DNA from: Heterodontus francisci
Lineage: Eukaryota
NCBI RefSeq assembly: GCF_036365525.1
Contig: NC_090413.1
Span: forward strand, 26,226,142-26,290,141
Direction: 5' to 3'
Length of the DNA stretch: 64,000 nucleotides
The notes under the pieces were generated by a model that worked only from the letters and a program-made list of their open reading frames with translations, did no database searches and was not told the DNA's origin. The translations under genes were made by a program, and so were the position numbers. Shown piece after piece: positions 1 to 64,000 of this stretch (position 1 is the stretch's first letter; the number at the start of each line of letters is the position of its first letter).

Positions 1-489
1 GGTATCACAATTGACCTCAATTATTCACCATCTAGAAAGACCCTGGTTGTTCCTTTGTGCGACATTAAGGACATGAGGAGGCCATTCAGTCCCTTGAGTC
101 TGCTCTGCCATTCAATTAGACCAGGGCTGATATGTATCTTATCTCCATTTTCTGGCCTATGCTCCTTATCCCTTGCTAGCCTATTGAGCTTAGTCTTGAA
201 TGCTCCAATTGTTCCCTGAACATCCATAGCCTCTCGGGTGAAGAGAGTAAAGGTCAGAAATTCCAACATCAGGATGAGAATCCAAGGGTTACACTCTGTT
301 GTCTGATAGACATTCCTCTCTCATTTCTAGCCTCAAAGCTCTCCCTCTCCCTCTCCCTCTCTCTCTTGCAATCTATCGTGCTCCCTTATCTTATTCCTTC
401 TTTACTACGATCATTGCTTATCTCAATGTTTATCTCTTGACATTACTAAGCTCCAAATATGCTGTCTTGTGCATACTTCACCTTTTTTA

Positions 490-1040
490 TTTATTTTATT
501 TATTCATTTTTGGATATGAGCGTCTCTGGCATTTATTGCCCATTCCTAATTGCCGTTGAGAAGGTAGTGGTGAGCCACCTTCTTGAAACTGCTGAGGTCC
601 ATGTGGTGTAGATACGCCCACAGTGCTGTTAGGGAGAGTATACCATTATTTTAACACAATGACAGTGAAGGAACGGTGATATATTTCCAAGTCAGCTTGG
701 TGGCATTCCCATGCATCTACTGCCCTTTCCTTTGAGGTGATGGAGGTTGCGGGTTTGGAAGGTGCTGTCAAAGGAGCCTTAGCGAGTTGCTGCAGTGCAT
801 CTAATAGATGGTACACACTGCTGCCAATGTGTGTCAGTGGTGGTGGAAGTGAATGTTGAAAGTGGTGGATGGGGTGCCAATCAAGCGGGCTGCTTTGTCC
901 TGGATGGCATCGAGCTTCTTGAGTGTTGTTGGAGCTGCACCCATCCAGGCAAGTGGAGAGTATTCCATCACACTCCTGATTTGTGCGTTGTCAGGCTTTG
1001 GGGAGTCAGGAGGTGAGTTAATGTCTGCAGAATTCCCACT
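490..1040 (-). mobile_element. LINE family B (CR1-clade), 3' fragment
   Basis: Same 3' sequence (atttattgcccattcctaattgcc...gaaggtagtggtgagc) as the longer RT-encoding copies at 26.8-28.8, 40-40.9 and 50.6-53 kb. Confidence 0.85.
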
Positions 1041-1261
1041 GAACTTCCTCGTTCTCTACACTCTCACAGTTGAAACAAGACTTGGTGCATTTACACTCTA
1101 ACCAATTCTTTCCCTGGACCTTCAAACTGTGGAGTTCCTCACATCCCTCGGTTTTCCCTCCTTCTAAAATCTACAGGCTTTTAAAACCAACCTAGGTGCC
1201 AACTAACCACTATCCCTCAATTTACCTCACCTGTCCTCCTGTGCTTTTCAAACTTGTTGGT

Positions 1262-1553
1262 GCCCTGAGTACTGAGGGAGTGCTGCACGGTTGGAGGCAG
1301 TGGACGTAAAAGATCCAATGGCACTACTTCGAAGAAAAGCAGGGAAATTACTCCCGAGGCCTGGGCAAAATTCCTTCTCTAACCAATACCACCAAAAACC
1401 AAAAATCATTATCACATTGATGTTTGTGGGATCTTGCATATGCAAATTGGCTGCCTCGTTTCCGAGATTACAACAATGACTTCAAGAGTGGCTGTAAAGC
1501 ACTTTGGGACATCCCAAGGTTGTGAAAGGTGCTATAGAAATGCAAGTTCCTTC
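1262..1553 (+). mobile_element. Deu-domain-type SINE (SacSINE1-like), 5'-truncated
   Basis: gtactgagggagtgctgcac body and gaaaggtgctatagaaatgcaagt tail, shared with many copies in the window. Confidence 0.75.
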
Positions 1554-2012
1554 TTAGCCTGTCACCTAGCATTTCAAGAAAAAATAAGCTGTCCCTGATT
1601 ATGCATAGCTCCTGTTTTTCACCTCCTAGTGACAGGTTCAAAATCAAGGTTGGTGGGAGGAATGAATGTTAAAAATGGACTCTCCAATGCTTATTGTAAA
1701 CTCAAGCTACCTCCAACACCCTCTCTGCTGTTATAGAAATGGATTGAATATATTAGCTTTGAGTTTCCTCAGGTGTTCTCCCAATTGGCTGTCGTAACTT
1801 TGGGGGAAACTCTGTTTATGTTGATCTTCCTCCGAAGTTGCACCAATGGGTTGGGAGAAATCCCTACCAACATCACCCCCACGCCCCCTCCCATCTCACC
1901 AAGGAAATTCACCCCCATTATGTCAACATCCAGCATCAGTGTTGGCCACAAACACCCAAAAAACACCTGATATCAACACAAGACCATTTATATGTATGAT
2001 GCAGATAGGTAC

Positions 2013-2526
2013 CTTGGTGGGAATGGTCCATCGCTGGCTCCTGGAAGGAACGTTTCCCAGACAGTCGATTAGAAAATGAAGTCAGTAATCTCCGGATCTT
2101 CTCGGCTGAGTCTGACTTCACCTTTCTCAGAGTACCAGGATACCTTGTGGATTGGGATGGCTCAGATTGAGTGCGCTGGTAGTTTGATTTCTTGGACAGG
2201 TGGTCCTTCTTGCTCCGCACGGCCTGGCCTTCACCATGGTCCTGGTCTGCGCCCTCCCTGTCAGCTGCACTTCTCATCCCCTCGTGCTTCGGGGATCTCT
2301 CCCCCCGAATCTCCTGCAGGGCAGCCTCAGCACCTCCAGCAGCCTCCTTCGGGCCCCCTTCCTCTGCGACCTCTCTCTCTGAAGCTGCCTGCTCCTCTTC
2401 CTCCCCACTCCTCCTAGTGTTCAGCTTAGAGCCCGTGAACCACTTGTAAGCCCGCAACGGGTTGTCCCCAGGCTGCTTCTCAGCAGGATCTGCCACAGCA
2501 GAGGCTGAATTCTCCTCCACGTCCAT
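2013..2526 (-). CDS. RASAL3: First coding exon of probable Ras GTPase-activating-like protein 3; gene continues beyond the left window edge
   Basis: ATG at 2526 (MDVEENSASAVADPAEKQPGDNPLRAYKWFTG...), open to a CAAG|GTACC donor at 2012. PLRAYKWFTG resembles the recalled RASAL3 N-terminal PLTSYRWHTG motif. It lies directly downstream of PGLYRP2 on the same strand, as RASAL3 does in human. No RasGAP domain in the window, so the call rests on this motif plus synteny. Confidence 0.7.
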
Positions 2527-3169
2527 CGCTAAGTGGGCAGATGAAGATAGTGATAGTATCTGGTAATCCTTCGGTCGAAAGAAACGTATCACGTGTCACT
2601 CGGCCCCCCGCTGAAATTTCAGCTCAGTGATACGTGCTTGATTTTCTTTTGTGTGTGTGTGGGTGTTTTTTTTTTAGGTGTTGTTATGGTACATCTGTTG
2701 AAAAGGAAGCAGAGGAGGGCACTACAGCACAATGACCGCCAATCACACTTAGTGACGCTAAAGGAGACTGCAAACCACAAGATCAGATGGAAGGAGATTA
2801 GGAAGATCATTTTCTTTCAAAAAATGCAACATCTGCCCTCCCCTCAAAAGGAAGACAGAGCAGTAAGGGCGGAATTCCTCAAGCAACAGGAACAATCTGA
2901 TGCAATTTGCGTCAACTTTTCTTGCTGAGATGTCACTTGAGCAAAAATGGCTTCTTTCATTTGTTTGGAGCTTCAGGGAGAGATTTTCTTACAGCAGCTT
3001 TGAGAGAAGCCTCAGTTCAGCAGATCCCTTCAACTGTATGTTTGTTCCTCACCTGGTAATGGACCTTCACTGTTCAAAAAGCCTCGGAAATAAATCTTTC
3101 ATCCAGCGGGTAGCCGAAAAAATAAAAGGTACTGTGTGCATTTCAGTTCAGCATCTTCCTCTGTGCAGT

Positions 3170-3750
3170 GTCTTACTATGCCTGGTAACACCTGTACCTC
3201 ATCCATGCCTTTATTGTTTCTACACTCAACTATTCCAATGTTCCCCTTGGGCTGCATCCCACCTTCCACACTCTGTAAACTTCAGCTCGTTCAAAACTCT
3301 GCTGCTCCTGTACCCTAACTTGCACCAAGTCCTGTTCGCCCATCACCCCTGTGATCGCTGACCTACTGTCTCCTGGTCCAGCAACGCTTTGATTTAAAAA
3401 TTCTCATCCTTGTTTTCAAATCCCTCCATGGCCTCTCCTCCTCCCTATCTCTGTAACCTCCTCCAGCCCCACAACCCTCCAAAATCTCTGTGCTCCTCCA
3501 ATTCTGGGCTCTTGCGCATCCCCGATTTCATTGCTCCGCCATTGGCAGCCGTGTCTTCAGCTGCCGAGGCACTAAGCTTTGGAATTCCCTCCCTAAACCT
3601 CTCCACCCTCTGTCACTCTCCTCCTTTAAGAAGCTTCTTAAAACCTACCTCTTTGACCAAGCTTTTGTCACCTGTAACCTAATATGGCTCATTGTCAAAC
3701 TTTGATAACACTTATGTGAAGCACCTTGGGACATTTTACTACATTAAAGA
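3170..3750 (+). mobile_element. L2-clade LINE 3' relic
   Basis: KLQLVQNSAA and FSCRGTKLWNSLP...FKKLLKTYLFDQAF are typical of the L2 ORF2 C-terminus. Related pieces at about 16750-17100, 18240-18450, 22515-22660, 31130-31340, 41985-42190 and 50100-50410. Confidence 0.8.
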
Positions 3751-4221
3751 TAATCAGAAAAAGCACTAATATTAGAGACGTGAAACAAGCTAATCTGTTG
3801 GTTAGAGATTGGTGAATTTCCGCCTTACTAAGAGGCTGCCGAGCACCTGTTCAACATGGTAGAGGAAGTGGTTTGTGCTTTAATAAGACTGAGAGAGGCT
3901 GGGAGACATGACCTTTCCTAGTATTCCGCCAAGTCAAGAATAGGTTAAGGTACAAATAGTGACTGAAGGGAGGACAGAATCTACTCTAAAATCATAATGC
4001 AGGAAATATGCATTTAAAAGAAATATATAAATAATTCATCCTGCAAATCAGGAAGTCTAAATACATATAGAACACGTTAATCCTCACCACACAGAGAATT
4101 TAATAAATCCTGGCTTCAGTGGTGTGTAGATTACAGGGTACAACACTGGAACAGGAAGAGACCGATGTAGCACCATTCAATTAGATTATGACTGATCTGT
4201 ATCGAACTCTATCTACCTGCC

Positions 4222-4965
4222 TTGGGGAATTGATAGTGGATAATAAGGAGATGGCAGATGAATTGAACAGATACTTTGCATCGGTCTTCACTATTGAGGA
4301 TACAAGTGACATCCCAGTATTAGCTGTAAGTCAGGAAATGGGAGGGAGGAACTCAAGAAAATTACAATCACCAGAGAAGTGGAACTGAACAAATTGTTGG
4401 AGCTGCGGGCTGACAGGTCCCTGGGTCCTGATGGACTTCATCCTAGGATCTTAAAAGAAGTGGCTGGTATGATAGTTGATGCGGTAGTTTTAATTTTCCA
4501 AAATTCCCTACATTCGGGGAATGGGTGGCCTGTCTTACGAGGAAAGATTGGAAAGGCTAGGCTTGATTCTGCTGGAATGACTTGATTGAAACATATAAGA
4601 TCCTGAGGGGTCTTGACAGGGTGGATGTGGAAAGGATGTTTCCCCTTGTGGGAGAATCTAGAACTAAGGGTCACTGTTTAAAAATAAGGGGTCGCCCATT
4701 TAAGACAGAGATGAGGAGCAATTCTTTCTCTGAGAGGGTGGTGAGTCTTTGGAATTCTCTTCCTCAAAAGGCGGTGGAAGCAGAGTCTCTGAATATTTTT
4801 AAGGCAGAGGTAGATAGATTCTTGATAAGCAAGGGGGTGGAAGGTTATCGGGGGTAGGTGGGAATGTGGAGTAATCAGTTCAGCCATGGACTTATTGAAT
4901 GGTGGAGCAGGCTCGAGGGGCCGAGTGGCCTACTCCTGCTCCTAATTGGTCTGGTCATATGTTCT
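4222..4965 (+). mobile_element. CR1 LINE fragment with large internal deletion, inserted into an older antisense CR1 tail
   Basis: GPDGLHPRILKE is joined directly to C-terminal TYKILRG...VVSLWNSLP. Flanks 4145-4220 and 4965-5035 read as two halves of an antisense CR1 3' end. Confidence 0.8.
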
Positions 4966-5196
4966 ATAACCCTTAATATCATTGCCTAACAAAAATCTTT
5001 CAATCTCATTTTTGAAATTTTCAACTGACCCAGCACAGGCACGAGGGGAAGAATGGCCTCTTTCTATGTTAAGTGATATGTTGGTATAATTTCATTTGGT
5101 AAATACTGTATAGATGGTAATTCTAAATTTAATAATCGCAAACAAATACTAAAAAGAGTGAGTAAATTAGACAAACTGCACATTAAAATTAATGAG

Positions 5197-5202
5197 TTTA
5201 TT
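5197..5202 (-). terminator. Putative polyadenylation signal (AATAAA) of PGLYRP2
   Basis: tttatt on the + strand about 80 nt downstream of the predicted stop codon. Confidence 0.55.
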
Positions 5203-5279
5203 GGTAACCCAGTAGCCATGACTGTGTCAGTGTAGCTCCCCTTTTGTTTGTGGGATGGTCTCCATGTTTGATAATCTCT

Positions 5280-5348
5280 CTACGGGTTGTTCTTCAGTGA
5301 CTGCGACCCATCAGTGCTCACAGTGGTTCCATTGGCTTGTTCAACCTC
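5280..5348 (-). CDS. PGLYRP2: PGLYRP2 coding exon 5 (terminal; EVEQANGTTVSTDGSQSLKNNP*)
   Basis: Acceptor tatctcccatatcag| before 5348, phase 0 matching the exon-4 donor, TAG at 5282-5280, AATAAA at 5202-5197 downstream. The peptide itself is not recognisably conserved. Confidence 0.65.
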   Translation of the reverse strand, partial: EVEQANGTTVSTDGSQSLKNNP

Positions 5349-5714
5349 CTGATATGGGAGATACAGATCAAAGGGTTGGAATTATGTTTTCTTGTATTCT
5401 GTCCTCACAATGAGTCTCAGCTCAACCTTGGAAAAGTGCCCCCTGCGGCAGCTGTATGGCATCTCTCCATTTGCCACACCAGTCAACTCACGGCCTCTCC
5501 AGTTGGCAATTGGTTTTGAGGAACCAGCAGCTGGGTTGAGATTGCTCAGATTCATTTCGTATAGGATCCTTCCAGCCAATAGACAGAAGGGAATCATGGG
5601 CCTCGGTGGGATTTCAGGCCAGAGGTAAAACCGGTGCCATTCACTCCCTGTATCCTTATCCTCACATCAAGAAACATAAAGGTAGAATCTCCTGTAGCAG
5701 TCATTCAACATAAT

Positions 5715-6320
5715 GGGCTGAATTTCACCGACCCGTTGACGCCGCGGGTCGTGGCGTGGGGGCCGGTAAAATGCTGCGAGGAGAGGCCCGCCTTGACCCA
5801 CGACGTTGAGAAGGGCCCGCCGCATATTATCAGCAGAGGGGGGACCTCGGTGCGCAACCCCCCCTCCCACACCGCCTGACGGTGGGGCCCTTCATCTCCA
5901 TATGCAGATCGGCACTAAATATATGCAAAATGACTTACTCCGCACAGAGTTCCGAGGCCAGAACCTGGTGGGGAGGAGGGAGTAATAAAAACTACAGGGT
6001 GGGAGGGGTGGGGAAGTGGTAAAAACAAATGTAATTAGTTGTGTGAATGGTGGGAAGGGGTTAGAGGCCAAATGTTAGAAGGCTGGAGGAGAAAGTTCAG
6101 GTATTTGAGAAATCAATGGATGGGCATTTCAGGCAATGAGATGCCGGGAACGCGGAGGCCGCCCCTACACGTCAACGGGGGTGGGTCCTCCGCCCCCACT
6201 GTTTAGATGAGTCCCCCCACGAAATATCACGGGGGCTCCTCGGCGGCTGCTGAATGCAGGCACCCCGCTGAGCTCAAACGGCGCAGCCAGGCAGCCCCGC
6301 GCCCGAGTACAATTCAGCCC
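5715..6320. mobile_element. CpG-rich non-autonomous DNA transposon (PIF/Harbinger-like MITE)
   Basis: Terminal inverted repeats GGGCTGAATT (5715) / AATTCAGCCC (6320), flanks aat/aac (possible 3-bp TSD), GC-rich subterminal regions, no coding capacity. Confidence 0.55.
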
Positions 6321-6813
6321 AACGTCTATTGGAGACTCAATCCAGTTGCTGTGACAGAGAAACCTTTTGGGATTCGCCACTCGACTGAGGTCTGAGATGA
6401 TGGGCAGGACAGGAAAATTTGAGGCTGACCCACAAAAATGAAAGATTGAACCTGCCTTCAATTGAATGCAGCTTGCAAGCACCAATACTGATGTTGCTCA
6501 TTTCCTGACATTGATAGAGTTAAACCCTGCCTGGCATTTGAAGGATGCCATTCAATGCAGGATTGGGGTAGAAGGTAGTTAAAAATGCAAAAAAAAAACT
6601 TGATTGGCTGAGCCACAAGATACAACATGTGGGGAGATGCTGGAGGTCATTTGGGTTCTTGTGAAAAGGAGGAGGAACTGGAGTCGGGCACTCAGCACTT
6701 GTGTCACATTCCTTAATGTGTTAGTTTAATAAACTCTTTAACATGAATAGGTTAATAAGGTCACTTGGTTTGATGCCAAATCCCAGAGATCACCCAATGG
6801 GAAACACTATTAC

Positions 6814-7108
6814 CTTAAAGGCCTCCCAGGTCTTGATTTCATTGAAGAACATTTCCCCTGGACACGAGGTTGGTCTGTGTTGCCGATGCCCCTGGACGGC
6901 GTAATCACTGACTATTCTCTTGTGAATCACAGCACACTTCATGAAATTTTCTTTCACTAGTTCCATTGCAGCCTGGTCTGGGAGTTCCGAGGTGTAGTTA
7001 CCGATAAAACTCACTCCGTATCCATTGGAGTTTTGCCCTTTGGTGTGGGCTCCTCTCCAGAGCCATCCGCGACCTTCGTAAATGTATCCGTCGGAGCCTG
7101 CTACAAAG
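6814..7108 (-). CDS. PGLYRP2: PGLYRP2 coding exon 4 (amidase domain C-terminal half)
   Basis: ctgtag| acceptor, TTTAAG|gtaata donor; FVAGSDGYIYEGRGWLWRGAHTKG...GVSFIGNY...GHRQHRPTSCPGEMFF is a classic PGRP amidase sequence. Confidence 0.95.
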
Positions 7109-7154
7109 CTACAGAGACCGTTCCAGAAATTAGCACAGCAAATAATAAGCTCAC

Positions 7155-7387
7155 TGGGTAGCGCTCTCTCCTCTAAATCAGGAGTTGTGGGTTTAAGTCC
7201 CACTCCAGAAACCTGAGCACAAAATCCTAGTGCAGTATTGAGGGAAGGCTGCACTGTCAGAGGTGCTGTTTTTCAGAAGAGATGTTAAACTGAGGCATGG
7301 GCATGAAAGATTCCATAATGTTATTTTGAACAAGAACTAGAATTCTCCTGACATCCAGGCCAAATTTATCCCTCAACCAACATCACT
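7155..7387 (+). mobile_element. Deu-domain-type SINE 5' part (continues at about 9278-9330 after a CR1 insertion)
   Basis: ...ccctcaaccaacatcact | aaaacagatgatcttgtcattatcacatt is contiguous in the uninterrupted copies at 15826-15850 and 44700-44745. Confidence 0.8.
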
Positions 7388-9277
7388 GGATGTCAAGGGA
7401 TATAGAGGATTGGATAAGGAAAAAAAAAGGAGGCTTATGGCAGGTTCTGGGGGCTGAAAACAGCGGAGGCTACAGAGGAGTATAGAAAGTGTGGGGGGGG
7501 GGATACTTAAAAAAGTAATTAGGAGAGCGAAGAGGGGGCGTGAAAAAACACTGGCGGACAAGATAAAGGAAAATCCCAAGGCGTTTCATAAGCATATTAA
7601 GGGCAAGAGGATAACCAGGGAAAGAGTAGGGCCCATTAGGGAGCAAAGTGGCAATCTGTGTGTGAAGCCGGAGGACGTAGGTGAGGTTTTAAATGATTAC
7701 TTTTCATTTGTGTTCACTATGGAGAAGGATGATGTAGGTGTAGAGATCAGGGAGGGGGATTGTGATATACTTGAACAAATTAGCATTGAAAGGGAGGAGG
7801 TATTAATGATTTTAGCGGGCTTAAAAGTGGATAAATCCCCTGGCCCAGGTGAGGTGTATCCCTGTCTGTTATGTGAGGCAAGGGAGGAGATTGCAGGGGC
7901 TCAGACACAAATTTTCAATCACAGGAGAGGTGCCAGAGGACTGGAGGACAGCGAATGTGGTACCATTGTTCAAGAAGGGTAGTGGGGATAAACCATGTAA
8001 TTACAGGCCAGTGAGTCTAACATCAGTGGTAGGGAAACTATTGGAAAAAATTCTGAAGGGTAGTCAGCATGGCTTTGTCAGGGGGAGATCATGTCGAACA
8101 AATTTGATTGAATTTTTCGAGGAGGTGACTAGGTGGGTAGATGAGGGTAAAGCGGTTGATGTAGTCTACATGGACTTCAGTAAGGCTTTTGATAAGGTGC
8201 CACATGGGAGATTGGTTAAGAAGGTAAGAGCCCTTGGGATCCAGGGCAATTTGGCAAATTGGATCCAAAATTGGCTTAGTGGCAGGAGGCAGAGGGTGAT
8301 GGTCGAGGGTTGTTTTTGCAATTGGAAGCCTGTGGTGGAAGATTGGTGCTGGGACCCTTGCCGTTTGTAGTGTACATTAATGATTTAGACGTGAATATAG
8401 GAGGTATGATCAGTAAGTTCGCAGATGACACGAAAATTGGTGGTGTCGTAAATAGTGAGGAGGAAAGCCTTAGATTACAGGACAATATAGATGGGCTGGT
8501 AAGATGGGCGGAGCAGTGGCAAATGGAATTTAATCCTGAGAAGTGTGAGGCGATGCATTTTGGGAGGACTAACAAGGCAAAGGAATATACAATGGATGGT
8601 AGGACCCTAGGAAATACCTTGGTGTACTTGTCCATTGATCACTGAAGGCAGCCGCACAGGTAGATAAGGTGGTTAGGATGGCATATGGGATACTTGCCTT
8701 TATTAGCTGAGCCATAGAATATATAAGCAGGGAGGTTATGATGGAGGTGGACTATAGGAAGGATGTAATTGCACTGGAGAGGGTGCAGAGGAGATTCACC
8801 ATGATGTTGCCTGGGCTGGAGCATTTCAGCTATGAAGAGAGACTGGATAGGCTAGGGTTGTTTTCCTTAGAGCAGAGAAGGCTGAGGGGGGACCTGTTTG
8901 AGGTATATAAAATTATGCGGGGCATAGAAAGGGTAGATAGGAAGAAACTTTTTCCCTTAGCGGGGGGGGAGGGGGGGGGGGGTCAATAACCAGGGGGCAT
9001 AGATTTAAGGTAAGGGCAGGTGGTTTAGAGGGGATTTGAGGGAAAAAAATTTCACCCAGAGGGTGGTTGGAATCTGGAACACACTGCCTGAAAGGGCGGT
9101 AGAGGCAGGAACCCTCAAAACATTTAAGAAGTATTTAGAAGGGCACTTGAAATGCCGTAGCATACAAGGCTACGGGCCAAGTGCTGGAAAATGGGATTAG
9201 AATAGATAGGTGCTTGATGGCCGGCATGGACACGATGGGCCAAAGGGCCTGTTTCTGTGCTGTATAGCTCTATGACT
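7388..9277 (+). mobile_element. CR1 LINE family A, 5'-truncated, degenerate RT ORF2
   Basis: PEDWRTANVVPLFKKG, NYRPVSLTS, DFSKAFDKV, KFADDTK; 3' tail gggcctgtttctgtgctgtatagctctatgact; frameshifts and deletions. Confidence 0.95.
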
Positions 9278-10834
9278 AAAACAGATGATCTTGTCATTAT
9301 CACATTACAACAGTAACTAGGCTTCAAATATACTTAAATTTGAGTAATTTCCTGTAGGGGTTTTGATGACACACTTTCAGTTTTCTCCAGGGTATTGCAT
9401 ATTAATCACAGCTTTAATGTTTCCGTGTGAAGTCCCTTGTATTAACAAATCACTTTCTTTTTTTATCCTTTGTGGATGGGGACACAGCCCAGCCTTTTCC
9501 CCCCCAAACCCTGCAAATTATTTTCTTCAAGTACATGTCCAGTTGCCTTTTAAGAGTTTCCTATGAAATCTGATCCCACCTCCTTTTCTAGTCGTGTGAT
9601 CCAGATCTTAACAAAACCTCTGTGTGGAAACATTTCCCTTTATTCCCTGTCTAGTTGTTGTGCCAATTATTTTACATCTGTAACATCTGGTTAGCAACCC
9701 ACTAGAGGAATCAGTTTCTCCCTACTTGCTCTATCAAAGCCCCTTTGAATTTTAAACACCTTTATTGCGTCTCACCATAACCTTCTCTGCTCTAGGGAGA
9801 ACAATCCCAGCTTCTCCAAATAATTGAACTCCCTCATCCATGGCATCAGCCTGGTAAACCTCCTCTGCACCATCTCTAAGGTGTCCTTCTTCAAGGATGG
9901 TGCCCAGAATTGCACAGATTTGTAAAGGTTTTCCATACTATGAAAAGATATAGAGGCACTGAAGAAGGTACAAAGATTTACTCGAATATTGCTGGACTGA
10001 GAGGTGATAGCTATCAGGAAAGATTGAACAGATTTCTCTGGAAGACAGAAGATTGAGTTGGGGGGGCGGGGCGGTGACCCTGATAGAGGTCTTGTGTTAA
10101 GGTTTGTCTTCCTTGTCTTATATTCAATGCCAAGATTTACAAAGCCAATTATCTAACACATTTTCTTGACCATCTTATCAACGTCCCCTGCCACTGTGAA
10201 GAATTTGTGAATGTGCACCCCATATACTAGGGGAATCCATGCGGACTGGGAAAGGGACATGGGGGGTTGCAGGTGGGCCATTTAACTCCTTGCCTTGCTG
10301 AACCCAAGTTTAAGTATTAATGGCAATCAATAGCTCTGATTCTGGGAGCTTATCCTTGTGGTGAGAGTGGGTGACACTGGGCAGGGAAACATCAGCTGCT
10401 GCTCCTCTTCAAATGGATAATGGAGAACAGTCCAGTTTCCATCTCCTGCATTGTCAACCCTTTCATTTTGTATCTGTGCCCCGCACCCACCCACCCCTAA
10501 CCGCCCACCACCCACCTCCCCCCCCGACCGTTTCCTCTCCCACTTCCCCCTCACTAGCCGCCTCCTTAGAAACCAGGAGCATCAAAGTTTTTAAAATGGG
10601 ATTTATGTTTTGAAAGGTACTTGTGCCAAATATAATAGATAATTGATACATAAGGGAAAGTAGGTAAATACATGACGGAGAAAGGAATAACAGGACATGC
10701 CGATAGGGTGAGATGAAGAGGGGTGAGAGGAGGCTCGTGTGGAGCAGAAACGCTGGTCGGGCCGAAGTGGCCTGTTTCTGCGCTGTACATTCTGTGTAAC
10801 TCCTCAGTACCTAATGTGAGGCTGGGCTCCTTAC

Positions 10835-11045
10835 TTGTAACCAATGTCATCCCATTGTCGCTCCTCCTGATGAAAACGTTGCATGCTCCTCATGTCTGCC
10901 GCACAGTCCTGAAAACTGGTGCAGGGTCGGCTTGGCTCATATGTATGGTGGATGTAAACAAAGCCTAGGGGCAGTGACAGGTTCACTGGAGAGCCTTTGT
11001 AGGGTTTGGCAGCCCACATACAGCGAGGAATGATGGCAGGGCATT
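10835..11045 (-). CDS. PGLYRP2: PGLYRP2 coding exon 3 (amidase domain N-terminal half)
   Basis: tttttgcag| acceptor, TACAA|gtaagg donor; CPAIIPRCMWAAKPY...FVYIHHTYEPSRPC...MRSMQRFHQEERQWDDIGY. Confidence 0.95.
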
Positions 11046-11114
11046 CTGCAAAAAACAGTGAGTATACACTGAAACTACATATCAAAACAAAAGGCACAGA
11101 CAACATCGAAAAAA

Positions 11115-11579
11115 CGAGAGACTTGCATTTATCTTATGCTTTTCATAAGCTCAGGTCACATAGTGTTTCACAGTCAATGAAGCACTTTTGAAGTGTAGTC
11201 ACTGTTGCAATGTAGGAAACGCGACAGCCAATTTGTGCACAGCAAGATCCCACAAACACCAATGTGATCATGATTGGATAATCTGGTTTACTGATGTTGG
11301 TTGAGGACTAAATATTAGCCAGGACACCAGGGAGAGCTGCCCTGCGCTTCTTCCAAATAGCACTTTAAGATTTGTTACATTTACCTAAGAAAGCAGACTA
11401 GGCTTCAGTTTAACGTCTCATGCTAAGGATGACACCTTTGACAGTGCAGCACTCCCTCAGTACAGCGCTGGAATGTCGGATGACACCTTTGACAGTGCAG
11501 CACTCCCTCAGTACTGGATTGTCAGCCTAGAGTTTTGTGCTCATGTCTCTGGAGCAAGGCTTGAATCGATAACCTTCTA

Positions 11580-11610
<31 letters not shown>

Positions 11611-11620
11611 GTGGTTGACA
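11115..11620 (-). mobile_element. Deu-domain-type tRNA-derived SINE, near full length, with internal duplication
   Basis: Reverse complement of the head (ggctcagtgggtagcactcttgcctctgag) and tail (taaatgcaagtct). Confidence 0.8.
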
Positions 11621-13400
11621 TATGTTAAGGACATAAAAAATAGGAGCTGGAGTAGCCCTTAGGGCCCTCTCGAGCCTGCTCCACCATTCAATAAGATCAT
11701 GGCTGATCTGCTACATCAACTCCACTTTCCTGCCTTATCCTACGTTGATATCCAGCCTCCTTTTGAATGAGTCAAGGGTTTCTGCCTAAACTACCCTTTC
11801 AGGCCTTGGTTTGTGTCTAGGCTTTCACTCACTGTGTTGCTCCATTTCCAGGGTCCCTGTGTCCTCTGTAATGTCATTTCCCCCTCTTCAGGAGCTGCAA
11901 CACCACCTGGTATCTCTGCAGGGCCGCTGGTGGGCTCCCAATAGCTGGCGGGAATCCAGCTGAGACTCTGATGGGAATACGGAATGACCCCTGACTCAGG
12001 AAGCTGGGCTGGGGTCACGCCCAGATCGGGATGACAGGAAAAGGTCCTAATCCTTTCAGGAACTCCAGGTTAGACCAGACAACGGCTGACATCAGACCAG
12101 AGCAGCAGATAGTTTGGTGAAATCAGTCAGGGTTCCCCTGTTCCAGACTGGTATCTGTTGGGCAATGTATGAGATCAGGATTGCCTGTGGACAGACGACA
12201 AAGGAAATTGATGCAAAAAGTAATTTAAAAAGTAATAGTGTAGGTGTACATGGCACAAGACAAGTTAAAGAGACTTCTGATGTGAATGGATTAAAACTGT
12301 GAGATGTAAAATGGATCATCAGTTCACCATTACCCATCTTACACTATTGCAGAATTTCAAAATGTCCCCTTTTGAGTTAGTAATGGTTGGATGTCATTCA
12401 ATCTAGGTTAATGTTATGGCAGCAAGAATGAAAAAAGATCCTTCCTCTGATGTAACGTCGAATCTGAGCAAGAGCATTTCGCATGAAGACGTGAGGAGCA
12501 GGTTTAAGGACAAGCACCGGAATAATCAGTTTACACGATGTATACAACTGGACGGAATAAACGCAGAAGCAAAATAATAGCATTTTGAACTGGGTGACTG
12601 AGTAGAAGTCAGGTCACCTCTCTGAAGCTGAGTTTGTAGCACGACTAGATGATGGGATGATGCCTTCTCTCCTTGTCGGTAGGAAGACGAGATCGGGCAG
12701 TCTCACCCAAGCTTTACCTAGTGAGATACCAACCTTAGCTTGCTACAAATTGGCACTAATTTGGCAAAGAGGCCAAGGGGACACATGGTGCAGGAAATGG
12801 AACTGTCATGTTGGAATAATGAGAACAGCTCATTCAGCTTAAATGACCCTTTGGCACTGACACTGGGAGCCAAAAGCAGATGAACATACCATTCCCTAAC
12901 ACTTACATCACTCATTTTAATGAGCATAGAATGTCAGTACAATATTTCGAAGAGAAATTACATGTATTAGGTGGTGCCTTTTACACAGATATATACAGTG
13001 AATGCCCTGAGTTTTATTTCATTGGTTTCAATGTAAGTGGCATTGCAAGTTAAAAGGAACCTCAAATGTTTTCAATTAAATTAAAGCCTTAAGCTTGCTT
13101 CCTACTAGCCAAGGGAGTGGTGTCACCGTCCCACACAATCATCAGGAAGCTGCACTCACAGCAAATGTGGAGTAAAGATAGGGCTGTAACTGAACCGTGC
13201 TCCTTGAGATCACATCTCCTTTCTGGGGTTGAGAAATTACCCTTTATAATTGGTCTGTACTGCAGCCCATTTGTTTCAATGGGACCTATCAACTGCCTCT
13301 CCGTCACTAATATTACCAAAGTGGCACAGCATTGAGGGGATCCAACCCATCCTTGGGAGGTTAAAGTTCCACAATATTAGAAAGACACCAATCTATACAT

Positions 13401-13757
13401 GGGCGGCACAGTGGCGCAGTGGTTAGCACCGCAGCCTCACAGCTCCTGCAACCCAGGTTCAACTCTGGGTACTGCCTGTGTGGAGTTTGCAAGTTCTCCC
13501 TGTGTCTGCGTGGGTTTTCTCCGGGCGCTCCGGTTTCCTCCCACAAACCAAAAGACTTGCAGGTTGATAGGTAAATTGGCCATTATAAATTGCCCCTAGT
13601 ATAGGTAGGTGGTAGGGAAATATAGGGACAGGTGGGGATGTAGTAGGAATATGGGATTAGTGTAGGATTAGTATATATGGGTGGTTGATGGTCGGCACAG
13701 ACTCGGTGGGCCGAAGGGCCTGTTTCAGTGCTGCATCTCTAAAACTAAAACTAAAAA
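13401..13757 (+). mobile_element. HE1-type tRNA-derived SINE
   Basis: Pol III A box TGGCGCAGTGG, B-box-like GGTTCAACTC, 3' tail gggccgaagggcctgtttcagtgctg matching CR1 family A, terminal (CTAAAA)n. Near-identical copy at 43980. Confidence 0.9.
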
Positions 13758-14099
13758 CCTTTGTTAAGTCTAACCTTACTTTGTGTTGACAAAATTTCTG
13801 GTCACACTTTTCTGTCAACATTTAGCCCAGATGATTGCCATGCCAACATTTCCCATTCAGTTTTCCTGTCAATAGTCATGATGTAGGCCTTGGCCACTAT
13901 TCGGCACTTTGTGGTAAGTTCTTAAGCCCTCAATTATTTCACAATTTTGTGTATAACTAGAACGTGTATTCATTAACTGACAGTTGCAACGGCCCAGGAA
14001 ATCTATTATAAAATGGGAGTATTTTGAATAAATCTTTTACCTGCAATTGTTCAACTTGTTTTTTGAAGGGAGTGCCAGTCATTCGAATAATTTACTTAC

Positions 14100-14936
14100 C
14101 GAGATAGTTATGATGAAACTGTTTAACTCCCTGCTGGGAAACCTTTCTGAAGATGTTATAGTCGAGGTGTTGGAGAATTGAATCATTCCTGATGTGGTTG
14201 TACAGGTAAACTACACTTATAACCTGATTGGTAAAATTACTGAGGTCAACCTTTGCTTCAAAGTTTTTACGACGTGCATTTGCCTTTAAACCTGGTTGCC
14301 CCTGAGCCTCACTATAGTAATCTCTCAGCACAGCACTGAGTTTGGGCAGTGGATGTCGGCACTCTGTTAAGAAGTTTCCCAGGATAAAGCCATCCATGCC
14401 TCCATTAATCAAAGCATTTGTGGCCAGGGACCAAGGACCTGACCCAGTGAAAACTTGAGGAGAAGTCACATTGTCCCAACAACCGTCAGGTCCCAGTAAC
14501 ACTTGGCTTTTGTTCAAATAATGGGCCACAAATGCTAATCCTAAATCCTTGGCTAACGTTAGTGCATAAAGATTATCAACTGGGCCTTCCGGCCAAGGGT
14601 ATTCTACATTTCTCTTCAGTCCGGCTTCAATTCCTGCAATAAGATGCCCGACAGCAATTGTCGTTCCATCTGGAGTGAGGACCACACCACGTTCAGCCGA
14701 AGAGCCGACCTCATGGTTCATGACATCTTTAATAAAAGTTTGTCGGTCTTCAGATAGAGCTTCCAGCGGGGCAGAGGATGTTGGGGTTTCAACGAGGAGG
14801 AGGCGATGGAAATCCTGGTCAGATGTTTGCAGACTTCGTAGGATAGCAGTAACATTGAGAATAGTGAATACAGGATCATGACCTTCCAACTCCTCGATGA
14901 CGCTCAAAACATCATTTAGGTGATAGTCTGGTGCCG
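14100..14936 (-). CDS. PGLYRP2: PGLYRP2 coding exon 2 (large N-terminal domain exon, 837 nt)
   Basis: ttctttccag| acceptor, CTCG|gtaagt donor; GVVLTPDGTTIAVGHLIAGIEAG, GPDGCWD and NALINGGMDGFILG motifs typical of PGLYRP2. Confidence 0.93.
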
Positions 14937-15589
14937 CTGGAAAGAAGAACAAACAAGTGCAGACTTTCAGAAAGACACAGAATGACCAGCAATGTGTTGT
15001 CACAAATACAAGGATGACTGGATATCCTCCTCTAAGCGATGCAGTGAGGAGTGTCCCATAATTTGATGTGTCATGAAAAGCCGTGCCAAATTTCCACCAT
15101 CACTAATATGATTAATGCCCTCAGCTAAACTCTCCATTGTCACAAAAGCCCTCCATTTGCAAAAAATAAACCATATCCGGATAATGGAAGAAACCTGCCC
15201 GCACAAATTCAAGCAGAAAGCATGACAAAGACTAATGCAAGCTGACATGTGTTTCTAGGGTGAAGCACCCCTCTGGCTTTAGATTACACTGAGAAACTAC
15301 AAGATCTTCCCTCACAAGGCTAACAGCATTTTCAGTGTCATTTGATGTATTACTTTCTTGGCACGTACTCCAGTCTGAGAGGTAATCCTCCCTCACCTCT
15401 GACATTCCAAACTCTTTCTCCCCATTACAATTTTGCTACTTATTGGTATTTATTGATACTGGTATAGTTGTTCCTTCTCCAAAGTTCTACTATTCTTCTT
15501 CAGCCCAAAGTACTGCTCTCCTCTGTTTCTTCACCGTGTTGAAATCAAGACTAGTGCTTCTCTTATGCTAATTTATTCTAATTCAGGAG

Positions 15590-16002
15590 TCAGCCTCTCG
15601 CCTCTGAGTCAGAAGGGTTCAAGCCCCACTCCAGAGCCTTGAGCATAAAATCTAGATCAACGCTCCCAGTGCAGTACTGAGGGAGTGCTGCACTGTCGGA
15701 GATGCCGTCTTTCAGGTGAGACAACCTGGTCTGCCTTCTCAGGTACATGTCAAAGATCCTACGCTACTATTTTGAAAAAGAGCAGTGTGCCCTGGTCAAT
15801 ATTTATCCCTCAACCAACATCACTGAAAACAGACTATCTGGTCATTATCTCACTGTTGTTTGTGGGAGCTTGCTGTGTGCAAATTGACTGCCGTGTTCCT
15901 ACATTGCAACAATACACTGCTGAAAAGTACTTAATTAATTGGTAAAGTGCGATGGGGCATTTCAAGTTTGTGAAGGGTTCTATATAAATGCAAGTCTTTC
16001 TT
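15590..16002 (+). mobile_element. Deu-domain-type tRNA-derived SINE
   Basis: ctcgcctctgagtcagaagggttcaagccccactccagag head and tatataaatgcaagtctttctt tail. Confidence 0.8.
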
Positions 16003-16404
16003 CAATGAATAACTAGCCCATCTGTTTTTGGTTATTTTGTTGGAGGAATGTCAGCAAAGACATCGAGATAACTCCCTGCATTTCTTCGAAAATGTGCAGG
16101 GAAATCTTTTACATCCACCTGAAAAGGCATTGGTTTAATAGCTCACATTAAAGAAATTCCTACTGCTGAATATTAACGTAATACACAGAATAACTTATTC
16201 AAGAGTATGATCAAAGGCAGTAACTCATCACAGAGCTGAGATAATGTTAAACTGCTCTAGCTGCAGTCCTGTTGCTGAATTAAATTGGCTGAATCCCTCA
16301 ATGGGTTACACACTGCTAATTGTGCAATATGCTGTACCTAATAAGATGAAATATCAATATTCATTTAAAGAGCATTGGTGACTACTAAAAGACATGGTGC
16401 TCAC

Positions 16405-16480
16405 CTTCGACAGACCAGAGGAATGGGTAGAGAGCCCAGAGGAGGAGGAAGCAGTGTAGAATTCTCAGTTTGCTATACAT
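16405..16480 (-). CDS. PGLYRP2: PGLYRP2 coding exon 1 (signal peptide MYSKLRILHCFLLLWALYPFLWSVE)
   Basis: ATG at 16480, hydrophobic signal-peptide-like stretch, strong GAAG|gtgagc donor; phase 1 matches exon 2. Too short for the ORF track. Confidence 0.85.
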
Positions 16481-16499
16481 CCTCAGAGTTCATAAAATG

Positions 16500-16620
16500 A
16501 GCAGAAACCTTTGCTCCCTTTATTGTTTAGTTTGATCTGAAAGTTTGTGTGACATTGCCTTGAACTTTGCTTCCTCTAATCAACAAGTCATTACTTAATC
16601 CGGCTTTAATGCAATATTAT
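16500..16620 (-). promoter_or_regulatory. Putative PGLYRP2 proximal promoter with hepatocyte TF-like motifs
   Basis: FoxA-like TATTGTTTAG 16521-16530, HNF4-like CAAAGTTCA (rc 16561-16569), HNF1-like GATTAAGTAATGAC (rc 16587-16600), all within 120 nt of the ATG. Confidence 0.4.
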
Positions 16621-18513
16621 CTGATCCTGATTGGTAAACTCTGTCTGAAATGTTTAACCATTTTGACGATAGTTTAAAGGGTAATTGATTTTTTTTGGGA
16701 CCCATTTACAGGGCTTTAGTCGGTGCAATGCCCACTAGAGCAAATCCCTGGCCTTGCCCCCTCTCTATCTTTGTAACCTTTTCCAGCCCTACAACCCTCC
16801 GAGATCTCCGCACTCCTCCAACTCTGGTCTCTTGAATGTCTCTGATTTTCATCATTCCAGAATTGGCGGCTGGACCTTCAGCTGCTGAGGCCCTAAGCTC
16901 CAGAATTTCCTCCCTACGCCTTCCGCACTCTTTTCCACCCTTAAGGCACTCCACAAAGCCACCTCTTTGGCCAAGGGCCAGGGTCACCTGCCCTAATATC
17001 TCCTTATGTAGCTGGGTGTCAAATTTTTCTTTATAACACTCCTGTGAAGCGCCTTGGGGCATTTTACTAAGCTAAAGGCGCTTTATAAATGCAGGTTGTT
17101 GTGACATTCAGTGATGATTGGTGATGTTGCAGTTCTTTGCTATGGCCACAGGGTTGCACTGCAGAACGATTCCTAGTTTCTCAAGTCCCACAAAGTTTTC
17201 AGTAACTTTTCAATTGTAGTCAGAGCACGAAAACTGTCATTCCCATTGTTTATTAAACACTTCATTATCACCTACAACTTCATTAGGTAATGCTTTGGTG
17301 ACATACTTTATTTGCTGTTTTTATGGTGCGTTTGGCAGCAATTGAGTAGAATCAGTCCAGAAACAGGCTGTTTGGCCCAACTGATCTATGCCACCTCCCA
17401 CCCTACTTCATCTAATCTTAATTTGAGTAGAGAAAAAGTTGTTCAATTAAAGCATCGCAACTAATCGTGGCTCAAATACTCAGACTTTTACTGATTGTTT
17501 GTTGGGACAGGGAAATAGAGTCATTTAGGACAAAGAAAGAGGCCATTCAGTCCATCGAGTCCTTGACAGCTCTCCACGGAGATAAGCTGTCAGTCCCACT
17601 TCCCGGCTCGATCCCTGCAGCCCTGCGAGTTTATTTTTCTTGACTCCCTCTTGAAGTCAGTGATTGTCTCTGCTTCCAGCACCCTTGTGGGCAGTGAATT
17701 CCAGGTCATTACTACCAGCTGCATAAAAAAGGGCTTCCTCATATTCCCCCTGCATCTTTTTCCCAATAGTTCAATGTGTGTCCCCTAGTCCTTGTACCAT
17801 TTGTTAATGGGTTAGTCCTTGTCATACATAGCTAAGCCTGTCATAATCTTGTACACTTTTATTAAATCTCCCCTCAAACCCAGCATTTCCAACCTAACCT
17901 TGTAAATAAAATCCTCCATCCCTACAACCATTCTGGTAAAGGAGAAGGGAAAAATTCAACCCATTTTCCAAATTGGAAATTGTAATTTTAAATGCTCTCC
18001 ACTAGCTCTGGAGGAAGTGCAGAGAGTGATAATGGAATCTGCTCAGAAATCACAGTTTATACTAACACATGCTTGGTATAGATTCTGGTGTCATAAAAAT
18101 AGCATTCACACACCTAGACGTATATAGTGGATTTCATGTGGTGTAGCACATGTTAAGTCAAGAGAAACCTTTTGCAACTGGTGGGGAATTAGATACAGAA
18201 TAACACTAGACATGCATCCCCAATTTTAATCGCTACACAATTGGCGGCCGTGCCTTCAGCTGCCTGGGCCCTAAAGCTCTGGAATTCCCTCTCTAAATCT
18301 CTCTGCCTCTCTACCTCTAATTTCTCTTTTAAGATGCTCCTTTACACCTACCTCTTTAACCAGGCTTTTGACCACCTGCCCTAATACTCCTGTGGAGTGC
18401 CTGGGGACATTTTACTATGTTAAAGGTGTTACACAAATGCATGTTTTGTAGCTGTTTTACAAGTTTTTTTTGATTTTACTGTAAGTAGACTTTGTACTTA
18501 AATTATCTAATTA

Positions 18514-19782
18514 ATGCAGGTGCAGGTACAGGCGGAGGTACAGGTACAGATGCAGATGCAACTACAGATGATGATACAGGTGCAGGTACAGATGCACATG
18601 CAGATGCAGATACAGATTCAGATGCAGGTACAGGTACAGTTACAGATGCTGATGCAGGTACAATTACAGGTGCAGGTACAGGTACAGGTGCAGATGCAGA
18701 TTCATGTACAGGGTACAGTTGTTGATGCAGGCGCAGGTACAGATGCAGAAGCAGATACAGATGTAGGTACAGGTACAGTGCAGGTACAGGTACAGATGCA
18801 GGTACATGTACAGTTGCAGATGCAGGAGCTGATACAGGTGAAGGTACAGATGCAGCTGCTGATGCAAGTGCAGGTACAGGTGCAGATGCAGGAGCTAATG
18901 CAGGTACAGATGCAGATGCAGGAGCTGATGCAGATACAGGTACAGATGCAGATGCTGATGCAGGCACAGGTACAGATGTAGATGCAGGTACAGATGCAGA
19001 TGCTGATGCAGGTACAGGTACAGATGCAGATGCAGGTGCTGATGCAGATACAGGTACGAATGCAGATGCTGATGCAGGTACAGATGCAGATGCTGATGCA
19101 GGTACAGGTACAGATGCAGATGCAGGTGCTGATGCAGATACAGGTACGAATGCAGATGCTGATGCAGGTACAGATGCAGATGCTGATGCAGGTACAGATG
19201 CAGATGCAAGAGCTGATGCAGATACAGGTGCAGTTGTTGATGTAGGCACAGGTACAGATGCAGAAGCAGGTACAGATGCAGATGCAATTGCAGGTACAGG
19301 TAGAGATGCCGATGCAGGTACAGATGCAGATGGAGATGCAGGTACAGGTACCGATGCAGATGCTGATGCAGGTACAGAGGCAGGAGCTGATGCAGGTACA
19401 GGTACCGATGCAGATGCAGGTACAGATGCAGGTTCAGGTACAGATGCAGATACAGGTGCAGGTAGAGATGCTGATGCAGGTACAGATGCAAATACAATTG
19501 CAGGTACAGATAGAGATACAGATGCAGGTACAGATGCAGATGCAATTGCAGGTAGAGGTAGAGATGCAGGTACAGGTACAGATGCAGATGGAGATGCCGA
19601 TGCAGGTACAGATGCAGATGCAATTGCAGGTACAGGTAGAGATGCTGATGCAGGTACAGATGCAGATGCAATTGCAGGTACAGGTAGAGATGCCAATGCA
19701 GGTACAGATGCAGATGGAGATGCAGGTACAGGTAGAGATGCTTTTTATTTGCAGGTACAGATGCAGATGCAATTGCAGGTAC
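18514..19782. repeat. Hexamer-based tandem array (RCAGRT units: GCAGGT/ACAGAT/GCAGAT/ACAGGT) with higher-order repeats
   Basis: Directly visible periodicity; exact 90-bp duplication 18981-19070 = 19071-19160. Confidence 0.97.
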
Positions 19783-19783
19783 A

Positions 19784-20007
19784 GGGAGTTGTGGGCCAGT
19801 CCGGCCAGCGAACTACACCTCCCGGCATGCAGCGGGCGGCACCCTAGCCTATCAGAGGGCGCGAGTGAGACTCCCAGCCAATGGACAGCGGGCGGAGGCG
19901 GCGCAAGCGCGCTGCTGCTTGAGGCGGAGAGTTGGCGGCGGGAGCCTTGGATACGGAGCGGCGGCGGATTCGGATCTGGATGCGGACACCGACCCAGCCC
20001 GGTCAGT
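19784..20007 (+). promoter_or_regulatory. SLC27A1: CpG-rich promoter and probable non-coding first exon of SLC27A1
   Basis: Dense CpG, ACTACACCTCCCGGCATGC (19812-19830), AGCCAATGG (CCAAT 19878-19882), GGGCGG boxes, donor CCG|GTCAGT after 20001. The ATG exon at 29744 begins with a splice acceptor, so an upstream exon is expected. Confidence 0.72.
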
Positions 20008-20049
20008 GCTTATCCCCCTGTGGGGTGGGGCTCCAGCTGCAACCCACGC

Positions 20050-20470
20050 CCCACGTTCCCCCCCCACCCTCTCCCTTCCCCCCACCCCCTCCCATCATCC
20101 CACCCCCTCCCATCCCCCTCCCACCCCCTCCCTTCCCCCCACCCCCTCCCTTCCCCACACCCCCTCCCTTCCCCCCACCCCCTCCCATCCCACCCCCTCC
20201 CATCCCCCTCCCACCCCCTCCCTTCCCCCCACCCCCTCCCTTCCCCCCTCCCTTCCACACCCCCACCCCCTCCCTTCCACACCCCCACCCCCTCCCTTCC
20301 ACACCCCCTCCCTTCTCCTTCCCCACCCCCACCCTTCCACACCCCCACCCCCTCCCTTCTCCTTCCCCACCCCCTCCCATCCCCCCCCCCACCCCCTCCC
20401 TTCCCTCTCTCCACCCCCCCCCTCTCTCTCTCCACCCCCCCCCCCTCTCTCTCTCCACCCCCCCCCCCTT
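20050..20470. repeat. C-rich low-complexity/minisatellite tract (CCCCACCCCCTCCCTT-like units)
   Basis: About 420 nt almost devoid of G on the + strand, with dozens of C runs of 3 or more. Confidence 0.95.
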
Positions 20471-20538
20471 TGCTGGGTGAAGTAGGTGAGCAATGCGAGA
20501 GCTGGGGAATGGGCCATTTACAGCTAAAGCCACGGAGC

Positions 20539-20551
20539 AGGGCAAAGGTTA
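20539..20551 (+). promoter_or_regulatory. DR1 / PPRE-like element AGGGCA-A-AGGTTA
   Basis: Each half-site is one mismatch from AGGTCA with a 1-nt A spacer; it sits in the first intron of a gene known to be PPAR-regulated in mammals. Confidence 0.45.
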
Positions 20552-23500
20552 TGTTCGTCGTAACCTGACACCCTGGTTCGGATAATTAATCTGAGTTTTG
20601 CAGTTTTATTTTTGACCCTTTGATGTATTGCTTTTGTCTCACAGATCCTCCTGTGTATTTAACATATCGAACTGTAACTATGCTTCTGAGACCCATTTCA
20701 TTGGCATTAGAATCATAGAAAGTTTAAGGCACAGAAAGAGGCCACTTGGCCCATCGTGTCAGTGCTGGCCGAAAAACGATCCACCTATTCTAATCCCACC
20801 TTCCAGCATTTGGTCCGTAGCCCTGCAGATTACGGCACTTGAGGTGCACATCCAGACTCCTTTTAAATAAGTTGGGGGTCTCTGCCTCAACTACCCTTTC
20901 AGGCAGTGAGTCCAGACCCCCACCACCCTCTGGGTGAAAAAGCTTTTCCTCATCTCCCCTCTAACTTTTCTACCAATCTCTTTAAATCGATGCATTCTGT
21001 GCAGTCCATCAGCACAGAGAGAGCAGTCATCTCGGAGAGGTCTGTTGGGATACCACACAAGGCAGCCTTGAAAGCAGCTCATTTTAAAAGTGTGGCAGTA
21101 GGACCCATTTGGATCGATTCTGTTTTTTGCTTTCGGTCCAAGTCCATCCCTGTGAATGGGAGTTTGCTAGCAGAGAACTCTGGTCTGTATTTTGCTGAAA
21201 GCCTTCCATTGAGTTAAACACTTGTTTGAAAATGGAACTGTGCCTCACTGGAACTCTGCCTGTGAGCTGCTCCACAGAACTTCAATGAGGTATCTTTGTG
21301 CAGAGTGAGCAGATCAAAACAGCATAATTGCAAATGGGAGGTGCGATAAGATAGTCCTGTTATCGTTCTGAACTGCCCCCAGGTTTTGGGGAATACCAAC
21401 AGACCATTAAAAGAAATTGCTTCCAGAAAAAAACACTTCAGTTCGTAGTTTGGATGCCGCAAGAGTGAAGCAGTTCTTAAGATATGTTGCAGAACTGGTG
21501 AGTTGTTAGATCCTTAGCTTCCCTTAGTTTAAATAGTGTTCCACTTGAAAACTTCAGAGCTCCGTTTCAGGGCAGAAAGCTGAATTTGATGCATGTTTGA
21601 GGTACTTTACTGTCTGGTTTTCTTGATTCTTAATTTACATATGTAGTGATGACAGAAATATAACTGCTGTCATTGTACTTTTATGTCAAATCCTGGAACT
21701 CTCCATTTAAGACAAAGTGAGCATGGGCATGAAATCAACCATGAAATGCAAAACCCTCTACATTTCAAAAGAAGACCACTCCAAGGGTTGAAACAATGGG
21801 GCATTTTATCCCTCGAGTGATTTATTTTGTGTGTGTGTGCCTTGTTGCAGAATTGTGCACTATACTGCCTCAGTTGTCAGGTCTGCCGGGGGCTTTTGAT
21901 TGGTGCTGCTTAGATCAGGAGACTGGTGCTAAAAGATCAGGCTGAGTGGGTGGGAACTAAACTGCTAAAGAATATGGTTAAAAATGGGAAATGAATCATG
22001 ACATCGGGAGTCTGACACAGCTTCAGCTGGTTAATGGTACCAGGGAAGAGGAGATTCGGTTATGGGGAGAGACTAGAGAAATTGGGATTGTTCTCCTCAG
22101 TTGAGATGGTTAACTGGAGATTTATCAGAGGGGGTTTGATTGAATGAGTAAATAAGGCAAAACTGTTTCTGGTAGCAGGAAGATTGGTAACCAGAGGACA
22201 CAAGTTTAAGGTGATTGGTAAAAGAACCAGAGGGAGATGAGTAGAATTTCTTTGCATAGTGAGTTGTTGTGATCTGAAATGTGCTGCCTGAAAGGGGGCT
22301 GAAAGCAAATTTGGTAGTAACTTTCAAAAGGGAGTTGGATAAATACTTGAAAAATAAAGCATTTGCAGGGCTGTGGGGAAAGAGCAGGGTCGTTGGACTA
22401 ATGAGATGGCTCTTTCAGAGAGCTGCCAATGGGCTGAATGGCCTCCTGAGTAATAATTTCCATCTTCCAGCTGTTTTTTTTGAAAAAAAAATATAGAATT
22501 CTGAATGCTGAGGTCAACAACAACTTATATTTATATAGCACCCTTAATGTAATTAAATATCTCAAGGCACTTCACAGGAGCGTTGTAATACAAAATGACA
22601 CCAATCCACATGAGATATTAGATCAGATGACCAAAAGCTCGATCAAAGAGGTAGACTTCTAATCAACTAGAGACACGTACTGTTATAGATTTCTATTGTG
22701 GAGTATATTATTTTAAATATTTTGAATGCTTCATTTGAATATTGTGGATATTCCATGCCAAAGAGTTCCATGTCTATAATAATCTCCTTCAGTGACATGA
22801 GTGTTGTCCCTTGCTTTGTAGTAAAGTATTTTCAGTTGGGGGAAGTATTGCCACTGATGTTGCTGGTATTGGTGGGAATGGTTTGATGGGGGCTCAGCTA
22901 ACAACACCAGAATACCATGGCAGCATTACAGCGAATTGACCAAATAGGTCATTTCCCTCCAGCCTATTGCTATTAATGAGTTAAGTAATTGGGTTTCTTG
23001 GTGCTTTGTTACAGTGCTGTTCTTTCTTTTCCCACTGCTCCAACCATCTCTTGAACAAACTTAACAGGTTTTGGATGTATGCAAGTTCTTCCACCCCACC
23101 AACCAAATATAGAAACTATACAAAGTGCAGTGCTCCCCTTTTCTGCGCCTGAACTGTGTGGTGTATCTGGTCGGTTGGTGCTTTTACTGGGTTAAGTGAT
23201 CTGCCAGTGAGGATTCTTTTTAGATCAGTGTTAAAGCAGATCCATGAGTTGCTTTTGGATTCTGGAGTTGCTGTTTTAACTGATAACTTGTTCATTAGTT
23301 CTACAGCTTTCAACTAACAGCACGTTCTAGCAGCATAGAAATTACACAGAAACAAACCGTTCAGCCCAGCCATCCGGTGTTGATATTTCTGTTCTACGTG
23401 AGCAGAAATCCTAATCCTGCTGTACCCATATTCCTTACTTTGCTTTTTCTTCGGCAACCTATCTAGTTTTATTCTTGCATGTTGCTCTGCTTCAATTACA

Positions 23501-23824
23501 ATCTTTAATAATACACTCCAAAGCCTCAAAAATTGTATAAGTACAAAAAAAACTGTTTCGACTGCTCTCCGTCCCAAAACTCTTGTTTTAATCTTCTATC
23601 CCCTGTCGTAGAATGAGAATGAACAGCTTGTGCCGTTGAATGCTATCCGTTCTAAAAGTTGAGTGCAGTTTGCATCACCATCCCCAAGTGACTCTGTTTA
23701 CTGGGAGAGATGAATATCTCAAATGGAAGTTTGGGGAACAGCATCTGAATTTCCTTCCCATCCCTCCAAACATAGTTGAGCTAAACCCATGTAATAATGT
23801 ACATTATGCATTGCTGAAAGCAAG

Positions 23825-24260
23825 AAGCACGAAAGACTTGCATTTCTATAGCACCGTTTGCAACCTCAGGAAGCCCCAAATAGTTTAACCTTAAATCAAG
23901 TACTATTATTGAAGTGTAATCACTGTTGTAATATAGGAAACACTGCAGCCAATGTAAGCTCCCACAAAAAGCAATGAGATAATGACCAGTTCATATATTT
24001 TAGTGATGCAGGTTGCAAGGTAAATATTGGCCAGGACACTGGGGGGATCTCCCTTGTGCTCCTTCGGAATAGTGCCATGGGATCCTTGATGTCCACCTGA
24101 GAGGCAGACAGAGCTTTAGTTTAATGTTTGATCTGGAGGACGGCACCTCTGATAGAGCAGCACTCCCTCAGTATTGCACTGAAGTGGTGGGTTACATTTT
24201 GGGCTCAAGTCTCATACCCGTCTCACTCAGACGTGAGAGTGTTATGCACTGAGACACAGC
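23825..24260 (-). mobile_element. Deu-domain-type tRNA-derived SINE
   Basis: Reverse complement of the same family. More degenerate copies at about 31780-32100, 34970-35250 and 49100-49300. Confidence 0.75.
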
Positions 24261-24724
24261 TGCTACCTCTAGGCTAAGGAGAACAAGTAGGGATTTCAAC
24301 TAGTATCAGGACTAGGGCAATACTGTTCCAAAGGGTGCTAGACCATTTCTGCCTAGCCATAATTCTACAGCTATCAGTTAAAGGAACAAGATAAAACTTT
24401 ATTGCAAAGTGTCTTCCCTCTGCCAAAATCTCTGTTTTTAGCTAGGTTACGATAAGGAAAGCAATTGCACAATGCGGTCAGTTTTGTGAATTTTAGTTAA
24501 GCATTCTACCGTAGAAGGTTCTGTATGTTCAGTCATTGAGTATGTTCAAGTCAGAGATTGATAGATTTTTAGATACTGAGGGAATCGAGGTTTATGGAAA
24601 TAATGCGAGAAGATGTAGCTGAGGTAGAAGGTCATCCATGATTTTATTGGCTGACCACGTTCAAAGAGCTGGCTGGCCAACTCCTAATTCTTATGCTATC
24701 CAACTCATTCTGTAGCATTCACAT

Positions 24725-27700
24725 TTTTTTTTGTTCTTTCCTGGGATGTGGGCTTCACTGGCTAGGCCAGCATTTATTGCCCATCCCTAATTGCCCTTGA
24801 GAAGGTGGTAGTGAGCTGCCTTCTTGAACCGCTGCAGTCCATGTGGGGTTCCAGGATTTTGCCCCAGCGGCAGTGAAGGAACAGCGATATACTTCCAAGT
24901 CAAGGGATATAGAGGATTGGATAAGGGGAAATAAAGGAGGCTTATAGCAGATTCAGAGGGCTGAAATCAGCGGAGACCCTAGAGGAGTATAGAAAGTGTA
25001 GGGGGGTACTTAAAAAAGTAATTAGGAGAGCGAAGAGGGGGCATGAAAAAAACACTGGCGGGCAAGATATAGGAAAATCCCAAGGCGTTTTATAAGTATA
25101 TTAAGGGCAAGAGGACAACCAGGGAAAGAGTAGGGCCATTAGGGTTAGGGACCAAAGTGGCAATATGTATGTGTAGCCGGAGGATGTAGGTGAAGTTTTA
25201 AATGATTACATTTCTTCTGTGTTCATTTTGGAGAAGGATGATGTAGGTGTGGAGATCAGGGAGGGGGATTGTGATATACTTGAACAAATTAGCATTGAAA
25301 GGGAGGAGGTTTTAGCGGGCTAAAAAGTGGCTAAATCCCCAGGCCCAGATGAGGTGTATCCCAGGCTGCTATGTGAGGCAAGGGAGGAGATTGCAGGGGC
25401 TCTGACACAAATTTTCAAATCCTGTCTGGCCACAGGAGAGGTACCAGAGGACTGGAGAACAGCGAATGTGGTACCATTGTTCAAGAAGGGTAGCAGGAAT
25501 AAACCAGGTTATTACAGGCCAGTGAGTCTAACATCAGTGGCAGGGAAACTATTGGACAAAGTTCTGAGGGACAAGATTAATCTCCACTTGGAGAGGCAGG
25601 AATTAGTCAGCGTGGCTTTGTCAGGGGGCGATCATGTCTAACAAATTTGATTGAGTTTTTCGAGGAGGTGACTAGTTGTGTAGATGAGGGTAAAGCAGTT
25701 GATGTAGTCTACATGGACTTCAGTAAGGCTTTTGATAAGGTCCCTCATAGGAGATTGGACAAGAAGGTAAGAGCCCAAGGATCCAGGGCAAATTGGATCC
25801 AAAATTGGTTTAGTGGCAGGAGGCAGAGGGTGATGGTCGAGGGTTGGTTTTAGCAATTGGAAGCCTGTGACCATTGGTGTACCACAGGGATCGGTGCTGG
25901 AATCCTTGTAGTGTACATTAATGATTTAGACGTGAATATAGCAGGTGTGATCAGTAAGCTCGCAGATAACATGAAAATTGGTAGTGTCGTAAATAGTGAG
26001 GAGGAAAGTCTTACATTACAGGACGATAGAGATGGGCTGGTAAGATGGGCAGAGCAGTGGCAAATGGAATTTAATCCTGAGAAGTGTGAGCTGATGCATT
26101 TTGGAAGGACTAACAAGGCAAGGGAATATACAATGGATGGTCGGACCCTAGGAAGTACAGAGGGACCTTGGTGTACTTGTCCATAGATCACTGAACGCAG
26201 CAGCGCAGGTAGATAAGGTGGTTAGGAAGGCATATGGGATACTTGCCTTTATTAGCTGAGCCATAGAATATAGGAGCAAGGTGATTGTGATGGAGATGTA
26301 TAAAATGCTAGTTAAGCACAGCTGGAGTACTGTGTACAGTTCTGGTCGCCACACTATAGGAAGGATGTGATTGCACTGGAGAGGGTGCGGAGGAGATTCA
26401 TTAGGATGTTGCTTGGGTTGGAGAATTTCAGCAATGCACAGAGACTGGATAGGCTAGGGTTGTTTTCCTTGGAGCAGAGAAGGCTGAGGGGGGACCTGAT
26501 TGAGGTAAACAAAATTATGAGGGGCATAGATAGGGTAGATAGGAAGAAACTGTTTCCCTTAGCAGAGGGGTCAATAACCAGAGGGCATAGCTTTAAGGTA
26601 AGGGGCAAGAGGTTTAGAGGGGATTTGAGGAAAAATATTTTCACCCAGAGGGTGGTTAGAATCTGGAAAACAATGCCAGAAAGGGTGGTAGAGGCAGGAA
26701 CTCTCAACAGTTAAGTATTTAGAAGAGCACTTGAAATACCGTAGCAGACAAGGCTACAAGTGCTGGAAAATGGGATTAGAATAGATAGGCACAGACGCAA
26801 AGGGCCGAAGGACCTGTTTCTTTGCTGTATAACTCTATGACTCTAATTCAGGATGGTTTATGGCTTGGAGGGGAACTTGCAGGTGGTGGTGTTACCATGA
26901 ATCTGCTGCCCTTGTCCTTTTAGGTGATAGAGGTCGTGGTCTTGGAAGGTGCTGTCTAAGGAGTGTTGCTGTATTGCTGCAGTGCATCTTGTAGATGGTA
27001 CACACTGCTACCACTGTGTGTCAGTTGAGGGAGTGAATGTTTGTGGTGCCAATGGAGTGGGCTGCTTTGTCCTGGATGGTGCCAAGCTTCTTGAGTGTTA
27101 TTGGAGCTGCATCCATCCAGGCAAGTGGAGTGTATTCCATCACACTCCTGACTTGTGCCTTGTAGATGGTGGACAGGCTTTGGGGAGTCAGGAGGTGAGT
27201 TATTCGCCGCAGGATTCCGAGCCTCTGACCTGCACTTGTAGCCACAGTATTTATATGGCTACTTCAGTTCAGTTTCTGGTCAATGTTAACTCCCAGGATG
27301 TTGATAGTGGGGGATTCAGCGATTGCAATGACATTGAACATCAAGGGGAGATGGTTAGATTCTCTCTTGTTGGAGATGGTCATTGCCTGGCACTTGTGTG
27401 GCGCGAATGTTATTTGCCACTTATCAGCCCAAGACTGAATATTGTCCAGGTCTTTCTGTATTTCTACACAGACTGCTTCGGTATCTGAGGAGTCGCGAAT
27501 GGTGCTGAACATTGTGCAATCATCAGTGAACATCCCCACTTCTGACCTTATGATTGAAGGAAGGTCATTGATGAAGCAGCTGAAGATGGTTGGGCTGAGG
27601 ACACTACCCTGAGGAACTCCTGCAGTGATGTCCTGGAGCTCAGATGATTGACCTTGAACAATCACAACCATCTTCCTTTGTGCTAGATACGACTCCATCC

Positions 27701-28810
27701 AGCAGAGAGTTTTCCTCCTGATTCCCATTGACTCCAATTTTGCTAGGGTTCCTTGATTCCATACTCAGTCAAATGCTGTCTTGATGTCAAGAGCAATCAC
27801 TCTCACCTCACCTCTTGAGTTCAGCTCTTTTGTCCATGTTTGAACTAAGGCTGTAATGAGGTCTGGAGCAGAGTGGCTCTGGCAGAACTCAAACTGAGCG
27901 TCAGTGAGCAGGTTATTGCTAAGCAATTGCCGCTGTATACTATCAACGACACCTTCCGTCACTTTACTGATGGTTGAAAGTAGACTGATGGGGTGGCAAT
28001 TGGCTGGGTTGAACTTGTCCTGCTTTTTGTGTACAGGACATAACTGGGCAATTTTCCACATTGCAGGGTAGATGCCAGTGTTGTAGCTGTACTGGAACAG
28101 CTTGGCTAGGGACGCGGCAAGTTCTGGAGCACGGGTCTTCAGTACTATTGCCGGAATGTTGTCAGGCCCCATAGCCTTTGCAGTATCCAGTGCCTTCAGT
28201 TGTTTGTTGATATCACGCGGAGTGAATCGAATTGGCTGAGGTCTGACATCTGTAATGCTGGGGACTTCAGGAGAAGGCCGAGTTGGATCAGCAACTCTGC
28301 ATTTCTGGTTGAATGCTTCAGCCTTACCTTTCACACTGATGTGCTGGGCTTCCCTATCGTTGAGGATGGGGATGTTTGTGGACCCACATCCTCCAGTAAG
28401 TTGTTTTAATTGTCCACCACCATTCACGACTGGATGTGGCAGGAGTTTAGATCTGATCCGTTGGTTATGGGATTGCTTAGCTCTGTCCATCGCATGCTGC
28501 TTACGCTGTTTGGCATGCAAGTAGTCCTGGGTTGTCGCTTCACCAGGTTGACACCTCATTTTGAGGTAATGCCTGGTGTTGCTCCTGGCATGTCCTCCTG
28601 CACTCTTCATTGAACCAGGGTTGGTTCCCCGGCTTGTTGGTAATGGTACAGTGGGGAATATGCCAGGCCATGAGGTTACAGATTGTGTTTGAGTACAATT
28701 CTGCTGCTGCTGATGGCCCACAGCGCCTCATTAATGCCCAGTTTTGCATTGCTAGATCTGTTTGAAATCTGTCCCATTTAGCACGGTGGTAGTGCCACAC
28801 AACACGATGA
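24725..28810 (-). mobile_element. LINE family B (CR1-clade), split into 24725-24902 and 26845-28810
   Basis: GPDNIP, NCHPISLLS, LDIKTAFD, GVPQGSVL, MFTDD on the minus strand; the two pieces rejoin to the sequence seen intact at 50790-50830. Confidence 0.92.
24903..26844 (+). mobile_element. CR1 LINE family A, 5'-truncated, nested inside a family B LINE
   Basis: RT motifs as at 7.4 kb; tail aactctatgactct; flanked by aagtca / aattca (degenerate TSD). Confidence 0.95.
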
Positions 28811-29269
28811 ATCAATTCACATTAGCCTTGATTTCTACTGAGAGTGGGGGTGTAGGGAACCACTGCTCAAGGGGTCTCTGTGTAAGACCTAGAGCCTTTT
28901 TAACTCCCGGGCCTCATTTTAATAAGATAAGACAGTCTCCAAATCCAGCAGGACTGACTTCAGGGCCGGGAAATGGAGAACACAAAGGAATGGTCTCCAA
29001 TATAACTTCAGTGCCGGGAAAGGCCTTTAGCAGCCAATCCAGGCAGGAGAGGGAAAGGCAAGACTTGGACGGGGAAGGCCCAAGGACTCATTGCAAGGCC
29101 ATGATTTGGGCTTCTGCTTAAAATCGGTCCCTGTGTTCAGGTTGCATAATGTTCCAATTACAGCTTCACCTAGCAGTGTATGCTGTTGATCTCTGAATCT
29201 TTTTATTTCAGGTACTTTGTACAATTTAGCCACTCCTGCCCTGTTGGCTTATTTCCAGATTAGTTGCAT

Positions 29270-29545
29270 TTTTTTTCATTCGTGGGGTGTGGGCGTCGCT
29301 GGCTAGGCCAGCATTTATTGCCCATCCCTAATTGCCCTTGAGAAGATGGTGGTGAGCTGCTTTCTTGAACCGCTGCAGTCCATGGGAGGTAGTTACACCC
29401 ACAGTGCTGTTAGGAAGGGAGTTCCAGGATTTTAACCCAGTGACAGTGAAGGAATGGCGATTATAGTTCCAAGTCAGGATGGTGTGTGACTTGGAGGGGA
29501 TCTTTCAGGTGGTGGTGTTCCCATGCATTTGCTGCCCTTTTCCTT
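29270..29545 (-). mobile_element. LINE family B 3' fragment
   Basis: Matches the 3' 270 nt of the 50.6 kb copy. Confidence 0.85.
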
Positions 29546-29759
29546 CTTAGTTCTTGCACTTAGTTCCAACGAAAAACCTAATGTTACTCGAGCTGGCAAC
29601 CCTAATGTTAATCTCATTAATTAGCAACTGCTCCAATTACCAAATAACGGTTAACATTGGATTAAAGCATAATGGTTACATTTTGTGAAAATATCTGTTG
29701 TGTATTATTCTTAATTACATTGAACTTTCTTTTTATTTAACAGGCGATCTCTAGACAGG

Positions 29760-29926
29760 ATGCACAATGTGGCTAGTTGCAGTGCATCCCTGGGATCTCT
29801 GGGATTGATGCAACTCTTCGGGGTTTCCTGGACCTGGAGTATCGTTGCTAGCTTTGGCATTTATCTGGGAAGCGGAGGATGGAGGTTTATTCGAATAGTG
29901 TTAAAAACTGCCCCGAGAGATATCTT
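29760..29926 (+). CDS. SLC27A1: SLC27A1 coding exon 1 (N-terminal membrane anchor)
   Basis: Acceptor ttttatttaacag| before 29744, ATG 29760, MHNVASCSASLGSLGLMQLFGVSWTWSIVASFGIYLGSGGWRFIRIVLKTAPRDI, donor TT|gtaagt. Confidence 0.92.
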
Positions 29927-32677
29927 GTAAGTTACACTGTCTGAGTTTGTAGAGGGGTGTGTAATTGCCAGTATTGCATATCCTTCCATTCTCTTGACAA
30001 GACACTTAAGTTGGGTGTCCCTTCCTGGAACTGATTTTTATTTGTTCTGTCATGTCTACTTTGTTCCCTAGTTATTGGTCCTCACCTCTCCAAGCTCCTC
30101 TAGTGTTATCATAGAATGGTACAGCACAGAAGGAGGCCATTCAGCCCTTCATGTCTGTAGTGTACCAATTCTATGAAAGCTATCCAATTAGTCCCACTCC
30201 CCTGGTCTTTCCCCATAGTCCTGCAAAACGTACCTTGGTCTTTTCCTAATCTTGTTGCAACATTTAAAAAAAAATATTCCTTATCAGCTATCGTCATGGT
30301 CTATTGATTATGATTCCTAGATCAGTATCAAATTATAGATTCATACACTTTGGATGTTGTTCCCAAGGTTTAACTTTCAGATTGCCCAAACTAAGGGTGT
30401 TAAATGAATCCAGGTATTGGAGAGAAGGTCCTTTCATTTTTGTGGTTTTGTCTGGATTTAGACCCAGTGAAAGGACCCAAGTTCCAAGCTGACAGTACTC
30501 CATCTTAAATATTTGGAATGTAAATTGGAGTTACTAACTCCTTTGCTGTAAAAATCCTTTACTTAATTCCACTGGGGAGTTGTCTAAATGTGCTTTTTTT
30601 TTTAAACAAGATTAGAATGAATAAGGGTTAATCTTTTTTTAAATGCTCAAAGTGGGGTTACTGGTTCTGTGCACCTGCTTAATCTTAAACCTGGCAGGCC
30701 AGCTAACTAATCCCAAGAGTTTGACTCAACTTCTGACACACCCTCTTTGGATCTGTCTCCATGATGTGCAACTCACTGTGAGGTGAAGACAGACCCGCCA
30801 CCATTATGCAGAGCTAATATTTTAATAGTTGTGGTATTAACCCTTTCCTATTGAACCAACAGCACGTCTTCAAAAGGAACAGTCTGTTCATTGCTGTTAA
30901 CGCCATTCTGATCAAAATTATTTGCTACTGGGTGATTATCTCTTAAACACAATCACACCAATTAAAAAAACTTATTGCTCTCATTAGGAATGCTTGTTGT
31001 TCAATATTTCATTGAATTTCATGTTGATCAAATTGTTAAATTTATTGTAGGATTAGAAAGATTGACAAGATTGCGATATATTGTACTGAATCAGCATTAA
31101 TTATGGGATATTTCACAACACTCAAGTTATGCAACCCTCCCAAGAACTATGCACTCCTCCAATTCCTGGCTTCTTACATATCCTCCATGTCCTTGGCTCT
31201 ACCATGCCTTCATGCATCTTTGACCCTAAGCTCTGGAATTTCTTCTCCAAACCTGTCAGTGTCTCTCGCCTCCTTTAAAATGTTCCATAAAACCTAGCTC
31301 TTTAACCAAGCTTTTAATCATCCCTCCTAATGTCTTAATTTTTTGACTTGGTATTAACCTTTTAACAAAGCAAAAGCTAAACTCCGCAAATTCAGATACT
31401 GCTTTTAAGCCTGTCCAAATCAAATGCAGGTTGGACCCATTTCCCTCCTCCTGTGCCTCCTGTACCACGTTGCTGTGTATATTTTTATGTGATCACTTGG
31501 CCATATTGCCCTGCTCGAGAGACAGACTCTTGTCAATGCAGCCCAAATCCAGTATTATCTATTTTAGAATTCTTTTCTCACTTTTTGGTCCCATTCTCCT
31601 CTACAGTTTGAAAAGTTCCCTGAAGTTAAGTTAATTAGGAATGATCTTTCACTTTAGCAAAAAGTACCATTGGCGACAGCCTAGTGCAGCTGCAGAAAGC
31701 TACCTGACGACTCTAACAGACCTGTAGAGCATTCACGCTAAAGCATCAGTTTCTTGATTGCTTCCTTTGTAATTGACAGTAAAGAAAGAGCTTGAATTTA
31801 TAATGCACCTTATCGCATCCGCAGGGTGTCCCAAAGTGCTTCATAGCCAATCAGTTACTGTTGCCGGGTAGTAACTGAGCAAACAAGGCAACTGAGTAGT
31901 GGACAAGGTCTCTCAAGAGCAGCGAGTGAGATGAACAACCAGTTAAGCTGGTTTTTATGGTTTAAGGAGGAATGGTGGTTAGAACACCATGAGAAGTCAC
32001 CCTCGGATCTTTCATGTCCACCTGAACAGGGAGACGGAGCCTTGGTTTAAAAGTCTGGTCTGAAGGAACCTGCCTTCAAAATTGCAGCACTGCCTCAGAC
32101 TGCATCAATGGGATTATCTTGAGCTAGCTGGTTAAGGCATCAAGGCTCCATTATTCACTGCAAAAATGTGACTGGCCTCCTCCTATTCCCATGTTCCATT
32201 CCATGTTGTACACTGTGATGTGCACAACACCAAAGTCATAACTGTTTGCTATCTCAGTGTGATGAGGATTATTATTGAAAGCCATAATTAGCATCATTTT
32301 TTTACCTTGCACACTAAAATGAAGAAGCATTTTAAGTACTCTGATGTTGGGATAAGGCAGCTGATTTTAATAATGTAAACACTGGGTCTGCTGCACAGAT
32401 GCTGTGCTTTCTTAGCCCAAACCATTGAAACGCCAAATATAAAAATGCCTCAGGTTAAAGTTGTCCCGCTGTCCTTTCCTACGTGTGGCTTCACTTTTTT
32501 TTTTTGAAAGATCCTTTTACCATTATAGTTGATCCTAACCCGCACCAAATCCCGCTCACCCATCGCCTTGTGCACTCTGACAAATTGGCTTCAGGCCCAC
32601 CAAGCGCCTCATTTTCATCCTCATATTCAAAACGCTCTATGGCCTCGTACCTCCCTATTTTTGTAACCACGGCCAGC

Positions 32678-33013
32678 TAAAGGCCTGCTCGGGTCTGCAA
32701 ATGAGACCTGACCCGAGCCCGACAGCACCCCATCCAATGCCAAACCCAACCCAGACGAGACCTTCCATTTTTACCCGCCCCAACCATCAGTTAACTTACC
32801 TTCCGTTTTTCAATTTGTTCCTAACCTGCACAAGCTTAATATAACTGTAACAAAACCACCTTTAAAGTCCAAAAAGTAAATTAACATTAGAGTCACTTAC
32901 CTGAGGTGGTGATAGAGCGTGTCTGACCCGACCCGAATGCCAGACCCAGAAGTGCAACCTGAACCCGCCACATGTCGGGTCCCGTTGGGTCCGTGTCGGG
33001 TAGCAGGCCTTTG
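32678..33013. mobile_element. hAT-superfamily MITE (copy 1), inserted in an L2 relic (about 32540-33290)
   Basis: TIRs TAAAGGCCTGCT / AGCAGGCCTTTG, 8-bp TSD cggccagc / cggccaac, subterminal ACCCGA-type repeats. Confidence 0.88.
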
Positions 33014-34545
33014 CGGCCAACCCCACAACCCTCCCGAGATCTCTTTGTTCCTCCGACTTTGGCTTCTTGCATGTCCCCAACACCCTTTGCCCCACCATTG
33101 GTGGCTGTGCCTTGAGCACCTGAGCCCTAAGCTCTGGAATTACCTCCCTGAACCCCTCTCTCTCTCTTTTGAGATACTCATTAAAAGGTACATCTTTGGC
33201 CAAGCTTTCAGTCACCCCTCCTAATATCTGCTGTATTGGCTCGGTTTCATTTTTTTGCCTGATTTATGCTCTTGTGAAGCGCCTTAGGCGGGGGTTAGGT
33301 AGGTCAATCATTGGAATGGTTTGTTCACAGTCAGTGCAGCAACCAGCCATTGGAAAGGTCTTGTAGCGAAACTGTGATTAAAAATCTAATCTGGTCAATG
33401 GCATCTTGCCAGAAGAAGCTTATGAGCAGAAAACAACTTTTTAAAAATGAATAAACTTATTGACCTTTCCTAACAAGGCTACAGGTTCCAACCAAAGGCT
33501 ACGCAAGTTCATGTCATTTAGAGTTCACTCGGACATGCATCCTCTCCTAACGGCTCATGAATTAAGAGCCATTGTTGTTGAGAAGCAAGCAGTGGGTTTA
33601 AGTGCAGCACTGCGCAGATTTTCCTGGTGTGTTGCCAGCAAACCTCTGCCAGCAGCGCTCAGCTGAAACCGCATCGCTTATAACATTGTTTCAGATTGTT
33701 AGAGTGGCTTATGATGAGTTGCTGCCTTATCTTTGTCTTGTAGTATGCATGGACAAAACTTTTAAAAGTTAAGAAACTTTGGTGACGGGCCAAGGCTTTG
33801 GTGCAGGACTGAGGTTGGAAAGAGTAGCAGGGATTGGTTACATAAAGAAGATCATGGCTTGTATTCCCTTGTGTATATCAAAGACTGAGAGGTGATCTGG
33901 TGAGATGTTAAACAGATTTGCTCAGGTGGAGAAATTATTTCCTCTGGTGAGGGTATGAAGGGAAAGGGGACATCATCTTAAAATTGGAGCCAGGCCATTC
34001 AGGAGTGAAATCAGGAAGTACTTTTCCCACACATCTCAGTAGAAATCTGCAACTCTCTCCCACAAAGGCTGGGACAGTAGGAGCATTCAAGACTGAGATC
34101 ATCAGATTTTTGTTGGTTAATAGTTATGAAGCTGCGAAAGATAAATTTAAGGTGCAGGTCAGCCATCAGCTCATTGGTGGCACAGGCTCAAGAGGGTGAA
34201 TGGCCTACTCCGGCTCTATATGTTCTGAAGTAATGGTCTGAGACTAGATTGAGCCAAGGATCTTCCAGGTCTCTGCTCAGTAGAGACCTCAGCAGAGCGA
34301 GGATGGAGGGGAAAGGAGCAACATGTCGATGCGATTTATACCTGTAGTGCCCCTTCATAAAGTGACAGTGAAAGATTGACATCGGAAACCAGGGTAATCT
34401 TTCAGGAATTCTCAGCAGGTTAGAACTGTAAATCATGTTTCTGACTTGAGTACCCATTGGTTCTTTGTGATTTCACAAGTTCAGTGGAGAATGAAATCAG
34501 AACAAAATTGATGACCTGTGATTTTTTTTTTTTCCTTTTCCACAG

Positions 34546-34940
34546 TGGACTGTTCTTGCTGCTGCGGGTTAAGTTAGCTGTGTGGAAACACCAGCGGGAA
34601 GATAGCACCATCCCGCAGATCTTTCAAGAGACAGCGCGGAGACACCCAGATAAAGTAGCCCTCATTTATGAAGGAGTCGATGAAAAGTGGACCTTCAGGG
34701 AACTCGACGAGTACTCCAATGCAGTGGGCAACTTCCTGCATGAGCAGGGCTATGGGCCGGGTGACGTCATTGCATTGTTTATGGAGAGCAGGCCTGAGTT
34801 CGTTGGCTTGTGGCTCGGCATGGCAAAAATTGGCGTGGAGGCTGCCTTGCTCAACTTTAATCTTCGCCTGGACGCGCTTACTCATTGCCTATCCGTGTCA
34901 GGAGCCAAAGCTGTCATCTTTGGAGCAGAGATGAGTGACG
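34546..34940 (+). CDS. SLC27A1: SLC27A1 coding exon 2
   Basis: ttttccacag| ... GACG|gtgagt; [19 protein letters not shown]...[19 protein letters not shown]. Confidence 0.96.
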
Positions 34941-35559
34941 GTGAGTCAGCAGTTTGCGGTTAAAAAGAAGGAACTTGTATTTCAAGAGTCTGTCACGCTG
35001 TTGGGATAACACAGTGCTTTTCAGTCAGTTCGCTGCATTTTTTTTCCTAAGGTGCAGTCACTGTTACATGGGCAAATTCTGAAGCTAGCTTGCACATAGC
35101 AAGCAGGAATGAGATAAATGACCAGTTAATTTGAGAAATCAAGGCCCCGTCTGGCCTAACATCTCATCAGAAAGCCGGCATCTCCGGTAGTGTAGCACTC
35201 CCTCAGTACTGTGCTGGAGTATCAACCTAGATTTTGCACTCAAGCTCCCTGAAGTGCCATATATTTCTATCTCTGTACCGTAGATCCTGTCTGGAGCCTG
35301 CCACCGATATCGAACAAGCTTTGACCCAGAAAATGGACTATGGGCAAAGTGATGGGTGGAAATCCTGCCCTGACTTTCCAGCTTAACCTTGGGAAATAAT
35401 CAAGGCTTTATCATTCAGCTTGTTATCTGTGTGCGGCTGCTGTCTGTAAGGCCCCTCTTCCTCTATTGGAAGGGATTAGGAGGAGAGAGGGCTTTATAGA
35501 CAACATATACAGACGTTTTCAGACTTCATGTTTTCTTAAAAATAAGAGCACTGTTTATA

Positions 35560-35780
35560 CAAAGAACAGCACAGGAACAGGCCATTCGGCCCTCCAAGCC
35601 TGCGCCGATCTTGATGCCTGTCTAAACTAAAACCTTCTGTACTTCCGGGGACCGTATCCCTCTATTCCCATCCTATTCATGTATTTGTCAAGATGCCTCT
35701 TAAACGTCGCTATCGTACCTGCTTCCACCACCTCCCCCGGCAGCAAGTTCCAGGCACTCCCCACCCTCTTTGTAAAAAAC
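35560..35780 (-). mobile_element. CR1 LINE 3' end (different subfamily)
   Basis: Reverse-complement CR1 tail (acaggccattcggccc...cctgcttccaccacc...ttccaggcac). Confidence 0.8.
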
Positions 35781-35807
35781 ATGCTTAAGAACTATACTGA
35801 AATATAA

Positions 35808-38658
35808 AAGGAGCATTCGCAATAAAGTGGATAAATTAATCGCGCAAGTAGATGTAAACAGGTATGGTATAGTCGGGATTATGGAGACATGGCTGCAGGG
35901 TGACCAGGAACGGGAAATGAACATCCAGGGGTATTCAGTGTTTAGGAAGGACAGACAAACCGTAAAAGGCGGTGGAGCTGCATTGCTGGTTAAAGAGGAA
36001 ATTAACGCAATAGTGAGGAAGGATATTGGGTCTGACGATGTGGAATCTGTATGGGTAGAGCTGAGAAGCATTAAGGGGCAAAAAACATTAGTGGGGGTTG
36101 TATATAGACCCCCAAACTCTGGTGGTAATGTTGGAAATTGCATTAAACAGGAAATTAGAAATGCATGTGATAAAGAAACATCTGTAATTATGGGTGTCTT
36201 TAATCTGCATATAGATTGGACAAATCAAATTAGTCACAATACTGTAGAGGAGAAATTCATGGAGTGTATACGGGATGGTTTTCTGGATGAATACATTGAG
36301 GAACCAACTAGAGAACAAATCATCCTAGACTGGGTATTGTGTAATGAGCGAGGAATAATTGACAATCTAGTTGTGCGAGACCCCTTGGGGATGAGCGACC
36401 ATAATATGATAGAATTCTTCATCAAGGTGAAGAGTGACATAGTTGATTCTGAGACTAGGATCCTGCATCTTAATAAAGGAAATTACGAAGTTATGAGGCT
36501 CGAGTTGGCTATGATGGATTGGGAAACGTTACTTAAAGGGATGATGGTGGATAGGCAATGGCAAACATTCAAAGAGCGCATGGATGAACTGCAACAATTG
36601 TTTATCCCTGTTTGGTGTAAAAGTGAAATGGGAAAGGTAGCCAAACCATGGCTTACAAGGGAAATTAGAGATAGCATTAGATCCAAGGAAGAGGCATACA
36701 AATTCGCCAGAAAAAACAACAGACCTGAGGATTGGGAGCAGTTTAGAATTCAGCAAAGGAGGACTAAGGGATTGATTAAGAAGGGGAAAATAGGGTATGA
36801 GAGTAAGCTTGCGGGGAACATTAAAACTGACTGTAAAAGTTTCGAGAAGAGAAAAAGATTGGTGAAGACATATATAGGTCCCTTACAGTCAGAAACAGGG
36901 GAATTTATCTGGGGAACAAAGAAATGGCTGACCAACTAAATGCATACTTTGGTTCTGTCTTCACAAAGGAGGACACAAATATCATACCAGAAATGTTGGG
37001 GAACACAGTTTAGTGAAAGGGAGGAACTGAAGGAAATCAGTATTAGTAGAGAAATGGTGTTGGGGAAATTGATGGGATTGAAGGCTGATAAATCCCCAGG
37101 GCCTGATAATCTACATCCCAGAGTACTAAAGGAAGTGGCCCTATAAATAGTAGATGCATTGGTGGTCACCTTCCAAGATTCTCTAGACTCTGGAACAGTT
37201 CCTACAGATTGGAGAGTAGCTAATGTAACCCCACTGTTTAAAAAGGAAGGTAGAGAGAAAACAGGGAATTATAGACCAGTCAGCCTGACGTCAGTAGTGG
37301 GGAAAATTCTAGAGTCCATTATCAAAGATTTTATAGCAGAGCACTTGGAGAACAGTGGTGGATTCGCACAGAGTCAGCATGGATTTACAAAAGGGAAATC
37401 ATGCTTGACAAATCTACTAGAATTCTTCAAGGATGTAACGAGTAGAGTTAATGAGGGGGAGTCAGTGGATGTGGTTTATTTGGACTTTCAGAAGGCTTTC
37501 AACAAAGTCCCACATAAGAGATTAGCATGTAAAATTACAGCGCATGGGATCGGGGGTAGCGTATTTGGATGAATAGAAAATTGGTTGGCAGACAGGAAAC
37601 AAAGAGTAGGAATAAACGGGTCTTTTTCAGAATGGCAGGCAGTGACTAGTGGGGTACCTCAGGAATCAGTGCTAGGACCCCAGTTATTCACAATATACAT
37701 TAATGATTTAGATGAGGGAACTAAATGTAATATCTCCAAATTTGTAAATGACACAAAACTGGGTGGGAGGTGAGTTGTGAGGAGGATGCAGAGAGGCTTC
37801 AGGATGATTTGGACAAGTTGAGTGAGTGGGCAAATGCATGGCAGATGCAGTATAATGTGGATAAATGTGAGGTTATCCACTTTGGAGGCAAAAACAGGAA
37901 GACTGTTATCTGAACGGCTATAAAGTGAGAGAGGGGAATATGCAATGAGACCTGGGTGTTCTCGTACACCAGTCGCTGAAGCTAAGCATGCAGGTGCAAC
38001 AGGCGGTACAAAAGGCAAATGGCATGTTGGCCTTCATAGCGAGAGGATTCGAGTACAGGAGCAGGGATGTCTTGCTGCAATTATACAGGGCCTTGGTGAG
38101 ACCACACCTGGAATATTGTGTGCAGTTTTGGTCTCCTCATCTGAGGAAGGATGTTCTTGCTATAGAGGGAGTGCAGCGAAGGTTTACCAGACTGATTCCT
38201 GGGATGGCAGAACTGACGTATGAGGAGAGATTGAGTCGGTTAGGATTATATTTGCTAGAGTTCAGAAGAGTGAGGGGGGATCTCACAGAAACCGATAAAA
38301 TTCTAACAGGACTCGACAGGGTAGATGCAGGAAGGATGTTCCCGATGGTGGGGGAGTCCAGAACCAGGGTCATAGTCTAAGGATACGGGGTAAATCTTTC
38401 AGGACTGAGATGAGGAGAAATTTCTTCACCCAGAGAGTGGTGAGCCTGTGGAATTTGCTACCACAGAAAGCAGTTGAGGCCAAAACATTGTATGTTTTCA
38501 AGAAGGAGTTAGATATAGCTCTTGGGGCGAAAAGGATCAAAGGATATGGGGGAAGCGGGAACAGGTTACTGAGTTGGATGATCAGCCGTGATCATAATAA
38601 ATGGCGGAGCAGGCTTGAAGGGCTGAACGGCCTACTCCTATTTTCCAGGTTTCTATGT
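35808..38658 (+). mobile_element. CR1 LINE, nearly complete but disrupted ORF2 (APE endonuclease + reverse transcriptase)
   Basis: APE motifs ETWL, VYRPPN, LDWVL, SDHNMI in the 370-aa ORF; RT motifs [26 protein letters not shown]; several stops and frameshifts. Confidence 0.95.
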
Positions 38659-39092
38659 ACCTAGTAAAATGTAAAAGTGTGGTGACTTTTAGTTCAGAAC
38701 TTGCTGAATGCTGAAATGGGTGGTGGAAGCAGATTCAATAGGAAATTGGATAGCTCCTTCAGAGAGCTGGCGCAGGCACGATGGGCCAAATGGCCTCTTT
38801 CCATGCTTTATGATTGTGCAAATTCTGGCACGAATCTGTTGAATTTAATCTTCATACATGAGATTTTATTAAAATAAAAGCTGACAATTTTTCTTGTGTT
38901 TTCAGGCACGCACTATTTCTGCCTACGCGTTATTTTTTTAATCTCTCAGACCTGTTCCATCTCAGAACCTCACAGCGTTGCTTTTGAAGCACAGCACAGA
39001 TAGTGCGTTAAACCCAATGTATTTGCGACATAGAAGAACTGACTGTCGCTTGAACTGCACCTGATTGATTTATGCCTGTGTTTATATTCCAG

Positions 39093-39254
39093 CCCTGTCA
39101 GAAGTGAACGGAATCCTGGGGAAAAAAATTCGGAGGTTCTGCACTGGGAGCTGGGATCCAAACAAAGTTGCAGATGGCACGGAACACGTCGACCCTCTAC
39201 TCAGTGCAGCTTCCAAATATGCCCCCTCTCCTCCTCTTGCAATAGGATTCATGG
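39093..39254 (+). CDS. SLC27A1: SLC27A1 coding exon 3
   Basis: tattccag| ... ATGG|gtaatg; ALSEVNGILGKKIRRFCTG...HVDPLL; 162 nt keeps phase. Confidence 0.92.
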
Positions 39255-39994
39255 GTAATGAGTATTTTAATGCAAAATTATTTCTCAAATGTAAATACGA
39301 ACCTTCTTTAAGTTTTCCCCATTTACATAATAGTGTGACCCACATGACCCTATGCCTATGCTTGAGAGGGGTAATACATGGCTCTCATCTAACTGACTGC
39401 CAGTGCCTCCAGCTGTTGGGAGACTCAAAGTCTCCACTTCAATGTGACTCTCCTGACTGATTCCCTCTACCATGCACTGCTGAGAAACATTGGCCGCTCC
39501 CTTGCTCACATTGTAAATTGAGCAGAGCTTGTCTCGACCATATGTCTCTTCCTACAACCTAAATTAAACACTGAATACTGCATGAAAAGGACCTACAGCA
39601 ACCTTGTCCTCAAGTGTTGATGGCAAAACATTCACTCCCCCTCTCTCCTAATCAAGATCTACATATTTCTCAGGCAGGGACATTAAAAGAGAATATTTCT
39701 TGGCTTGTTTTTCTCTCCCACCAGCCCAATTGCTGCTCATCGCCTTCAGTGAATCTACAACATCTCCTTGGTTGTTGAACTCTAAAGTAAATGCATTGTG
39801 CAGCCTTCTCCCCCCATTAAAATTAGTAACCAGAAGCAAGTCCATAAAATCTCCTGGACTATCCAGAGCTTAGTTTAATTTCTTTAGTAAATACACTTCT
39901 TTTCAACACCAGGATCACTGGTGAAGAAATAATGACATCTTAATGTTCTAGAACAAAACACTTAGCAATAGTAGATTTTTTTAAATACAATTAT

Positions 39995-40920
39995 GACCTT
40001 CCTTCAGTCATAAGGTCAGAAGTGGGGATGTTCTCTGATGATTGCACAATGTTCAGTACCACATGCGACTCCTCAGATACTGAAGCAGTCTGGGTTGAAA
40101 TGCCGCAAGACCTGGACAATATCCAGGCTTGTGCTGATAAGGGGCAAGTAACATTCATACCACACAAGTGCCAGACAATGACCATCTCCAACAAGAGAGA
40201 ATCTAACCATCTCCCCTTGACTTTCAATGTCATTACCATCGCTGAATCCCCCACTATCAACATCCTAGAGGTTACCATTGACCAGAAACTGAACTGGAGT
40301 AGCCATATAAATACCGTGGCTACAAGAGCAGGTCAGAGGCTGGGCATTCTGTGGCAGGTAACTCACCTCCTGACTCCCCAAAGCCTGTCCACCATCTACA
40401 AGGCACAAGTCAGGAGTGTGATGGAATACTCTCCACTTGCCTGGATGGGTGCAGCTCCAACAACACTCGAGAAACTTGACACCATCCAGGACAAAGCAGC
40501 CCACTTGATTGACGCCCTATCCACAAACATTCACTCCCTCCACCACCGACGCACAGTGGCAGCAGTATGTACCATCTACAAGATGCACTGCAGCAATGCA
40601 CCAAGGCTCCTTAGCACCTTCTAAACACGCGACCTCTACCAACTAGAAGGACAAGGGCAGCAAATGCATGGGAACACCACCACCTCCAAGTTCCCCTCCA
40701 AGTCACACACCATCCTGACTTGGAACTATATTGCCGTTCCTTCACTGTCGCTGGGTCAAAATCCTGGAACTCCCTTCCTAGCAGCACTGTGGGTTTACCT
40801 ACCCCACATGGACTGCAGCGGTTCAAGAAGGCAGCTCACCACCACCAAGGGCAATTAGGGATGGGCAATAAATGCTGGCTTAGTAAGTGACAACCACATC
40901 CCATGAATGAATAAAAAAAA
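39995..40920 (+). mobile_element. LINE family B, 5'-truncated
   Basis: MFSDD...IYKAQVRSVMEYS; tail catcccatgaatgaataaaaaaaa. Confidence 0.92.
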
Positions 40921-43900
40921 CTTCTTAGATCCATAGATTAATAGAATACTTTATAGCCTATTGCTAACCCTGTTCTATCCTTTAATAGAAGTCATTGTAA
41001 TAAAATCTATTTGAGTCATAGACCTCCCATTTATACAGTTTTTAGCCAGTGGCCTTAGTTATGTAATGCTGCCCTCCTGGTGTCTGTGGCAAGAAGTTAA
41101 ACCCACATGTTAAGCCACATTTAAAGCTCTACAGGCTATTCACTTCTGACTAGGTTGAAAATAGTTTGGAATTTCCAAATCCTCTTCAGTTACCACCATA
41201 AAATCAGAGGCATCAGTTACATCTTTACAATAACTTCTGTACCAAGGGTGCAGTTTATATTCTGAAGGCAGTTTCCTGCTGGTGTGATGCATCCCTTGCC
41301 CTCAGCAGTATTTGCTGCAAATGGAGATGTCTTTACTTGCTGGAATGTATTGTGTGATGTTGGTGGTAGATCACAGGCTGCTGGAACCAGCTTCCTGATA
41401 TGTACCTCCCCTCAGGGATGTTCTTTATACCGCAATTTTTCTGTGTACTAAGCTAGCCTGTTTCAGCTAAAAACAGGCTGAGAATGTCGTGTTTATAAAG
41501 TTCTTTGGGGGTGTAATGTGTTTACTGTAAAGTCTAATATGTTTAGCTTGGCCAAAATGGGAAAATTACACCCCAGTGATGCTTTATCATTGCAGAATTG
41601 TTCTGAGGGGTCAGTAAAACCCTTGGACACGTTAAACCTACAAGTGTGAAAGTCTCTCCTTATGAGATACTGTGTTAATAGCACTCCGATGCCATTCAGC
41701 AGATTCATATGGTAATTGGCCAGTTAACAGACTGTTTCATTTATTACAAAGCTACAGCACTAATCACAGAACTAAATAGCATTATCTTGTGCGTGCGTGT
41801 GAGAGAACAATGGTGTCTCCTCAGTGATTGTGATTCTGTTTGTATAAGTGAGAAAGTACCAATGTCATTGTGTTTAAGGCTGGACCTTTACATCACTAAC
41901 TTGCTTGCGCATGAGTGAGGATCTCAATGCAATATCTTGCACACAAGTTTGTGTTTTCACACCCGGATCTGCCTAGCAACAGTAATGACAGCTTGCATTT
42001 GTATAGCACCTTTAACATAGTAAAATGTCCCAAGGTGCTTCGCTGGAATGCGCTATCAAACAAAATTTGACACTGAGGCACATAGAGAGGTATTAGGGCA
42101 GGTAACTGAGAGTTTAGTCAGAGGTAGGTTTTAAGGAGCATCCTAAAGGAGATGTGGAGATTTAGAGAAAGGAATTCCAGAGCTTAGGAGTTCAAATCCC
42201 AGCGTAATGCGTCAGGAATTAAATTCCGTAAATCTAGGCATTTGTGAGTCTGCAATCACCATTTTGCCACGCTTTCCACCAGAAAATGTGTCTTGCATCC
42301 TCAGTAGCTCCTTCCCCCACACCCTCCACCCCCACCATCTTGCATTTAACAGAGAGAGAGAGAGAACGGTAGCAGAGGGCAGATAATGCACTGATTAAGG
42401 TCTTGCATGTAGCATGCACCTGTAAGTATTACATTACTCCCTGCGATGCTTTCCCCATCACACTTGGCCAATAACATCACTGTTTATGTCAAGTAGCATA
42501 TTCAGTTTATCGTGAGCAGTGCCAAGGAAGAGGATCAAGTTGATACGACAGAGACTTGAGTCTAGCATGTGTCCGTCACACTTCAGACATCATGGTTTGG
42601 TTTTGGATGCAAAACGATCTTCTAAATAAGAGAGTAAGCCAGGCATTTGATCCTGTGTTTTTTCTAACCTGGAGCCAGAAATGTGCAAACTAATTAATTG
42701 AACCCTCTATTCACTTCAGGGATTTACTCGCAGCTAACATTAGCTAAATTCCCAGCACTTGAGTAATGGCCTTAAAGCAATATGCCAGATTAAAAGCTAA
42801 ACATCGCAACAGGACTTCAGACTCCAGGCTACTATGGGAGACCTATTTGAGAGGGTGGGGTGCGGTCTGTGTATGTGTTCCTTTTATTTAGGCTTCTAAA
42901 TTTACCCGAAACAATCAGGACTCTTGAGAGATGTCAGGAAATTGCCCTTTGCTTGTTTTTTTCACTTGGACTGTTTGCTCAGCAGCATGTATACTCATCA
43001 AGCCTTATCGCACTCTTGAGTGTGTTTTGCCCACGAGTCACAACCATAAATGCCAATTCACATAAGCAAGGATGACAGGCACCAGCTCAGAATGCAACCT
43101 TTCACCTACTTCCTATTGTTGGGGAACTGTAACCTTTGCTCCACTTGAGAGATTTCAAAACTGAGGCAAAGAACAAGGGATTCCTTGGACTAAACCTCAC
43201 CCTGCCTGCCACCCTCAGCATCCACCCTAGCCTGAAGTAAACGAGAGCATTGTCCGAACCTAATAATGTGCACAGAAATTCTGTCCCTTTCTTCAATGAG
43301 GAATAATCTACTTTTTCGTTAACCTTTTAAGAACCCTTTGTGCCATCCTTATTGGGATGTCCCTTAAATAAGGCAATCTTTGGTATTGGACAAATAGCCT
43401 CCTTCTGTGCTGTACGTTTTCTATGTTTCTAGTGGTGTGGGGCGGTCGCAGTGCCCAGGGGAAATTAATTGTTCATGCAACAGTCAACAAACTGAGCCGG
43501 AGCTAAAAAGTTAAACTCTTTTCATGCAGACGTTGCTTGGGAAATTTCATGGTGTCATTTATCACGGCACCAGATGTCATATGGCTTAAAAATAGCTGCT
43601 CTTAAATTAGTCAGCTAACAATTGGATTCTTGAAAGCAGACTGAGTTATGTTTTTCTCCCTAACTGAAATGAAGTTCAGGTCCATTCGGGGTGGATGCAC
43701 AGCAGATCGCTTGAGCTCAAGCCCAGGAACTTTAGTAAAATGTTCCATACGTGAGAGTTCGGCAATTTTGACACCTGAGGATGGGATTTCTTTGAAACTT
43801 AAGGACCGCTTGTTCCCTAAAAGGCCTGAAGCTGACCACAGTTTTGGCCTAACACTGGTTTTCTAGGAACAAGAGGAAGCCATTCAGCCCCTCGTGCCTG

Positions 43901-43979
43901 TTCCACTGTGCAGTTTTGGTCATGGCTAATCTGTACCTTGACTCCATCTGCCCGCCTTGATAAAATTCCCAACACTGTG

Positions 43980-44295
43980 GGTGGCACAGTGGCGCAGTGG
44001 TTAGCACCGCAGCCTCACAGCTCCAGGGACCCGGGTTCGATTCTGGGTACTGTCTGTGTGGAATTTGCAAGTTCTCCCTGTGACCGCGTGGGTTTTCGCC
44101 GGGTGCTCCGGTTTCCTCCCACAGCCAAAGACTTGCAGGTGATGGGTACATTGGCCGTTGTAAATTGCCCCTCGTGTAGGTAGGTGGCAGGGAATATGGG
44201 ATTACTGTAGGGTTAGTATCAATGGGTGGTTGTTGGTCGGCACAGACTCGGTGGGCCGAAGGGCCTGTTTCAGTGCTGTATCTCTAAATAAATAA
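43980..44295 (+). mobile_element. HE1-type tRNA-derived SINE inserted in an antisense CR1 tail
   Basis: A box TGGCGCAGTGG 43990-44000, B box GGTTCGATTC 44034-44043, CR1-like tail, (TAAA)n end. Confidence 0.9.
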
Positions 44296-44439
44296 AAATC
44301 TATTAATCTTAGTTTCAAAATTTTCATTTGACCCCTCCCCCACCCCACAAACCTCAGCAGCATTTTGGGGAGAGAGTTCCAGATTTCCACAGCCCGTTGT
44401 GTGAAGGAGTGCTTCCTGACATCAAGAATGTCCAAGTCA

Positions 44440-44878
44440 GCCATGGCTAAGTTGGTAGCACTCTGGCCTCTGAGACACATGGTTCTGGGTTGAAGTCCCA
44501 CTCCAGGGCTTGAGAACAAAAATCAAGGCTGAAGCTCCAGTGCAGCGCTGTGGGAGTGGTGCACTGTTGGAGGAGCTGTCTTTCGAATGAGACATTAAAC
44601 AGAGGCGCTGTATGCTTGCTCCGGTGGATGTAAAAGATCTCTGGCACTATTTTGAAGAGCAGCAGGGGAGTTATCCCTGGCGTCCTGGCCGATATTTATC
44701 CCTCAATCAACATCACAAACAAACAGATATCTGATCGTTATCAGATTGCTGTTTGCGGGAGCTTGCTGTGTGCACATCAGCTACTGCGTTTGTTACAACA
44801 ATGACTACACCTCAAAAGTACTTCCTTGACGTCCAGTTGTCATAAAAGGCGCTATATAAATGCAAGTGTTTCTTTCAT
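44440..44878 (+). mobile_element. Deu-domain-type tRNA-derived SINE, full length
   Basis: tggctaagttggtagcactctggcctctgag head through aaggcgctatataaatgcaagt tail. Confidence 0.85.
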
Positions 44879-46200
44879 TCTATTGTAAAGGGAGCTTCAC
44901 TGGGCTGATTCCAGGGATGGGAAACTGCAGTCGTGGGGAAAGAATTGAGATGCTGGGATTACATACATGGAACATGAGCGAAGATTTAAGAAGTTTTTAA
45001 AAATGTTTATGAAGAGTTTAATTTGGTGAATAGTGAAAGATTGTTTCCTTTTGTTGGATAGACGGTGCCCAGGAGACATCAATTTAAAATTGTCACCAGG
45101 AGATTAGCAAGCAGGATTAGGTGAACTTCCATTATACAAAGGGCTGTTGGGAGCGCGGAATTAATTTGCCGCAGGGTGTGCTTGAGGCAGAGACCATCGG
45201 ATCCAAAAAGAGAAAATTCGATAAATATTTGAAACTGAGGAGTATACAGGACTGTTGGGAGAGCGCAGGGCAGTGGCATTAGTTTTGGATTACTGTAGCA
45301 AATTGCTGCTACAGACACTGAGCCAAACTACTTTTTACTCTGCTGTAAACATCTGCAGCTCTACTGTTGAGTGGCTGATGTATTCATTGAACGGCGTGAG
45401 GTTCCACTCTGGCAGAAGTACAGTGTTTCAGTAACTGCAGGGATCAGGTTTCCATTTAGATGCGGCTGAACATGGGCATCGGTACCACTTTTCCTTCCAG
45501 CTGATCATCACGACCACCCTCCCCCCACCACCCCCCTCCCGTTTCCCTCCCCAGTTCTGCCACTTCCAGCTGTGAAGCAGGTGTAAGCCAAGTATCTCAC
45601 TGGATTGCTTTCTCTCCCCCATACCCCAGCAAGCTGGGCTGGACGAGCAGGGGTAGAGGGGTGAAAATTGCATCATGTTACCTCCCACACTGTCAACAGC
45701 AACTCTTGTGACACACACAGTTTCCTAATGACCAGCCAGTGGAGGGGCTCGTCTGTCCCTCACACCTCTCTGCCACACTGCCATCCAATCACCTCTCCTT
45801 GACACTGTGACAGTGCGTCTCCTCTCTAGTGTGTGAGATAAGCACATGAACAGGTGTCCAAGGGCCACTTAATGCTGCATTGATTCCTATTTAATGCAAT
45901 GCCATCTGCTTGGGTGTTGCAGCAGTGAGAGTTTGTATATTTGAAGGATTAATTGCTGCTCTTGTGCTTGGGTCTGAGAGTCAGGAACTGGTTTTCTTTC
46001 CTCCCTTGTAAGTAACACTGACTAAATACGGTCAAGGATCTCTGGATCCTAGAAACAGCAAACATGTGATATTTATTTAAACTTCTGTTCATCTCTACTA
46101 AATCTGTGAAACCTGAAGACAGGAGAAGATCAAATGCATTGTGTACAATAAAATATATGTAATCTGAAGACTAATGGCATATTATAGATTTAGAAAACAT

Positions 46201-47777
46201 GTTTTAGTGGGCTTAAAAGTGGATAAATCCCCAGGCCCAGATGAGATGTATCCTAGGCTGTTATGTGAGGCAAGGGAGGAGATAGCAGGGGCTCTGACGC
46301 AAATTTTCAAATCCTCTCTGGCCATAGGAGAGGTGCCAGAGGACTGGAGGACAGTGACTGTAGTACCATTATTCAAGAAGGGTAGTGGGGATAAACCATG
46401 TAATTACAGGCCAGTGAGTCTAACATCAGTGGTAGGGAAACTATTGGAAAAAATTCTGAGGGACAGGATTAATCTCCACTTGGAGAGGCAGGGATTAATC
46501 AAGGATAGTCAGCATGGCTGTGTCAGGGGGAGATCATGTCTAACAAATTTGATTGAATTTTTCGAGGAGGTGACTAGGTGTGTAAATGAGGGTAAAGTAG
46601 TTGATGTAATATACATGGACTTCAGTAAGGCTTTTGATAAGGTCCCGCAGGGAAGATTGGTTAAGAAGGTCAGAGCCCATGGGATCCAGAGCAATATGGC
46701 AAATTGGATCCAAAATTGGCTTAGTAGCAGGAGGCAGAGGGTGATGATCGAAGGTTGTTTTTGCAATTGGAAGCCTGTGATCAGTGGTGTACCGCAGGGA
46801 TCAGTGCTGGGGCCCTTGCTGTTTGTAGTGTATATTAATGATTTAGATGTGAACATAGGAGGTTATGATTAGTAAGTTCTCAGATGACACGAAAATTGGT
46901 AGTGTCGTAAATAATGAGGAGGAAAGCCTTAAATTACAAGGCGATAGAGATGGGCTGGTAAGATGGGCAGAGCAGTGGCAAGTGGAATTTAATCCTGAGA
47001 AGTGTGAGATGATGCATTTTGGGAGGACGAACAAGGCAAGGGAATATACAATGGATGGTAGGACCCTAGGAAGTACAGAGGGTCAGAGGGACCTTGGTGT
47101 ACTTGTCCATAGATCACTGAAGGCAGCAGCACAGGTAGATAAGGTGGTTAAGAACGCATATGGGATACTTGCCTTTATTAACCGAGGCATAGAATATAAG
47201 AGCAAGGAGGTTATGATGAAGCTGTATAAAACGCTAGTTAGGCCACAGCTGGAGTACTGTGTACAGTTCTGGGCACCACACTATAGGAAGGATGTGATTG
47301 CATTGGAAAGGGTGCAGAGGAGATTCACCAGGATGTTGCCTGGGCTGGAGCATTTCAACTATGAAGAGAGACTGTATAGGCTAGAGTTGTTTTTCTTTGA
47401 GCAGAGAAGGCTGAGGGGGGACCTGATTGAGGTAAACAAGATTATGAGGGGCAAAGATAGGGTAGATAGGATGAAATTTTTTCCCTTAGTGGAGGTGTCA
47501 ATAACCAGGGGGCATAGATTTAAGGTAATGGGCAGGAGGTTTAGAGGGGATTTGAGGGAAAAAAATTTCACCCAGAGGATGGTTGGAATCTGGAACACAC
47601 TGTCTGAAGGGGTGGTAGAGGCAGGAACCCTCACAACATTTAAGAAACGCCATAGCATACAAGGCTACGGGCCAAGTGCTAGAAAATGGGATTAGAATAG
47701 ATAGGTGCATGATGGCCGGCACGGACACAATGGGCCGAGTAGTCTATTTCTGTGCTGTATAACTCTATGATTCTATG
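46201..47777 (+). mobile_element. CR1 LINE family A, 5'-truncated, RT nearly intact (one frameshift near 46862)
   Basis: ORFs 46174-46872 and 46865-47695; GVPQGSVLGP, KFSDDTK; tail aactctatgattctatg. Confidence 0.95.
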
Positions 47778-48092
47778 TAGTTTTTGTTCAATTTAATGCA
47801 GTTTCTTTTACTGGTTCTTTAGCTTTGAAAGACCAATTCCACTTTGGGCTAATGTTTGATTTTGAATTGTCTAGAGCAGCTCGAACTGTCTATTCTTCTG
47901 TGTAATTGTTAAGAGCTGGGGCCTGCGAGAAAAGGGGCAATTGTATTTCCTGTTTCGGAATTATTCCAACAGATGCCATAATTGTCATATAATTCAAATT
48001 ATAGGAAGATGAGGAGGGAAAAGCTCAGTGTATACTGGAAATTTTGAATGGACACAAATGCACTGAACCTGATTTCTCTCTTGTCTTTGTAG

Positions 48093-48162
48093 ATCGCCTG
48101 TTTTACATCTATACATCTGGCACTACGGGTATGCCCAAAGCTGCCATTGTTGTGCACAGCAG
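48093..48162 (+). CDS. SLC27A1: SLC27A1 coding exon 4 (AMP-binding motif)
   Basis: ctttgtag| ... CAG|gtaggt; [24 protein letters not shown]. Confidence 0.96.
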
Positions 48163-48719
48163 GTAGGTACCACGACTGGGTGGCAGAGCAAAGGCCCGTG
48201 TCTACATTTGCTGTGATGTTTCAAAGATTTTGCTCTGACCGTGTTGAAGAAAGGGCCACAGAGGCAGATAGATACATTTTTTTAGGTAATGAGTTATGAC
48301 CAGGAAAGCACTGCCTAAAAGGCTGGTGGAAGCAGTTTCAGAAGTAACTTTCAAAAGTGAATTGGATAAAAACTTAAAAGGGAAAAATTGGTAGGGCTGT
48401 GGGGAAAGAGCAGGGGAAGTGGGATTAATTGGTTTGCTGCTTTAAAAAAGCCAGCATGAGGGACCGAATGAACAAAACGGCACAGAAAGTGGCCAATGAT
48501 CAGCAACAATGAAAAACCCGTTAATCACCGAGACAGTAATTTGCATCTTTGTGCAGGTTTTTAGTACATGGCGAAGTGAAGGACAAACCCATACAGCAGA
48601 GCTTGGGTTAAATTGGGTTAGCCACACAGTGTAGACATACTTACTGCTCTGTGTGATATAAAGCTCTGCCTTTTCCCCCTCCACCCTCCTCGTTACTTAC
48701 CCTGTGTCCTTGCTTACAG

Positions 48720-48811
48720 GTACTATAGGATGGCTGCTTTTGCTTATTATGGATTCCGAATGAGGCACGATGACATTATTTATGACTGCTTGCCACTGTA
48801 TCATTCGGCAG
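48720..48811 (+). CDS. SLC27A1: SLC27A1 coding exon 5
   Basis: gcttacag| ... CAG|gtaaca; [30 protein letters not shown]. Confidence 0.96.
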
Positions 48812-50589
48812 GTAACAAGTCACATTAACCTTCCTGGTTTCACGGTTTTGCCCATTTGCGCTATTAATTATCGTGACAGTTAAGTTGTGGAATGATTAAA
48901 CGTAGTGAGTTAATGCTCCGTTACATCGTGCCTTTCACTCCCCCCACCCCATCCCACTATACCCAATCCCCAAAGCAGATTCCAAGCTTGATTAACCCAA
49001 CAGATGGAATCAGCAATTGAAGGTTCGGTGCTGAGGAAGGAAAGTCACCTTAAGGACAGAAGAGCTCCCCCTTTTTTTTTATCGATCATTCCCACCTATC
49101 CAATTTCTCGCAGCTAGCAGAGTGAACCTGCTCTCTGTCTCAGTTTGACATCTCAACTGAAAGACAGCACCTCCGACACTGCGTGGCTCCCTCACACTGC
49201 ACTGGATTGTCTGTTTAGATTGTGTGCTCAAGTCTCTGGATTGGGGTATGAGCCCGTGACCACCTGATTCAGAAACAAGCGTGCTGAGCCATGGCTGGCA
49301 TCTTGTGTTATTGAGTGGTGTTGGCGAGTAGCTTATGAAAATGATAAATGGCCTCCTTCTGTGCAGTAAATGTTTGTGTGAAATTTCTCATCTAGGACAG
49401 GCCAGAAGAAACACCAAGGGCTGTCTTGTGTTCATTACTTTGCCACTTCCTGTCTCTCTCTTTAGAATTCCTGCTTATTTTGCCTGTTATTTTCTATGTT
49501 GCTCAGTCCTGGAGGGCTTTGAATTCTTGATTTGAAATATATTCAAGTATACACCTGGGCATTGTTCATGAAGTTGAGATGTTGACCTCCTTTAGCATAC
49601 AGCTTCATGTCCAGCTACCTCAGATTCTCCCCTCTTTTAGTGCTGACATGTCAAATGTTACCACATGAGAGAGATCACTTCACAATTCATTAACTCTTGT
49701 AACAGGGACAGGTGCTACACTGCAGCTGTGAATCTTCCTACAGTCTGTGTGCTCTTTGCTAGCCTGTTTAAGCCATGTTGAATGTGATTACATCTCGCCT
49801 GCGAGGAATTGTAGCTGCTATCACTTAAGTTCCGGTGTAGACATAAAAATAGTATCTGTGAATTCTGCAACCTGGAATAAAAGCAGAATGTGGGTGTAAA
49901 TCATCAGCAAGTCTGTCATTGTCTGTAGAGAGTCAAGAGACTAATGATTCATTGAGTTTGAGCTCCCGTGTAATCCTCTTGTGATGTCTATTTTTAATTA
50001 AAATTATGTTTTGAGAAAGAGGTAAGGAACTTGTGTTAAAAATCATTTGCTTATAATTATCAATAGGAGTGCATGGCAAATCACGTGACCTATATGAGTG
50101 AATAACAACAACTTGCATTTATATAGTGTTTTTAACATAGTAAAATGTCCCAAGGCACTTCACAAGAGCGTAATCAAACAAACTTTGACACCAAGGCATG
50201 TGAGCTCTCAGGACAGATGGGTCAGAGGTTGGTTTTAAGGAGGAGCGAGGCAGAGAAATGTAAGGAGGAAATTCCAGACCTTAGGGCCTCTGCACATGAA
50301 GGCACGTCCGCCAATGGTGGAGCGATGAAAATTGGGTATGTGTAAAAGGCCAGAATTGGAGTGACGCAGAAGTCGTGGAGAGTTGTAGGGCTGGGGAGGT
50401 TACAGAGATAAAGAGGGCTTTAATTGAAAGGGTAGGAAACAGCCCCAAAACATTGACAGCAAAAGAGAAAAGTGCATTGGCTTCCTCACTGGAGTTTGTC
50501 ATCAGTCAAGCATGTTGTGCCCTTGTGGGTAATGATCACACTCGATCTGTAATCTTGTCTATGTCTGTCTGTTGCTGACTTGTAGGTAG

Positions 50590-53052
50590 TTTTTTTTTAA
50601 ATTCATTCATGGGATGTGGGTGTTGCTGGCTATGCCAGCATTTATTGCCCATCCCTAATTGCCCTTGAGAAGGTGGTGGTGAGCTGTCTTCTTGAACCGC
50701 TGCAGTCCATATGAGGTAGGTACACCCAGAGTGCTGTTAGGAAGGGAGTTCTAGGATTTTGACCCAGCGACAGTGAAGTAAGGGCGATATAGTTCCAAGT
50801 CAGGATGGTGTGTGACTTGGACGGTAACTTGCAGGTGGTGTTCCCATGCATCTGCTGCTCTTGTCCTTCGAGGTGGTAGAGGTCGCGGGTTTGGAAGGTG
50901 CTGTCTAAGGAGCCTTGGTGCGTTGCTGCAGTACATCTTGTAGATGGTACACACTGCTGCCACTGTGCGTCGGTGGTGGAGGGAGTGAATGTTTGTGCAT
51001 GGTGTGACGATCAAGCAAGCTTCTTAGTCCGGATGGTGTCGAACCTCTTGAGTGTTGTTGGAGCTGCACCCATCCAGGCAAGTGGAGAGTATTCCATCAC
51101 ACTCCTGACTTGTGCCTTGTAGATGGTGGACAGGCTTTGGGGAGTCAGGAGGTGAGTTACTCACCACAAGATTCCTAGCCTCTGACCTGCTTTTGTAGCC
51201 ATGGTATTTATATGGCTACTCCAGTTCAGTTTCTGGTCAATGGTAGCCCCTAGGATGTTGATAGTGGGGGATTCAGCGATGGTAATGCCATTGAATGTCA
51301 TGGGGAGATGGTTAGATTCTCTCTTGTTGGAGATGGTCATTGCCTGGCACTTGTGTGGCGCAAATGTTACTTGCCACTTATCAGCCCAAGCCTGGATATT
51401 GTCCAGGTCTTGCTGCATTTCTACACGGTATGTTTCAGTATTTGAGGAGTCGCGAATGGTGCTGAACATTGTGCAATCATCAGCGAACATCCCCACTTCT
51501 GACCTTATGATTGAAGGAAGGTCATTGATGAAGCAGCTGAAGATGGTTGGGCCTAGGACACTACCCTGAGGAACTCCTGCAATGATGTCCTGGAGCTCAG
51601 ATGATTGACCTCCAACAACCACAGCCATCTTCCTTTGCACTAGGTATGACTCCAACCAGCAGAGAGTTTTCCCCCTGATTTCCATTGACCTCAGTTTTGC
51701 CAGGGCTCCTTGATGCCATACTCTGTCAAATGCTGTCTTGATGTCAAGGGCAGTCACTCTCACCTCACCTCTTGAGTTCAGCTCTTTTGTCCATGTTTGA
51801 ACCAAGGCTGTAATGAGGTCAGGAGCTGAGTGGCCCTGGCAGAGCCCAAACTGAGTGTCAGTGAGCAGGTTATTGCTAAGCAAGTGCTGCTTGATGACAC
51901 CTTCCATCACTTTACTGATGATTGAGAGTAGACTGATGGGGTGGTAATTGGCCGGGTTGGACTGGTCCTGCTTTTTGTGTTAGGACATACCTGGGCAATT
52001 TTCCACATTGCAGGGTAGATGCCAGTGTTGTAGCTATACTGGAACAGCTTGGCTAGGGGTGCGGCAGGTTCTGGAGCACAGGTCTTCAGTACTATTGCCG
52101 AAATATTGTCAGGACCCATAGCCTTTGCAGTATCCAATGCCTTCAGTCGTTTCTTGATATCACGCGGAGTGAATCGAATTGGCTGAAGTCTGGTATCTGT
52201 AATGCTGGGGACTTCAGGAGGAGGCGGAGATGGATCATTAACCTGGCTGAAGATTGTTGCAAATGCTTCTGCCTTATCTTTCGCACTGATGTGCTGGGCT
52301 CCCCCATCATTGAGGATGGGGATATTTGTGGAGCCACCTCCTCCATTTAGTTGTTTAACTGTCCACCACCATTCATGACTGGCTGTGGCAGGACTGCAGA
52401 GCTTAGATCTGATGCGTTGGTTATGGGATTGCTTAGCTCTGTCTATTGCATGCTGCTTGTGCAGTTTGGCATGCAAGTAGTCCTGAGTTGTAGTTTCACC
52501 AGGTTGACACCTCATTTTGAGGTATGCCTGGTGCTGCTCCTGGCATGCCCTCTTGCACTCTTCATTGAACCAGGGTTGGTTTCCTGGCTTGATGGTAATG
52601 GTAGAGTGGGAGATATGCCTGGCCATGAGGTTACAGATTGTGTTTGAGTACAATTCTGCTGCTGCTGATGGCCCACAGCGCCTCATTAATGCCCAGTTTT
52701 GCATTACTCGATCTGTTCGAAATCTATCCCATTTAGCACGGTGATAGTGCCACACAACACGATGGACGGTATCCTCAATGTGAAGGCGGGACTTCGTCTC
52801 TACAAGGACTGTGCGGTGGTCACTCCTACCAATAATGTCATGGACAGAAGCATCTGCGACAGGCAGATTGGTGAGGACACGGTCAACTATGTTTTTCCCT
52901 CGTGTTGGTTCCCCCACCACCTGCTGCAGACCCAGTCTAGCAGCTATGTTCTTTAGGACTCGGCCAGCTCGGTCAGTTGTGGTGCTACCGAGCCGCTCTT
53001 GGTGATGGACATTGAAGTCCCCCACCCAGAGTACATTTTGTGCCCGTGCCAC
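50590..53052 (-). mobile_element. LINE family B (CR1-clade), longest copy: partial APE + RT
   Basis: VGDFNVH, SDHRTV, GVPQGSVLGP, MFADD in ORFs 51907-53052 and 51161-51910; poly-T/attc tail at about 50590. Confidence 0.95.
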
Positions 53053-53093
53053 GAGATCTACTCTTTAACTTTGTGTCTCCGTTCTGTCGACAG

Positions 53094-53203
53094 GCAATAT
53101 AGTTGGAGTGGGACAGTGCCTGCTGCATGGCCTGACTGTCGTGATCAAAAAGAAGTTCTCAGCCAGCCGATTCTGGGACGATTGCGTGAAGTACAACTGC
53201 ACG
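53094..53203 (+). CDS. SLC27A1: SLC27A1 coding exon 6
   Basis: ctgtcgacag| ... ACG|gtcagt; [37 protein letters not shown]. Confidence 0.96.
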
Positions 53204-53793
53204 GTCAGTGTTTACCAGCCTCATTCTGCTGACTTACTGGGGCTTCCTGCCCAGCATTCGCATCTCCTCCTCGCCCTCTTTGGGGGTTTCCTGCCTGTTT
53301 GCTAACAATGCCCACAGCAGCAGGACTGCGCTGAGCCAGCGCTTTAAATAAGAGCATATGAAATAGGCACAGGAGTAGGGCATAAGAACCCTCAAGTCTG
53401 CTCTGCCTTTCAATAAGATCATAGCTGATCTCCCTCAACTCCACGTTCCTACCTGATCTCCATATCTCTTGATTCCCATTGTGCTCTCTAATCTATCAAT
53501 CTCAGTCTTGAATATAATAAATGACAGAGCATCCACAGCCCTCAGGTAGTGAATTCTAAAGATTCACAACCCTCAATTAAGAAATTCCCCTTCATCTCAG
53601 TCCTGAATAGCTGACCCCTTATCCTGAGACTATACCCCCTAGTTCTGGACTCTCCAAATAGGGTGGAAGAACGAACAGGATAGTTTGGCCATTCTGTACA
53701 ATTCACTAACCTCAGCAAGCTGAACTCAGCGTTGTCATTGCATTGGGCTGAGGCTAAATTACTTGCTGCCATCGAATCAAACATCCAATATAT

Positions 53794-53832
53794 GAGTTCT
53801 GATGAAAGGTCACAGACCTGAAATGTTAACTC
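53794..53832 (+). ncRNA. Minimal type I hammerhead ribozyme motif within a Penelope-like repeat (about 53790-53895)
   Basis: GAGTT-CTGATGA-A-AGGTC(ACA)GACCT-GAAA-TGTT-AACTC: stem I GAGTT/AACTC, full core CUGAUGA and GAAA, stem II AGGTC/GACCT, loopless stem III, GUU cleavage triplet. Confidence 0.7.
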
Positions 53833-54219
53833 TTTCTCTCTCTCCACCGATGCTGCCAGACCTGCTGACTACTTCCAGCACTTTCTGTTTTTAATCCGAT
53901 ATTTTAGGTTTTCTCGCCTTCTTTCCTGCTGTTGCTAATTCTGAGGTACAGCTCCTCGCGTAGTCCAACCCAAGTAACCCCTCATAGTGCCCGAGCTGAG
54001 AGATTGAGTCTCAGAATAAAGCTGCTATCATTGGTTAGAGATTTACAACAGTCCATACAAGCAGCAGTGGCAAAACTCCTGCAACACAGAGGCTAGCAGT
54101 AGCACTCCTGCCACCAGTGATGCTGGCATCCGTAAGCTCACCACAGAACATTAATGACACCGGGTGAATCACAAAGGCAAAAAATAAAGTGGGCAAGTGT
54201 ATTCTTGCTCAAAGGCAAT

Positions 54220-54830
54220 GGGAGGAGGCGATTCAGTCCCTTGAGCCTGTTCCACCATTCAGTTAGATAATGGCTGGTCTGTATCAACTCATTCTACCCA
54301 CCTTGGTTCCACACCCAATACCCTTAACCAACAAAAATCTATCCTCCTCAGTTTCAACATTTTCAGTTTGACCCCCCACCACCCTGCCCAGCCTCAACAG
54401 CATTTTGGGGGAGAGAGTTCCAGATTTCCACGACGCTTTATGTGCATAAGTGCTTCCTGACATCACCGCTGAACAGCCTAGCTCAGATTTTAAGGATATT
54501 CCCCCTTGTTCTGGACTCCCCCCACCAGAGGAAATAGTTTCTCTATGTCTACCCTATCAAATCCTTCAATCATCTTAAACGCCTTGATTAGATCACCCCT
54601 TAATCTTCTATAGTCAAGGGATTACAGGCCAGTTTATGCAACCGGTCCTAATTTAACCCTTTTCAACCTGGTTTCATTCTGGCGAATCTGCGTTGCACTT
54701 CCACCTAGGCCAGTGTATCCTACCTGGGTGTGGTGCCCATACTGAACACAATACTCCACATGGAGGGCTAGCCGGAGGCTTATATAACTGTAACCTAACT
54801 TCCATCCCTTTGTATTCCAGCCCCCTTGCC
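54220..54830 (-). mobile_element. Older CR1 3' fragment
   Basis: Antisense CR1 ORF2 C-terminus and tail. Similar relics at about 70-260, 9480-10100, 17515-17940, 20710-20990, 22055-22450, 33850-34225, 44900-45350, 53355-53660 and 59910-60250. Confidence 0.8.
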
Positions 54831-54875
54831 ACTAGCCTCTCTGTCTAAATGTAACGTGTGACGCTTGCCCTTCAG

Positions 54876-55085
54876 ATTGTTCAGTACATCGGGGAGATCT
54901 GCCGCTACCTCCTCAACCAGCCGGTCCGCCATGCCGAGTCTCAGCACCGTGTCCGCATGGCCATAGGTAATGGATTGAGACCCTCCGTCTGGGAGTCCTT
55001 CACCAATCGCTTCCACATCAAGCAGATGGCAGAGTTCTACGGGGCCACCGAGTGCAACTGTGCCATCGCCAACCTCGATGGCAAG
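54876..55085 (+). CDS. SLC27A1: SLC27A1 coding exon 7
   Basis: cccttcag| ... AAG|gtgggt; [13 protein letters not shown]...GNGLRP...[18 protein letters not shown]. Confidence 0.96.
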
Positions 55086-55786
55086 GTGGGTACTGAGCCG
55101 CTTTACCCCACCTCACTCTGGGAACTCCTTGGCCAGTCGATGAGCCCATGCGCTCACCAGCCAAGCAGAAAGAAAACGGGAGCCTTTTTTCAACTGTTTG
55201 GACTGCCCGAATTTGGAGGAAAGAAGTAGGAAGTGTTCCATTTCATAGCAGCGACTCACTACAACTTGATAAATAGTAACTTTCAGCCCCCATCCTCAAA
55301 AGAGATTGGCTGCATATCGTGATCCCACGTCCCCCGCCAGGATGGAGACGATTGGGTAATGTCCCCCTACCCCGGTCAATCATGCTTGGAGTCCAAACTG
55401 CTTAAGTGGCTGGAATGGATTTTTACGAACACAATTTGTATTCAACTATCCTCCACTCACTGTATTTTGCTGGAGGAATACTCTGCTGTACTCGGGAGAC
55501 TCCTTTTGCTGTAGTTTCAGTAATGAGATCAGAGACTCTAAATTCAAAGCATAAGTCCTGTCCCTGTCCAGCTCCAACTCATTTGCTGACAGAGTGGTGT
55601 CAATATTCACGCTTTTAAAAAAAATCTTAAAATCGGAAGAAAACTACACTTCTCTGGGTAATTTAGAAAATAGGGCAGCAAAAGAGGCTCAACTGGCGAT
55701 GATGTGATGTCGGTATATTGCTGCATATTTAACTGTTAAGTCAGTTCAGTACCTAATCGAAATGCTACCTGCACTTGCCTCTGTAG

Positions 55787-55913
55787 GTAGGGGCCTGTGG
55801 GTTCAACAGTCGGATCTTGCCCCACGTGTACCCTATCCGTTTGTTGAAGGTTAATGAAGATACCCTCGAGCTTATCCGTGATCCCAGTGGTCTCTGCATC
55901 CCCTGTAAACCAG
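55787..55913 (+). CDS. SLC27A1: SLC27A1 coding exon 8
   Basis: ctctgtag| ... CAG|gtaatt; [32 protein letters not shown]. Confidence 0.96.
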
Positions 55914-56964
55914 GTAATTGTCAAGAACCTCGGCTGTCGCATGCTAATACATCTCGGGGAGATTCTCTGCTTAGAATAAGGCCTTGCTGCTGTTTCCAGT
56001 GTAGATGGTTGGTTGTTTTACACCAGTGCCTCCACCACCCCCATGAACCCCATCCAGTGTACTCTCCAGGCAGATACAGCACCGCGAGGTACAATGCAAA
56101 CCTCTCCTCTGCCGCTAAGGTGCATGAGGGTTATTGCCACTTCCTACAGCAGCTGTCGTGATAGCTCCTTCCAGTGAGGGTATTAACTTGCATCACAAGA
56201 TCTACCCTGCAGGTTCAGTTATGGGCAACGTGGGATCATTTTTCCATCAACTGAACTCGAACCAGGGACCAGTGCAATGTACTGATGAGGCTGTTTCACT
56301 TTCATGTGAACTTGTCACCATCTACTGGAGTAAAGCAAAATTGCATCCTGTGTTTCTTACCATTCAAGACATTGCAGCCGAACCACAGTGTTTGTATCTG
56401 AACAGATTCCATTCCACATCATGCCCAGCCTTCTCCTGCAAATGCTGAAGTCTACTTTACATATACCACGTACTTCCTCGCAGGCTTTTGCTGTTTAGAT
56501 CCACGCATAAGGCATGTGCACAGAAGCTGTGGCTGTGTTTTCCAATTTATACAGTGGCTGTCTGGGTTTGGATCCTCCTGGCTATACTGCACAGAGTTGT
56601 TATTGCAGCAAGCTTCCCCTTCAAACTAGGACACAACATTCCTGCTTTACCTCCTTTCAGATGCTGTCTTCTTCATCTGAATTTCCATAACATTGGCAGA
56701 GGTGAAACTAGAAAGAGACCTGGAAGAGAAAGTGACAAGACTTCCAAAAGCAGTTAATTGGCTGTAAAGCACTTTGGAACATCCTGAGGTCCTGAAAGGT
56801 GCTATGTAAATGCAAGTTCTTTCATTCCTTGCTCTGCATGGATGGGCTGCCACAGTCTGGGCTCAGGCAACAGCTCTCTGCTGCTTCATCCCATGGGGCT
56901 GGGTTGTGTGGATTCTGTGATTGATTTCACCAATTTTTGACCATTTCCTCCTTTTGTGAAACAG

Positions 56965-57102
56965 GTGAGCCCGGGCAGCTGGTCGGCCACATAAACCAGC
57001 AGGACCCTCTTCGCCGGTTTGACGGGTACGCCAATGAGTCTGCCACAACCAAGAAGATTGCGTACAATGTGTTTAAGAAAGGAGACAGCGCCTATCTGTC
57101 AG
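56965..57102 (+). CDS. SLC27A1: SLC27A1 coding exon 9
   Basis: gaaacag| ... CAG|gtacta; [46 protein letters not shown]. Confidence 0.96.
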
Positions 57103-57189
57103 GTACTATCTACTGTAAAGGTACAGCACATGGCACAAAGAATGAGTGCAATACATTTTACACACGTTCTCTTGTACTAGATGTGTGTT

Positions 57190-57890
57190 CAGCTGTGGGT
57201 CAGTTGGTAGAACTCGCCTCTGAGTCAGAAGGTTGCGGGGTCAAGTTCCACTCCAGAGACTTGAGCACAAAATCCAGGCTGGCACTCCTGGTGCTGCACT
57301 GTCAGAGGTGCCGTCTTTCGAAAGAGATGTTAAACCGAGGCCCTGTCTTCCCCCCTCAGCTGGAAGTAAAAGATCCCATGGCAGTACTTTAGAAGAGCAG
57401 GGACGTTCTCCCCAGTGTCCTGCCCAATATTTATTAAATATTCACTAAAACAGATTAACTGGTCATCTGTCCCATTGCTGTTTGGCTTCCGTGTTTCCTA
57501 CATTGCAACAGTGTCTACCCTGCCAAAGTACTGCATTGCCTGTGAGATGCTGTGGGGCGTCCTGAGGTCATTTGGTTCAGTGGATCATACTCTCGCCTCC
57601 TGAGTTAGACGGTCGTGCATTCAAGGCTCTTTCCAGAGACTTAAGCACAAAATCTAGGTCGACAGTCAGTGCCTTCCTGTTCAAATTGGTGCAAGAGATC
57701 CCATGGTGGTGTTTGTAGCAGAATGGGTGAAATCTCCCAGAAATCGCCCCCGACAAGTTTCCTTTAACTAACCCCACGAAAATGCGAATAATTACTTTGC
57801 TGTTTGGGGGACCTTGCTGTGCCCCAATGTGCTGCTGCGTTTGCCTACATAACAGTAGTGACTGTAGTCCATTGCCTGTGAAGTTCTTGA
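57190..57890 (+). mobile_element. Two adjacent Deu-domain-type SINE copies
   Basis: Heads at about 57190 and 57575 (ctcgcctctgagtcagaagg / ctcgcctcctgagttagacgg). Confidence 0.75.
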
Positions 57891-58056
57891 GATTTCCTGT
57901 ATCCCATTGGGAGTTCCTTCATTCCTTTGATCTTTCTATCTTGCCTGCCTCTCTGCCAAGTGTCTTGAAAAAACCTGAGCTTTTCACATTGTTACATTTT
58001 TCCTTATTCCTGTTTAACTCCGGTGACCCTTTTCCTTCCCTTTCCCTCGCCCGCAG

Positions 58057-58221
58057 GTGATGTTCTGGTTATGGACGAGCTCGGCTACATGTATTTTAAG
58101 GACAGAAGCGGCGACACTTTCCGGTGGCGAGGGGAGAACGTTTCGACCACGGAAGTGGAGGGGTGCCTCAGTCACCTCCTGAACATGACTGATGTGGCAG
58201 TATATGGGGTGGAAGTACCAG
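58057..58221 (+). CDS. SLC27A1: SLC27A1 coding exon 10 (FACS motif)
   Basis: cccgcag| ... CAG|gtaggc; [35 protein letters not shown]. Confidence 0.97.
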
Positions 58222-58738
58222 GTAGGCAGGGCATTCTGTCCCCGGGCTGCAACACTCACCTGTTCTCAAATGTTGACTTTCCTTTTAAGCAGGGCACCCA
58301 AGCTACAGCGTGCAAGCTTTAGCAAACTATGGTGCGGTGGAGGGAGTGAATGTTTAAGCTGGTGGATGGGGTGCCAATCAAGCGGGCTGCTTTGTTCTGA
58401 TTGAGTGTTATTGGAGCTGTGATAAATGGAAATGAATGCAAATTACATTTTATATGTGGCCTGCAATACTTAGCGTGCAGTTGCAATAATGTTTTTGGTT
58501 TTGTTCCAACGCGCAGCTCATTCTGATTGAGAATTCAGCAACGATTTACATTGCTGCTCAGGTAAACAGCATTCAGCACTCTCCCCTCATTCACTGCACA
58601 TCCCTGAGCTTTGAACACCACTGATGAACAATAAAACGAGAGCAGCGAGCAAGAGGAGAGTTTTAGTCTAGTTATTCATTTGAAGTTTGCTATTGCCTGC
58701 CGTATTTTGTTGATGTGCAACTAACTGGCTGAACCCTT

Positions 58739-59355
58739 CTGGAATTTGGAATACACTCAGCTGGTCAGGCAGCAGCTGTGGAGAGGGGAACAGTGTTAAT
58801 ATTTCGGGTTGATGACCTTTTGTTAGAACTGAAAGATACTGGCAATGAACAGCTTGTAATTTGAGGGGTACAGTAACATCGTGGTTATGTTACTGGGCTA
58901 GTAATCCAGAGGCCTGGGCTAATAACCTCGAGTTGTAAAAACCCATCTGGTTCATCTGGAAATTGCCGTCCTTACCCGGGCTGGCCTCTATGTCCCTCAA
59001 GACCCACAGCAATGTGTTTGATGTTTAACTGCCTTCTGAAATGGCCTAGTGATCCACTCAGTTGTATTCAAGAAGGTGTCTCACCCCCACCACCTCCAGA
59101 GCAATTAGGGATGGGGAATAAGTGCTGGCCTTGCCAGCGACAGCCACGTCCCGTGAATGATTTTTTAAAAAAAGTGTCCCTATCCCTGTACTTGCTTAAC
59201 AACCATTAATCTCTAGCATTTTCCAGTTCTGACGAGAAGTCACCAAACTGAAATTTTAACTGTTTCTCTCTCCACAGATGCATGCCTGTCCTGCTGAGTG
59301 TTTCCAGCATTTACGGTTTTGATTTTAGACTTCCAGCATCCTCAGTATTTTTTCC
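58739..59355. mobile_element. Inverted pair of Penelope-like repeats (58739-58831, 59224-59355) with a SINE between them
   Basis: Arms are reverse complements of each other and homologous to 53790-53895. Confidence 0.6.
58865..59172 (+). mobile_element. tRNA-derived SINE with a LINE family B tail
   Basis: tRNA-like head (taacatcgtggttatgttactgggctagtaatccagagg); 3' end gcaattaggggatggggaataagtgctggcc...cccgtgaatga matches 40851-40910. Confidence 0.65.
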
Positions 59356-59397
59356 GTTTTCTCTTTCACTGACGTTTCTGTTCTGTTCTCTTGCTAG

Positions 59398-59544
59398 GTG
59401 TGGAAGGGAAGGCTGGGATGGCCGCGATAGCTGATCCCGAGAACAAAATCAACCCTGACCTCTTCTACCAGAACCTGCTGAAGGTGTTGCCCCCATACGC
59501 CAGGCCAGTGTTCCTCCGGATCCTCCCTGTTGTCGACACCACAA
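59398..59544 (+). CDS. SLC27A1: SLC27A1 coding exon 11
   Basis: ttgctag| ... ACAA|gtacgt; [13 protein letters not shown]...[19 protein letters not shown]. Confidence 0.96.
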
Positions 59545-60524
59545 GTACGTAGCTAACTGCATGTGGCAGATAACCCCTGGAGTCAGTCCTGTGGATTCTG
59601 GAGTATTAATGTCCGCTTTCATTTCTGCCTTTACAAAAGCCTATATATTTTGTAGCCTCACCAGGAAGAGCAACACATCTCGCCCCTTGAATAGGTCTCT
59701 TGTGACAGACCTTGATAATCCCAAACTTGGCAACACAGAGGAGTGCTTTCCAGGAGAGGGGGGAGAAAGGCTTAAACACAAGCCAGTTCCCAGCTGTTTG
59801 AAGAGCAGGCAAGGTAGAAGTCTGGGGTACAGGCCACGCCTCTGCCCTTGCAATTGTGAGGACCTTGACTGGAGTTTAATTTTGTTTGGTAATGCGCTGG
59901 TTAATTGGGAACAGCCCCTCGCACCTGTTCCACCATTCAGCTAGATCGTGGCTGATCTGTATCTTAACTCTTATCTACCGACCTTGGTTCTGTAACTCTT
60001 AAAACTCCTACCTAACAAAAATCTATCAAACACAAGTTTGAAATTTTCAGTTGATCCCCAGCCCTCAAGAGCTTTTTGGGAAGAGATTTCCGCTACCCTT
60101 TGTGTGAATAAGTGCTTCCTGACATCACCCCTGAATGGCCTGGCTCTGATTTTAAGGTTATTCTGGTCTCCCCCCCGCCATCCTCCCCATCAGAACAAAT
60201 AGCATAGATCGCAAGTCACCATCAAATCCTTTAATCATCTTAAACACCTCCTCATTTATCTGCTATTTGAATGCATTCATAGGCTCTTTGTTCTCTGATA
60301 TCCTCAAGTTTGTCATTACTTCCCTGCTTTCGACTCATTTCTCCAGAAAATACATGCTTAAATCCTTTCAGTCCAAACTTCTGCCCATGTCAGCACTGAA
60401 ATCATCTGACCACAATCATGAGTGGCATCCTCTGTGACTGATCATAGCTCATTATCCCTCCTTGTTCCCCTCCATCTTTCTGCAGTGTTTGACACTCTAC
60501 CTCTTCTGCTTCTATCATTGTCCC

Positions 60525-61685
60525 AGTTAGAATTAGAACATTAGAACATTACAGCGCAGTACAGGCCCTTCGGCCCTCGATGTTGCGCCGACCTGTGAAA
60601 CCATCTGACCTACACTATTCCATTTTCATCCATATGTCTATCCAATGACCACTTAAATGCCCTTAAAGTTGGCGAGTCTACTACTGCTGCAGGCAGGGCG
60701 TTCCACGCCCCTCCTACTCTCTGAGTAAAGAAACTACCTCTGACATCTGTCCTATATCTATCACCCCTCAACTTAAAGCTATGTCCCCTCGTGTTTGCCA
60801 TCACCATCCGAGGAAAAAGACTCTCACTATCCACCCTATCTAACCCTCTGATTATCTTCTATGTCTCTATTAAGTCACCTCTCCTCCTCCTTCTCTCCAA
60901 CGAAAACAACCTCAAGTCCCTCAGCCTTTCCTCGTAAGACCTTCCCTCCATACCAGGCAACATCCTAGTAAATCTCCTCTGCACCCTTTCCAAAGCTTCC
61001 ACATCCTTCCTATAATGCGGTGACCAGAACTGCACGCAATACTCCAGGTGCGGTCTCACCAGAGTTTTGTACAGCTGCAGCATGACATCGTGGCTCCGAA
61101 ACTCGATCCCCCTACTAATAAAAGCTAACACACCATATGCCTTCTTAACAGCCCTATTAACCTGGGTAGCAACCTTCAGGGATTTATGTACCTGGACACC
61201 AAGATATCTCTGTTCATCTACACTACCAAGAATCTTCCCATTAGCCCAATACTCTGCATTCCTGTTACTCCTTCCAAAGTGAATCACCTCGCACTTTTCC
61301 GCATTAAACTCCATTTGCCATCTCTCAGCCCAGCTCTGCAGCCTATCTATGTCTCTCTGTAACCTACAACATCCTTTGGCACTATCCACAACTCCACCGA
61401 CCTTCGTGTCATCCGCAAATTTACTAACCCACCCTTCTACACCCTCTTCCAGGTCATTTATAAAAATGACAAACAGCAGTGGCCCCAAAACAGATCCTTG
61501 CTGTACACCACTAGTAACTAAACTCCAGGATGAACATTTGCCATCAACCACCACCCTCTCTCTTCTTTCAGCTAGCCAATTTCTGATCCAAAGCTCTAAA
61601 TCACCTTCAACCCATACTTCCGTATTTTCTGCAATAGCCTACCGTGGGGAACCTTATCAAACGCCTTACTGAAATCCATATCCAT
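60525..61685 (-). mobile_element. Relatively young CR1 LINE, 5'-truncated
   Basis: 231-aa ORF with GVQQGSVLGP and KFADDTK; (TTAGAACA)n terminal repeat at about 60527-60550. Confidence 0.95.
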
Positions 61686-62293
61686 AGTGGGAATACCTTT
61701 GCCTCTGTGCGAGGCATATGCAGCCACTGGATTTCTAGCAAGTTTTTCTCCTTCCTTCTCCAGATCATCACCTTTTGAATTACCCAAGGATCCTTCCTTG
61801 ACTTCCCTGCATGTCATCCCTCAGTGATATTATCCAAAAGCACAGGGTCATCTCTCAGGCATGTGCAGAAGACACCCAGTTCTGCCTCTTTTCCAGTCTT
61901 TCCCCTCTGTGCTGCCTTTCCGATGTCAAGTCCAGGATAACCAATGTTTTCCTTTTCGCTAGATATCGGGAAGACTGAAGTCATCATTCTTGCTCACTTG
62001 ATAGTTAATCTATCCTCACTCTCGCTCGGACTGAGTAAGGCTGTATGGAACCTTGCATCCTTTATGACACTAAGCTGAATTTCAAACTCCATAAACTCTT
62101 CATTGCTGAAGGCTGCTCATTTCCATCTTCACACATTTCCCACTTTGGCCCCTTCACAGCCCCTCCAACAATGAAGACCCTTATCCATCCTTTGTCACCT
62201 CCCGACAATTATTCTACAAACCTCCCCCCCCCCCCCCCCCCCCACTTCCTTTGCCCAGTACACTCCCAACTTGTTGCAAATGCACCTGCTAGT

Positions 62294-62646
62294 TAAAGGC
62301 CTGCTACCCGACCCGAACCCAATGGGACCCAACAACATGTGTTGGGTTCAGGTTGGGTCGGGTTGCACGTCCGGGTCCGGCATTAGGGCTCGGGCCAGGT
62401 CGGACATGCTCTATCGCAGGTAAGTGACTCCAATGTTAATTTAATCTTTGGACTAGAAAGGTGGTTTTGTTAGTTATTTTCAGCTTGTGCAGAAAGTGAA
62501 AAACGGAAGGTAAGTTAACTGATGGTCGGGTCAGGTCGGGCGTGGGAAAAAATGGAAGCACTCAGGCTGGATCGGGCTTGGGTCGGATGTGGTTCTGTCC
62601 GGCTCGGGTCAGGTTTTTTTTTTTTGCAGACCTGAGCAGGCCTTTA
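62294..62646. mobile_element. hAT-superfamily MITE (copy 2, opposite orientation to copy 1), inserted in an L2 relic
   Basis: Perfect 12-bp TIR TAAAGGCCTGCT / AGCAGGCCTTTA and perfect 8-bp TSD ctgctagt (62286-62293, 62647-62654). Confidence 0.92.
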
Positions 62647-62942
62647 CTGCTAGTCTTACTTTATCCTTCCCACCCCTCGCTCTGTCTGCCAGTACAGTGA
62701 AATCAAAGTCCTTGTCCTCTAATCACTCCAGTGGCCTTGCTGTGCCCTGTGTTTCCACCATCTCCTCCAAACCTCTTGTCCCTCACGGTCTTTCAACTCT
62801 GGTCTTCCTGTGCAGTGGCTCCTCCACCCCAGAATTTTCAGCCCCTGTGATGTCCGAATGCTGACCAAGGTAATAAATGTCCTTCACAGCTGCTGTGTTT
62901 GCATTGTGGCCCATTTATACAGTGCAAGTGTGGCGATCCTGT

Positions 62943-63097
62943 AAACACTCGGCAGGCTTGGCAGCATCTGGAGAGAGAAACAGAGTTAATGTTTCAGGTC
63001 GATGACCTTTTATCAGAACCACTGATTAAAAATCGCCAACCTGAAACATTACCTCTGTTCCTCTCTTCCCAGGTGCTGCCAGGCCTGCTGAGTGTTT
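62943..63097. repeat. Fold-back (inverted) pair of Penelope-like repeats with degenerate hammerhead motifs
   Basis: Arms about 62943-63005 and 63033-63097 are imperfect reverse complements separated by a loop of about 27 nt. Confidence 0.75.
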
Positions 63098-63321
63098 CCA
63101 GCATTTTCTCTTTTTATTTCAGATTTGTAGCACCCGACACAATATTTTGCTTTAGTGGAGATCCTGTGATTGTTTAGGGATTGATTTTCTTAATAGCCAC
63201 TCTACAATGATCTTGTCTGTGGAAGCGACTGCATTCAGCACAATGTGAATGTTTGAATTTTAATTAATGAATATGAAGATGCAAACTAAAGCCGGGTAAT
63301 CAGATATTTGTATTGCTCCAG

Positions 63322-63479
63322 GTACTTTCAAAATCCAGAAGACGAGGTTACGCAAAGAGAGTTTTGACCTGCATCAGACGAGTGACAGACTGTACTTTCT
63401 AGATTCAAAGCTGGGAAAGTACGTTCCCCTGGACAAGAAGATTTACGACTCTATTCTGGCTGGAAATTACCATCTATAG
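63322..63479 (+). CDS. SLC27A1: SLC27A1 coding exon 12 (terminal; 3' UTR follows)
   Basis: gctccag|; [27 protein letters not shown]...GNYHL*, TAG 63477-63479. Confidence 0.95.
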
Positions 63480-64000
63480 TTTAGAAATCCAAATTCTGGG
63501 AAGCTTAACAATTTTTAAAAAAGTATCAGAAAAAATGGAGGAAGAGCTTAGCTATATGCAGAGCTGAAAGAAAAACTGCCCAGAGGAGGAAGAGTAAAAA
63601 CCCTGTGGAATGAAACACTATTTTGCCAGCTGGGAACAGCCCTATTTGTGTACCATTTGTCACCTATGTTGAACTCCAGGTTTCTCAAAGTATCTATTGG
63701 AATGGCTCGGGAGTTGGGCTCTAATCTGTGTTCCCAGAGCCCTATCTAGAATTTAGAAGTTGGAAGAATTTTGGAGTAAGAATGGACAGGTCTGATTCAG
63801 AAACTGGAACCCTCAAGTTAATATGCTTTCATTTGAGCCATTTTTTCTGCTCCAGAGCTTCCTCAGTAGTGTCTTGCAAACATACCACATGCTCAAGGAG
63901 TTGAGATGATGCATTAAGTCACTAACTTTCTCTACAGTCATGCTGGCTTCAATCGAGAGCATTAACATCCCCCTCTGCCTTTCCACTCCCTCCACCCCTA

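Follow-up and report, generated by a model that had tools for sequence, protein, structure and literature searches.

The closest described relatives of the motif reported here are the minimal hammerhead ribozymes (min-HHRs) in the pLTRs of metazoan Penelope-like elements (Cervera and De la Pena 2014, PMC4209133). As that paper describes them, they are type I motifs that lack a loop III and are palindromic at 15.2-16.2, with an extra base between positions 9 and 10.1 and a short stem I. They are dispersed by the thousand as single copies linked to truncated elements, and they also form inverted pairs. The family of the present motif shares these features, although in the present copy the stem III palindrome has decayed to AUGU. 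The differences lie in the number of copies, about 71,000 exact motifs in this genome versus the 4,000 to 9,000 cited in that paper for the coelacanth and Xenopus; in the start of stem II, which is A-U in the subfamily of the copy at 53795 instead of the G-C given there as usual; and in the youngest subfamily, which, unlike the min-HHR of that paper, has C at position 4.

Other systems were compared in the same way. The EN+ Penelope-like elements Neptune and Nematis (Craig et al. 2021, PMC8557442) are described with a single frame for RT plus GIY-YIG at the C terminus, a Cys motif in the linker, partial-tandem pLTRs, inverted 5'-truncated copies and a 30-40-bp tail, and the same organization was found here. 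The PAc Poseidon element of Anolis (Frangieh et al. 2024, PMC11167929) likewise has, as reported, two 3' end positions past the hammerhead and an uncut template RNA, which our insertion ends also suggest. It belongs to a different clade, however, and its ORF starts inside the ribozyme, whereas here the ORF starts about 140 nt past the cut site. The domesticated intronic hammerheads of amniotes, RECK and C10orf118/CTCL (PMC6155905, PMC3088659), are likewise of type I and on the sense strand of an intron; those papers present them as few, conserved across species and active in vitro. The motif at 53794 is unlike them: it belongs to a repeat, it lacks loop-loop contacts and a stem III loop, and it shows no sign of selection. 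Non-LTR retrozymes are defined as tandem units that each carry a type I hammerhead (bioRxiv 10.64898/2026.07.22.740005, a preprint that sampled one chondrichthyan); the present copy is single, and its flanks are unrelated. No shark-specific description of this repeat family was found in the literature; the supplementary lists of PMC4209133 or of the bioRxiv preprint may include one. The motif at 53794 adds one copy to a ribozyme type and a retroelement class that are both already known. Very probably, it is the pLTR hammerhead of an abundant Penelope-like retrotransposon, carried in a 99-bp stub and likely inert in its host intron.

The hammerhead motif and its host gene

The window, which is the whole 64,000-nucleotide stretch of DNA that was analysed, contains the motif on the plus strand between two exons that both have AG/GT ends.

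53794..53832, plus strand: minimal type I hammerhead motif (sequence, descriptor with shuffles, folding)
53094..53203, plus strand: SLC27 (FATP) exon upstream of the motif, counted as exon 6
54876..55085, plus strand: SLC27 (FATP) exon downstream of the motif, counted as exon 7

The host gene gave a Pfam AMP-binding match, and its best PDB match was human FATP2 (E 4e-19). By these sequence matches, the gene belongs to the SLC27 (FATP) family and may be SLC27A1 or SLC27A4. The original prediction had placed the motif in intron 6 of SLC27A1. The family assignment stood, and the number 6 fits the series of exons that was located, which is without exon 1; for this count, the exons were compared with the exon sizes of human FATP1. 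Upstream of the SLC27 gene, minus-strand exons of a peptidoglycan-recognition amidase gene, presumably PGLYRP2-like, were seen at 6793-15099 (Amidase_2 match for 6793-7272, minus strand, E 1.9e-10). A short-period tandem repeat of about 1.3 kb, in which most frames are open, lies at 18503-19800.

Within the motif, stem I is formed by 53794-98 paired with 53828-32, and the core CTGATGA occupies 53799-805. It is completed by one extra (bulged) A, by stem II, whose 5 bp enclose a loop of 3 nt, by GAAA at 53820-23 and by TGTT. Stem III is a loopless AUGU, and the cut is predicted after 53827. The conserved core of the PLE minimal hammerhead (CUGAnGA, GAAA and UH) is complete at 53794-53832, stem I has 4/4 pairs and stem II 5/5, and the extra base between 9 and 10.1 is present. 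All the parts that the original prediction had listed were thus found in place by sequence and descriptor, and its assignment of the motif to the minimal type I class, which has a palindromic stem III, held. The G at 53794 is foreign to the element, as elements with upstream sequence carry C there; since it lies outside the element, the inherited stem I is 4 bp long.

A generic minimal-hammerhead descriptor was run on both strands of the window, with 53794-53832 as the sole site, and it gave 0 sites in 100 dinucleotide shuffles. Therefore, the motif is not a chance match. An Rfam scan returned 7 matches at E<=10, none of them to a hammerhead family. Among 58 sampled copies, stem III was ACGU in 35, whereas the copy at 53795 has AUGU, which pairs with itself via two G-U pairs only. 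The dinucleotide within stem III was CG in these 35 copies, CA in 12 and TG in 2, which supports the earlier proposal that stem III had undergone CpG decay.

The parent element and its subfamilies

Eight of the 19 best other genomic copies extended upstream into a common stretch that translates to an RT thumb and a GIY-YIG. A GIY-YIG profile matched one of five such upstream fragments, with an E value of 6e-4 that was under the curated cut-off, and the other four gave no match. The genome was searched with the RT/GIY-YIG protein fragment; this gave 93,026 candidates, of which 150 were scored, and the repeat was found downstream in 25 of the 25 loci fetched by that protein, one of them being the query locus itself. 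Three of six long-frame loci (L046, L047 and L048) had a 905-codon frame between motif-holding repeats. The flanking repeats were 99.5% identical in L046 and L048, and the third locus is a tandem. The frame matched RVT_1 (E 6e-6) and GIY-YIG (E 0.002), both below the curated cut-offs, and DKG and YIDD motifs were visible, together with a C-x4-C-x2-C linker before the GIY-YIG motif. The motif is thus located in the pLTR of a Penelope-like element, and the link to such elements that had been proposed earlier was borne out by a repeat that flanks an RT and GIY-YIG frame.

The single ORF with RT and with GIY-YIG at its C terminus is that of EN+ Penelope-like elements, with profile matches that are below the cut-offs. 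Direct or partial tandem pLTRs (L046-L048), inverted truncated copies and two clusters of 3' ends, as expected for this group, were also found, and 42 of 120 copies were in head-to-head pairs. A Cys-motif linker between RT and the endonuclease is reported to mark Neptune and Nematis elements (PMC8557442), and the Zn-finger-like Cys motif of these clades is present in the 905-codon frame. On the sequence of this frame, the parent is a Neptune/Nematis-type Penelope-like element, which may belong to either clade. At another locus (L051), a truncated copy of the element was seen within tandem repeats whose period is about 71 bp.

The family is very numerous. Exact motif patterns, which leave stem III free, occurred 31,865 times in the genome with a U4 core and 39,483 times with a C4 core, and the reversed controls gave 0. 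A profile search for copies, in which scores of 30 or more were kept and the 16 weaker of 136 matches were discarded, found 9 copies in 200 kb chosen regardless of content and 111 copies within 18 myosin and ion-channel genes, of which 1.4 Mb was scanned, or 120 in 1.6 Mb in total. Extrapolation gives a copy number of roughly 270,000 to 480,000.

The mean divergence was 3.6% in the C4 subfamily (22 copies) and 12.6% in the U4/A-U subfamily to which the 53795 copy belongs (25 copies); on these sequence divergences, the former is young and the latter is older. The first pair of stem II, 10.1-11.1, was A-U in 24 of 58 copies, G-C in 19, G-U in 11 and other in 4. This covariation suggests that the element retained the fold as it evolved, the changes being subfamily events and not independent counts. 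U4C has been reported to reduce in vitro hammerhead activity (PMC3088659). Core position 4 is C in the subfamily that is both the youngest and the largest, yet this subfamily amplified well.

Ends of the insertion and origin of the stub

The insertion that carries the motif has the following features.

53795..53893, plus strand: end repeat, 5'-truncated to a pLTR stub, from the older U4/A10.1-U11.1 subfamily of a Penelope-like retroelement (92-95% identity to the best dispersed copies)
53783..53791, plus strand: left copy of an apparent 9-bp target-site duplication (flanks read by eye)
53894..53902, plus strand: right copy of the apparent target-site duplication (flanks read by eye)
53794..53794, plus strand: extra G before the element's first base, possibly cap-derived (upstream-extended elements have C; G and T counts before +1)

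The insertion is 99 bp long, with the motif as its first 38 bases, and over positions 3-99 the stub departs in 8 places from the majority sequence of 25 copies sampled from its subfamily. The two copies of the target duplication are identical at 8 of 9 bases, with one mismatch, and three extra bases, the last of which is G, stand before the element's first base when the flanks are read by eye.

The ends of other copies were then compared. Among 78 single copies, 29 reached more than 25 nt upstream (26 of these 100 nt or more), 22 started at -3..+5 and 7 between -100 and -4. When two A/T bases came first, the base before +1 was G in 1,593 copies and T in 598 (2.7-fold), although T is expected to be the commoner flank base. 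Starts at +1 numbered 5,274 versus 1,965 at -2, a comparison that is suggestive only, with chance matches inflating the second figure. The 3' ends clustered near +97-105 and +131-133, with counts partly limited by the length of the reference.

Penelope is reported to have an internal TATA-less promoter in its pLTR (PMC2377424), and the anole protein is reported to prime at two internal sites matching the tail (PMC11167929). We propose that the element RNA would start at the motif's first base, within an initiator-like YCAGTTC, and that the reverse transcriptase would prime internally about 100 or 133 nt downstream, as it does in vitro for the anole element. Run-off at the capped 5' end of the uncut RNA would then leave a stub that carries an extra G and is flanked by a target duplication. 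Judging from the insertion ends, the stub was likely made by run-off copying of capped RNA that had not been cut. Part of the start pattern could instead come from head-to-head junctions or from a reverse transcriptase that stalls at the folded motif. An initial excess of G/GA had also been considered as evidence of a cap, and it was dropped because head-to-head junctions give the same letters.

Starts at the cut site were considered as a mark of cleaved templates, as opposed to run-off on uncut RNA, and this idea was rejected. Such starts showed no excess, with 705 matches versus 667 in the control two bases downstream. Of 30 cut-site-start loci inspected by eye, 3 to 4 had unrelated flanks and most were internal deletions or fold-backs, and about 8 of the 30 loci in a control set had unrelated flanks. 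Fold-back junctions were seen in 7 of 30 loci (L213, L215, L221, L223, L224, L225 and L228); in these, the first four bases of the inverted copy coincide with the 3' strand of stem I, as if stem I had provided the microhomology. Apparent starts at +31..+33 often abutted another repeat inserted at TTAA, in a sample read by eye. In several copies (L070, L077, L078 and L120), a different repeat with similar ends interrupts the sequence at the TTAA next to the cut site, and this interruption mimics starts at the cut site.

Cleavage, splicing and host selection

Four further stub copies lie in the same SLC27 gene, two of them sense (59225 and 63022) and two antisense (58747-58830 and 62936-63019); the antisense copies had been overlooked earlier.

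58747..58830, minus strand: antisense stub in intron 10, core decayed
59225..59350, plus strand: another sense stub, in intron 10, with the core retained and stem II broken; its end lies about 45 nt upstream of the exon 11 acceptor
62936..63141, 62936-63019 on the minus strand and 63022-63141 on the plus strand: head-to-head decayed stub pair in intron 11, forming a long hairpin

The original prediction had named two further sense copies. For the one at 59225-59261, the core was indeed kept, but stem II has only 2/5 pairs; the other, at about 63020-63055, is decayed as proposed and has lost G8. An Rfam match to MIR8643 (44 bits against a gathering threshold of 135) corresponds to the inverted stub pair at 62936-63104 and was set aside as sub-threshold.

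As a monomer, the 53794 copy has no stem III able to form, and its loop II is 3 nt long. The stable stem III or tertiary contacts that a domesticated intronic hammerhead has for monomer activity were not found. Single minimal motifs were reported to remain uncleaved and dimers to be cleaved weakly (PMC4209133), and the anole motif to be cleaved only with the element's protein, the uncut RNA being the main template (PMC11167929). With the dimer geometry of PMC4209133, the partner's core would cut the 53827 site in a double hammerhead. By nearest-neighbour estimates, which leave out tertiary contacts and proteins, a double hammerhead of the 53794 copy was predicted at -11.2 kcal/mol, whereas two monomers came to -19.0 kcal/mol. 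When stem I was taken as 4 bp, the dimer energy was -6.8 kcal/mol for AUGU, -10.9 kcal/mol for a natural ACGU copy and -14.9 kcal/mol for a young copy. The local pairing probabilities of stems I and II were 0.93 and 0.94, respectively, in 60-nt windows and 0.19 and 0.52 in 200-nt windows. As a counterpoint to an inert reading, the conserved core positions are all intact, and the folding predicts local formation of both stem I and stem II.

Long-range dimeric cleavage had been put forward for the FATP pre-mRNA. Three sense copies do lie within 9.3 kb, and the ACAU of the 63022 copy is complementary to the AUGU of the 53794 copy. However, the partner ribozymes that would be needed are faulty, with 2/5 stem II pairs at 59225 and no G8 at 63022, and neither copy passes the minimal-hammerhead descriptor. 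The 63022 copy is, in addition, locked in a hairpin (62936-63104) predicted at -106.8 kcal/mol, and cofolding of the 53794 copy with either one yielded no hammerhead dimer. With no intact partner in the window and no selective trace in 111 intronic copies, it is extremely improbable that the sense copies form a long-range double hammerhead that regulates this pre-mRNA. Lacking such a partner, the FATP pre-mRNA would not be cut to a meaningful extent, and the 53795 copy would have decayed neutrally after its insertion.

Signs of host selection were sought in the 111 intronic copies from 18 genes, with the gene strand taken from clusters of Pfam exon matches and not from annotation. The results showed 50 sense and 61 antisense copies (p 0.34), or 30 and 41, respectively, when only single copies were counted (p 0.24); the sample is small and leans antisense, so that a strong bias would show and mild selection would not. 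Intact motifs were found in 7/50 sense and 8/61 antisense copies, and core mismatches amounted to 15/210 and 24/310, respectively. Nor was the core better conserved across copies than the rest of the repeat: identity was 92.9% in the core (0.929) versus 92.5% downstream (0.925; p 0.82; 58 of the 120 copies spanning the repeat). As far as these sequences tell, the 111 intronic copies bear no selective trace of a cleavage or splicing effect, with mild selection still possible; the splicing effect suggested earlier thus found no support in the 18 genes. In contigs of four sequencing runs, the repeat piled up at the stub, and none among those listed bridged the insertion. The same contigs showed the repeat family in organisms B and C, and the upstream exon in C.

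Cleavage in trans was weighed separately. The 53794 copy has an intact core, its U4 core is shared by about 32,000 copies, repeat-matching contigs were deep in two runs guessed to be RNA, and the anole ribozyme is reported to be protein-assisted (PMC11167929). On the other hand, AUGU costs 4.1 kcal/mol relative to ACGU in the dimer; the anole protein-binding region, by a cross-clade inference from that paper, lies in the start of the ORF and is missing from the stub; and intact sense copies are not depleted in introns. That this copy is cut at a low level in vivo, in trans with other copies or with element RNA and assisted by protein, is very unlikely. The genome has tens of thousands of core-intact hammerheads, many of them on the sense strand of introns. 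We regard it as just as doubtful that these are cut in trans as protein-assisted dimers when Penelope protein or RNA is expressed. If they were, retrotransposon activity would be tied to how host pre-mRNAs, the FATP transcript among them, are processed.

The stub might instead act via splicing or via double-stranded RNA, with inverted copies pairing across introns 6 to 11. In the family, a pyrimidine tract leads into an acceptor-like CAG at +55, with an ATG at +56; a donor-like GT follows at +75, and +170 is a strong acceptor that lies just before the long frame. Removal of the predicted 96-nt intron (+75..+170) would put the first ATG in frame with the long RT frame in 3/3 full-length copies (L046, L047 and L048). 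The position of this predicted intron resembles that of the 5' intron of Drosophila Penelope. Duplexes of the 53795 copy with the antisense copies were predicted at -104 and -109.5 kcal/mol, and the 59225 copy ends near the exon 11 acceptor. In the 53795 copy, however, the acceptor-like AG and the donor-like GT are both mutated (53848 and 53869), two of its 8 changes. The loss of both splice-like dinucleotides could reflect selection. Selection against splice signals in sense copies was, however, not seen: AG and GT were both kept in 30/46 sense versus 40/60 antisense copies (p 1.0). Since sense copies keep both as often as antisense copies do, the mutations in the 53795 copy look like chance. 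An action via splicing or double-stranded RNA is thus very improbable, though somewhat less so than cleavage in trans. As a separate observation, the sense stub in 59225-59397 still has the acceptor-like CAG, stops about 45 nt short of the exon 11 acceptor and has an antisense copy 400 nt upstream, which makes it a candidate for cryptic splicing or editing.

The original prediction had also allowed that the motif may be an inert fossil. This alternative is better supported than the regulatory one, its inertness being itself predicted. If intronic copies were cut in vivo, their numbers would make them a genome-wide layer of RNA processing in sharks, of which the tests here found no trace. For Penelope-like elements, the family offers a natural data set on an open question, namely, what the hammerhead does for them. 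Its value comes from the insertion ends, which suggest an RNA that begins right at the motif and is copied uncut.
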